Source: Candidatus Thorarchaeota archaeon
GTDB taxonomy: Archaea > Asgardarchaeota > Thorarchaeia > Thorarchaeales > Thorarchaeaceae
Direction: 5' to 3'
Assembly (NCBI GenBank): GCA_016840855.1
Contig: JAEORO010000024.1
Coordinates: 1-43,142, forward strand
DNA: 43,142 bases
The position numbers and the translations under genes were made by a program. The notes below the pieces were generated by a model. That model searched no databases, was not told the origin of the DNA, and saw only the letters and a list, made by a program, of their open reading frames with translations. Shown in pieces: positions 1 through 43,142 of this stretch (the stretch's first letter is position 1; every line of letters begins with the position of its first letter).

Positions 1-854
1 GTTAGCTTTTCTCTAAGTTCATTCATGAAGTCAAAGACTCTCTTTGGAGTCTTAGCCATTTTCAGACTTATCACATACTCAGCGAAATTAGAAAAACCTA
101 GTAGCTTTGCCTGTCGGTCCCTCAGTGCAAGAGCATCGGACAAACGTTCTGTGTTTTCCTTACCACCGATTCGTAAGAATTCAGTCTGCATCTTCTTTCG
201 AGTTTCGGGGTTCTTGGCATAAGTTCTAATCGGAAAGAAAACTGGATAGTCAAGTGGGCAAAGATAGTTGTCGCCATCTTTTTCAAGATTCTCGTAGACC
301 GGTGGAGGAACTCCTTCAAGCTCTTCTTTTGTAAAAGGAACCGTAGTGTTAGTTTCGTTTATAGTTCGTTCAAATTCCGATGCAAGAACTGTTAAGTTGT
401 TGGCAACTTCTAGGAATTCCTTCCTTTTCTCATCATCAAGAGCGGCACCACGATGCCTAAATTCCTTGAGAGTTTTATCCAAGAGAGTTTTCTCCTCAGG
501 CTCAAGAGAATCCATCTCAGGTTCCAAATGCACGAGAACATCATAGAGGTCCTTTCGCCCCCATATTTCATTCGCAAATTTACGAACGTCTTTCTCTATC
601 TCCTCTCCAACATCACGTTGAGCTTTATCCGGCGAGATGTTTTTGATAAAGAGGAAGTAATATAGATGGTCTCCAAATGATCCCAAGACCTCTTCAAAAT
701 CCAAGAGAGTCTGTAAACGCACCTTGTTCGAGGGGGTCACTGCAATTTCATCAAGTTTCTGTTTTGCTTTGGCCAATTCTTCATCCGTAACCGATCGCAT
801 TTTGGTAGGGTCGATTTTCCAGTCTATTTTACGGATTACTCCCTGCTCTGTCAT
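1..854 (-). CDS. M3-family metallopeptidase (thimet oligopeptidase/oligopeptidase A-like), N-terminal part; runs off the left edge
   Basis: Not in the ORF track because its stop lies outside the window. Manual translation from ATG 854: MTEQGVIRKIDW...EFRHRGAALDDEKRKEF...FTKEELEGVP...LDYPVFFPI...ALRDRQAKLLGFSNFAEYVISLKMAKTPKRVFDFMNEL, typical M3A N-terminal motifs. HExxH lies beyond the window. Confidence 0.85.
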   Translation of the reverse strand, partial: MTEQGVIRKIDWKIDPTKMRSVTDEELAKAKQKLDEIAVTPSNKVRLQTLLDFEEVLGSFGDHLYYFLFIKNISPDKAQRDVGEEIEKDVRKFANEIWGRKDLYDVLVHLEPEMDSLEPEEKTLLDKTLKEFRHRGAALDDEKRKEFLEVANNLTVLASEFERTINETNTTVPFTKEELEGVPPPVYENLEKDGDNYLCPLDYPVFFPIRTYAKNPETRKKMQTEFLRIGGKENTERLSDALALRDRQAKLLGFSNFAEYVISLKMAKTPKRVFDFMNELREKL

Positions 855-1030
855 AATTTTCGAGGAGGCTTTATTCATATTTAAGCAAAGGGATGTCGGC
901 TATGATAAACAGTAAAATCTAAGAGTAGACATAGCTGTAACATGTTTTAAAAGGACTCAAGTATAGTCCCTTTCAGGTCAACCCCATGAGTCATGCCTAG
1001 GGGTTGTGAACATTCAGGAGAATCACTAGC

Positions 1031-1591
1031 ATGGGTAAAATAACTGACCCAATTGCCAAACGAATCAGAAAGAAGGCTGCCAAGGATATCAAGGGAGGCT
1101 TCTTCGGCAAGATCACTCATTACATCCCCGGCTGGCACGGGTATCAAGAGAAGGAAGAACGTCGTGCCGCTGACAAGGTGCTTCGAGAATTTATGGCCGA
1201 CCAGCTTCGGCTTGTAAAGCAAGACCTTGAGAAGCTGCAGATGATGGCTGTGGACTACAATCTGACGAAAACGTGGGAAACATTCGATAGAATGCTTGCA
1301 CTCACTGACAAGATTGAGTCAGCTATCAGGTACGCCGACTATGGATACGCTGCTTGGGGTTCTAAGGAGAAGATCAATGAACGCGAGCTTGACCAAGTGT
1401 ACGAGTTCGATGGAACACTTATTGACGATATCGGTGAAATCAACGACGTCGTGGAAGATTTCCAAGACCAAATGAACCAAGGCAAGTTTGACGAAGCCTG
1501 GAATTACACCTATCGTATGTGGACTATCATGCAGCGCTTCGAGGAGAAATGGAACCAGCGAGAAGGCTACATGAAAGGGTATCAAGATTAG
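1031..1591 (+). CDS. Conserved all-helical hypothetical protein (IPGWHGYQEKEERRAADK family)
   Basis: 186-aa ORF with AGGAG upstream, C/G-ending codon bias and a downstream terminator hairpin. Confidence 0.85.
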   Translation: MGKITDPIAKRIRKKAAKDIKGGFFGKITHYIPGWHGYQEKEERRAADKVLREFMADQLRLVKQDLEKLQMMAVDYNLTKTWETFDRMLALTDKIESAIRYADYGYAAWGSKEKINERELDQVYEFDGTLIDDIGEINDVVEDFQDQMNQGKFDEAWNYTYRMWTIMQRFEEKWNQREGYMKGYQD

Positions 1592-1602
1592 TCTATTGAG
1601 TT

Positions 1603-1639
1603 ATTCCGGGGCGTTAGCTCCGGAATTTTACTTCTTTTC
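1603..1639 (+). terminator. Hairpin plus U-rich tract
   Basis: ATTCCGGGGC-GTTA-GCTCCGGAAT (10-bp stem, one GU) followed by TTTACTTCTTTT. Confidence 0.7.
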
Positions 1640-1737
1640 AAATCACATTACATACAAATCATTTTCATCATCAAATTATTTCATATCACAAAATCTAACT
1701 CAATAAAGGGATAGTTAGAATTGGAGTAACAAATATC

Positions 1738-2055
1738 ATGCAAGGTCCGTACCTCTTGATAACTATTGGTCTCGAATTCTTTTTACTAGTTGGCTATTTG
1801 TTCTACTTACTCTTCAGATTTTATTCTAAAGGTGAAGATCGACCTACAATGTTGAAATGGATCATAGTGATAATTGGCCTGATCACAGCTGGATTGATTG
1901 TTTCAAATTTGCTAGTAGCAACAAGGATGTCTCAGCCCGACCTTGTCGTTACGTCAGGCATACTACTTATAGATTTCATCGGAGTCTATCTACTCATTGA
2001 TGATACTCAAAGGATTTCTCGGAAGACTGGATTACTAACTACTATTAATGAATAA
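1738..2055 (+). CDS. Small 3-TM membrane protein, unknown function
   Basis: 105 aa with three hydrophobic segments; GGAG upstream. Confidence 0.7.
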   Translation: MQGPYLLITIGLEFFLLVGYLFYLLFRFYSKGEDRPTMLKWIIVIIGLITAGLIVSNLLVATRMSQPDLVVTSGILLIDFIGVYLLIDDTQRISRKTGLLTTINE

Positions 2056-2146
2056 GAGAGGCAATCTTCTAATCCACCAAGCGATATTGGTCTGACTTCG
2101 AATAAAGTCAAGGATTGAGCTCTATATTCAAGTACCAAAAGACAGT

Positions 2147-2284
2147 TTACCCTTGGAAGGGGATATGATATAATTGACCCATCTTGATGATTACAATCGT
2201 GACGAACACGAGGACAACATCAAATGCACCAATGGCTATTAAGACACCTTCTGAAAGTGCTATTTCAGAAGTTTGGACTTTCAT
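2147..2284 (-). CDS. Possible 45-aa single-TM microprotein
   Basis: Manual translation MKVQTSEIALSEGVLIAIGAFDVVLVFVTIVIIKMGQLYHIPFQG; fills an otherwise empty gap. Confidence 0.3.
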   Translation of the reverse strand: MKVQTSEIALSEGVLIAIGAFDVVLVFVTIVIIKMGQLYHIPFQG

Positions 2285-2324
2285 CTATGTGATCATCTGA
2301 GGATTATAGTCTATTAGAAAGAAG

Positions 2325-3344
2325 GTGGGACTACACTTGAAATATTCGCGTCTATTAAAAATGGCCGCTAGACTCATTGGAATAATTCTCTTCATTTACA
2401 TATTGATGGGAGTAGATATCCAAAGAATGATAATAGCTACCTTTTCAATCTCCCCCTTCATTATGGTAGTATTGATACTGACTGTTTTACCAATTATGAT
2501 ACTAAGAGGAGTACGATGGCAAGTTGTAGCTGAAGGATTGGATTTGAACTTGAATACAATGGAGTCAACAAAGGCGTTATGTATGGCTCAATTAGCGAGT
2601 CTGGTGATTCCAGGCAACTTTGGAGATCTAATCAGAATCCCATATATGAAGCATAGAGGTAATCGAGTAGATAGATCAATTATCAGTATTTTATTGGACT
2701 CAATGTTAGGAGCTGTTGTTCCGTTCACCTTTGGAATTTTTGCTATGGCTATTATTCTTGAATTCAGTATCACAATTGAACTTATTATCATTGCATCAAT
2801 ATGGATTGCAGGGTGTTACATTTTTTACCGCATCATCCGAGCCACTCTTTGGCCAAGATTCATGCAAGCCCGACTTAATAGATTGATGAAGGAAGGAATT
2901 AGGGGAAGGGCATTCTTTACTCTCCCTTCAATGTTGAAATCTATTGGCAGTATTAGGATTGCACTAAGCCTAATTCTTGCTCTGCTTCTGTTCGTTCTTT
3001 ACGTGACTCAAGCCTATATTCTCGCTCATGCTCTTGGAATGCTGGTTGAGTGGACATATCTGGCCTTTACATTAGGACTCGCCACAATTATAATTGCTAT
3101 TCCTGTAACGATTCAAGGTCTTGGTTTAAGGGAAGGTGTATTGCTCTTTATGCTGACGCAAATAGGTTTTGATCCTGTACTTATTATTTCATTCTCACTA
3201 ACTTTAATGATAATCAACCTTTCACCAGCAATTGCGGGATTTATAATATGGATTAAGAATCCCTTTGTTGATATCACTGATCAAGAGATTCAGGACGCAG
3301 AAGTGATTATACCTTCGGACAGATTACTCTATGAAGCAGGTTGA
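2325..3344 (+). CDS. Lysylphosphatidylglycerol synthase TM / UPF0104 flippase-like protein (start may be ATG 2361)
   Basis: LRGVRWQ, IPGNFGDLIRIPY and IPVTIQGLGLREG motifs; multi-pass hydrophobic. Confidence 0.85.
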   Translation: MGLHLKYSRLLKMAARLIGIILFIYILMGVDIQRMIIATFSISPFIMVVLILTVLPIMILRGVRWQVVAEGLDLNLNTMESTKALCMAQLASLVIPGNFGDLIRIPYMKHRGNRVDRSIISILLDSMLGAVVPFTFGIFAMAIILEFSITIELIIIASIWIAGCYIFYRIIRATLWPRFMQARLNRLMKEGIRGRAFFTLPSMLKSIGSIRIALSLILALLLFVLYVTQAYILAHALGMLVEWTYLAFTLGLATIIIAIPVTIQGLGLREGVLLFMLTQIGFDPVLIISFSLTLMIINLSPAIAGFIIWIKNPFVDITDQEIQDAEVIIPSDRLLYEAG

Positions 3345-3443
3345 TTTTGATCCCCCAATATGACTCTAGCTTAATTTCCACAAGTCATACACATTTCGGG
3401 ACCATCTCGCGCACGTTTCTTTATGAAAGGTCAAATAATGCAA

Positions 3444-3836
3444 CTAATCTACTAAACGAGAAACAAATTCATCCCAAGATATACCCTTAAACTCATCAAA
3501 CCAATTTGGAAATTTAGCTACTGTTTCCTTAATATTCAAGACACTAATCTTGAACTCAGGTGGTTCTAAGCTTTCTATCTGTACGAATTTCGCTACCTGT
3601 ACGAATTGTTCGTCTTGCAATATTGACTCAAACTGCGCTTTGCTTATTCCCTCAGTGATATAATCATAAACATCATCAACATACCCAATTGCAGCATATA
3701 TTCTATCAATGAGTAGAAACCTAGTCTTTTGGTTGTTGAAAGAATTCTCGATATGATGCAATGTGATATCGATATCTGTACGATCCCAATTGCGGGTCCA
3801 GCCATCCAAGATTTCAAAGAGAGTATGTATCGTCAT
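3444..3836 (-). CDS. Hypothetical protein
   Basis: 130-aa ATG-started ORF filling the gap; protein-like acidic composition. Confidence 0.7.
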   Translation of the reverse strand: MTIHTLFEILDGWTRNWDRTDIDITLHHIENSFNNQKTRFLLIDRIYAAIGYVDDVYDYITEGISKAQFESILQDEQFVQVAKFVQIESLEPPEFKISVLNIKETVAKFPNWFDEFKGISWDEFVSRLVD

Positions 3837-3898
3837 TGCAAATCATAACCGAGAGGCGAAAGATGAATAAAAACTTGGCTAAAGAGTTAATCCCAAAA

Positions 3899-4165
3899 TC
3901 ATATTCCGAGGTCTCTTAGTGCACGATCTATAAGGCGCATACTCAGAAGCCGCTCGCAACCACAGCAGATGAAAGTATCTGGCCCCTGCCATGTGACGCC
4001 TGAGTTGAAATCAATTATAGTACCACAAGTCGGACATTGTATCTGGTGGCTCTTTGAAGATGAGAGGAACTTTTTTGTGACAGATTCAAAAGCGGGTTGA
4101 TCTTTTTCTAAGTGAATAATATCCTTTTGCCTGCCAAGTTGGTTTCTTATAGTATCCATTGTCAA
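3899..4165 (-). CDS. Small zinc-ribbon protein
   Basis: CPTCG...CCGC Cys pairs. Confidence 0.75.
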   Translation of the reverse strand: MTMDTIRNQLGRQKDIIHLEKDQPAFESVTKKFLSSSKSHQIQCPTCGTIIDFNSGVTWQGPDTFICCGCERLLSMRLIDRALRDLGI

Positions 4166-4242
4166 TCACCAGATTGTCATTTAGACTACTGGATGATTTA
4201 CTATAAGACCTAGCAATACATGACAAAGAATCGAGAATCAAA

Positions 4243-4287
4243 CAAAAAAAAAGAAAGAGGAGGAAAAGGAGGAGGTCCTCCCTTTCC
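4243..4287 (-). terminator. Hairpin plus poly-U terminator of the 277-aa membrane protein gene
   Basis: Minus strand reads GGAAAGGGAGG-ACCT-CCTCCTTTTCC then CTTTCTTTTTTTTT. Confidence 0.7.
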
Positions 4288-4301
4288 AAAGGTAATCAAA
4301 A

Positions 4302-5135
4302 CTATTGTTCAAACTTCTTTACAATCTTACCCATGCCATAGATGAACAGGATGATTAGAAGAATTGCTCCAAGATTCGAGTTTCCAACTCCAGCCATGCC
4401 AGCAAAGAATTCAATGGATGCTGATGGTCCTGTATAACCCCAATAGTCGAATATGCTTGCTAGAGGAGCATATGATGTGGCGTTGAATAAGACGCCTAAT
4501 AGGAAGACCAGTACCATAAGCATATAGAAAACCTTGGCTAAGTCTCCAAAGAATCCACCAACTTTCTCGCCTGTATACATCTTGAGGATATTGAAGAGAC
4601 CATAGCACATGAGGATAAACGCAAATGCAATCATTATGCCACCACCCATGTAGATGAATTGAGGCATAATATGATTGGCACTTGTATTTCCAATCATGGC
4701 ATCCATGTCAAAGTTGGCATAGAAAGCCACAGCTAGAACAAGGAGTAGACCCTTCAAGAAATGGAACACATTCTTGACGAGATCCCAATTTCCAACCCTG
4801 TTTTCAATGAATGGTGCGATGAAGAATAGCAGACCAACTATTAAGATCAATATAGCTGCAACTGCTTGCGCTGCATCTAGAACCATCCAAATTATTGAGT
4901 TGAGAATCAGGGACAAACCTAAACAAATCCAGGCTGTGTTCTCCTTACCTATAGCGTAGTACATCGGAAACAGTAGTCCGATTACTAGAGTAAAGTAGTA
5001 TAACCATGTCAACCCTACATTAGCAAGAACTTCTGCTGACAGGTATGTCCATGGCAGATATATCAAGAAGAATAATGCTAATGCAATTGCGGACAGGTAT
5101 TGAATTAGAGTCTTGAAATCCATTTGTTCACTCAA
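4302..5135 (-). CDS. Polytopic membrane protein (about 8 TM), unknown function
   Basis: 277 aa, almost entirely hydrophobic helices; GAGGAG upstream; has its own terminator. Confidence 0.85.
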   Translation of the reverse strand: MSEQMDFKTLIQYLSAIALALFFLIYLPWTYLSAEVLANVGLTWLYYFTLVIGLLFPMYYAIGKENTAWICLGLSLILNSIIWMVLDAAQAVAAILILIVGLLFFIAPFIENRVGNWDLVKNVFHFLKGLLLVLAVAFYANFDMDAMIGNTSANHIMPQFIYMGGGIMIAFAFILMCYGLFNILKMYTGEKVGGFFGDLAKVFYMLMVLVFLLGVLFNATSYAPLASIFDYWGYTGPSASIEFFAGMAGVGNSNLGAILLIILFIYGMGKIVKKFEQ

Positions 5136-5323
5136 GCTCAGTTCACTCCTCGGCCCGAAGGCCCACGCAGTGCATAGGAAGTAGAATTAGTAGTATAAAA
5201 AATGATTTTTTTTGAAAATTGGAGTTCGACAAAAGACGATTTTTTTTAATGAAAAACGCGCATATTAATGGAGTTACAATAGCAATTGGCGCGGTTCAAG
5301 TTCCGTTTATTTTTCCCTATGAC

Positions 5324-6640
5324 TCAGGCAAAAAAGGTGAGCTGAAATTGATACATGACCCAAACTCCAACAAAGAAGAACATTATTGACATCACAATGT
5401 AAATTGCAGATGACATGCGTCCCTTGAATGCAAGAATTGCTACCCATGCAGAAAGCATGATTCGGGGTGATGCAATACCGGAGATGCCTTCCATACTCAA
5501 TGTAATCCACATAAATAAGACACCATATATTCCAAGCTCAACATCATCCTTGAATAGAGTGAGGGCTAGAAAGAAAAATGGAATGGTGAACATATACCTC
5601 AAGAGCATGAGGAGGATCGGTTCTACTCCAGGATTGTTTTGAGTGAAGTATCCCTCGAAGAACCATCTGAATTGGTGGTAGGGTGTAGCTAATGAGTCAC
5701 CAAACCAACCATGAGCCTCGAAAGCAGCAAAAAAGCTTCCTGTCAATGATTGAAGGTATAGAAAGAACGCTACAACAGAAACTAGAGGTATGGAGAACCA
5801 AAACCATCTAAAATTAAATGCCTTCACAAAGGACTTCTCTTTCTTGTATTTATCAATCAAGTTTGAGAGTATTATAACCCCATAAATCAAGAAGAGAAAT
5901 CCAGAGATGTATCTTGTCAGGATTGAAAACGTTGTGAAAATAGCACAAATGAAGTAACTCTCTTTTTTAAAAAAGTACCAAGAGGAAATTGCAAAGAAGA
6001 GAAATGGAGCTTCAGAATAAGCCAATGTTCCATAGGAGAGAAATGTTGGAAATAAGCCAAAGCTCAGTGTTAGAAAACACGCCTCCCTATAGTCCGTGTA
6101 TAATCTGGCTACTTTGAAGAATGCTATTATTGTGAGAAAATAGAACGTATTTGATACAATAACCCCTGAGAGGTATAAACTCCCCACTACCTGACCGACT
6201 ATGGCAACCATCCATGGATACACTGGAGCAAACGCGAACAGGAGATCAGATTCAACTCCGATGGGGTATCCATTTCGAGCAATCTCCAGGAAGTGATTGG
6301 AGTCCCAACGATTAGCAAGTGCAAGCAGGATTTCAGGGGTGCCAGTTATGTCTGAAGGTGTATATGGGTTATAATAGAGCCACGGAATTAGATCTTCCAG
6401 TATCATCCAGTTGAGACAAGCAACTAGCAGTAATTTAGCGATTATTATCGAAATATAAACTCCCAAAAAGAGGAAGGGAATCCGAGTAGCTTTTGAGAGT
6501 TCATTCAAGCGGATCCAATATCTGTTTAGAAGTGATGGTACCTGAGCCTCTTCAAGTGGTTCAGAAGTCTTTGAGTCCTCACCATTATCGTTACTCAAAT
6601 TCAATCCCCTCGGTATATTGTTCGAACAATCCAAAAACAT
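5324..6640 (-). CDS. GT-C mannosyltransferase, PIG-V/GT76-like (true start probably slightly downstream)
   Basis: RWDSNHFLEIARNGY, FAFAPVYP and YSEAPF motifs; multi-pass membrane. Confidence 0.8.
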   Translation of the reverse strand: MFLDCSNNIPRGLNLSNDNGEDSKTSEPLEEAQVPSLLNRYWIRLNELSKATRIPFLFLGVYISIIIAKLLLVACLNWMILEDLIPWLYYNPYTPSDITGTPEILLALANRWDSNHFLEIARNGYPIGVESDLLFAFAPVYPWMVAIVGQVVGSLYLSGVIVSNTFYFLTIIAFFKVARLYTDYREACFLTLSFGLFPTFLSYGTLAYSEAPFLFFAISSWYFFKKESYFICAIFTTFSILTRYISGFLFLIYGVIILSNLIDKYKKEKSFVKAFNFRWFWFSIPLVSVVAFFLYLQSLTGSFFAAFEAHGWFGDSLATPYHQFRWFFEGYFTQNNPGVEPILLMLLRYMFTIPFFFLALTLFKDDVELGIYGVLFMWITLSMEGISGIASPRIMLSAWVAILAFKGRMSSAIYIVMSIMFFFVGVWVMYQFQLTFFA

Positions 6641-6772
6641 GCGTGTGTATATATCTGTCCCTCAAGAAATTAAGATAAACAACTGTTTTACTAAGAAGGG
6701 AGTTAGAAAGGCCGCGTGACGAGGAGTGGCTAATATATAGTCCTTTGTTGAACTATTTTTTGGTGACTATGA

Positions 6773-7156
6773 GTGGATATTCATCCCAGGAGTCAGCTAC
6801 ATAAGAACTCCAATCAAAGTGATAATCTTAGCAATCGCTTTTTGTCTGAAACAAAAAACCTGACTGGTCTTGTTCTTGAAGATGCAAGTAGACAACTAGA
6901 TAGAAACATTCTATTGAAACAACATGAGAATGTTGTGCAGGCACTTGAGGATTTGTGGGTAGGAGTGGAAAATGGAGAGATTAGGGTTGAGTGCATGCCG
7001 CTCCTAAGAAGTGCTCGTGATGTGTCATGTCCAGAGCTTAGTCGTAAACTTCAAGCATCTGAATTGGATCACACCAAGGTAATTAGAGACCTTAAATTAT
7101 TGGTGAATACCTTCACCTATGTCATTAAACCAAAGAGCATCAAATTTACGCTTTAG
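6773..7156 (+). CDS. Hypothetical protein
   Basis: 127-aa GTG-started ORF with GGTGA upstream. Confidence 0.6.
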   Translation: MDIHPRSQLHKNSNQSDNLSNRFLSETKNLTGLVLEDASRQLDRNILLKQHENVVQALEDLWVGVENGEIRVECMPLLRSARDVSCPELSRKLQASELDHTKVIRDLKLLVNTFTYVIKPKSIKFTL

Positions 7157-7208
7157 TTTTCGAGTCAGAAAGGAAGACTGAATACCTCCCTATTTTTAGT
7201 TATACAGG

Positions 7209-7970
7209 ATGAAGATGAGAGCGACTTTGTTAGGTACAGGAACATCATATCCTGATCCAGAGCGTGTACAATCAGGGATTCTCATCGAAGAAGGGAGTCA
7301 TAAGATTCTGCTTGATATTGGTTCAGGAATTCTTCAAAGAATGACACAACAGAAAATTGACATCAAATCTATTGAAGAAGTGTTCATTAGTCATTTCCAT
7401 ATTGACCATTGCGCGGATTTTCTGCCTTTATGTCAAAGTCTATGGTTATCTGGATATGATAAGACTCTGAGGGTTTTTGCACCACCTACAATAAGGGAAT
7501 GGTCTAGAGGTGTTTTCGATATAGCTTTCAAGTACCTCAGAGATAGAATTCTTGTCAAGACCACAGCGTTATCAGAAAACCATGTCGTCCCTCTGGACGA
7601 CATCACTGTAATTACTAGTCCAACCTTGCATAGTAACTACGATACACGTGCTTTCAGGGTGGAATGCGATGGGAAGACTCTTACATATTCTTCAGACACA
7701 GCTCCTTGTAGAGATATTATTGAATTAGCAAAGGGAACTGATATTTTGATACATGAATGTAATTGGCTTGATGGACTGCATCAGGAAGGCTTTCATACAA
7801 GTCCTAACGAGCTAGCAAAAATCGCGGAGGAAATCAATCCAACCAAAATCATATTGACCCATGTTTCTCCAGAGGTGGTTGCAGCCAGAGAGAAAGTGAT
7901 TGATATTGTAGGCAGGAGGACTAATGCCGAAGTACTGCTTGGTGAGGATTTGATGATGCTAAACTTGTAG
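7209..7970 (+). CDS. MBL-fold metallo-hydrolase, RNase Z/ElaC-like
   Basis: LGTG, LLDIGSG, SHFHIDH (HxHxDH), YSSDTAPC, LIHEC, HTSP and LTH motifs. Confidence 0.9.
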   Translation: MKMRATLLGTGTSYPDPERVQSGILIEEGSHKILLDIGSGILQRMTQQKIDIKSIEEVFISHFHIDHCADFLPLCQSLWLSGYDKTLRVFAPPTIREWSRGVFDIAFKYLRDRILVKTTALSENHVVPLDDITVITSPTLHSNYDTRAFRVECDGKTLTYSSDTAPCRDIIELAKGTDILIHECNWLDGLHQEGFHTSPNELAKIAEEINPTKIILTHVSPEVVAAREKVIDIVGRRTNAEVLLGEDLMMLNL

Positions 7971-7972
7971 AC

Positions 7973-8419
7973 TTATGGATATTGAAACCCAGTCCTTCTC
8001 GGACCATACAAACGCTTGATATTAGCTATACCAAATGTTCCTCCTAGAATATATACAGGTGACCATGCAGCTAGTTCTGTATACTCAGGCCAAATTGGGG
8101 GCGGGAAACCATTACTAAGCGCAATACCATTTACAGTCAAGATTATGAAAAAGAAAACTGAGTAGCAAAGATTCACAACTGCCGCCTTTCTTGCGAACGA
8201 GCTTTCGTATGTCTTTAGTATATGACGAGTATCTTGGAAGAGAATGATGACGAAGAACATTGTGAATGCAATAAGTGCTGGATAGGAGAATAGCCAGAAC
8301 AAGATGTAACCAATCAGGATGAGACCAGCATAGATTGCATAGGTAGCAAGTGGATTGAATGGACGACCATGTGATACCACTGGTTTCTTTGCTTCTTCTT
8401 CTTGTGGCTCTTCAGACAT
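7973..8419 (-). CDS. Membrane protein (about 4 TM), unknown function
   Basis: ATG MSEEPQEE start chosen; several hydrophobic helices. Confidence 0.75.
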   Translation of the reverse strand: MSEEPQEEEAKKPVVSHGRPFNPLATYAIYAGLILIGYILFWLFSYPALIAFTMFFVIILFQDTRHILKTYESSFARKAAVVNLCYSVFFFIILTVNGIALSNGFPPPIWPEYTELAAWSPVYILGGTFGIANIKRLYGPRRTGFQYP

Positions 8420-8581
8420 CAAAACCCACACACGTTCATTGCATGCAAATCATATAACTAAGTGCTTAGAAGCAAAATATTTCTAGTTCCACATCCACAA
8501 ACCTTACCATGTGAATGTTTTTAACATATGAGAACACACAACAACACAGAACTCGAAAAAATCTAACCGAGTCGATGAATT

Positions 8582-9463
8582 ATGGCCGACGCAATTGAAT
8601 GGACAAACGCCAATCCCGAGGACATCGTTTGGCGTTATCCAGATAATAGAATTGATTGGGGTTCACAGCTAATTGTAATGGAGAACCAAGCTGCCATCTT
8701 CTACCGAGACGGAAAAGCTTTGGATACATTCCTCGCAGGCCGCCACAAATTGACCACAAGTAGCATGCCAGGTCTAGTTGGTTGGTTACAGAAGAAGATC
8801 AAAGGCGATGTCTTTGAAGCCACCTGTGTCTTTATCTCAAGAGGACAATTCCAAGGTAAGTATGGAGGCAGAGGGCAGACAAGTGACTTAGCTCCACTGA
8901 TGTTTCACGGTAACTTCTGGTTCCGTGTCCAGGAGCCAAAGATTTTCGTTCAGGAAGTGGTCGGGAACCAGAATGCCTTCAGTACAAAGAAGGTGAATGA
9001 TTTCCTACGCTCGTTCATGAATGAGAGGATAATAGATGAGTTCGCTCACTACGACCTCCAGGCAGTCTTTACACAACTTGATGAGACATCATTGAAAGTA
9101 AAGACCCAGGTCCGAATGAATTTCGAGAGGATCGGTCTCGAACTTGTTGATTTGAAGTTCGAGGGTATTGATACCACAGAGAAGTTCAGAGAACGTCTGT
9201 TCTGGCTCAAAACTGGTGGTGTCAGTGGCCAGCAGGTCATGGGAGCTGAAACAATCAAGTCTTCTGCAGAGTCACTTGGAAAGAGTCCAGGTGCTGGCTT
9301 CGGAGCTGGCATGGGATTCATGGGAGCTACTGCAGGAATGATGCAGGGCGGACAACAGGGAGGACCAGCTGGGACACCAGCAGGTGCTAAGTTCTGCGCC
9401 AACTGCGGAACTGCGCTGAATGGAGCGAAGTTCTGCCCGAACTGCGGTTCCAAAGTAGGATAG
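8582..9463 (+). CDS. SPFH/band-7 domain protein with C-terminal double zinc ribbon
   Basis: IVWRYP...GSQLIVMENQAAIFYRDGK...GRHKLTT; GAGFGAGMG linker; KFCANCG and KFCPNCG. Confidence 0.9.
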   Translation: MADAIEWTNANPEDIVWRYPDNRIDWGSQLIVMENQAAIFYRDGKALDTFLAGRHKLTTSSMPGLVGWLQKKIKGDVFEATCVFISRGQFQGKYGGRGQTSDLAPLMFHGNFWFRVQEPKIFVQEVVGNQNAFSTKKVNDFLRSFMNERIIDEFAHYDLQAVFTQLDETSLKVKTQVRMNFERIGLELVDLKFEGIDTTEKFRERLFWLKTGGVSGQQVMGAETIKSSAESLGKSPGAGFGAGMGFMGATAGMMQGGQQGGPAGTPAGAKFCANCGTALNGAKFCPNCGSKVG

Positions 9464-9474
9464 TATCAACATAT

Positions 9475-9507
9475 GGTTGGGCGTGATGCCCAACCGCTTT
9501 CGTTTTT
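9475..9507 (+). terminator. Intrinsic-type terminator
   Basis: GGTTGGGC-GTGAT-GCCCAACC perfect 8-bp stem, then GCTTTCGTTTTT. Confidence 0.75.
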
Positions 9508-9636
9508 CGTAATACGTTCACTGGATACTGGGAAATAGATATCTGACTTTCAAAAATCACTGTCCGCGCTAAATATATTGCACCAATGGGAAAAGAGGGT
9601 AGCTTCAAGTGCGACTTTGGATAGGATTGTTTTAGT

Positions 9637-11523
9637 ATGCGGCACAAGTCCAGCTATCATCTCACGGAAACAGATGCACTCACTCTTAGCAGAGCGCACC
9701 GAAAAAGCATGGGCACATTCTATACACCTGAACCCCTAGCCAAGATGATAGCACAGGATGCAATATTTGCGTGGATCTCCGAGAGAGTAGGCAATGCGAT
9801 TCGAAGTCTCGATGACCTTCATAGAATGAGCTCACAAACTCAACAAACTCTACTCAAAGATGTGAGAAAGATCTCTATTCTCGACCCAGCTGTTGGAGAC
9901 GGTGTCTTCCTCAAATCTGCAGGCGAGTGGTTATCAAAGATACACATAGCACTAGGTGATGAAAATCCACACGAAGAGCAAAAAGCCATCATTGTTCGTG
10001 ATTGTCTTTACGGAGTTGACTTGGCAAAAAATGCTGTGAATTCATGCATCCAGAAACTAACAAAGTGGGGGGATATCACTTCTCCCTCAGAAGTATCAAA
10101 CTTCAAGGTTGGAAATAGTCTCGTGGGCTTGGCGCACTCAGCAATCCACGGATTGACTCATGATGAGCTCAACCTCAATCTAGCGAAAATGATGAATTCA
10201 AAAAAAACCAATGAAATCTTGGAGGATCTCAAAGAAACCCTTCCACTCCATTGGCATTTAGCTTTTCCAAATATTTTCTCAGGAAACTCCCCGGGTTTTG
10301 ATATAATCCTTGGAAATCCACCATATGGTAGTATCTTGGGACCCATCGAAAGGAAACATATCTCGAGGACTTACTTCGTTTCAGTAGGAGGTGGCAGAGA
10401 AGGGACATGGAATAGCGCGGCTCACTTTTTAGTGAGAGGAGTTTCTCTACTGAAACCTGGAGGACAACTTGGATTTCTAGTACCTAATAGTTTCTTAAGA
10501 GTCAAGCAGTTTTCGAAAACAAGAGATTTTCTACTAAGCAAAACAAAGCTATGGAAAATTGTTGATGAAGGTAGCCCTTTCGACAGTGTTACACTTGAAA
10601 TGGTCAGTATCTTTTGCGAGAGATTAGAAGCAGCTGAAGATAACAAAATTAGAGTTGAATCTAGGAGACCCGGACTCGAACAGTCGAATGTTGTATCATC
10701 GCGATTGCTTAAGGATAGTAAAGTCTTTCCAATCTATCACGATCAGATATTTTCAAAATTGCTTGAAAGAGGAAAGAAACATCTTCTTGTTGCTGGAAGA
10801 GGGCGAGACATCCCAAAAGCACATGTGAGAATGAAGAAGACATCTAAATTCAAGACACCCTATCTAACAAGTGGGAGAAGTGTCAGACGATATTGTATCA
10901 ACAACAACCATGTACTCTTTGCTGATGATTGGTTCCAAAAAGATTCAGGCATGATGGAATCGTTTCAAAGTGAGTTACTTGTTGCTACGAAAAACTACAG
11001 ATATCCTCGTTGCATAATAAAACCAAAGGGAATGGTACACGGTGGGGGCATAGTCAGAATTACTCCTCTTTATGATAAAGCTGATCTCCAAGTTCTGGGC
11101 TTAATTTTGAATTCTAAGCTCGTAAAACAAATTTGTATTAGATACCTTACTAATTACTCTCAGCTTACTTGCTGTTTGAACACAGGAATCATGGAAGAGA
11201 TACCACTTGTTCTACCTGAGCGACCACAGGTGTACAAAGAGCTGTTCAATGCATTAAGTAGGTTATATTCTAGGAAAGAGCACAATCAGAATTTGGAGTT
11301 CATCCTAGCGCTTGAAAGACTTGCAGACGCGCTAGTCTATTCATTATATTTTGGAGATGGAGATCTTGAACAACAGGTTTACGCAAGCACATATAATCTC
11401 TCTATCACTGCTCAAGAACCAGATATTATCAAGATGATCGAGGAGATTAATAGTAACCCTATTATTAGAGATCTAGAACATCTTAGTGAATTCCCTGCAG
11501 TAACAAAACTTCTTAGATACTGA
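9637..11523 (+). CDS. N6-adenine DNA methyltransferase, gamma class (Eco57I/TaqI-like) with C-terminal target-recognition region
   Basis: GTFYTP (motif X), ILDPAVGDGVFL (motif I), GFDIILGNPPY (motif IV), LGFLVPNSFL and LGLILNSKL. Confidence 0.9.
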   Translation: MRHKSSYHLTETDALTLSRAHRKSMGTFYTPEPLAKMIAQDAIFAWISERVGNAIRSLDDLHRMSSQTQQTLLKDVRKISILDPAVGDGVFLKSAGEWLSKIHIALGDENPHEEQKAIIVRDCLYGVDLAKNAVNSCIQKLTKWGDITSPSEVSNFKVGNSLVGLAHSAIHGLTHDELNLNLAKMMNSKKTNEILEDLKETLPLHWHLAFPNIFSGNSPGFDIILGNPPYGSILGPIERKHISRTYFVSVGGGREGTWNSAAHFLVRGVSLLKPGGQLGFLVPNSFLRVKQFSKTRDFLLSKTKLWKIVDEGSPFDSVTLEMVSIFCERLEAAEDNKIRVESRRPGLEQSNVVSSRLLKDSKVFPIYHDQIFSKLLERGKKHLLVAGRGRDIPKAHVRMKKTSKFKTPYLTSGRSVRRYCINNNHVLFADDWFQKDSGMMESFQSELLVATKNYRYPRCIIKPKGMVHGGGIVRITPLYDKADLQVLGLILNSKLVKQICIRYLTNYSQLTCCLNTGIMEEIPLVLPERPQVYKELFNALSRLYSRKEHNQNLEFILALERLADALVYSLYFGDGDLEQQVYASTYNLSITAQEPDIIKMIEEINSNPIIRDLEHLSEFPAVTKLLRY

Positions 11524-11563
11524 TGCTTAAATACGTGTACACCGAAACCCATCTGGACCAAGA

Positions 11564-12184
11564 ATGGACGAGGATAATTCGAAATCAGAGGACATGGCCA
11601 CAGAACTTATCGATGCCATTGATGATGCCGCTGATGATGAGATTGATGCCAAAGATGGACTTACAAAGAAAGAGCGAGAGATTGAAGTTAGTAGAGGATC
11701 GGAACGTCAAAGGAAAGCACAGGAATTAAGAAAACAATTACGTAAACGTCAGCTCGGACTACTCACCTATCGATGGCCAGCAGCCATATTGATCATCGGC
11801 GGGATTTTAGCTATCTCAACGGAATTCTTGCAGGTGATGGTTCGCGAAACCGGAGTACCTTCTGAAATTGGTTTTGACACCTATTTTGAAGCTGTCTTTA
11901 TTTCAGGTGGAGGAATATTCTTCCTATTTCCATTAATCACTGGAATATTCATGATAGTATTGAGTTATTTCTCCTACACAAACCCAAAAGCGACTTGGTT
12001 GGCGATTATTCCAGCAGCTATGCTTGTTATGTCCGGAGGCTATGTCTTTTTCCTAGTTACTTTCGCAGTGACTGTTCAACCTGAATTAGCGGGGTTGATT
12101 TATGCAACACCTACGGCAATATCCATGATTATTGCAGGAATATTAGCACTCCTAGCAATTGCTATGAAGGAGAAAGAAGACTAG
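11564..12184 (+). CDS. Membrane protein (4 TM) with acidic/charged N-terminus
   Basis: 206 aa; charged helical N-terminus, then four hydrophobic segments. Confidence 0.8.
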   Translation: MDEDNSKSEDMATELIDAIDDAADDEIDAKDGLTKKEREIEVSRGSERQRKAQELRKQLRKRQLGLLTYRWPAAILIIGGILAISTEFLQVMVRETGVPSEIGFDTYFEAVFISGGGIFFLFPLITGIFMIVLSYFSYTNPKATWLAIIPAAMLVMSGGYVFFLVTFAVTVQPELAGLIYATPTAISMIIAGILALLAIAMKEKED

Positions 12185-12756
12185 TCAGTAAGAAATTCAT
12201 CAAGTCGGCTTTCATCTTCAAGCATAGTCATCCAGTCAATTCGAGTCGGTGAAGATTTGTGCTTCATCAACTCTTCAATCTTTTCCACAGTTTGGGGTGC
12301 GCTTAGTTCTGATGTATCTATTTCGAAGACCTTAGATTCACCAAAGGAGTCAATTGCATCCATCTGACATACTCCGATGACTTCAGCTTCAACATTCTCA
12401 ATCACTTTTTCACGCGGGTATTTTCGTTTAGCTAGACGGTCCCTTAGTATTTCAGGATGTGTTCTTAGAATGAAGACCCACTGAACAGAGGAACTAGGAA
12501 CTAGATCTATGTAGTGTCCTTCAATGACTATTCTTCTACTCCGGTCATCAGTTAAATCAAGGAGAGCTTCAACGAGGCAGTCCTCATTAATAATGCCAGT
12601 ATTGCGTGCTTTGTCCTCTGCAGTTACACACCCAGATTCATCAGCAAACTCACCTAAGGAGATAACTTCCACACTTAACCTGCTTGCGAGTATCTTCGCA
12701 ACAACTGTCTTCCCAGTTCCAGGCGACCCACCTACAAGTATGACGGACATGCGCAT
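12181..12756 (-). CDS. Adenylate kinase, AK6/Fap7 (hCINAP) type
   Basis: GGSPGTGKT P-loop, IEGHY, LRTHPEILRDRL..RKY..EKVIENVEAE. Start trimmed to MRMSV. Confidence 0.9.
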   Translation of the reverse strand: MRMSVILVGGSPGTGKTVVAKILASRLSVEVISLGEFADESGCVTAEDKARNTGIINEDCLVEALLDLTDDRSRRIVIEGHYIDLVPSSSVQWVFILRTHPEILRDRLAKRKYPREKVIENVEAEVIGVCQMDAIDSFGESKVFEIDTSELSAPQTVEKIEELMKHKSSPTRIDWMTMLEDESRLDEFLTD

Positions 12757-12850
12757 GCTCCGAATCATATCCAAGATAAGCTTTAGGTAAGCAACAAGAA
12801 ATCCACTTGCATAAGCAATAAAAGATGAATGAAGTTTGAATTGTACAGAC

Positions 12851-13357
12851 ATGAATGAGTCCATTAATATCCGTCAATTTCATCCAGATGATATCAGAGA
12901 GGTAGTTTCAATTAATCAGCGATGCCTACCTGAGAATTATCCAGATCAGTTCTTCATGGGACTCTATTATCACGCACCTAAGGCATTCTGTGTTGCTGAA
13001 TACGATGGTGAGGTAGTTGGGTACATTATGTGCAGGATTGAAAGGGGAATCTCTGGATTTGGACGGATGCCAGCCAAGAAGGGGCATATTGTTTCTGTCG
13101 CGGTACTCAAGTCTATGAGGCATAAAGGAATTGGAACTGCTCTTATTAGCGCAGGAATGGAGGGTATGAAGGGCTATGGAGCCAGTGAATTTTTCCTAGA
13201 AGTGCGAAAAACGAATGAGGATGCAATTGGTGTCTATGAAAAACTAGGTTATTCAGTCCGTCGCGTTTTGAGGGGATATTATCGCGATGGCGAAGATGCA
13301 TATTTGATGATTAAGAAAGATGACAGCACCTCAGAGGATGGATCTGCGGATGTCTGA
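12851..13357 (+). CDS. ard1: Ard1/RimI-type N-terminal acetyltransferase
   Basis: INQRCLPENY, VVGYIMCRIE, KGHIVSVAV, LEVRKTN, YYRDGEDAYLM. Confidence 0.9.
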   Translation: MNESINIRQFHPDDIREVVSINQRCLPENYPDQFFMGLYYHAPKAFCVAEYDGEVVGYIMCRIERGISGFGRMPAKKGHIVSVAVLKSMRHKGIGTALISAGMEGMKGYGASEFFLEVRKTNEDAIGVYEKLGYSVRRVLRGYYRDGEDAYLMIKKDDSTSEDGSADV

Positions 13358-14267
13358 CCGAATTGTGGTCCCACTCATTCCGGAATGCTCCGCATGTATT
13401 GCTAACAGTCTCAAAACATTGATTCCAAATCTCACAGAAGATGAGGAAGAGCAGAAAAAGCTGTTCTCATTTGCTTTCAAACGAATATCAGAGGGATTTG
13501 AAAAAAGACTCCCTCCAATACTTTTGTCAATTCAGCTCTATCAAGAGTTATACAAGATGAAGGGAGTAAATGACCCATATTATAACATCAAGAAACTAAG
13601 TACGGATTCAGCAATCAATGCATTGCCAATAATTGAGAAGAAGATAGACAATCTTGATGGATATGACAGGTTGCGGGCTTGTTTGGCAGCATCCATCACG
13701 GGTAATGTCATCGACTTCAACACAGCTGAGCACAGACCCAATCTTGACACCTTAGTGGATGTGTTTGATACCATACTCGCACAAGGATTCGCTATTGATG
13801 ATTCAGCTCAACTATGGAGGTCCTTGACCGCAAGAAAGGGAGAACTTCTTTTCATTGCAGATAATGCAGGCGAGGTCATTCTAGACATTCCACTCCTCAG
13901 ACTATTGAGGGATCTCAAGTGGCACACAACATTTGTGGTGAAAGGTAAAGCTATGATTAACGACGCAACTGAAGATGATGTGCGAGGAACCGAGATTGAG
14001 CAGCTAACGACTATTACAACCAGTGGTGCATGGGCACATGGTGTCCCAATTCAATATGTTAGCCAAGAGTTCCTTCAATTAGTGTCTGAGAGCGACATTA
14101 TCATCTCGAAAGGGCAAGCAAACATCGAGACTGTTCCCGAGATACAAGAGAAGACAGGCGTTGAAACATATTATATTACAAAAGCAAAGTGCTCTCATAT
14201 CTCTCAAGCAATTGGTGCAAACCGGGGAGACAATGTGATTCTGCGACGACCTAAAATTGCCGCTTAA
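13350..14267 (+). CDS. DUF89/ARMT1-like damage-control phosphatase
   Basis: ECSAC, DPY, GNVIDF, DNAGE, NDAT, SKGQANIE and KAKC motifs; overlaps the ard1 stop. Confidence 0.9.
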   Translation: MSDRIVVPLIPECSACIANSLKTLIPNLTEDEEEQKKLFSFAFKRISEGFEKRLPPILLSIQLYQELYKMKGVNDPYYNIKKLSTDSAINALPIIEKKIDNLDGYDRLRACLAASITGNVIDFNTAEHRPNLDTLVDVFDTILAQGFAIDDSAQLWRSLTARKGELLFIADNAGEVILDIPLLRLLRDLKWHTTFVVKGKAMINDATEDDVRGTEIEQLTTITTSGAWAHGVPIQYVSQEFLQLVSESDIIISKGQANIETVPEIQEKTGVETYYITKAKCSHISQAIGANRGDNVILRRPKIAA

Positions 14268-14321
14268 AAGCAACGTTTAAAAACGAAAGATTCCGCGAAG
14301 TGCATGTACAGTTTTCTTGAA

Positions 14322-14367
14322 CTGGTCGGAATCAGTCAGTATTATGTCAACTGGCGAATTTGACCAG
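14322..14367 (+). promoter_or_regulatory. Structured 5' leader hairpin before the thermosome gene
   Basis: CTGGTCGGA/TTTGACCAG and GTCAGT/ACTGGC stems immediately before the GGGAGG SD; TATA-like TTTAAA lies within palindrome CGTTT-AA-AAACG near 14275-14285. Confidence 0.5.
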
Positions 14368-14386
14368 GAAAGGGAGGAACTAATTG

Positions 14387-16027
14387 ATGAGTCAACAAGT
14401 ACCGGTTATAGTTCTAAAAGAAGACACCGAGAGAACACGTGGTCGTGATGCTCAGAGAAATAATATCATGGCCGCAATTGTGATTGCTGAAGCAGTAAAG
14501 TCCGCTCTTGGGCCCAAGGGTATGGACAAAATGCTCGTTGATAGTTTCGGTGATATTACAGTCAGCAACGATGGAGCGACAATCTTGAAAGAGATGGATG
14601 TTGCCCACCCCGCTGCTAAGATGGTGATTGAGGTCGCCAAGACCGTGGATTCTGAGGTTGGAGATGGTACGACTACTGCAGCCATTCTCACTGGCGATCT
14701 ATTGAAACAGGCTGAAACTCTACTTGACCAGAAAATCCATCCAACCACGATAATCAGTGGTTACAGAAAAGCAACACAGAAGGCTTTGGAGGTCATTGAG
14801 TCAGTCGAAGAGAAAGTGGACACAACAGATAAGGACTACAAGAAAATCCTCACTGATGTTGCGAAGACTTCAATGTCAAGTAAGTTTGTTGCTGGTTCAA
14901 GAGATGTACTAGCCAAAATTGTGGTTGATGCAGTCTTAGCAGTTGCAAAAGACCTGCCGGATGGCGAAGAACTAGATATTGAAAACATTCCGCGACAGAA
15001 ACAAGAAGGAATGCCTGTTGATAGAACTGAACTCGTAAAGGGTCTTGTTCTCGACAAAGAGATTGTTCACGCTGGAATGCCAAAGAGGATTGAGAATGCC
15101 AAGATTGCCCTATTGGAAGCAGCTCTTGAGGTGACCAAAACAGAGTTCGATGCCAAGATCTCAATAACTGCTCCAAGCTCCATGCAAAGCTTCCTGGATG
15201 AGGAAGAACGCATGCTAAAGAGCATGGTAGATAAGATTGTTGAATCTGGAGCAAACGTGGTCATTGCACAAAAGGGCATTGATGATGTTGTTCAGCATTA
15301 CCTAGCAAAAGAAGGCATCATGGCTGTCAGAAGAATAAAGAAGTCAGATGTTGAGCGTGTCCACAAGACTACAGGTGCAACAATTGTTTCCAAGATTCAG
15401 AACCTGACAGCAGCAGACTTGGGTACCGCAAAGCTCATTGAGCAAAGAGTTGTGGGAGATGACAAAATGCTGTTCGTCGAAGGCACACCTAAGTCAAGTG
15501 TTGTCACACTTCTTGTCAGGGGTGGAACTGACCACATTGTCGATGAGGTTGACCGTGCTTTGAACGATGCCCTCTATGTTGTTAGAGATGTGATCATGCA
15601 TCCTGCAGTAACATATGGTGGTGGTGCATTAGCTGCAGAGATTTCAAAACAACTTAGGGACTATTCATCAACTCTTGAAGGTCGTGAGCAGTACGCAGTC
15701 AACGCCTACGCAGATGCCATTGAGTCATTACCAAACACCCTAGCAGAAAATGCAGGACTGGACCCTATTGATGTGATTGTCGACCTAAGGAAGGCTCATA
15801 CAGAAGGGAAAATGTATCATGGAATCAACATTACAAAGGGCAAAGTAGATGATATGAAAGCTGCACGTGTTGTTGAGGCAGCTGTGGTCAATCGGCAGAT
15901 TGTTATGTCAGCAGCTGAGGCAGCACAGATGATTCTAAAGATCGATGACGTCATCAGCTCCAAAGGCACTCCCGGCATGGGTGGTGGACCTGGCGGAGAT
16001 GCTGGCGACATGGGCGACGACGAATAG
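14387..16027 (+). CDS. ths: Thermosome (group II chaperonin) subunit
   Basis: LGPKGMDKMLVD, SNDGATIL, GDGTTT, TLAENAG, ILKIDD and a GM-rich acidic tail. Confidence 0.97.
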   Translation: MSQQVPVIVLKEDTERTRGRDAQRNNIMAAIVIAEAVKSALGPKGMDKMLVDSFGDITVSNDGATILKEMDVAHPAAKMVIEVAKTVDSEVGDGTTTAAILTGDLLKQAETLLDQKIHPTTIISGYRKATQKALEVIESVEEKVDTTDKDYKKILTDVAKTSMSSKFVAGSRDVLAKIVVDAVLAVAKDLPDGEELDIENIPRQKQEGMPVDRTELVKGLVLDKEIVHAGMPKRIENAKIALLEAALEVTKTEFDAKISITAPSSMQSFLDEEERMLKSMVDKIVESGANVVIAQKGIDDVVQHYLAKEGIMAVRRIKKSDVERVHKTTGATIVSKIQNLTAADLGTAKLIEQRVVGDDKMLFVEGTPKSSVVTLLVRGGTDHIVDEVDRALNDALYVVRDVIMHPAVTYGGGALAAEISKQLRDYSSTLEGREQYAVNAYADAIESLPNTLAENAGLDPIDVIVDLRKAHTEGKMYHGINITKGKVDDMKAARVVEAAVVNRQIVMSAAEAAQMILKIDDVISSKGTPGMGGGPGGDAGDMGDDE

Positions 16028-16063
16028 AAAGAGTCAAACGTAGAACGAAATCAGGTGTAGCAC

Positions 16064-16744
16064 ATGTCAGAAGGCTCTGAACAACCCAAAAAAGAAGAAA
16101 ATGAGGCTGATGAATCAGATGAGCCAACCCTAGAAGAGGTCGTGGCTCTCTTGACCAACATACCAGGGGTCGGTCCAAAGACTGCAGAAAAACTTGCAGC
16201 TGCGGGCTTTGACACTTTGGAGAAAGTTGTGAAAGCTGATAAAGAAGTTCTTGCGGCCGCTGTTGCGGGACTGAGTGTAGCAAAGGCAGAAGCCACGATA
16301 GCTGATGCAGCCGATCTTCTGGAGAAGGTCAAGTCCGGAGCCATTGATTTGACTGGCAAATCGAAGTCGAAGAGGAAAAAAGCTCCTGAACCTGAACCAG
16401 ATAGACACGAGCTTGAACCTATCGCTGCTGTCGCTAAGGCTGAGGAACGTAAGAGACTCATGACTGGTTACGAAGAAGAGAAGTCTGCGATGGGGATTCC
16501 GGTTGGTCCTAAGTGGCTAACTAAATTCGAAAAAGCCAGAATCATTGGTGCGCGAGCCCTTCAGATTTCCATGGGCGCTCCTGTGTTGATCGATATGAAA
16601 ACAGCACCAAAGGGACGCTTTGGTTTTGCAGAAGCGGAACTCAAAGCTGGAGTTCTACCTATGACAGTTCGTAGGACTCTTCCTACAGGCGAGAGTCACG
16701 ACATACCATTGTCAATACTCTTGAAGCATACGAGGTTGGACTAG
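16064..16744 (+). CDS. rpo6: RNA polymerase subunit Rpo6 (RpoK/omega) with N-terminal acidic tail and HhH domain
   Basis: C-terminal [24 protein letters not shown]...[17 protein letters not shown]; N-terminal [19 protein letters not shown]. Confidence 0.92.
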
Positions 16745-16843
16745 TTCCAACTTCGCTTCTCATTTTATTTTGAGCTGTCACATTGTGCAATCATACGACG
16801 TCTTAAAAGCAAGTCAATCTAGACGTATATTTCCTAGTGGTGA

Positions 16844-18169
16844 GTGGAATTGCAGGAATTACTACCCAGCACATCATTAATTGCAAAGATTCTACTAGGT
16901 TTTGTAGTTGGTGGCTTAATCGGCTTAGAACGGCAAAAGAAGATGGATGTTGACCGTGTTGTGGGAGTCAGGTCATTTGGACTACATAGTCTGTTTGGGA
17001 CGCTTGCTGCATACTCATCAACACTAACTGAAGATTATACAATTCTAATTTATGCAATTGCTATTTCCACTATGCTAACAGCAGCTCAGATCTACTATAA
17101 GATGTTCAGGACACCAGGCAAGGGACAGACAACTCCTCTTGTCTTTGCAATATCTTTCGTCTTGGGAATCTTAGTAGGATTGGATACAACTGTAGATAGT
17201 CAAATCTTTGGTACACTTTCTGTGTTGGCAATGACTGTGTCATTTGGTGTCTTCATTGTTCTCTGGTTCAAAGAAGAATTGGCTCATGCTGTTGAAGTTA
17301 TAACACGAGATGAGATGATAAGCGCAGTCGAATTAGGCGTCATAATACTCTTCCTTTGGCCCATTATGCCAGAAACGGTCATGGTAGGGACAATTGCATA
17401 TCCTGCATTCACGATATACTTGTTGATTGTGATTCTTCTCGCCGTCAGCTTTGCTAACTACTTGTTGGTGAAAAAGTACAAGGATAAAGGAATCTTCTTC
17501 TTCGGATTCTTTGCAGGGCTAGCTAATAGTGAAGCTGCTGTATCCAGTGTAACTGACTTCTATGTAAATTCAGAACGAAGAGGAACTGCAAAAATCTCAA
17601 TATCAATAATTCTAGCAAATGTTGCAATGGTTGTCAGGAATGGATTTCTCCTCTTAATTCTAGATAGTTCTTTCAGACTTCTTTCACTCTTTATCGTACC
17701 TATGATGATTATCATCGTTATAAGTATGGTTCGAATTATTCTTGAGGAGCATTCTGAACACCATGGGGAGGGGCAAGAGTTTGATACTAAGCTTGTATCT
17801 CCCTTTGAGTTTGGAGCCGCCCTTCGATTTGCAGCAATATTTGCTGTCGTCTATTTGGTCCAATTGGTCCTCACTCAATATTTCAGTGATCCCGGGTTGA
17901 TTGTTGCTTCAATAATTGGAGGTTTTGTATCAGCAGGTGCTGTAGTTGCTGGTGCTGCAACTCTATTCGTGTCTGGACAGATAACAATCTCAGTTGCAGT
18001 GCCTGTGATTATCCTTGCAACAATCATGTCAGTGTTGAACAAAATGTTGTATGTGTACCTTGCAGATAGAGAAACTAAGTTATTGAAGACTGTAACACGA
18101 GATTCAGTCATTGTCGGTGTATTGTTTACAGTGTACTTAGCACTCGTGTCACTCGGTGTGCTGGTATAG
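16844..18169 (+). CDS. MgtC/SapB N-domain plus DUF4010 membrane protein
   Basis: GGLIGLERQ, GVRSFGL, GFFAGLANSEAA and SPFEFGAALRF motifs. Confidence 0.85.
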   Translation: MELQELLPSTSLIAKILLGFVVGGLIGLERQKKMDVDRVVGVRSFGLHSLFGTLAAYSSTLTEDYTILIYAIAISTMLTAAQIYYKMFRTPGKGQTTPLVFAISFVLGILVGLDTTVDSQIFGTLSVLAMTVSFGVFIVLWFKEELAHAVEVITRDEMISAVELGVIILFLWPIMPETVMVGTIAYPAFTIYLLIVILLAVSFANYLLVKKYKDKGIFFFGFFAGLANSEAAVSSVTDFYVNSERRGTAKISISIILANVAMVVRNGFLLLILDSSFRLLSLFIVPMMIIIVISMVRIILEEHSEHHGEGQEFDTKLVSPFEFGAALRFAAIFAVVYLVQLVLTQYFSDPGLIVASIIGGFVSAGAVVAGAATLFVSGQITISVAVPVIILATIMSVLNKMLYVYLADRETKLLKTVTRDSVIVGVLFTVYLALVSLGVLV

Positions 18170-18329
18170 ATATCAATAGAAACGCCATCACAAGACTTAA
18201 AGTAGAAAAATCAGACTCGCAGTTGGTGACAAATGTGTTGGTTGGTGGACTTGTTCATCAAAATGACTAGACTTAGTGTAACCTCTGTCAACCCAACCTG
18301 TAACCGATACGTATTCTGGAGGAATTCCA

Positions 18330-19643
18330 ATGAGTGAGATGAGAACAGTAAGGGGTATGAGAGACCTCATGGGCCTTGAGATGCGAGTCAAGAATTACCT
18401 CATGGCTACAGCCGTTGAGGTCTTTGAACAATATGGGTATGAACCTTTGGACTCTCCGGTAATGGAACTCTGGGAAACATTATCAGCAAAGGGTGGAGAA
18501 GAGGTTGAGGCTGAAACATTCAAGTTCACGGACAAGGGTGAACGAGAGGTTGGTCTCAGATTTGATCTCACAGTTCCTCTAGCGAGGATTGTTGCTACGA
18601 ACCCCCATTTGCCGAAGCCATTCAAACGATATGCTGTTGGAAAAGCATGGAGGTATGATAGACCTCAAGCTGGAAGATATCGTGAATTTGAACAAGCAGA
18701 TGTTGACATCATCGGAACTGATAGTGCAGCAGCAGACGCAGAAGTAGTTCTCATAGCACTTGAGTTTCTAAAACGTGTCCTTAGTTCAGATTATATAATC
18801 CGTATCAATAACCGGAAGGTCCTTCGTGGCATGACCGAAATTGCAGGAGTAAGTGATGAACTTGCGTATGATTGTTTTAGAGCAATAGATAAACTAGACA
18901 AGATAGGAAAAGAGGGAGTCATGCAGGAGCTTAGCGAGAGAGGGATTGGAAAGAAACAAAGTAGATTCCTAATCGATGCGATAGAACTCAAAGGCAAAGG
19001 AGTTAAGGTTCTTGAAAAGTTTAGAAACATCCTCAAAGATTCTAGGATTGGTATTGAGGGTGCAGATGAACTAACCTTGATGGCTGAAATATTCGAAGAA
19101 AGCGGAGTATCAGACTTGGTTGAGTTTGATATGTCACTTGCTAGAGGTCTAGACTATTACACAGGTCCGGTCTTTGAAGGCAGATACATAGGTAAACCAG
19201 AAGTCGGTGCTATACTGGGTGGAGGTCGGTATGACAAGCTCATCGAAAAATTTGGAGGAGTAGCGACACCTGCTACTGGGATATCATTAGGTATTGGAAG
19301 AATGATTGATATTGTACTTGCCAGAGGTATTGGAAAAGATTTGGTGAAGCCGCTTGATGTTTTTGTAGCTCCAATCTCACGCTCTATGCTAAGATATGCA
19401 ATGTCATTCCAAAGCAAACTCGTCCAAGCAGGATTGTCATGCGAAGTTGATTTGATGGAAAGACCATTGAAGAAACTCCTTGAACAAGCAGACCTAAGGA
19501 ATGCAAAGTACACTATCATCGTAGGGGAACGAGATTTAGAGAGAGGAGAAGTCAGTATCCGGGACATGTCGTCTAAAAAGACCGAACAAGTCAAAATGAC
19601 CGCGTTGACAGAGTATATTGTTAATGTTCTTAGAAATGAATAG
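18330..19643 (+). CDS. hisS: Histidine--tRNA ligase
   Basis: RGMRD, LRFDLTVPLAR, RYDRPQAGRYREFEQ, ARGLDYYTG, GGGRYD and a C-terminal anticodon-binding domain. Confidence 0.98.
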   Translation: MSEMRTVRGMRDLMGLEMRVKNYLMATAVEVFEQYGYEPLDSPVMELWETLSAKGGEEVEAETFKFTDKGEREVGLRFDLTVPLARIVATNPHLPKPFKRYAVGKAWRYDRPQAGRYREFEQADVDIIGTDSAAADAEVVLIALEFLKRVLSSDYIIRINNRKVLRGMTEIAGVSDELAYDCFRAIDKLDKIGKEGVMQELSERGIGKKQSRFLIDAIELKGKGVKVLEKFRNILKDSRIGIEGADELTLMAEIFEESGVSDLVEFDMSLARGLDYYTGPVFEGRYIGKPEVGAILGGGRYDKLIEKFGGVATPATGISLGIGRMIDIVLARGIGKDLVKPLDVFVAPISRSMLRYAMSFQSKLVQAGLSCEVDLMERPLKKLLEQADLRNAKYTIIVGERDLERGEVSIRDMSSKKTEQVKMTALTEYIVNVLRNE

Positions 19644-19734
19644 GGCTCATTTTAGATCGGATTTCTCTAGGGGAAGATGTTACAGAGACCAAAGGCTTTT
19701 CTCATAGAGATTCTATACTGTCAGTGGGATTTCA

Positions 19735-20574
19735 ATGGTTCGAATGCCAGTGGTCGCAGGACGATTTTACGAGGGAACAGAAGACTTGCTGCAAGAGCGT
19801 CTGAAAAAATGCTTCATAGGTTCCTTGGGACCGGGTAGCCTTCCAGATGGCGAGCCTGGAACGACTAGATCTCTAAAAGCAGTAATAGCTCCTCATGCAG
19901 GATACATGTATTCTGGTATGCCAGCTGCACACACCTTTCTGAAGATCTTTGAGGATGGGATACCAGATCATATAGTAATGCTTGGGCCTAATCACACAGG
20001 CATTGGAGCAAGAGTAGCTGTCTGCAATGACGATTGGCAAACACCACTCGGTATCGTTCAGTATGACAGTGTTCTAGGAACAGCTATCGTCGAGGAAAAT
20101 GAATATGCTTCATTCGACTGCGTTGCACACAGTAGTGAACATTCCCTGGAGGTTCAAGTTCCATTCTTGCAATATACCTTAGGACCTGGAGTTACCTTCG
20201 TACCAATTTGTCTCACTGATCAATCATATGCTGTTTGCGAGTCGATCGGGAAGACACTGGCTAACCTAGCGAACGAAATGGATATACTGGTTCTTGCAAG
20301 TTCGGATTTCACTCATTTCGAGTCCGCTGAAAGTGCACGAAAAAAGGACAATCAAGCCATGGAATTTCTTGAGTTCCTTGATCCAGAGGGATTCTTATCA
20401 TTTGTACATGGACACAGAGTCAGTATTTGTGGGGCAGGACCAATTGCTGCAGCTATGATTTTTGCTAAAGAGAGAGGAGCAACTCAATTCAATGTCCTAA
20501 AGTATACGACGTCCGGAGACATCACTAAAGACAACTCAAATGTTGTTGCTTATGTTTCAGCTGCAATAGTCTAA
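19735..20574 (+). CDS. MEMO1 family protein (AmmeMemoRadiSam protein B)
   Basis: RMPVVAGRFY, PHAGYMYSG, GPNHTG, EHSLEVQVPFLQ, SSDFTH and SICG. Confidence 0.95.
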   Translation: MVRMPVVAGRFYEGTEDLLQERLKKCFIGSLGPGSLPDGEPGTTRSLKAVIAPHAGYMYSGMPAAHTFLKIFEDGIPDHIVMLGPNHTGIGARVAVCNDDWQTPLGIVQYDSVLGTAIVEENEYASFDCVAHSSEHSLEVQVPFLQYTLGPGVTFVPICLTDQSYAVCESIGKTLANLANEMDILVLASSDFTHFESAESARKKDNQAMEFLEFLDPEGFLSFVHGHRVSICGAGPIAAAMIFAKERGATQFNVLKYTTSGDITKDNSNVVAYVSAAIV

Positions 20575-20575
20575 A

Positions 20576-21853
20576 TCAGCTAATTTGCTGAGGTTCATTG
20601 TTAGGTTCAATCTTACAACTTTCAGCGCTAGCATCTCCGGGCAGAAAAACTGCAGCCATGCCACCAACTACTGAAACGCCACCGGCAATGAGCAAACTCA
20701 AAGCAGCAGACCCAGTGTCATCGAAAATTTTACCTCCGATGAGGGGACTGACTGCATATGCGCTATTGCTAACGGCACCAAAAACACCCATTATAGTCCC
20801 ATATGAAGCAGGATCAGTTACGTCTGCGATTAGTGCTTGAATAGCAGGACCCCTCATGGACATTCCAATTGAAAGAACAACGCCTGAAACCAGAAGATCA
20901 ACAACGTTTCGAGAAAAGATGAACATGATTAACGAAAACGCACCAACCAATGCACCGATTACAATCAACCATTTACGTCCACGAATATCAGATAATTTCC
21001 CAAATACCACACTTCCAATCATCATTGTGATTCCGATGATACCAAAGAATATACCAATCTCGTACGGTTGAACACCAATGTTGATGACTGCATCGAGCAT
21101 AAATGCTACTTCAAGAATTCCCATTGCAAACATATTCGCAAACATTGCCATTCCTAATATTCCATAACACTTACGAGCTCGGGAAATTACTAGCCGGATA
21201 GGTAATTTGGGAAAAGACTCTATGATTGATTTCTTTGCAGGTTCTTGAACCAGAACATAGACAAGACCCATCGTAATCAGTGTGGCGAGTGCAGCCAAGA
21301 TGAAAGGCATCCTGATTCCTAGAAACTGTGCTAGAAACCCACCAAGTGCTGGACCAATTATGAAACCCACCATATTTCCCGTGTTAAGATAACCCATTGC
21401 AGTCCCTCTATTCCGTATGGTGGTTACGTCAGCCACTAATGCATTTGCCGCTGGAAAGAAACCAGCAGAAACAGCTCCCTCAAGAGCGCGAGCAGAAATC
21501 ATAACTATAACATCATACGCATAAGCATAGATAATGTTCGCAACAGCGAATCCGAAAAGCGCTGCTATCAGGACAGGTTTTCTACCCACTCGATCTGAGA
21601 GACCTCCTAAAGGTCCAGCTAAAATAATTCGCGCGATAGCAAACGATGCAGCTAAAACTCCAAGTTCAATACCTGCCATTCCTAGAGCCGAGATGTAATA
21701 TGGGAAGATTGGAGTTACAAGGCCAAAGCCAATCTGAAGTATACTTAGTGAAATTGCTAGCATCCATACCTGATACATCCCACCTGACTTCTCTTCAGTA
21801 GGTAAAACTTGGTTATGTACAACACGTGCGGTGACTTCGGCATCAGGTTCCAT
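20576..21853 (-). CDS. MFS transporter (DHA1/TetA-like)
   Basis: Motif A GGLSDRVGRKP and GKLSDIRGRK; GPALGG; 12-TM pattern. Start trimmed to MEPD. Confidence 0.9.
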   Translation of the reverse strand: MEPDAEVTARVVHNQVLPTEEKSGGMYQVWMLAISLSILQIGFGLVTPIFPYYISALGMAGIELGVLAASFAIARIILAGPLGGLSDRVGRKPVLIAALFGFAVANIIYAYAYDVIVMISARALEGAVSAGFFPAANALVADVTTIRNRGTAMGYLNTGNMVGFIIGPALGGFLAQFLGIRMPFILAALATLITMGLVYVLVQEPAKKSIIESFPKLPIRLVISRARKCYGILGMAMFANMFAMGILEVAFMLDAVINIGVQPYEIGIFFGIIGITMMIGSVVFGKLSDIRGRKWLIVIGALVGAFSLIMFIFSRNVVDLLVSGVVLSIGMSMRGPAIQALIADVTDPASYGTIMGVFGAVSNSAYAVSPLIGGKIFDDTGSAALSLLIAGGVSVVGGMAAVFLPGDASAESCKIEPNNEPQQIS

Positions 21854-21914
21854 TAAGAAAACACTCTTCCGCTTGCAAGTATCGCTCCTTTTCAAGTTTC
21901 GTAAGCGGACATCC

Positions 21915-22424
21915 TTACTTATCGATAATCACCTTGCGGACTCCACGAATATCCGCAAGTGTTTCAATAACTTTCCCAGGTAATGGTTCCTCAGTTATTA
22001 CTTTTAAACAGGGGTCTTGATAGATGGCAACATCTTCCGCAAGGACCTGTCGAATTGGAATTCCATACCCTGCAATCATCGATGTAACCTCTGATAGTAT
22101 TCCTGGTGAACCTGGGGATTCCACAAAGATTGTCACAACTCCGTATCCAAACACATCTTTCACTTTTTCAAGTGATGGTCCAGCTGGTCTTAAGAGAGAA
22201 AAGAACTCGCACAACTCTTCATTCTCACATATATCTTCGGTAGTTGCACGCACAGTGCGGCGATCAATACCAAGAGCGGTTCCCAAAGATTTCAATGGAA
22301 TTCTAATTTCACCGCATTTGATGACGCCTGGACTCTCGACATGAAAACCATGTCGAACAATCGCCTCAGCAACCTTCAACCGCTGTGGAGATTCACTGAG
22401 GTGGTCTACAATTGTACGCCACAT
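21915..22424 (-). CDS. ACT-domain predicted amino-acid metabolism regulator (COG2150-like)
   Basis: LGIDRRTVRAT HTH-like segment; PGIL..V...IA..GIPIRQ ACT motif. Confidence 0.85.
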   Translation of the reverse strand: MWRTIVDHLSESPQRLKVAEAIVRHGFHVESPGVIKCGEIRIPLKSLGTALGIDRRTVRATTEDICENEELCEFFSLLRPAGPSLEKVKDVFGYGVVTIFVESPGSPGILSEVTSMIAGYGIPIRQVLAEDVAIYQDPCLKVITEEPLPGKVIETLADIRGVRKVIIDK

Positions 22425-22439
22425 GGATGACCATCCTCT

Positions 22440-22994
22440 TCATTCTTCAACTATTTCTTTTTCCATTAGCACTTCGTCTATTAGACCTTTGGGCATGTTA
22501 AAATGCCGCTTTCTAATACCAACAGTTCGGTATCCAAGTGAGCTATAGAGTGTCCTAGCAACTTGATTGTCCTCGAAAGTACTCAAGATTATTTTTGTAT
22601 AATCGTTGGCGATTGCAGCTGATTCACCAGATATCATTAGTGACCGCCCAACACCATTGTTACGGCAATCCTTCCTTACAATAACACCGAGTTTTGCTAC
22701 ATGCTGCGAAGCGTGCCATTCTTCAGGTTGAAGCGATAAATGGCCAGCATACTCGCCATCAATGAGGGCTATTAAGAGAACCTCACGAGTATGCCTAGTT
22801 CGATCTATCCAATTCACCCAGTCTGAAACATTTGAGTTGGGAGAGAGAGTTGGAAGCCAGGCAAACTCTTCAACAACATCTTTGAAACCAGCATGTAAGA
22901 AATTTGCATCACTAGTTTTGGCTTCACGTATTGTGATTTGCCGCCCATCTTTGGCTCTGTACTCCCAGATTTGCAACCGATACACCAATAGCAA
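22440..22994 (-). CDS. GNAT acetyltransferase (start possibly TTG 22976)
   Basis: HVAKLGVIV...RNNGVGRSLM; N..A..LY..LGY motif. Confidence 0.88.
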   Translation of the reverse strand: MLLVYRLQIWEYRAKDGRQITIREAKTSDANFLHAGFKDVVEEFAWLPTLSPNSNVSDWVNWIDRTRHTREVLLIALIDGEYAGHLSLQPEEWHASQHVAKLGVIVRKDCRNNGVGRSLMISGESAAIANDYTKIILSTFEDNQVARTLYSSLGYRTVGIRKRHFNMPKGLIDEVLMEKEIVEE

Positions 22995-23040
22995 GACACT
23001 CAGAGGCTAGAAAAAGCATTTTGGTCTGACAAAAATCTGC

Positions 23041-23871
23041 TTAGATATTTGGTGTCAACATAGGAAGGTCAACTCTTGCACCGGGTTTCGGAAGAGAGCA
23101 GGTATATACACGATCAAGCTCGATAAAGCCTGTAGATTCGTTAATCTCTCTGAAGGTGCCCTTCAGCTGAAAAGCTGCAGGTTCAAGGGTGACAAGGGCA
23201 ATGGCCACTCGAGAGCCATCCACTAGTGAATAGCCCCTGCGTTTTTCCTCCCTTCGTTTCATGACAATTCTATTTGAGGATACAGGAACCATTCCAAACT
23301 CAGGAAAAGCAACAGGATATCCATCCTCAGAGATATAGGCGATAACCTTCACAGCAGCCATTTGGGACATCCGTTTGAAGACATTTAAAGGCATATTGCC
23401 CTCCTTGGTTTCATGAGTTTGAACCTGTCGACTAGCCAGCTTAGCTTTCAGAAATGAAGAGAGAACTGTCAACTTTGATATACCATACTTTTGGCTTGCC
23501 CAAATAGCTTCTGCAACGCCAGCACCTCGTGCGTTTGTGTACTGATTATAGCGAAAAAGAGGTGTTTGTGCAATGAATTCATAGATATCATCATTGCGAT
23601 GATACGACTCAAACTTTGATTTTATCAGCCAGCTATCTAAATCTGTTGTAAAGACAAGGATTGAAAACTGTATATTTCCATTGATCAAATTGTGCTTAGT
23701 TTTGTAGGTCATAAAGTCACCATATACTAAGGTATTAGCTTCATAGACTGTCCATGATAGAACAGGGACTACATTGGGTTCACCCTCGGAATCCTTTGTA
23801 ACCATGAATTTTGGTGTTTCAAACGTATTTATAGCGTCTACAAGATCTTGCTTCAGAATAGATTCAACCAC
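23041..23871 (-). CDS. Tandem pyridoxamine-5'-phosphate-oxidase-like (split-barrel) protein
   Basis: Two repeats: KFMVTKDSEGEPNVVP...KTKHNL..GN and KVIAYISEDGYPVAFP...AFQLKGTF; overlaps the activase stop. Confidence 0.75.
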   Translation of the reverse strand: MVESILKQDLVDAINTFETPKFMVTKDSEGEPNVVPVLSWTVYEANTLVYGDFMTYKTKHNLINGNIQFSILVFTTDLDSWLIKSKFESYHRNDDIYEFIAQTPLFRYNQYTNARGAGVAEAIWASQKYGISKLTVLSSFLKAKLASRQVQTHETKEGNMPLNVFKRMSQMAAVKVIAYISEDGYPVAFPEFGMVPVSSNRIVMKRREEKRRGYSLVDGSRVAIALVTLEPAAFQLKGTFREINESTGFIELDRVYTCSLPKPGARVDLPMLTPNI

Positions 23872-24838
23872 AGGTTTTGACCTCCTGATTGTCCCTGTAT
23901 GTTTCTTTCTTTGGTTTCTGAGTCATCCCTGACCAAACGACATTTCCGAGACCTTCATCACGAGCGATTTGAGCTAGATGCGCCATTGTTTCCTCAGAAA
24001 TAAGATCAAAGTCTTTTAGAGGGTATTCTAAGTCAAACAATGAATACTTGTCTATACACATTCTGTTGAACGCTAGCAAATCATATCTTTCTACAGTTGG
24101 AAGATTCTCGAGTATAAAGCGAGCTATAGCACGAATATTTTCTTCATCATCAGTATGTTCAGGAATTATGGGAGTTCTAATCCAGATTGGTTTCCCAGTT
24201 TCAGCAACGATTCGTGCATTGCCAAGTACGGTGTCTAGTGGAACACCAGTATAGTCCCTGTGCTTTTGTGGATCCATGACTTTCAAGTCATAAAGCACTA
24301 GATCAACATAGACAAGCAAGTCTCGTAATACTTTCTCACTACAATATCCGCAGGTATCAAGTGCCACATGGACCTCGTTTTCCTGCAAACCCTTTGCTAC
24401 TTCGAGTGCGAATTGCGGTTGGTAAGTTGCTTCACCACCAGAGAGGGTCACGCCCCCCTGCGAGGTTTCAAAGAACACCTTGTCTTTGAGAAGTTCATCA
24501 ACAAGATCATCAGCGGCCCATACTTTCCCCATCACTTTGACGGCGCCTGTTGGACATGCTTCCTCGCATGTACCACACACATTGCATTTCGTTCGGTCTA
24601 TTCTCAAACCGTCAGGAGTAAGTGAAAGCGCCTCTTCGGGACATACACGGACGCATGATTGGTCGCCGATGCATTTCACTTCGTACCACACAAGAGTAGC
24701 TTGAGAATCAATTGTTTCAATATTATGGCACCAAGAACAAGACATTGGACAGCCTTTGAAAAACACGGTAGTACGAATACCTGGTCCATCCTCAGTTGAA
24801 CAACGCTGAATATTGGTTATGATTCCAGACGCAGTCAT
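23864..24838 (-). CDS. Glycyl-radical enzyme activating protein with ferredoxin insert
   Basis: DGPGIRTTVFFKGCPMSCSWCHN; CIGDQSCVRVCP and CNVCGTCEEACP; GGVTLSGGE. Confidence 0.95.
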   Translation of the reverse strand: MTASGIITNIQRCSTEDGPGIRTTVFFKGCPMSCSWCHNIETIDSQATLVWYEVKCIGDQSCVRVCPEEALSLTPDGLRIDRTKCNVCGTCEEACPTGAVKVMGKVWAADDLVDELLKDKVFFETSQGGVTLSGGEATYQPQFALEVAKGLQENEVHVALDTCGYCSEKVLRDLLVYVDLVLYDLKVMDPQKHRDYTGVPLDTVLGNARIVAETGKPIWIRTPIIPEHTDDEENIRAIARFILENLPTVERYDLLAFNRMCIDKYSLFDLEYPLKDFDLISEETMAHLAQIARDEGLGNVVWSGMTQKPKKETYRDNQEVKTCG

Positions 24839-27237
24839 TAGAGTGAATGCTCCGTTCTTGTGATGATTTCTTCTTGTAATTCTCTACCAACTTGTGTAAA
24901 GAATGCATTGTATCCGGTCACGCGCACCATAAGATTGGAGTATACTTCAGGATGTTTCTGAGCATCGCGAAGGGTTTTGGCATCAATGACATTAATTTGT
25001 AACGCCGTCCCGCCAACCTCATTATACGCACGAAGGAGTGCTGCAAGTTTCTCAATATGTTCAGGTGTCTTAACCATTGAGGGACTAATTGTAATCGTAT
25101 GTGAAGCCCCATTGGGGACTGTTTCAAGGCTCAGTTTTCCTACCGATCGAATTGATGCGGTTGGTCCTTTAGCATCCATTCCTTGGACAGCACCAACACC
25201 TCCTGAGAGAAATTCACCACGTCTTCGACCATCTGGCGTAGCAGCTGTCAGAGGAGCAAGAGGAATAAAGTAATTCCAAGATAAATAACCAGCCCTGTAT
25301 CTTCGTCCAGTGTAGGGATTTTCATGTTTGAAAGCTTCTTTTGCCCAAAATACAGAGAGTTCTTGAGCGATGTTGTCAGCATAGTCATCATCATTCCCAA
25401 ACTTCGGAGTTTTGGATCTAAGTAGCTGACGAAGTTCTTCATAGCCTTCATAGTTTGATTCAATTGCCAAAAGTAGTTCTTTCATTGATACACGTTTTTC
25501 ATCGAATACCATTTTCTTCACTGCTGCTACAGAGTCTGCAAGGGTAGCAATTCCCATTCCTTCCATAGTATTGAAGTTCCAAGTGGTGCCGCCTTCATTG
25601 ATATCTTTTCCATTCACAGCGCATTCATCCATCAATGCGCTGAGATAAGGAACAGGTTGATATTTTGCTCGAAGTGTATCGGCCATATTTCCAGCATTCA
25701 CCAGGAGCTCTACAAGAGCTTGAAGCTGTTCTTTGATTGCACTCATAAAAACATCAAATGTCTTGAAGCTTGACGGGTCACCAGTTTTGGGGCCAAATTG
25801 AATTCCTGATGTCATATCTCTGCCATCATTAAGAGCTAACTCAACAGCCTTTGCAAGATTGATGTTAACGTCGACTGTGTCTGAACGATCATTTCCTTGC
25901 ATTGTGTTCTCAAGGCAGCCTACTACACCATAGTCCCAAGCAATCTCACGTGGAACACCTTGCCAAACTAGTCCATCAATACTGTGTTCATCAAAGTTCA
26001 ATAGAAAAGGTGAACCTTGAGCCCTTGAAACAATCTCTGCGACGCGAATGAGAAAATCTTGTGGCGTATTTCTATGAAGTCGGATGTTTGGTTTTGGCTC
26101 GAATAGGTTGATCTCTTCAATTACTTCTAGAGCTAGCCAAGTAAGATCATTAGTAAGGTCCTCTCCATTTGGGCCACATCCACTCAATGTTATCAGTTGT
26201 CCAAAACTGGAATTAATGCCCTGATTGATTCCTAAACGTCCCTGAAAATCATAGACATAATTGTGTTTAATCCAATAACATTGTAGGAGCTCTTTCGCTT
26301 CGTTTCTGGTGAGTGTGCCGTCCTCAATGTCTTTCTTATAGAAAGGATGCATATATTGATCCCAGCGGCCATGTGATAACCCTGCACCTGGATAGGACTC
26401 TGCAGCCATAACAAGCATATGAACAATCCAAAGAGATTGAAGGGCTTCCCAAAATGATGTTGGTGCCTCCCAAGGTACTCTGCTACAAATTTCAGCAATC
26501 CTCAGCAGCTCTTTCTTTCGTTTAGAATCCTGTTGTTTATCAGCAAGTTCCCTTGCTTTCTCTGAATATCGAAGACCAACATCTCGAGCAGTTTCACAGC
26601 TTAGTATCAGTGCTTCAACGAACTCACGATGGTTGGGAGTAAGCTCACCATTCAGCAGAGCTTGATATTCCTCTGCTAATCCTCGCATACCCATTTTCAT
26701 GACTTTTGCGTAATTGGGAATAAGATGTCCAGGAATCGAAGAGCCAGTACCAAGTCCATATTCATTCAATCTTGAAGTTTCTTTGAACCATTTTGCCATC
26801 TCTTTATTACGTTTTGAGGTTTCGGATTTATTGAGAGATTTAGACAAAGCTGTGTTGAAATTGAAACCTACAATAAGCTCACCATCTAAGATTACAATAG
26901 GCATATACTTGGACATAACTTCATGGAAAAAGACAGCGCGTCTCATTGCAAGACCTTGATTCCAGTAGCTATCTGGTAAATCGACTTTAACCCCCATAGC
27001 CTTGAGGGTTTGATTGACTGATGGGAAAAATGGATAGAGAGCGGGTTCATTTGCCCAGTCATGAACTGAATAAACTTCATCCCAATCAGTGCCAGTTGTG
27101 AAAGCATATGGCTCGTTTGTTTCATCACGTTCATTAAAGGAGTAGAAGTGGTTACGCAGTTTCTGAACTCGTTCAGAGAGTGTTTCAGAGGGAGACCAGA
27201 TCTTGATCAAGGGGGCTTCATTCTCATCAACAGTCAA
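24838..27237 (-). CDS. Glycyl radical enzyme (PFL superfamily, not PFL), substrate unknown
   Basis: Gly loop RVTGYNA (Gly codon 24913-24915); Cys loop VGCLE (Cys codon 25915-25917); SHGRWDQY, KFGNDD and ATPDGR motifs. Confidence 0.95.
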   Translation of the reverse strand: MTVDENEAPLIKIWSPSETLSERVQKLRNHFYSFNERDETNEPYAFTTGTDWDEVYSVHDWANEPALYPFFPSVNQTLKAMGVKVDLPDSYWNQGLAMRRAVFFHEVMSKYMPIVILDGELIVGFNFNTALSKSLNKSETSKRNKEMAKWFKETSRLNEYGLGTGSSIPGHLIPNYAKVMKMGMRGLAEEYQALLNGELTPNHREFVEALILSCETARDVGLRYSEKARELADKQQDSKRKKELLRIAEICSRVPWEAPTSFWEALQSLWIVHMLVMAAESYPGAGLSHGRWDQYMHPFYKKDIEDGTLTRNEAKELLQCYWIKHNYVYDFQGRLGINQGINSSFGQLITLSGCGPNGEDLTNDLTWLALEVIEEINLFEPKPNIRLHRNTPQDFLIRVAEIVSRAQGSPFLLNFDEHSIDGLVWQGVPREIAWDYGVVGCLENTMQGNDRSDTVDVNINLAKAVELALNDGRDMTSGIQFGPKTGDPSSFKTFDVFMSAIKEQLQALVELLVNAGNMADTLRAKYQPVPYLSALMDECAVNGKDINEGGTTWNFNTMEGMGIATLADSVAAVKKMVFDEKRVSMKELLLAIESNYEGYEELRQLLRSKTPKFGNDDDYADNIAQELSVFWAKEAFKHENPYTGRRYRAGYLSWNYFIPLAPLTAATPDGRRRGEFLSGGVGAVQGMDAKGPTASIRSVGKLSLETVPNGASHTITISPSMVKTPEHIEKLAALLRAYNEVGGTALQINVIDAKTLRDAQKHPEVYSNLMVRVTGYNAFFTQVGRELQEEIITRTEHSL

Positions 27238-27370
27238 GAAATAAACACCACCGGTATTGTTCGATGTTGTTAGAGTTCCAACTAATAAGATTACATATTC
27301 CGATAAAATGTATAGAATTTACTCGACATATTCATATGTTCTCGCAATCTCGGTTGATTGGTGGAGTTTA

Positions 27371-27616
27371 ATGTCTGATTCTAGAAAAATCTCGTTAATG
27401 GAAGGTGAAAATGGACTATTTGCTTGCGCTTTTGGTGCTATGATGCTGTTTGTCGCACTAACATGTGCAATTGCTATCGGAACATCTGTATTGATTCCCG
27501 ATTCTAATGTTCAAGCAGGCATCGTTTTTGGTGGAGGTTTATTCCTTATTCTATCTGCGCTTGTAGGAGGATATTTCGTAAGTCGTGGGTTTATCTTCAT
27601 TCTGCGTGAAAGGTGA
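27371..27616 (+). CDS. Small 2-TM membrane protein
   Basis: ATG after GGAG; two hydrophobic helices. Confidence 0.65.
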   Translation: MSDSRKISLMEGENGLFACAFGAMMLFVALTCAIAIGTSVLIPDSNVQAGIVFGGGLFLILSALVGGYFVSRGFIFILRER

Positions 27617-27728
27617 ATATAGATACAACACTGTACAACCTTGTGACTTGCGCTAGGCTTAAAAGCAGTACAACTTCTCGGGGGCCGTATCCGCCCGAAA
27701 TCAGACCACTGGGTGTCAGGAAGGCAAT

Positions 27729-29897
27729 ATGATGAGAAAAACGAGTAGATTGTTCGCGCTCCTCTTTATCTTGATGATGTTCGCAGGATTAGCACAGCCT
27801 CAGATGCAATCCCCCTTTACCACACAAAAGGACCTAAACCTGATCACACCAATTGAAACCCTCAGAGTTTCAGGTTATGATTCTCCCAACATCACAGTGA
27901 CTTTGACAAGTCCGGCAAACGGGAGCTCAGTGGCAGACATCTTCGACATAAATATCGACATCACATCTGATTTTGGGACTCTAAATCTAACGCTCTTTAT
28001 CGAAGGTTCGATTTACAGTGCATACAATGAAACATCTATTGGAACGGGTGCTCAAGCAATCAATGTTAATTCCAACACTCTACCGGAGGGAATGTTGAAT
28101 TTCACTCTCTTCTTTGAGTATTTGACTGAAAAAGAAACATACTATCTTCTGTACTTTGTGGACAACGATGGCGTAAACTTTGAGTTAGCATTGTACTCTC
28201 CTACAAATGGAAGCACCTTGAGTGGTATCGTAAGCATCAATCTAAATGTGACTCATGATTATGGATTCCTCAACTTGACAGTTCTCGTAGATGGAGTAGC
28301 TCAAGCGCCATACACACCAGCGTTGATTGGTTCAGGAAACATTAGTGTTATTCTTGACACCAGCGGTTTCTGGGAAGGTTATAACAACTTCACATTGGTT
28401 TTCGAGTATAATATTTTAGCAACAAGTGAGTACCAAGAGTTGTTCTTGGAATATCTGATAGACAATGATGGCGAACCAATCACGATTAGTCATCAGTCTC
28501 CAGCCTACGGTTCCCAAGTGTCTGGTGTATTCAATCTCACGCTCCTCATTGGTTCAGAATATGAGCCATTGAACTTAACACTCTACATTGAAGGAATGAT
28601 ACAACCTGACTTCAATAAAACATCAATTGGAATTAGAGAGCAGGTAATCCAAGTGAACACAACTGGTTTACCTGAAGGTTTGCTTAATTTTACTTTAGTC
28701 TTTGAATACAATGTAACCGGTGAGAATGCCATTGCAACCTACTTTGTTGAGTTTGTTGTGAATAACCATGGTGTTCCTAGTGTTGTAATGATATCACCTG
28801 TAGAGCTAGCAACCATAAGTGGTGTAACTGATCTTTGGTTAAACATAACCTCCACATATAATGAAGTGTACCTTAATATTACAGTTGATGGAAGAATAGT
28901 CCCAGAATGGAATGTCACAATAGTTACAACAGGTGCAGGGAATTACTCACTAAACTCAAGTCGATATGAAAATGGCAATCATTTAGTGGTCGTTGTAGTT
29001 TTCACAGAAGAAGGACTATCAGCATCAATTAGTAGAGAGCTAATCTTCTTAGATCACATCCGGGTGATTGTGCTTGAGTATGCTAGTTATGATGAGATTT
29101 CAGGAGATGCAAATATACCTGTGAGAATTACATCTCCATATCCGAATGGCACTCTTTCATTATACATTAGTGGAATCTTAGTAGAGGAAGTGAACAACAT
29201 CACAGTCTATGTCGGATTGAATATCATTCGGTTCAATTCAACACGGTTCTCAGAGGGCGAACACAATTTCACGTTCAGAGCCTATGACCCCTATGGACAT
29301 AGATACACATACAGAATTCTACTTGTTATCAACAACTATGGACCACCTGCTCTATGGTTCTCAACTACTGCTGCTGTGATTATTGGGCGTGCAGCAATAG
29401 TAGTAAGAGTTGATACAAATTGGATTACATTGCAAGCCTCCGTTTATGTTGATGGCAATCTCTTGGGTGAGTATCAGAATCTCACAGTTGATATCAGTGA
29501 TGGAACATTTACATTTTACATCGACACTAGTAATTATACAAAAGCACAACATACTGTCAAATTGGTAATGATGACTCCAGAATACGAAAAAACTGAAATT
29601 CAAAGAGAATATGGATTTGCTTCTCTCAGAATAGAAGAGATGGCAAGCATGTTATTACTATTTGGACTAGCCATTGCAATTCCAATCTATCGCAAAAGGA
29701 AAGGGCATCCAATTAGACCTATCATCATACTTGACATAGTGTTCATTGGAGTGGTAGCACTTGCATTCTTGATATTAGGCATAAGTTCAATCCCGTTCAT
29801 CCTATGGCATGTGAACTTAGCAAGTATTTGGGCGATTGGTAGCTCACTAGTGTTCGCAAATTGGATGCTTCCATTTATCATGGCAGAAGAAACATGA
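27729..29897 (+). CDS. Secreted, membrane-anchored surface glycoprotein with six Ig-like repeats
   Basis: Signal peptide; about 100-aa repeats (SPxNGSxxSG...LNLTLxxxG...EGxxNFT...V/IDN); more than 20 NxS/T sequons; about three C-terminal TM helices. Confidence 0.85.
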   Translation: MMRKTSRLFALLFILMMFAGLAQPQMQSPFTTQKDLNLITPIETLRVSGYDSPNITVTLTSPANGSSVADIFDINIDITSDFGTLNLTLFIEGSIYSAYNETSIGTGAQAINVNSNTLPEGMLNFTLFFEYLTEKETYYLLYFVDNDGVNFELALYSPTNGSTLSGIVSINLNVTHDYGFLNLTVLVDGVAQAPYTPALIGSGNISVILDTSGFWEGYNNFTLVFEYNILATSEYQELFLEYLIDNDGEPITISHQSPAYGSQVSGVFNLTLLIGSEYEPLNLTLYIEGMIQPDFNKTSIGIREQVIQVNTTGLPEGLLNFTLVFEYNVTGENAIATYFVEFVVNNHGVPSVVMISPVELATISGVTDLWLNITSTYNEVYLNITVDGRIVPEWNVTIVTTGAGNYSLNSSRYENGNHLVVVVVFTEEGLSASISRELIFLDHIRVIVLEYASYDEISGDANIPVRITSPYPNGTLSLYISGILVEEVNNITVYVGLNIIRFNSTRFSEGEHNFTFRAYDPYGHRYTYRILLVINNYGPPALWFSTTAAVIIGRAAIVVRVDTNWITLQASVYVDGNLLGEYQNLTVDISDGTFTFYIDTSNYTKAQHTVKLVMMTPEYEKTEIQREYGFASLRIEEMASMLLLFGLAIAIPIYRKRKGHPIRPIIILDIVFIGVVALAFLILGISSIPFILWHVNLASIWAIGSSLVFANWMLPFIMAEET

Positions 29898-30761
29898 TTA
29901 CAGAAGCCTTGTGACTGGAATATCAGTTGACAGAGTAGACGACCACTTGGCAAAAGAAGTGAAAACCCCAAGTTGATCATTTGGAATTGTAGATTTCACT
30001 TTCTTTACACTCCATCGTGATGCATACCCTGCAGTCTTTGAAAGGATAATATCAGAATTAGACAAACCAATCTTAGTGACATCAGCTACAAACATTGCAG
30101 TTTTTGCATCAACCAATCCTACTGCACCAACTCCTACAAGTCGGTTGGCAGTATAGAACTCCAATAGTTTCCCTTCAAGAAACCCATCGATAACTTTAGC
30201 AGCGAGGTCGGCTAGTGAACCGGGGTACGCGATATGCGAGAAACGCATTGAAGGTGGGAGTTTGGTCAATTTCTTTTGTTGAACCATTTTAACTTTGGAA
30301 GTTTTGATTTGAGGAATTTTTGCTGGGGAAATACTAATGTCCGTGATATGACCTCTCGCGAAATACTTTACTTTCATCCAATAATTGTATGCAGCAGGAG
30401 GTGTAGTTGCAACAACTCTTACAACTTTCTTATTTCTTAGTACATCTTCAGCAGCTCTTGTCAGCATAGTTCCAATCTTTAACTTCTGATTTCTTACATC
30501 AACATCTAAATTCCGGATTATACCTACTCGACCAGAAATTGGATTCTTTTCTGCTCTGAAAACTATCTCACCAACAACTTTACCATTGTCTTCAGCTACA
30601 AGCCAACCCCACCTTTCAAATGATGCACCTTTATGCTCACTTTTGATCTGTTCAACAGTAGTATATCCCTCCTCTCTTATTCGATAAAACCAACGCGTCC
30701 CCTGGTAAACTTCCAGAAGATCCGCGCAATCTTTCATCTTACCCTGCCGAATCGTAACCAT
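29898..30761 (-). CDS. GNAT-family acetyltransferase with C-terminal extension
   Basis: LVAEDNGKVVGEI...IRNLDV..RNQKLKIGTMLTRAAE. Confidence 0.8.
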   Translation of the reverse strand: MVTIRQGKMKDCADLLEVYQGTRWFYRIREEGYTTVEQIKSEHKGASFERWGWLVAEDNGKVVGEIVFRAEKNPISGRVGIIRNLDVDVRNQKLKIGTMLTRAAEDVLRNKKVVRVVATTPPAAYNYWMKVKYFARGHITDISISPAKIPQIKTSKVKMVQQKKLTKLPPSMRFSHIAYPGSLADLAAKVIDGFLEGKLLEFYTANRLVGVGAVGLVDAKTAMFVADVTKIGLSNSDIILSKTAGYASRWSVKKVKSTIPNDQLGVFTSFAKWSSTLSTDIPVTRLL

Positions 30762-30840
30762 TTATGGACGCCTCTGACTTGTAGCAAAACTCAATTGTAT
30801 CATGCACAAAATAAAATGATGTAAGACAACTCCAGAGTGA

Positions 30841-31773
30841 CTAATGTCCCAATGCATCACTTATTCGAAGACTTCGCTCACAGAGTTCTTTAGCACTGGG
30901 TCCAAAGAGATAGATGATTGGTTCAACTCCAATTCCTCCAGGAATATGAATTGCAGGAAATGCTGTTCTTTGCTTTGGTATTTGATTAGTTTTCTTTAGA
31001 GAAATGATAATCTTAGAGGAGATAATTTCTGGTTCGTTCATATATACTACCTGAAATCCGAATTTTCCTGCTAACTTCACAACCTCGTTTCTTCCACTGA
31101 CACAAAGACATGCACGCACACGTGGCCATGTGTTTTTTGCATGGAGCAATAATTCAGCAGTATGCTGAGATGCTCCAAATTGCGGGCTTACTAACGCACG
31201 AGCATGTCCATCTACAATTGTGATTCTACCAGGCACTCCTACGACATCTCTGAATGTCTTTGCATTACTATTACACACAACGAAATTTGTACGGACTTGA
31301 GGCACGATGACCTGAAACGATTCCGATTCCTCAATTGCTCTTAATACCTCAAGAATATCGCCCATTACGACTGCTCGCTCAGCAAGATCATCATCTCTTC
31401 CTCCTAGAAGCTGCGTGCAGACTTGACAATTCGTAATTTTGAGTGATAGCACCTTGTCTTGATGGATTTCGCAGAGTGTTGAACCTAGACGTGAATGCAT
31501 ACATACAGAGCAAATCTCTCGAACAATCTTTTCTGTGGTTGACTCACCAGTCCTGATCATTTCAGTGATCTTCTTTGAGAGATGGTCGATTTCTTCTTCC
31601 AACTTCGTTTTTACTATTGGTTGACTCAGATACTTACTTACTGCAGCTTGTGTTAAATCCATTTTAGAAGCAATCTCTGTTTGTGAGAGTCCTTCGTCCC
31701 TAAGCAACTTCGCAACTGATGCACGGACATTGCGTAACAAGTCTCTTTGTACAATTTCACAGGGAGGTTTCAT
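30841..31773 (-). CDS. thiR: ThiR-type regulator (HTH plus ThiN-like thiamine-phosphate sensor domain)
   Basis: MKPPCE...LSQTEIA...TQAAVSKYL HTH; VPQVRTN, GVPGRI, FGASQH and GGIGVEP ThiN motifs; divergent from thiBPQ. Confidence 0.85.
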   Translation of the reverse strand: MKPPCEIVQRDLLRNVRASVAKLLRDEGLSQTEIASKMDLTQAAVSKYLSQPIVKTKLEEEIDHLSKKITEMIRTGESTTEKIVREICSVCMHSRLGSTLCEIHQDKVLSLKITNCQVCTQLLGGRDDDLAERAVVMGDILEVLRAIEESESFQVIVPQVRTNFVVCNSNAKTFRDVVGVPGRITIVDGHARALVSPQFGASQHTAELLLHAKNTWPRVRACLCVSGRNEVVKLAGKFGFQVVYMNEPEIISSKIIISLKKTNQIPKQRTAFPAIHIPGGIGVEPIIYLFGPSAKELCERSLRISDALGH

Positions 31774-31793
31774 GTCTGCTCACCCTTAAATTC

Positions 31794-31824
31794 TATAACA
31801 CTGTTATAAGAAGCGTTATAAGAA
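31794..31824. promoter_or_regulatory. Putative ThiR operator / divergent promoter
   Basis: Perfect palindrome TATAAC-ACT-GTTATA (31794-31808) plus direct repeat GTTATAAGAA at 31803 and 31815. Confidence 0.7.
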
Positions 31825-31848
31825 TGCTTGCTTTCACTCGACTTGGGG

Positions 31849-32979
31849 ATGAATGGCGTGAGTGAGTACCCAGAAAGAAGAGACCCGCGAAAGGTTATTG
31901 CTGGTATAGCAATCATAGTGATTCTAGTTATCTCAGTCTATGCTGTTGTCACATGGTGGAAACCGAGGTTTGTTGTCTATACCTATAGTAGCTTTCTTGA
32001 CTGGGGGGATGAAGGTGCAGAAGTTGTCTTAGAGCGTGCATTTGCACCCTTTGAAGAAAGATACGGAGTCGATGTGGAAATCATCCTCTTGGAAGTGGAT
32101 GCAAATGGCATCATATCGAAACTGGTAGCTGAATCTGCAAATCCTGTTGCTGATGTAGTAATTGGAATCGATAACATTCTAATATTACAAGAGGCTGCGA
32201 GGAGTGTCCTAGAACCATATACCTCTCCAAGCCTTAGCCTTATCAATGAAACTTTTGTGAATTTGTTAGATTCTGAACATTATCTAACACCGTTTGATTT
32301 TGGATTGGTCACGCTGATATATTCCACAAATACAATTAACACAACAACTCATCCACAACTAGGAAATCTTACATTCGCAGATCTTGCTGAAACAGAATTG
32401 GCTGCTGCTCTAGTTACTGAGAATCCAAATTATAGTAGCCCCGGACTCTCATTCTTACTATCTCAGATTGCAGTTTATGAAAAGATTCTTCATCAAGATT
32501 GGACAACGTGGTGGGAAGATGTCAAGGACTACATAGATGTTCAAGAAGGCTGGACTGAGGCATGGTCTGTATGGTCTAGTGATCCTAACAAACACCTTCT
32601 TGTCAGTTATGGGACTGATCCAGCATATTCAGCAAGCTATCTGGAGACTGCTCCAGACACGGCAGTTGCACCGTTCTTTTATAACGACCAATATTGGGCA
32701 TGGATGCAAGTAGAAGGGGTAGGCTTAGTAAAGAATGGTCCAAATCCAGAACTTGGGAAGGCATTCATAGATTATTGTCTTAATGCAACTGTACAAACAG
32801 AGATTCCACTTAACCAGTGGATGTTTCCTGTTAGAACAGATCTCACATTACCAAATGTCTACCAATATGCAATACATCCGGATCAAGTTAGTGTCCTAAA
32901 TCAACTTCTAAATAGCACAGAGATTTCATCTAATTTATCAAATTGGTTAAGCTTGTGGACTGCAACTAGAGCACCCTAG
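31849..32979 (+). CDS. thiB: Thiamine ABC transporter substrate-binding protein (start uncertain, 31828-31858)
   Basis: VYTYSSF, ADVVIGIDN, PFDFG, SSPGLSFL, VSYGTDPAY, QVEG and IPLNQWMFPV; N-terminal TM anchor. Confidence 0.9.
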   Translation: MNGVSEYPERRDPRKVIAGIAIIVILVISVYAVVTWWKPRFVVYTYSSFLDWGDEGAEVVLERAFAPFEERYGVDVEIILLEVDANGIISKLVAESANPVADVVIGIDNILILQEAARSVLEPYTSPSLSLINETFVNLLDSEHYLTPFDFGLVTLIYSTNTINTTTHPQLGNLTFADLAETELAAALVTENPNYSSPGLSFLLSQIAVYEKILHQDWTTWWEDVKDYIDVQEGWTEAWSVWSSDPNKHLLVSYGTDPAYSASYLETAPDTAVAPFFYNDQYWAWMQVEGVGLVKNGPNPELGKAFIDYCLNATVQTEIPLNQWMFPVRTDLTLPNVYQYAIHPDQVSVLNQLLNSTEISSNLSNWLSLWTATRAP

Positions 32980-32993
32980 AAGAGGGGTAAAGA

Positions 32994-34631
32994 TTGGAAA
33001 CAAGAGTTCTTCTCAGATATGCAATACTAGCGTTCCCATTACTGCTACTCCTCGTGTTCTTGATATTTCCTGTCAGCATAGTTATAGTACAAGGACTCTT
33101 CGCAGGAACTCCTTTTCAAGATGTACTGTCATCACCAGTAATTCAGTTCACCATTCAATTCACCGTGAGTCAATCAGTTGTTAGCACAATTATGGCAGTT
33201 CTAATTGGCTTACCCGGAGCATTCTTAATTGCTCGTTTGAGATTTAGAGGAAAGTCCTTAGTAAAAGCGATGATGATAGTTCCTTTTGTACTCCCACCGA
33301 TTGTTGTAGTCGTAGGATTTCTTCAGATGTTTGGGTCTTATGGAGTGATTGATTCTATTCTGATGTGGATTCGAGGATCATCGGTGTCGGTCTTCAATTT
33401 GGCTACAGGAGTTCCTGGAATCATACTAGCTCATACATTTTATAATGTACCATTAGTTCTTCTGATGGTTTCATCTTCTCTAGAAAGACTCAACCCTGAG
33501 ATAGAAGAGAGCGCAGAGATATTAGGAGCAAGCTCACTTCAAAGATTTCGACGAATCACTCTTCCACACATAATGCCTGCAGTCCTGGCTTCCGCGGTTT
33601 TGACTTTCATGTTCTGCTTCATGTCGTTCCCCATTATACTCGCGTTTGGCCAAGGAACCTATATGACGATTGAAGCTCAGATATGGAATGCATTCAGAAT
33701 GTTTGATTATGGAGAAGCAAGTTCTCTTACACTTATCCAGATTTTCATTACTATAAGTCTGGCATATATCTATGTCAAATTTGGAAGGAAAGATAGCGAT
33801 GTTGGTCCGACTGCATCAATAAAGACAACACCATTCAATCGATATCGAATACATGAAAGAGCCTTAATTGTAGGATATCTAGTCATAATTGCTGTCTTAG
33901 TCTTAGGACCAATTGTTACAATATTGCGAGCGTCTATTTTCGATCCGATTGGTCAAACATACACATTGGAAGGATTTGTGAATCTCTTCACTTTGGGAAG
34001 CCAAGGAGGATTCAGATATTTCGTAAACTCACTCTTCTATGCAGGCTTAGCCACAGTTTTTGCCATTATTCTAGGTATTCCATTAGCTTTAGCATTACGG
34101 AGTAGTGGAAAAGCTGTTCCTACAATTGCATCAACGATGATACTTCTCCCTCTTGGTATATCGTCAATCACAGTTGCTTATGGTCTTGTACTCGTCATTG
34201 CAGTTCCAACTGGTCTTGTTACTAATCCTTGGCCAATTATTGTAGTAGCCCAGACTATTATTGGACTGCCTTTTAGTGCAAGAGCTATTGAAATTTCTAT
34301 GAGCAAAATTGATCAGACACTCTTAGAACAAGCAGACTCACTAGGTGCAACGAGACTACAACGCTTGTTGTTTTTGGAGCTGCCACTTCTAGCTCCAGGT
34401 ATCCTTGTAGGAGGTGTTTTCGCTTTTGCCATGGCAATAGGAGAGATGTCTGCTACACTCTTTATTGCCCTACCACAGAACTACACACTCGCAGTGGCAA
34501 TCTATGATTATCTCGCAGTAAGAGCATTTGTTGATGCTGGTGCGGCAGCTCTTGTTCTTGTGATCATTTGCGTTGTTGCGTTTCTTGCAATGGAACGAAT
34601 CTCAGAAGGCAGCACTGGAGGTGCTCTATAA
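32994..34631 (+). CDS. thiP: Thiamine ABC transporter permease (two-domain)
   Basis: PFVLPP, LAHTFYNVP; two EAA-type motifs (EESAEILGA and EQADSLGA). Confidence 0.88.
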   Translation: METRVLLRYAILAFPLLLLLVFLIFPVSIVIVQGLFAGTPFQDVLSSPVIQFTIQFTVSQSVVSTIMAVLIGLPGAFLIARLRFRGKSLVKAMMIVPFVLPPIVVVVGFLQMFGSYGVIDSILMWIRGSSVSVFNLATGVPGIILAHTFYNVPLVLLMVSSSLERLNPEIEESAEILGASSLQRFRRITLPHIMPAVLASAVLTFMFCFMSFPIILAFGQGTYMTIEAQIWNAFRMFDYGEASSLTLIQIFITISLAYIYVKFGRKDSDVGPTASIKTTPFNRYRIHERALIVGYLVIIAVLVLGPIVTILRASIFDPIGQTYTLEGFVNLFTLGSQGGFRYFVNSLFYAGLATVFAIILGIPLALALRSSGKAVPTIASTMILLPLGISSITVAYGLVLVIAVPTGLVTNPWPIIVVAQTIIGLPFSARAIEISMSKIDQTLLEQADSLGATRLQRLLFLELPLLAPGILVGGVFAFAMAIGEMSATLFIALPQNYTLAVAIYDYLAVRAFVDAGAAALVLVIICVVAFLAMERISEGSTGGAL

Positions 34632-35692
34632 TGGTAAAGGTTGAGCTCAAAGGATTGGTAAGAGAATTTGATGATGACTCTAAAATTGGACCAATAGACC
34701 TTCAAGTTAAAGATGGGGAGTTAATGACTCTCCTTGGTCCAAGTGGTTCTGGGAAAACAACAACACTTAGGATGGTCGCAGGTTTCATAGAGAATGTTGG
34801 AGGAGGCTTGCTCTTTGATGAGAAAGACATGGTAAATGTTCCACCTAATCAACGCAATATTGGAATGGTATTCCAATCGGTTGCATTATTCCCTAACATG
34901 ACCGTGTTTGAGAACATCTCATTTGGTCCAGACATGGCGGGATGGTCTAGAGAAAAGACCATTGAAAGGGTCGAAGAGCTAGCAGACCTTCTAGGTATTC
35001 GGAGATTGTTACTAAGGAAGATATCTGAGGTCAGTGGTGGTGAAGCTCAACGAGTTGCCCTTGCTAGAGCACTCGCGACGAGCCCTAAACTTCTACTACT
35101 AGATGAGCCATTATCAGCACTAGACCAGCAGCTCAGAGAACGTCTACAATCAGAGATTAAGCAGATACAGCGAAAACTGAAGGTCACAACTATTTATGTC
35201 ACCCATAGTCAAGATGAAGCATTTGCCATTTCAGATAGGGTAGCAATCCTCAAAGATGGCATTGTTGTCCAAGTAGGAACTCCTGAGGAACTCTATGATT
35301 CGCCAGCAAATGAGTTCGTAGCAAGATTCCTTGGAAGTGGAAATATTTTCTCTGGCGAAATAACTGACATTTCTGATGGAATTCTCACTATATTAGTCAA
35401 CGATTCGAGTTTCAAAATCCCTGGTAAGGGAAAGATCAGTTCTTATGTATCTTTCAGCGTGAAGCCTGAAGATGTAATCATATCCGATTCTGCGCCATCA
35501 AACTGGACACAAGCAAACTTAGTTTCAATAACACCTCAAGTAGGTTCATTCAAAGTATCTATCGACCTCGATGGAGTTCCCATAATCGCACTTACGTATG
35601 ACGAGGATTTGGTCAAGCGTCTAAGAGCCAATGGAAACAAGACTGTTGCTTTTTCATTCAAACCAGATTCAATTATCATCATCGGGAACTGA
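34631..35692 (+). CDS. thiQ: ABC transporter ATP-binding subunit with C-terminal TOBE region
   Basis: GPSGSGKT, VSGGEAQRVALARA, LLLDEP and VTH; TAATG coupling with the permease. Confidence 0.9.
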   Translation: MVKVELKGLVREFDDDSKIGPIDLQVKDGELMTLLGPSGSGKTTTLRMVAGFIENVGGGLLFDEKDMVNVPPNQRNIGMVFQSVALFPNMTVFENISFGPDMAGWSREKTIERVEELADLLGIRRLLLRKISEVSGGEAQRVALARALATSPKLLLLDEPLSALDQQLRERLQSEIKQIQRKLKVTTIYVTHSQDEAFAISDRVAILKDGIVVQVGTPEELYDSPANEFVARFLGSGNIFSGEITDISDGILTILVNDSSFKIPGKGKISSYVSFSVKPEDVIISDSAPSNWTQANLVSITPQVGSFKVSIDLDGVPIIALTYDEDLVKRLRANGNKTVAFSFKPDSIIIIGN

Positions 35693-36787
35693 ATCAGTGA
35701 AATCACCAGGAGGTGGAGGAACATGATCTCTTCCCGATTCAGGAGGTGGAGGAATATACTCTCGGATAGGTTCAGGAGGTGTATCAGGCTCAACCTCAAC
35801 CTCAACCTCATCTTTTTGCTCAGTTTCAGTTGGAGCTTGAGAATCTGAAGAAAGTGAGGGGCTGGAAGTCGTCGGAAGTAATTCACGGTCCACGAGATTG
35901 AGTATCTGACTGCGAATGTAGTTTGAAGAGTTTATCATGTCTGGAACATCGTATACGGTTGTCAAATAATGCATCATAGAGAGAATAGCTCTCTCCTTGA
36001 AGACCATGAAGACGAGAGTGAAATTAAGAACTATTGAAAACAATGGTCCAAGTGGTATAATCATTATAAAGATGGGAAGCCATGGAGCATCTCCACTAAC
36101 ATTCAGAGTGAGCTCAAGCCACACAAGAATGATGTCTACTCCTGCAAAGAACTCAAGAATATCCTCAACATCATCTCCAACATTGCTAAGAGACCTATCC
36201 CTTAAGTCAAGATGGAACAATCCAGAGTCCTTCATTAACCATGGGCCAAAGTAAAGTAAGATTATTGTAAATGGAAGGATGACGACACTGGCAATCATTA
36301 AGACAACGCCAACAAAGATAATGTCACCTGTGTTCAATTGACCCATCAACTCGAGCCCTAGTAGTGTGAGCGCAATTCCTACGATAAGGACAGAACCATA
36401 GAGTGACCTTCGAAACACTGTCCCCAAGTTCTCGTCTTCTGGTTCTGGAGACAGAAAATAATCACCAGCATGTCGCTTAGCAAATCTATGTATCCGAAGT
36501 GGTAGACTAACTGCTCGAGGCCATTTGGCGATAATAGCACACAATACTATTGCGAGTATTATTGAACCTACAGATGCCGCAAGCATGTACATAGTATATG
36601 GAACGAAACGTGAAGAATCAAAGCTATATACACCAAAAAAGTTCAGCAGAGAGAGTAGTCCCCATGTGGATCCGAGCATTATTAGTGTTGATGCCATAAA
36701 TCCAAGGATAATCTTACTCCAACTGAGACTCTCAACCTCATCGAATTGCTTCTTGAATGGACTTGTGTATTTGTTTGTTTTTTCCAT
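35669..36787 (-). CDS. Multi-pass membrane protein with Pro-rich/acidic C-terminal tail
   Basis: About 6 TM; tail EVEVEVEPDTPPEPIREYIPPPPESGRDHVPPPPGDFTDSVPDDDN. Start trimmed to MEKT. Confidence 0.85.
   Translation of the reverse strand: MEKTNKYTSPFKKQFDEVESLSWSKIILGFMASTLIMLGSTWGLLSLLNFFGVYSFDSSRFVPYTMYMLAASVGSIILAIVLCAIIAKWPRAVSLPLRIHRFAKRHAGDYFLSPEPEDENLGTVFRRSLYGSVLIVGIALTLLGLELMGQLNTGDIIFVGVVLMIASVVILPFTIILLYFGPWLMKDSGLFHLDLRDRSLSNVGDDVEDILEFFAGVDIILVWLELTLNVSGDAPWLPIFIMIIPLGPLFSIVLNFTLVFMVFKERAILSMMHYLTTVYDVPDMINSSNYIRSQILNLVDRELLPTTSSPSLSSDSQAPTETEQKDEVEVEVEPDTPPEPIREYIPPPPESGRDHVPPPPGDFTDSVPDDDN
35707..35810. repeat. 33-bp-period coding repeat (3 copies) plus (CTCAAC)n
   Basis: CAGGAGGTG at 35707, 35740 and 35773; CTCAAC x3 near 35789-35806. 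Confidence 0.75.
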
Positions 36788-36974
36788 AATCAGCAACCAA
36801 AACTTGTAGGTGCACCTGATACATAAGCCTTCTTCACGCCTACTAGAGGGAGATTTAGTCGCTATATCTAACACAATAACAATCATATACCACAAAAAGG
36901 CAATATCGAATACGCTGGCTAGATACCATTTATGCTCAGCATTAGATGTTTAATGAATAGCGTCGTGATTAACC

Positions 36975-37901
36975 ATGGTAGTTGGCTATGAGGTGCTGGA
37001 AGATGGGACCCTGAATGAGGTCGAATTGTCTAAAGATGATCTTGACTCCTCAAAAGTTGTCTGCGTTGTCGACGATGAAACCAAGAGCATCTATCTGTGG
37101 AAGGGGACTCAAGCAGGTATTAGGAGGAAATTCATAGGCGCCAGGGTTGCTACCAACCTGAGAACGGAATATGGCTTTCACTTCAAAGTGCGACCATTAG
37201 ACGAAGGGGAAGAGCCACCTACTTTCTTCACGGCCTTAAATGGAACTACAGCGGCTGAAAGAGTGTTAAAGCCGGGGGAGCCAGCTCCGCCTCCAAAACC
37301 ACCAATGCCAAAGACTCAAACAACTGAAGAACCCATATCATCAACTTCCGCACCACCAAAACCTAAACCAGCAGAGCCAATGACACAACCAACGACAACA
37401 GCACCACCGCCCAGACCACCTACATCGACAACAAAATCAACATCACCTCCACCAAGACCACCTACTAGCACACCAACTGCACAAGCTCCAGCTGGGGACA
37501 TTCAAGCAATGATTAATGAGCTTGAAACAGTAGACCCACCCGAAGGATATCAACGGGAGCTGCTGATTATATACAATGAGCTCTTCACAGTGGCAGAGCA
37601 CAAGATTACTGTCTTTGGACAAGAGAAAGTAGAGAGGAAGTTTGAGAAAGTAAAGGATCCACCCGAAGGTACCTTCATGGCGGAAGGGTTCATTCCCCGC
37701 GTAATTGTTAAAGACGGAAGAGTATTAGGTATTGAATTACTGAAAGGAACACCAGACGCTATCCTAAGTCCTATTAAAGCAGAGATGAAAGAGCGTCTTG
37801 GAGACCTTATTAGCTTCTTCAGATCAGAACTGGAAGAAGAATCAGATGTAGATCAAAAGAAAAAGAGTAAAGCAAAAGGCAAGAAGCTAGTTGCAAAATA
37901 A
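36975..37901 (+). CDS. Gelsolin-domain protein with Pro-rich linker and C-terminal domain (1DGelX-like architecture)
   Basis: EVELSKDDLDSSKVVCVVD...IYLWKG...K...ARVA...LDEGEEPPTFFTALNG matches the gelsolin repeat consensus; P/T-rich linker; basic tail. Confidence 0.85.
   Translation: MVVGYEVLEDGTLNEVELSKDDLDSSKVVCVVDDETKSIYLWKGTQAGIRRKFIGARVATNLRTEYGFHFKVRPLDEGEEPPTFFTALNGTTAAERVLKPGEPAPPPKPPMPKTQTTEEPISSTSAPPKPKPAEPMTQPTTTAPPPRPPTSTTKSTSPPPRPPTSTPTAQAPAGDIQAMINELETVDPPEGYQRELLIIYNELFTVAEHKITVFGQEKVERKFEKVKDPPEGTFMAEGFIPRVIVKDGRVLGIELLKGTPDAILSPIKAEMKERLGDLISFFRSELEEESDVDQKKKSKAKGKKLVAK
37404..37472 (+). repeat. Duplicated PPPRPPTST motif, 42-bp period
   Basis: CCACCGCCCAGACCACCTAC at 37404 and CCTCCACCAAGACCACCTAC at 37446. 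Confidence 0.75.
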
Positions 37902-37935
37902 TAATGAATGATTGCATGAAAAAGAGGTAAACAAA

Positions 37936-38325
37936 ATGTCATCTCATCTCGATCCTGCAAAGGAAAAGGAACTTGTTGAGCTATTAATGGGTCTGACTAA
38001 TTACGCGGACCTTGATGCAATAGCTGTGGTGAGCAAACAGGGAGTCAAACTCGCGTACTTTGCTACTGAGGACTCTGAGGCAGATCCTGATCTAATGGCT
38101 GCTGTTAGTGCAGCACTCTTAATGACAGGAGACATGGCTGCAAGTAAACTTGAGCTCAGTGATCTCTATGAAGTCGTTGTTCGTGGAAAGGACGGCTTTG
38201 TAGTTCTATCTCATGCAGGTGAATTCTTGCTCATGGGTTCAGCCAAGGACTTAACATCCATGGGTCTTGCAGTGACTCAGATGAGGAAATACGCTAAAGA
38301 AGTTGGAGAGCTTCTGGGTCAATAA
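37936..38325 (+). CDS. Roadblock/LC7 (MglB/LAMTOR-like) domain protein
   Basis: AIAVVSKQG...DLMAAVSAALL...L.EVVVRGKDGFVVL...MGLA; GAGGT SD before ATG 37936. Confidence 0.9.
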   Translation: MSSHLDPAKEKELVELLMGLTNYADLDAIAVVSKQGVKLAYFATEDSEADPDLMAAVSAALLMTGDMAASKLELSDLYEVVVRGKDGFVVLSHAGEFLLMGSAKDLTSMGLAVTQMRKYAKEVGELLGQ

Positions 38326-38400
38326 TTCTACTCGATTTATTGAATCCGTACGAGGTACTCATATTACAGGTCTTCACTAACTGGTATGATAGAGTAAGAG

Positions 38401-38817
38401 TTGGTTGTCGCGAACTTGAAGGGCATTATTGTGTTTGATGAAGCAGGGATTCGGCAAGCTTCAGTTGGTCTTGAAAATATTAGGGTCAACCAAGAGCTGT
38501 TTGGCTCGTTTATGTCAGCGATACAAACCTATGCCCAAAGATCCATGGGTAGCGAAATGAAGGGACTCACCTATAGCAATGTTCGACTGATGATGGGACG
38601 AGCAGGCGAAAACTATGTTGTGACACTCCATTCAGTAGATGACCCAGATGCAGAATGGAACCATCGAGCGACATTGCGAGTTGTTGAAGGCGATGGCTTC
38701 AAGCTGAATAATCAATATTTGGAAATCCTAAAAGAACTCCTTACAGAAGAGGAGTTGTCCATTGATGAAGCAGCAACATTGACATTAATGAAACGAAATA
38801 ATGTATATGATTCATGA
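38401..38817 (+). CDS. Longin/roadblock-like (profilin-like fold) small protein
   Basis: GIIVFDEAG...ELFGSFMSAIQTYA...GSEMKGLTY pattern typical of Asgard longin-like domains. Confidence 0.65.
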   Translation: MVVANLKGIIVFDEAGIRQASVGLENIRVNQELFGSFMSAIQTYAQRSMGSEMKGLTYSNVRLMMGRAGENYVVTLHSVDDPDAEWNHRATLRVVEGDGFKLNNQYLEILKELLTEEELSIDEAATLTLMKRNNVYDS

Positions 38818-38900
38818 TTTTAGGAAATCATCTGACATTTCGTGCATTAAATAACGATATTGCTTAATAGGACTGCGTATTGGAACTAGTCCGGTGTTAC

Positions 38901-40172
38901 ATGGAAGCCGCTGGATTAATTGTGCTTGCAATATTCATAATCGTGGTTCTCATAATACTGAGTGAAAGAGTGAATGACACTGCTGCAGCACTCCTAGGTT
39001 TCGGTGCATCTGCTTGTGTGATCTATTTCATGCAGGACATTCCCTTCATGGATTTCGCAGGGACAATCGGTTGGGACATAATTCTCTTTGTCACATCGAT
39101 GATGATTATTGTGTCTGTTGTAGCATCCTCAGGACTCTTCCAATATGTTGCATTGATACTTGCGGTAAGAACTGCAGGAAATCCCAAACGAATCTTCAAG
39201 TACTTCTTGGTTCTCGTGTTCATTATTTCTTTGTTCTTCGATCCTTTGCCTACGATGCTTATAGTGAGTGCTTTCACTGTACAGGTTTGTAATGCTATTG
39301 ATGTCGATTTCAGACCATACTTGATGAGTGAAGCCGTGGTGGCTTGCGTGGCATCATTTCCATCACCTATTGGTTCTATAACGAATCTAGTGATTGTTTT
39401 TCTTGCCGAAATAAACACTGGCTTAATGTTTTTTTCATTAATTCCACTTTCGTTAATCCTCTTTATCATAACTCTCGTTTATATGATGAGAAAATTTGCA
39501 GACGTTCTGGATGATTCGATTGAGAGAGACCTTACAGACATGTTCGCAATGGACCCCAATGTAACCATTCGATCAAGGTTTGATCTAATTGCGGCATGTG
39601 TAGGAATGTCTGTGCTCATTTTTGGAATTATAATCCTCCCGGAACAATCAGCAATGATTGCGCTTGTTGTTGCAGCAGCTCTACTAATTCCAACCAGAGA
39701 TAGGGCACGAGATTTATTCAGAAGACTATCCTGGGATTCTGTCTTTTTCTTGGCTGGTATGATGGGAATAGTTCAAGCTTTGGTCGTGACAGAAGTTATT
39801 CAAGACTTAGCGGGAGTACTTCAAGGAGTAGCAGAAACAAATGTATTTGCAGCTATTTTTGCTATGATCCTCATTCCAGGAGGTTTAATGGCACCTATTG
39901 ATGCAAAGGCAGTGGGTATTCTAATGGCTCCTGCTGCTAGAGAACTAACATCAGTTAACGCAATGATACCAATCTCTCTAACCTTGGGCACAAATGCTGG
40001 AGGATATGTCGTTCCATTTGGAGATGCTCCAAACATCGTTGTCGTGTCTGTCTGTGAGGACAATTTGAAGCCTCTAAGTTGGGGAGAGTTCAACAAGACA
40101 GTAATTCCTCTCGGGATTTTGCATTTAATTATCTCAACAATTTATTGCTCACTCTTTGGTTTAATACTCTAG
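38901..40172 (+). CDS. ArsB/NhaD (IT superfamily, P-protein/SLC13-like) permease
   Basis: SPIGSITN, WDSVFFLAGM and LGTNAGG..VPFGDAPN hairpin motifs. Confidence 0.85.
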   Translation: MEAAGLIVLAIFIIVVLIILSERVNDTAAALLGFGASACVIYFMQDIPFMDFAGTIGWDIILFVTSMMIIVSVVASSGLFQYVALILAVRTAGNPKRIFKYFLVLVFIISLFFDPLPTMLIVSAFTVQVCNAIDVDFRPYLMSEAVVACVASFPSPIGSITNLVIVFLAEINTGLMFFSLIPLSLILFIITLVYMMRKFADVLDDSIERDLTDMFAMDPNVTIRSRFDLIAACVGMSVLIFGIIILPEQSAMIALVVAAALLIPTRDRARDLFRRLSWDSVFFLAGMMGIVQALVVTEVIQDLAGVLQGVAETNVFAAIFAMILIPGGLMAPIDAKAVGILMAPAARELTSVNAMIPISLTLGTNAGGYVVPFGDAPNIVVVSVCEDNLKPLSWGEFNKTVIPLGILHLIISTIYCSLFGLIL

Positions 40173-40371
40173 AAACGACACACGAGTTTCAACCTGCCCA
40201 ACGCAGGAGAACAATTAGCAGTCCTTGGAACAACGTGACATGTTCGTCAATTCGGTTTGCATCCATGGTGGTGACTGCATTTCATCAATTTGTGATAAAT
40301 ATGGTTCTTGATACTTCGCAAAAAGGCATAATTACACTTGTATCTTCGATAACCTCAAAGGTGGTGTTCGT

Positions 40372-42039
40372 GTGGTTAGAAATCTGTCTCTAAATTTCTT
40401 GTTTAAGAAAGAAGGCACGAAGGTCAAACCTGAGTCCGAAAGCGTTTGTCTGGCTACTGCACTAGCCTCTGCAGAGTCTCAGAAAGGAAAAAGTACTAGG
40501 ATAGTTGGGTTGAGTAGATTATCACTCCCATTCTGGATTGTGCAGACCTCGCCAACAAAATCAATTGTTCTCTCTGCAGCAAGTAGTATGAGAAAGGATT
40601 TTCATTTCACTGACATGAAAGGAGCAAGTGAAGTAAAGAGAATAGTTAGCTCAGAGCTGTCTCAAGCAACAGATATTCCGAAGGTTGCCTTAAAGATACA
40701 ACCACTCCTTGAGAATATTGACAGCCATACTGCAGATATTGCTAACATAATCGAACCTGCATTAATCAATATGATTGGAAATTATGTTATTGCTTCCGAT
40801 CCTGTAGCTGAGCCTAACAGAGTTAATGTTCTTATTGACTCAGCTGTTGCACTAAAAAGGACAGAAGAGTTTAGGAAAATTTCCGAGTCTTCAAAGCTCC
40901 GAATAGAATCAGCTGAAACTCTGCAGAAGTTAATCCGGGAGAATTTTAGTGCTCAAACTACAATTCTAGAAAATGTCACAAATGTGGAATTGGAGCGTGG
41001 ACGTGAACGAATTAGAATGATGGAAGAGAGAACAAAACAAGAAATCGCCAAACTCACAAAGGATAAAGATGACAAGCTGTATGATTTGCGTGAAAAACAC
41101 AAAATGAACTTACGAGCCATGACTGCAGACTTCTCTCGATCTGTCAATGACCTTGAACAATTCTTCATTAATATTATCGAGGTCATAAGAAATGCTAGAT
41201 CGCAAATAAGCCAGAAAGAAGCCGATACTGAAGGTGCGATTGCTGTATATAGCAATCTCGTTGGCGCTCTAAAAAGTACAATGTCAAAAAGTCAACAGCC
41301 TTTAGATACAATGGAGGCTAAAAAAGCCAATTTGCAGAAGCATGTGACTGAAGCTCAATCGAAATATGAATCAGACAAACTAAAAGCTGAGGCTACACTA
41401 CAGACTGAAATTCAAGAGCGTCAGAAAAGAATCGATGAAGCTAGAAATGAAATGGAACTTAAAGCCAAAGAGCTCGATGAACTTATAGCTCAGGTGAATA
41501 CTGCAATAAATAAGACAGAACAAGCAGTAGAAGAGAGAGTTTTAGCGTTTCAACAAGAATTTCTTGGTCTAATGAATTGGACACTTGATAATAATTCGAT
41601 TATAGACCTCGCCCCGTTGACACTTATCGATATACACACATATGTAGCAAAATACGATGATCGATCTCAGAGAATTCTTACACCCATGTTCCTGCCTGAA
41701 GGGAACTTTCTGAGCATGGGAAAGGGCAATACTTTGAGTAATGATTTTGATGCCGCCATAAATGCCTTAATCGATGATTGGTTGAAAAATGACCAATCCT
41801 TCAGAGATTCCTTCGAGAGCGCATGTACGAAAGGCAATATGCTGCTAGCTCCTGAAGGTGAGCAACTCTTAGTCGAAGGGCTTGAGGAACTTCTAAGAAT
41901 AAAGCTTTTACAGCGAGATGACATAGAAAGAGTTCTTACCATTTGGAGCAGATACTCAGGGAAATGCCCAAAATGTGGCACAGTGGTAGAAGCAGGATCT
42001 CAGTTCTGTCAAAAATGTGGACTGGAATTGGTTAAGTAA
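40372..42039 (+). CDS. Long coiled-coil protein with C-terminal double zinc ribbon
   Basis: E/K/Q/A-rich heptad region at roughly aa 160-400; terminal CPKCG...FCQKCG. Confidence 0.85.
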   Translation: MVRNLSLNFLFKKEGTKVKPESESVCLATALASAESQKGKSTRIVGLSRLSLPFWIVQTSPTKSIVLSAASSMRKDFHFTDMKGASEVKRIVSSELSQATDIPKVALKIQPLLENIDSHTADIANIIEPALINMIGNYVIASDPVAEPNRVNVLIDSAVALKRTEEFRKISESSKLRIESAETLQKLIRENFSAQTTILENVTNVELERGRERIRMMEERTKQEIAKLTKDKDDKLYDLREKHKMNLRAMTADFSRSVNDLEQFFINIIEVIRNARSQISQKEADTEGAIAVYSNLVGALKSTMSKSQQPLDTMEAKKANLQKHVTEAQSKYESDKLKAEATLQTEIQERQKRIDEARNEMELKAKELDELIAQVNTAINKTEQAVEERVLAFQQEFLGLMNWTLDNNSIIDLAPLTLIDIHTYVAKYDDRSQRILTPMFLPEGNFLSMGKGNTLSNDFDAAINALIDDWLKNDQSFRDSFESACTKGNMLLAPEGEQLLVEGLEELLRIKLLQRDDIERVLTIWSRYSGKCPKCGTVVEAGSQFCQKCGLELVK

Positions 42040-42105
42040 GATATGGGTGATTTTTCACATAGTTAAAATCTATGAATTCTGTGAAATCATTCTCTAGAAG
42101 AAATG

Positions 42106-42873
42106 CTACATCATCCCGCGATAAAGTCCGCCATCGATGAGTAGCAATATTCCATGTATGAAGCTGGCAACTGGACTAAGCAGAAATGCACAAGGTTTCC
42201 CAAATTCATCTTGTTTCCCCAATCGACGCAATGCATTACTCGGCTTAGTTTCGCCTCTTGGAGTTTTATCATCTAACTTTAAACTAGAAGAGATTTGCTC
42301 GGTTCCTTGCTCTTGAATTGGACCGGGGCATACTGCATTTACTCGAATACCTTCATGTCCTAACTCATTCGCTAATGTTCGCATCATGCCAACGACTGCC
42401 AACCGTACAGAATTGGCAAGTAGAAAATTATCTGTCGGTTGTTTTACAGAACTAGATGTACTATACAGAATGGAGGGAGATTCTGATTTACGTAATAGAG
42501 GAAGCGCGTTCCTTGTCAGTCTGACGGAGCTCATCAAGGTTAATTCAATGGTAGATTTCCAGTCATCATCCGAAATGTCTGAAAAGTGACCGGGAGGTGG
42601 TCCTCCAGCATTAACAAACATTCCATCAAGTTTGGGGGTCATGTCCTTCACTTGAAGAAACAAGTTATCAATTTCCGCCGATCGTGAAAGATTAGCAACT
42701 ATGTATCGAGAATGATTACCTAAAGAAGCTACAGCTTTTTTCAATGAGTCTTCTGACCTAGAACAGATGATTACCTTTGCGCCTTCTTGAACTAATATCT
42801 TCGCTACGCTATAGCCCAATCCTTTTGACGCAGCAGTAACCAATATTGTACTGTCTTTGAATTGAAGATCCAT
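42106..42873 (-). CDS. SDR oxidoreductase (BKR-like subgroup)
   Basis: TAASKGLG, NAGGPPPG, LANSVR in place of YxxxK, and IDGG. Start trimmed to MDLQF. Confidence 0.9.
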   Translation of the reverse strand: MDLQFKDSTILVTAASKGLGYSVAKILVQEGAKVIICSRSEDSLKKAVASLGNHSRYIVANLSRSAEIDNLFLQVKDMTPKLDGMFVNAGGPPPGHFSDISDDDWKSTIELTLMSSVRLTRNALPLLRKSESPSILYSTSSSVKQPTDNFLLANSVRLAVVGMMRTLANELGHEGIRVNAVCPGPIQEQGTEQISSSLKLDDKTPRGETKPSNALRRLGKQDEFGKPCAFLLSPVASFIHGILLLIDGGLYRGMM

Positions 42874-43059
42874 GTTTACGGCATCACTAATACGTTTCAA
42901 AAGCCGCACAAATTTCTATATTACTAACTGAGCATAAGATGAGATAGAATCTGTTGAGGGGCTTAAGTAGCAAGTTGGCTTAGATGATTGAGTACTTCTA
43001 CCGCTCCACAAAGGAAAACAATATACGATGGATAAGATGCAGCTCACGCAGGGGTAAAA

Positions 43060-43142
43060 ATGAGATTAAACATCACTCCTCGTGCAGCGAATCTGCAGTA
43101 TGCAATCCGGGATATTGTTGTTGCAGCTAAGAAGTATCAGAA
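43060..43142 (+). CDS. Class I/II aminotransferase (alanine aminotransferase-like), 5' fragment
   Basis: MRLNITPRAANLQYAIRDIVVAAKKYQ; YAIRD is typical of archaeal AlaAT N-termini. Truncated by the window edge. Confidence 0.7.
   Translation, partial: MRLNITPRAANLQYAIRDIVVAAKKYQ

Follow-up and report, generated by a model that had tools for sequence, protein, structure and literature searches.

A predicted 1DGelX orthologue of Thorarchaeota: a single gelsolin domain, a lineage-specific proline-rich linker and a conserved C-terminal domain X

The stretch of DNA analysed here (hereinafter the window) comprises 43,142 nucleotides of the genome of a Candidatus Thorarchaeota archaeon (contig JAEORO010000024.1) and carries, on the forward strand at positions 36975-37901, an open reading frame (ORF) for a protein of 308 amino acids (aa), which is followed, 34 nt downstream of its stop codon, by a Roadblock/LC7 gene on the same strand (37936-38325; PF03259, E=2.7e-10). 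An earlier note on this DNA had described the protein as a gelsolin domain connected through a polyproline linker to an extra domain and a polybasic tail. The ORF and every motif named there are indeed present, namely PAPPPKPP, PPKPKP, two copies of PPPRPPTST, an acidic patch and the basic end KKKSKAKGKKLVAK; the amphipathic helix at aa 259-285 and the downstream roadblock gene both escaped that first reading. Neither Pfam nor NCBIfam assigned a family to the 308-aa protein, and a scan for sigma-70 promoters and terminators remained near background (7 sites against 4.2 expected, and 2 against 2.1).

Judging from sequence comparison, the gene almost certainly encodes the Thorarchaeota orthologue of 1DGelX (GelX). 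BLASTP aligns the 308-aa protein over its full length with KXH72031.1 (227/310 identities, 73%; E=2e-136), a protein of Thorarchaeota SMTZ1-83 (match P0103 in our homologue search) that a supplementary table in PMC13716822 equates with the Thor_1DGelX of the 2020 PNAS study; a literature search by accession did not find KXH72031.1 in main texts. The study that characterised this protein is that of Akil et al. (2020; PMC7444086), where the identity to ProGel printed for 1DGelX is 35%; counted from the alignment, the gelsolin domain of KXH72031.1 is identical to ProGel at 31 of 88 positions, which is also 35%. The likeness between KXH72031.1 and the 308-aa protein extends from the gelsolin domain to a Pro-rich linker (in KXH72031.1, three PP[RK]P and a Pro fraction of 0.33), domain X, the amphipathic helix and the KKLVAK end, whereas the linker of the 308-aa protein is richer in Thr/Ser (0.27 vs 0.13) and contains PPPRPPTST twice, and its acidic patch is longer. 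Because KXH72031.1 has a like linker, the same KKLVAK end and 73% identity, the architecture that had drawn attention is that of an already characterised protein, and the gene itself is ordinary; the proposal that it encodes an actin regulator of the 1DGelX type is borne out by this alignment. What is newly added here is confirmation that the accession is the characterised protein, tests by shuffling and codon comparison (of SH3 motifs and of a recent duplication), the hairpin tip of domain X and the invariant KLVAK end.

The homologue search with the 308-aa protein yielded 310 matches, the best 120 of which, sharing 64-100% identity with it in their top local alignment, are referred to below as close homologues; these include the query and were picked by their likeness to it, and the named sequences among them are nearly all from Thorarchaeota. 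The organism's own genome, which is 92% complete, contains four ORFs with a clear gelsolin domain, another with a weak one, and a single match to domain X, which is borne by ORF 36975-37901 alone among the gelsolin ORFs; ProGel-like ORFs are separate, on contigs C240 and C211, and one actin gene and a profilin gene were found, two profilin-like proteins being encoded on contig C86. As far as can be told from these comparisons, the ORF is the sole GelX of the genome and an orthologue rather than a paralogue.

The N-terminal gelsolin/cofilin-like domain (aa 1-89; 36975-37241, forward strand) is predicted with a block pLDDT of 86-98 in a full-length AlphaFold2 model built on a 68-sequence alignment, and its DWG motif (D33/W42/G44) aligns with that of ProGel, with G44 invariant and W42 retained at 90% or more in the 68 sequences. 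Mean column identity among the close homologues is 0.92 for aa 1-90. The closest solved structure is that of ProGel (PDB 7C2F), likewise not calcium-regulated: aa 1-88 match it in sequence with E=6e-14, the Asgard 2DGels and the eukaryotic gelsolins matching more weakly, and the model superimposes on 7C2F with a VIA Z of 16.4 and an rmsd of 1.2 Å over 88 residues at 36% identity (Foldseek E=1.4e-8). Thus, the N-terminus, on whose gelsolin nature the earlier note had staked its reading beforehand, does model as gelsolin. ProGel differs in being a single domain devoid of linker and domain X, and in being a weak binder (Kd 337 µM) that bundles rather than severs. The fold of the domain is also common to the Asgard 2DGels and to eukaryotic gelsolin, villin and adseverin (Z 9-14), proteins that sever, cap and nucleate, contain two to six gelsolin domains and an LKKT-like linker motif, and are regulated by calcium; the 308-aa protein, by comparison, has one gelsolin domain, a second domain that is not gelsolin, and an arginine, R51, at the 2DGel Glu position. 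This Glu is the type II Ca2+ ligand of the 2DGels, and the presence of R51 in its place is consistent with calcium-independent activity. Two other class assignments were considered and rejected: for the Asgard 2DGels, the second domain fails both the gelsolin HMM and the fold, with structural matches confined to aa 1-96, and for ProGel, a gelsolin domain alone of ~90-115 aa, the ORF is 308 aa long.

Domain X occupies aa 173-258 (37491-37748, forward strand) and is predicted as a helix (173-184) followed by five strands (192-199, 202-213, 216-225, 239-246 and 249-258), with a block pLDDT of 87-96 and a mean column identity of 0.93 for aa 191-258 among the close homologues. Strands 202-213 and 216-225 form a long beta-hairpin, 12-residue in the model, with V213-F214-G215 at its tip (37611-37619); the tip pattern, hydrophobic-[L/F]-G-[K/E], is kept across Asgard, with L/F/M in 43 of the 53 rows of the Asgard alignment at position 214 and G in 40 of the 53 at position 215, 9 rows being gapped. 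The full-length model has a pTM of 0.42 with both domains confident, which fits two domains on a flexible tether. The compact C-terminal domain of the earlier note therefore stands as a folded domain X and falls as a single unit, given that the amphipathic helix at aa 259-285 is separate from it.

The distribution of domain X is broad within the phylum: query aa 176-258 find a match in 219 of the 251 genomes, including 87 of the 89 with a completeness of 90% or more. Searching 1.84 billion representative sequences with a profile returned 241 proteins, and the domain is likely restricted to Asgard archaea, although that set of representatives carries no taxonomy. Among the 150 of these 241 matches listed, 104 have room upstream of the domain and 95 of the 104 carry a gelsolin domain there, whereas the other 46 are short upstream of X, with a gelsolin domain in 4. 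For comparisons beyond the family we assembled 55 Asgard loci, 40 of them hand-picked from 150 listed matches of the search in the genomes of the phylum and 15 from ten weaker-scoring genomes; gelsolin and X are encoded in one ORF at 54 of the 55, and these 54 are the outside-family homologues used below, the one left out having no gelsolin domain. Domain X travels with the gelsolin domain.

Searches with the domain against known families and structures gave little. Pfam gave no family for 53 members of domain X, the best match being NAF in 2 of the 53; a profile search of the PDB sequences returned one match at E=0.67, and Foldseek with the model of aa 172-308 found no match at E<=0.001 in PDB or BFVD. 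In the VIA-align lists for the same model, matches to the long helix crowded out the rest (Z about 5.5), rows that cover X reaching at best Z 3.5 with an rmsd of 3.7-3.9 Å, the full-length model retrieved gelsolin/cofilin folds and isolated helices, and the look-alikes in the ESM Atlas (0.76-0.80, all archaeal) are leads only. The model of X given in PMC7444086 is a coiled coil of low confidence, and the single domains could not be expressed; PMC13716822 describes X and the C-terminus as disordered, likens the fold to that of Thor GelX and calls the function unclear. Supplementary Figure 1 of the latter contains X models, so that a folded X may already be visible there. A coiled-coil domain X is unsupported by two models, both with a helix and five strands, and the helix that follows X could explain the 2020 model.

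That helix (aa 259-285; 37749-37829, forward strand) is predicted to be amphipathic, with a hydrophobic moment of up to 0.52, and is near-invariant among the close homologues (column identity 0.95 for aa 259-284). It is followed by a variable acidic patch, ELEEESDVD (aa 285-293; 37827-37853, forward strand; column identity 0.48 for aa 285-295), and by the basic tail KKKSKAKGKKLVAK (aa 295-308; 37857-37898, forward strand), the terminal KLVAK of which is near-invariant in the family (0.99 for aa 304-308), [KR]KLVAK terminating 116 of the 120 close homologues. Over aa 266-284 the helix has a moment of 0.43-0.47 and a net charge of +1, and the HeliQuest discriminant formula gives 0.74-0.77, which rates lipid binding as no more than 'possible'. 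An amphipathic segment (moment of at least 0.45) after X is found in 33 of the 45 Asgard tails of at least 18 aa, and in 24 of the 45 the best amphipathic window has a net charge of zero or below; 55 of 56 rows were parsed for this scoring, with two tails cut too short by the pattern.

The C-terminal 15 residues carry a net charge of +5 to +9 in all 120 close homologues, and the value of +8 is found in 6 of the 2088 ORFs of at least 200 aa in the own genome, the present one counted. Outside the family, by comparison, a net charge of at least +5 is reached in 6 of the 54 Asgard homologues, several tails being acidic and 9 of the 54 shorter than 10 aa. Because only those 6 of the 54 reach +5, the basic tail is a trait of the family and not of GelX at large. 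The invariant LVAK end suggests a specific binding site: the charge could be accounted for by generic lipid anchoring, the constancy of the last four residues could not. No other ORF of at least 80 aa in the own genome ends in [KR][LIV][VI][AP][KR]; a C-terminal sorting signal shared with other proteins was rejected on the ground that the KLVAK-like end is unique to this ORF in that set. A WH2/LKKT reading of the helix together with KKLVAK was considered and set aside, the helix-to-motif distance being ~20 aa and the motif misfitting the consensus.

The linker between the two domains (aa 90-172; 37242-37490, forward strand) is a disordered Pro/Thr/Ser/Ala segment with a block pLDDT of 41-62 and no predicted secondary structure. 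All its named motifs lie on the forward strand: PAPPPKPP (aa 103-110; 37281-37304), the best-kept proline cluster, with P105-P107, P109 and P110 at 96-100% among the close homologues; PPKPKP (aa 127-132; 37353-37370); and the two copies of PPPRPPTST (aa 144-152, 37404-37430, and aa 158-166, 37446-37472). Linkers of the close homologues measure 71-94 aa with a Pro fraction of 0.24-0.35, are almost free of Leu and aromatic residues and drift in sequence (columns of aa 113-175 average 0.41 identity); the bounded length in the face of this drift fits the view of the linker as a tether. The four copies of PP[RK]P in the present linker compare with a mean of 0.27 in shuffled versions, 4 being reached in none of 5000; this ORF is alone in having at least three among the 2088 own-genome ORFs of at least 200 aa, and 3 of the 2088, itself counted, have at least 27 Pro within 83 aa. 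The motif is found in 118 of the 120 close homologues in 0-5 copies (median 3), and its ~ninefold enrichment across the family (2.74 per linker vs 0.29 in shuffles) is indicative only, the sequences being related and non-independent and slippage-made repeats being expected to beat shuffles too. Two exact copies of PPPRPPT occur in 5 of the 120 close homologues, and two of PPP[RK]PP in 32. Outside the family, the linkers of the 54 Asgard homologues range from 36 to 183 aa with a Pro fraction of 0.03-0.35 (at least 0.2 in 18), and 7 of the 54 contain PP[RK]P; the proline linker is real but mostly limited to the Thorarchaeota lineage. Lokiarchaeum ossiferum B35_GelX (UYP44381.1; Radler et al. 2026, PMC13716822), known here by description, is given as one gelsolin domain plus X, and most of the other Asgard GelX proteins sampled differ from the 308-aa protein in having neither PP[RK]P nor the basic tail. 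Conservation of the linker and tail motifs holds within the family (118/120 and 120/120) and breaks down beyond it (7/54 and 6/54).

The two copies of PPPRPPTST had been taken for a recent duplication under selection on valency, a suggestion that finds no support here. The copies show 77% nucleotide identity across a 39-nt alignment and share 4 of 9 codons, the other 5 differing synonymously, among them Ser TCG vs AGC; the chance codon identity expected from the Pro codon usage of the gene itself is 0.41, and such codons are shared at 32-45% between orthologues with 80-84% protein identity (18 of 20 orthologues extracted). The same-genus orthologues L090 and L095 contain two and three PPPRPP copies, respectively. 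With the synonymous sites saturated and several copies present in same-genus orthologues, a recent duplication of the DNA is rejected, and the two copies are better seen as of old origin or as a product of convergence. Retention of PP[RK]P despite silent-site saturation does point to some selection on the motif, and retention and enrichment together exceed the needs of a pure spacer.

What could read these motifs? SH3 ligands conform to [RK]xxPxxP (class I) or PxxPx[RK] (class II). The present linker has one of each, which 59% of 5000 shuffles reach, and the family means likewise stay at shuffle level (0.94 vs 0.88 for class I, 0.96 vs 0.89 for class II), so the protein does not qualify as an SH3-ligand scaffold, its SH3 motifs being at compositional background. 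Profilin-recruiting polyproline of the Ena/VASP or formin FH1 type consists of runs of at least five prolines or of LPPPPP-type tracts. Runs of five prolines occur in none of the linkers of the 120 close homologues, which argues against this class too, though shorter motifs may still bind weakly. On the side of the potential readers, 4 of 51 family genomes have a match to Pfam SH3_1 above its cut-off, the source being a 129-aa tandem-SH3 protein that has a homologue in the own genome (contig C77, 72%), occurs across 20 of 61 family genomes (6 of the 23 of high quality) and has relatives in 24 records of bacterial and Haloferax plasmids; this patchy spread mismatches the near-universal linker motifs. 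No WW domain was detected in the 51 family genomes and no WH1 or GYF domain in the own genome, the controls being equally silent. As to profilin, PMC8410842 reports that a Thor profilin binds the VASP peptide PPPAPPLPAAQ at 200-500 µM, whereas the Loki, Odin and Heimdall LC2 profilins are given as devoid of polyproline binding (PMC8410842; bioRxiv 2021.08.06.455371). Profilin is the one credible candidate partner for the linker, and a weak one.

The genomic neighbourhood is stable within the family. In 20 family loci, selected among the 51 matching family genomes because their contigs are long, the roadblock gene lies directly downstream on the same strand in every case, and an ABC transporter ATPase lies upstream in every case. 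Outside the family, roadblock was matched at 29 of the 55 Asgard loci, and at 26 it has the same orientation and lies no more than 300 nt away; this survey relied on a single query and flanks of 1.5-2.5 kb, so that misses are possible. Adjacency of the roadblock gene does not go along with presence of the C-terminal helix: the tail-less homologues L021, L034 and L040 have it, and no roadblock was detected in the flanks of the helix-bearing L005, L006, L011 and L016. In the accessible text of the GelX literature, including PMC7444086, PMC13716822, PMC8410842, bioRxiv 768580, PMC9433394, PMC11914678, PMC12962969, PMC10933270 and bioRxiv 2020.10.19.343400, neither the proline motifs nor the basic tail nor the adjacent roadblock gene was seen to be discussed.

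Taken together, these features are best explained, and we consider this explanation reasonably probable, if the protein is a two-module, calcium-independent regulator of the single conventional actin of the cell. According to PMC7444086, Thor 1DGelX binds rabbit actin with a Kd of 7.7 µM, compared with 337 µM for ProGel, severs filaments, nucleates at low ratio and inhibits polymerisation at 1:1, and does so equally in EGTA and in Ca2+; by analogy with this orthologue, calcium-independent severing by the 308-aa protein is very probable. The gelsolin domain would wedge into the gelsolin/cofilin site on actin as that of ProGel does, and the C-terminal module, that is, domain X, the amphipathic helix and the basic KLVAK tail of Thorarchaeota, may provide a second contact, most likely with the filament side or with a second actin subunit, which would raise the affinity ~40-fold over ProGel and so convert weak binding into severing and nucleation. 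The authors of PMC7444086 suggested that the C-terminal extension holds an element that binds the side of the filament, and the supplement of PMC13716822 reports that a Lokiarchaeal GelX co-precipitates with Lokiactin; whether a second actin contact is the main job of the module is, in our estimate, an even call. The Pro-rich linker could then serve as a stiff, extended tether of ~80 aa between the modules, with the PP[RK]P repeats a lineage-specific addition and perhaps a weak docking site; that the linker is mainly a spacer is somewhat more plausible than that it is not. Two points weigh against this explanation: the activity data on the orthologue do not separate the domains, which could not be expressed singly (PMC7444086), and they were all obtained with rabbit actin rather than with Thor actin.

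The alternatives differ chiefly in what they assign to the segments outside the gelsolin domain. As the earlier note proposed for the tail, the C-terminal module could act as a membrane tether, with the V213-F214 tip and the amphipathic helix inserting into the bilayer and the basic tail binding anionic headgroups, so that severing and nucleation would occur at the cortex or in protrusions. This is plausible, though less likely than not, and it departs from the two-module explanation, with which it is otherwise compatible, in what the module is chiefly for. GFP-1DGelX in U2OS cells was excluded from the nucleus and concentrated at nuclear-envelope/ER regions with weak filament association (PMC7444086), a pattern that speaks against the preferred explanation, in that it fits membrane binding better than side-binding, but that comes from overexpression in human cells. 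The hydrophobic hairpin tip in most Asgard rows, the amphipathic segment after X in most scorable tails and the uniformly positive tails of the close homologues all agree with such a tether; yet outside the family the basic tail is confined to a small minority of homologues, others having acidic tails or almost none, the best amphipathic window is neutral or negative in 24 of the 45 tails, and the exact LVAK end would be superfluous for a simple electrostatic anchor.

Helices dock on the roadblocks of dynein LC7 and of Ragulator, and by analogy the amphipathic helix and the KLVAK end might, singly or jointly, dock on the dimer encoded by the downstream roadblock gene, linking actin turnover to roadblock/small-GTPase signalling. 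We regard this as quite unlikely: the adjacency in all 20 family loci and at 26 of the 55 others, along with the 95% conservation of the helix in the family, is what such docking would lead one to expect, but adjacency fails to track the helix among the loci named above, an unrelated ABC transporter ATPase is just as constant a neighbour, which makes synteny alone weak, and the word 'roadblock' is absent from the one supplement file of the Lokiactin study searched for it (PMC13716822). Still more doubtful is the second idea of the earlier note, a multivalent scaffold in which PP[RK]P draws in either profilin-actin or a partner of the SH3/WW kind, much as in Ena/VASP or WASP, with copy number under selection. 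The near-universal occurrence and enrichment of PP[RK]P in the family, the uniqueness of this ORF in the genome, the presence of a profilin and a tandem-SH3 protein, and the binding of a Thor profilin to a proline peptide (PMC8410842) would suit it; however, SH3 motif counts equal those of shuffles, runs of five prolines are missing from linkers that are nearly free of Leu and aromatics, the SH3 protein is patchy and has plasmid relatives, PP[RK]P is found in only 7 of the 54 homologues outside the family, copies vary from 0 to 5 and do not stem from a recent duplication, and polyproline binding was not seen with other Asgard profilins (PMC8410842).

Returning to the two-module regulator, a wider scenario can be drawn around it, which we put forward as a speculation that is rather improbable in its entirety. 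Domain X might be an Asgard-wide module that lacks a recognised solved relative, the hairpin tip and helix of which tie a calcium-independent gelsolin to the membrane, to roadblock, or to both; GelX would then be an ancestral, cortical, GTPase-linked remodeller of Asgard protrusions, a link replaced in eukaryotes, and the PP[RK]P and KLVAK elements of Thorarchaeota would be added docking sites. The domain boundaries (X at aa 173-258, the helix at 259-285 and the tail at 295-308) make the role of domain X directly testable, with V213/F214, the helix face, LVAK and the PP[RK]P units as candidate sites for point mutation and the roadblock neighbour as a candidate partner. Asgard cells are not known to have Arp2/3, formins or ERM proteins. 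If the module indeed anchors severing to the membrane or to a roadblock/GTPase switch, this would explain how the turnover of actin is coupled to membrane shape in Asgard archaea in the absence of these factors.

Upstream of the gelsolin-X gene (GelX), an ABC transporter cluster (window 31828-35692, plus strand) encodes a binding protein, a permease and an ATPase; it appears to be of the thiamine type from our reading of the sequence, and its ATPase is found upstream of GelX in all 20 Thorarchaeota-family loci compared, which were picked for long contigs. At 15 of these loci, the region upstream of GelX includes a divergently transcribed gene (window 35669-36895, minus strand) for a 408-aa membrane protein, with an acidic, proline-rich C-terminal tail that contains PPPP runs; Pfam and NCBIfam searches gave no match for this protein. 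Downstream, the roadblock gene is followed by a 138-aa ORF (window 38401-38817, plus strand) that looks longin-like by eye, had no match in the family search and is present in 8 of the 20 loci. Further on, a gene (window 40372-42039, plus strand) codes for a protein of 555 aa, in which a long central region resembles a coiled coil and a zinc ribbon (PF13240) sits at the C-terminus; within the fetched flanks, this gene is near GelX in 4 of the 20.

Domain X, the C-terminal domain of GelX, occurs in several other arrangements among the proteins recovered by the profile search. Two GelX variants (P0178 and P0251) carry two X domains, and their basic tails terminate in LPKIP or LKKIP, endings that resemble the LKKT actin-binding motif. 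The order is reversed in P0226, with X N-terminal to the gelsolin domain, and in P0257 gelsolin-X is followed by a long coiled-coil-like region. X without a gelsolin domain is seen in P0174, P0205, P0216 and P0229, some of which have Cys-rich, zinc-ribbon-like ends. Some of these last six proteins may be fragments. In distant Asgard homologues from outside the Thorarchaeota family (loci L043-L048, L051 and L053-L055), the long hairpin of X is shortened or deleted, and several of these have acidic tails that end in F-x-I-[DE]-I.

Elsewhere in the source genome, a 288-aa frame (contig C58, 28936-29799, minus strand) holds the fifth hit to the gelsolin domain, a weak one (E=5.4e-5); the frame is also fairly proline-rich, and domain X was not detected in it. 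Two further ORFs are as proline-rich as the GelX linker, with 30 prolines in 83 aa (C31, 3144-4115, plus strand) and 27 in 83 aa (C183, 133-1371, minus strand). The same genome encodes a tandem-SH3 protein of about 129 aa (C77, 487-867, minus strand; homologue at L088, 1441-1830, minus strand) that is present in 20 of 61 Thorarchaeota-family genomes, has relatives on bacterial and Haloferax plasmids, and shows a TAG within the aligned stretch in two matches. In loci L088 and L089, its gene adjoins a flavodoxin-like gene, with a desuccinylase-like gene nearby, both named from sequence. Finally, locus L057 has a profilin gene (1492-1878, minus strand) whose match to PF00235 scores 25 bits, right at the cut-off; the 147-aa ORF that comes after it (1032-1475, minus strand) looks profilin-like by eye, and the two possibly form a tandem profilin pair.
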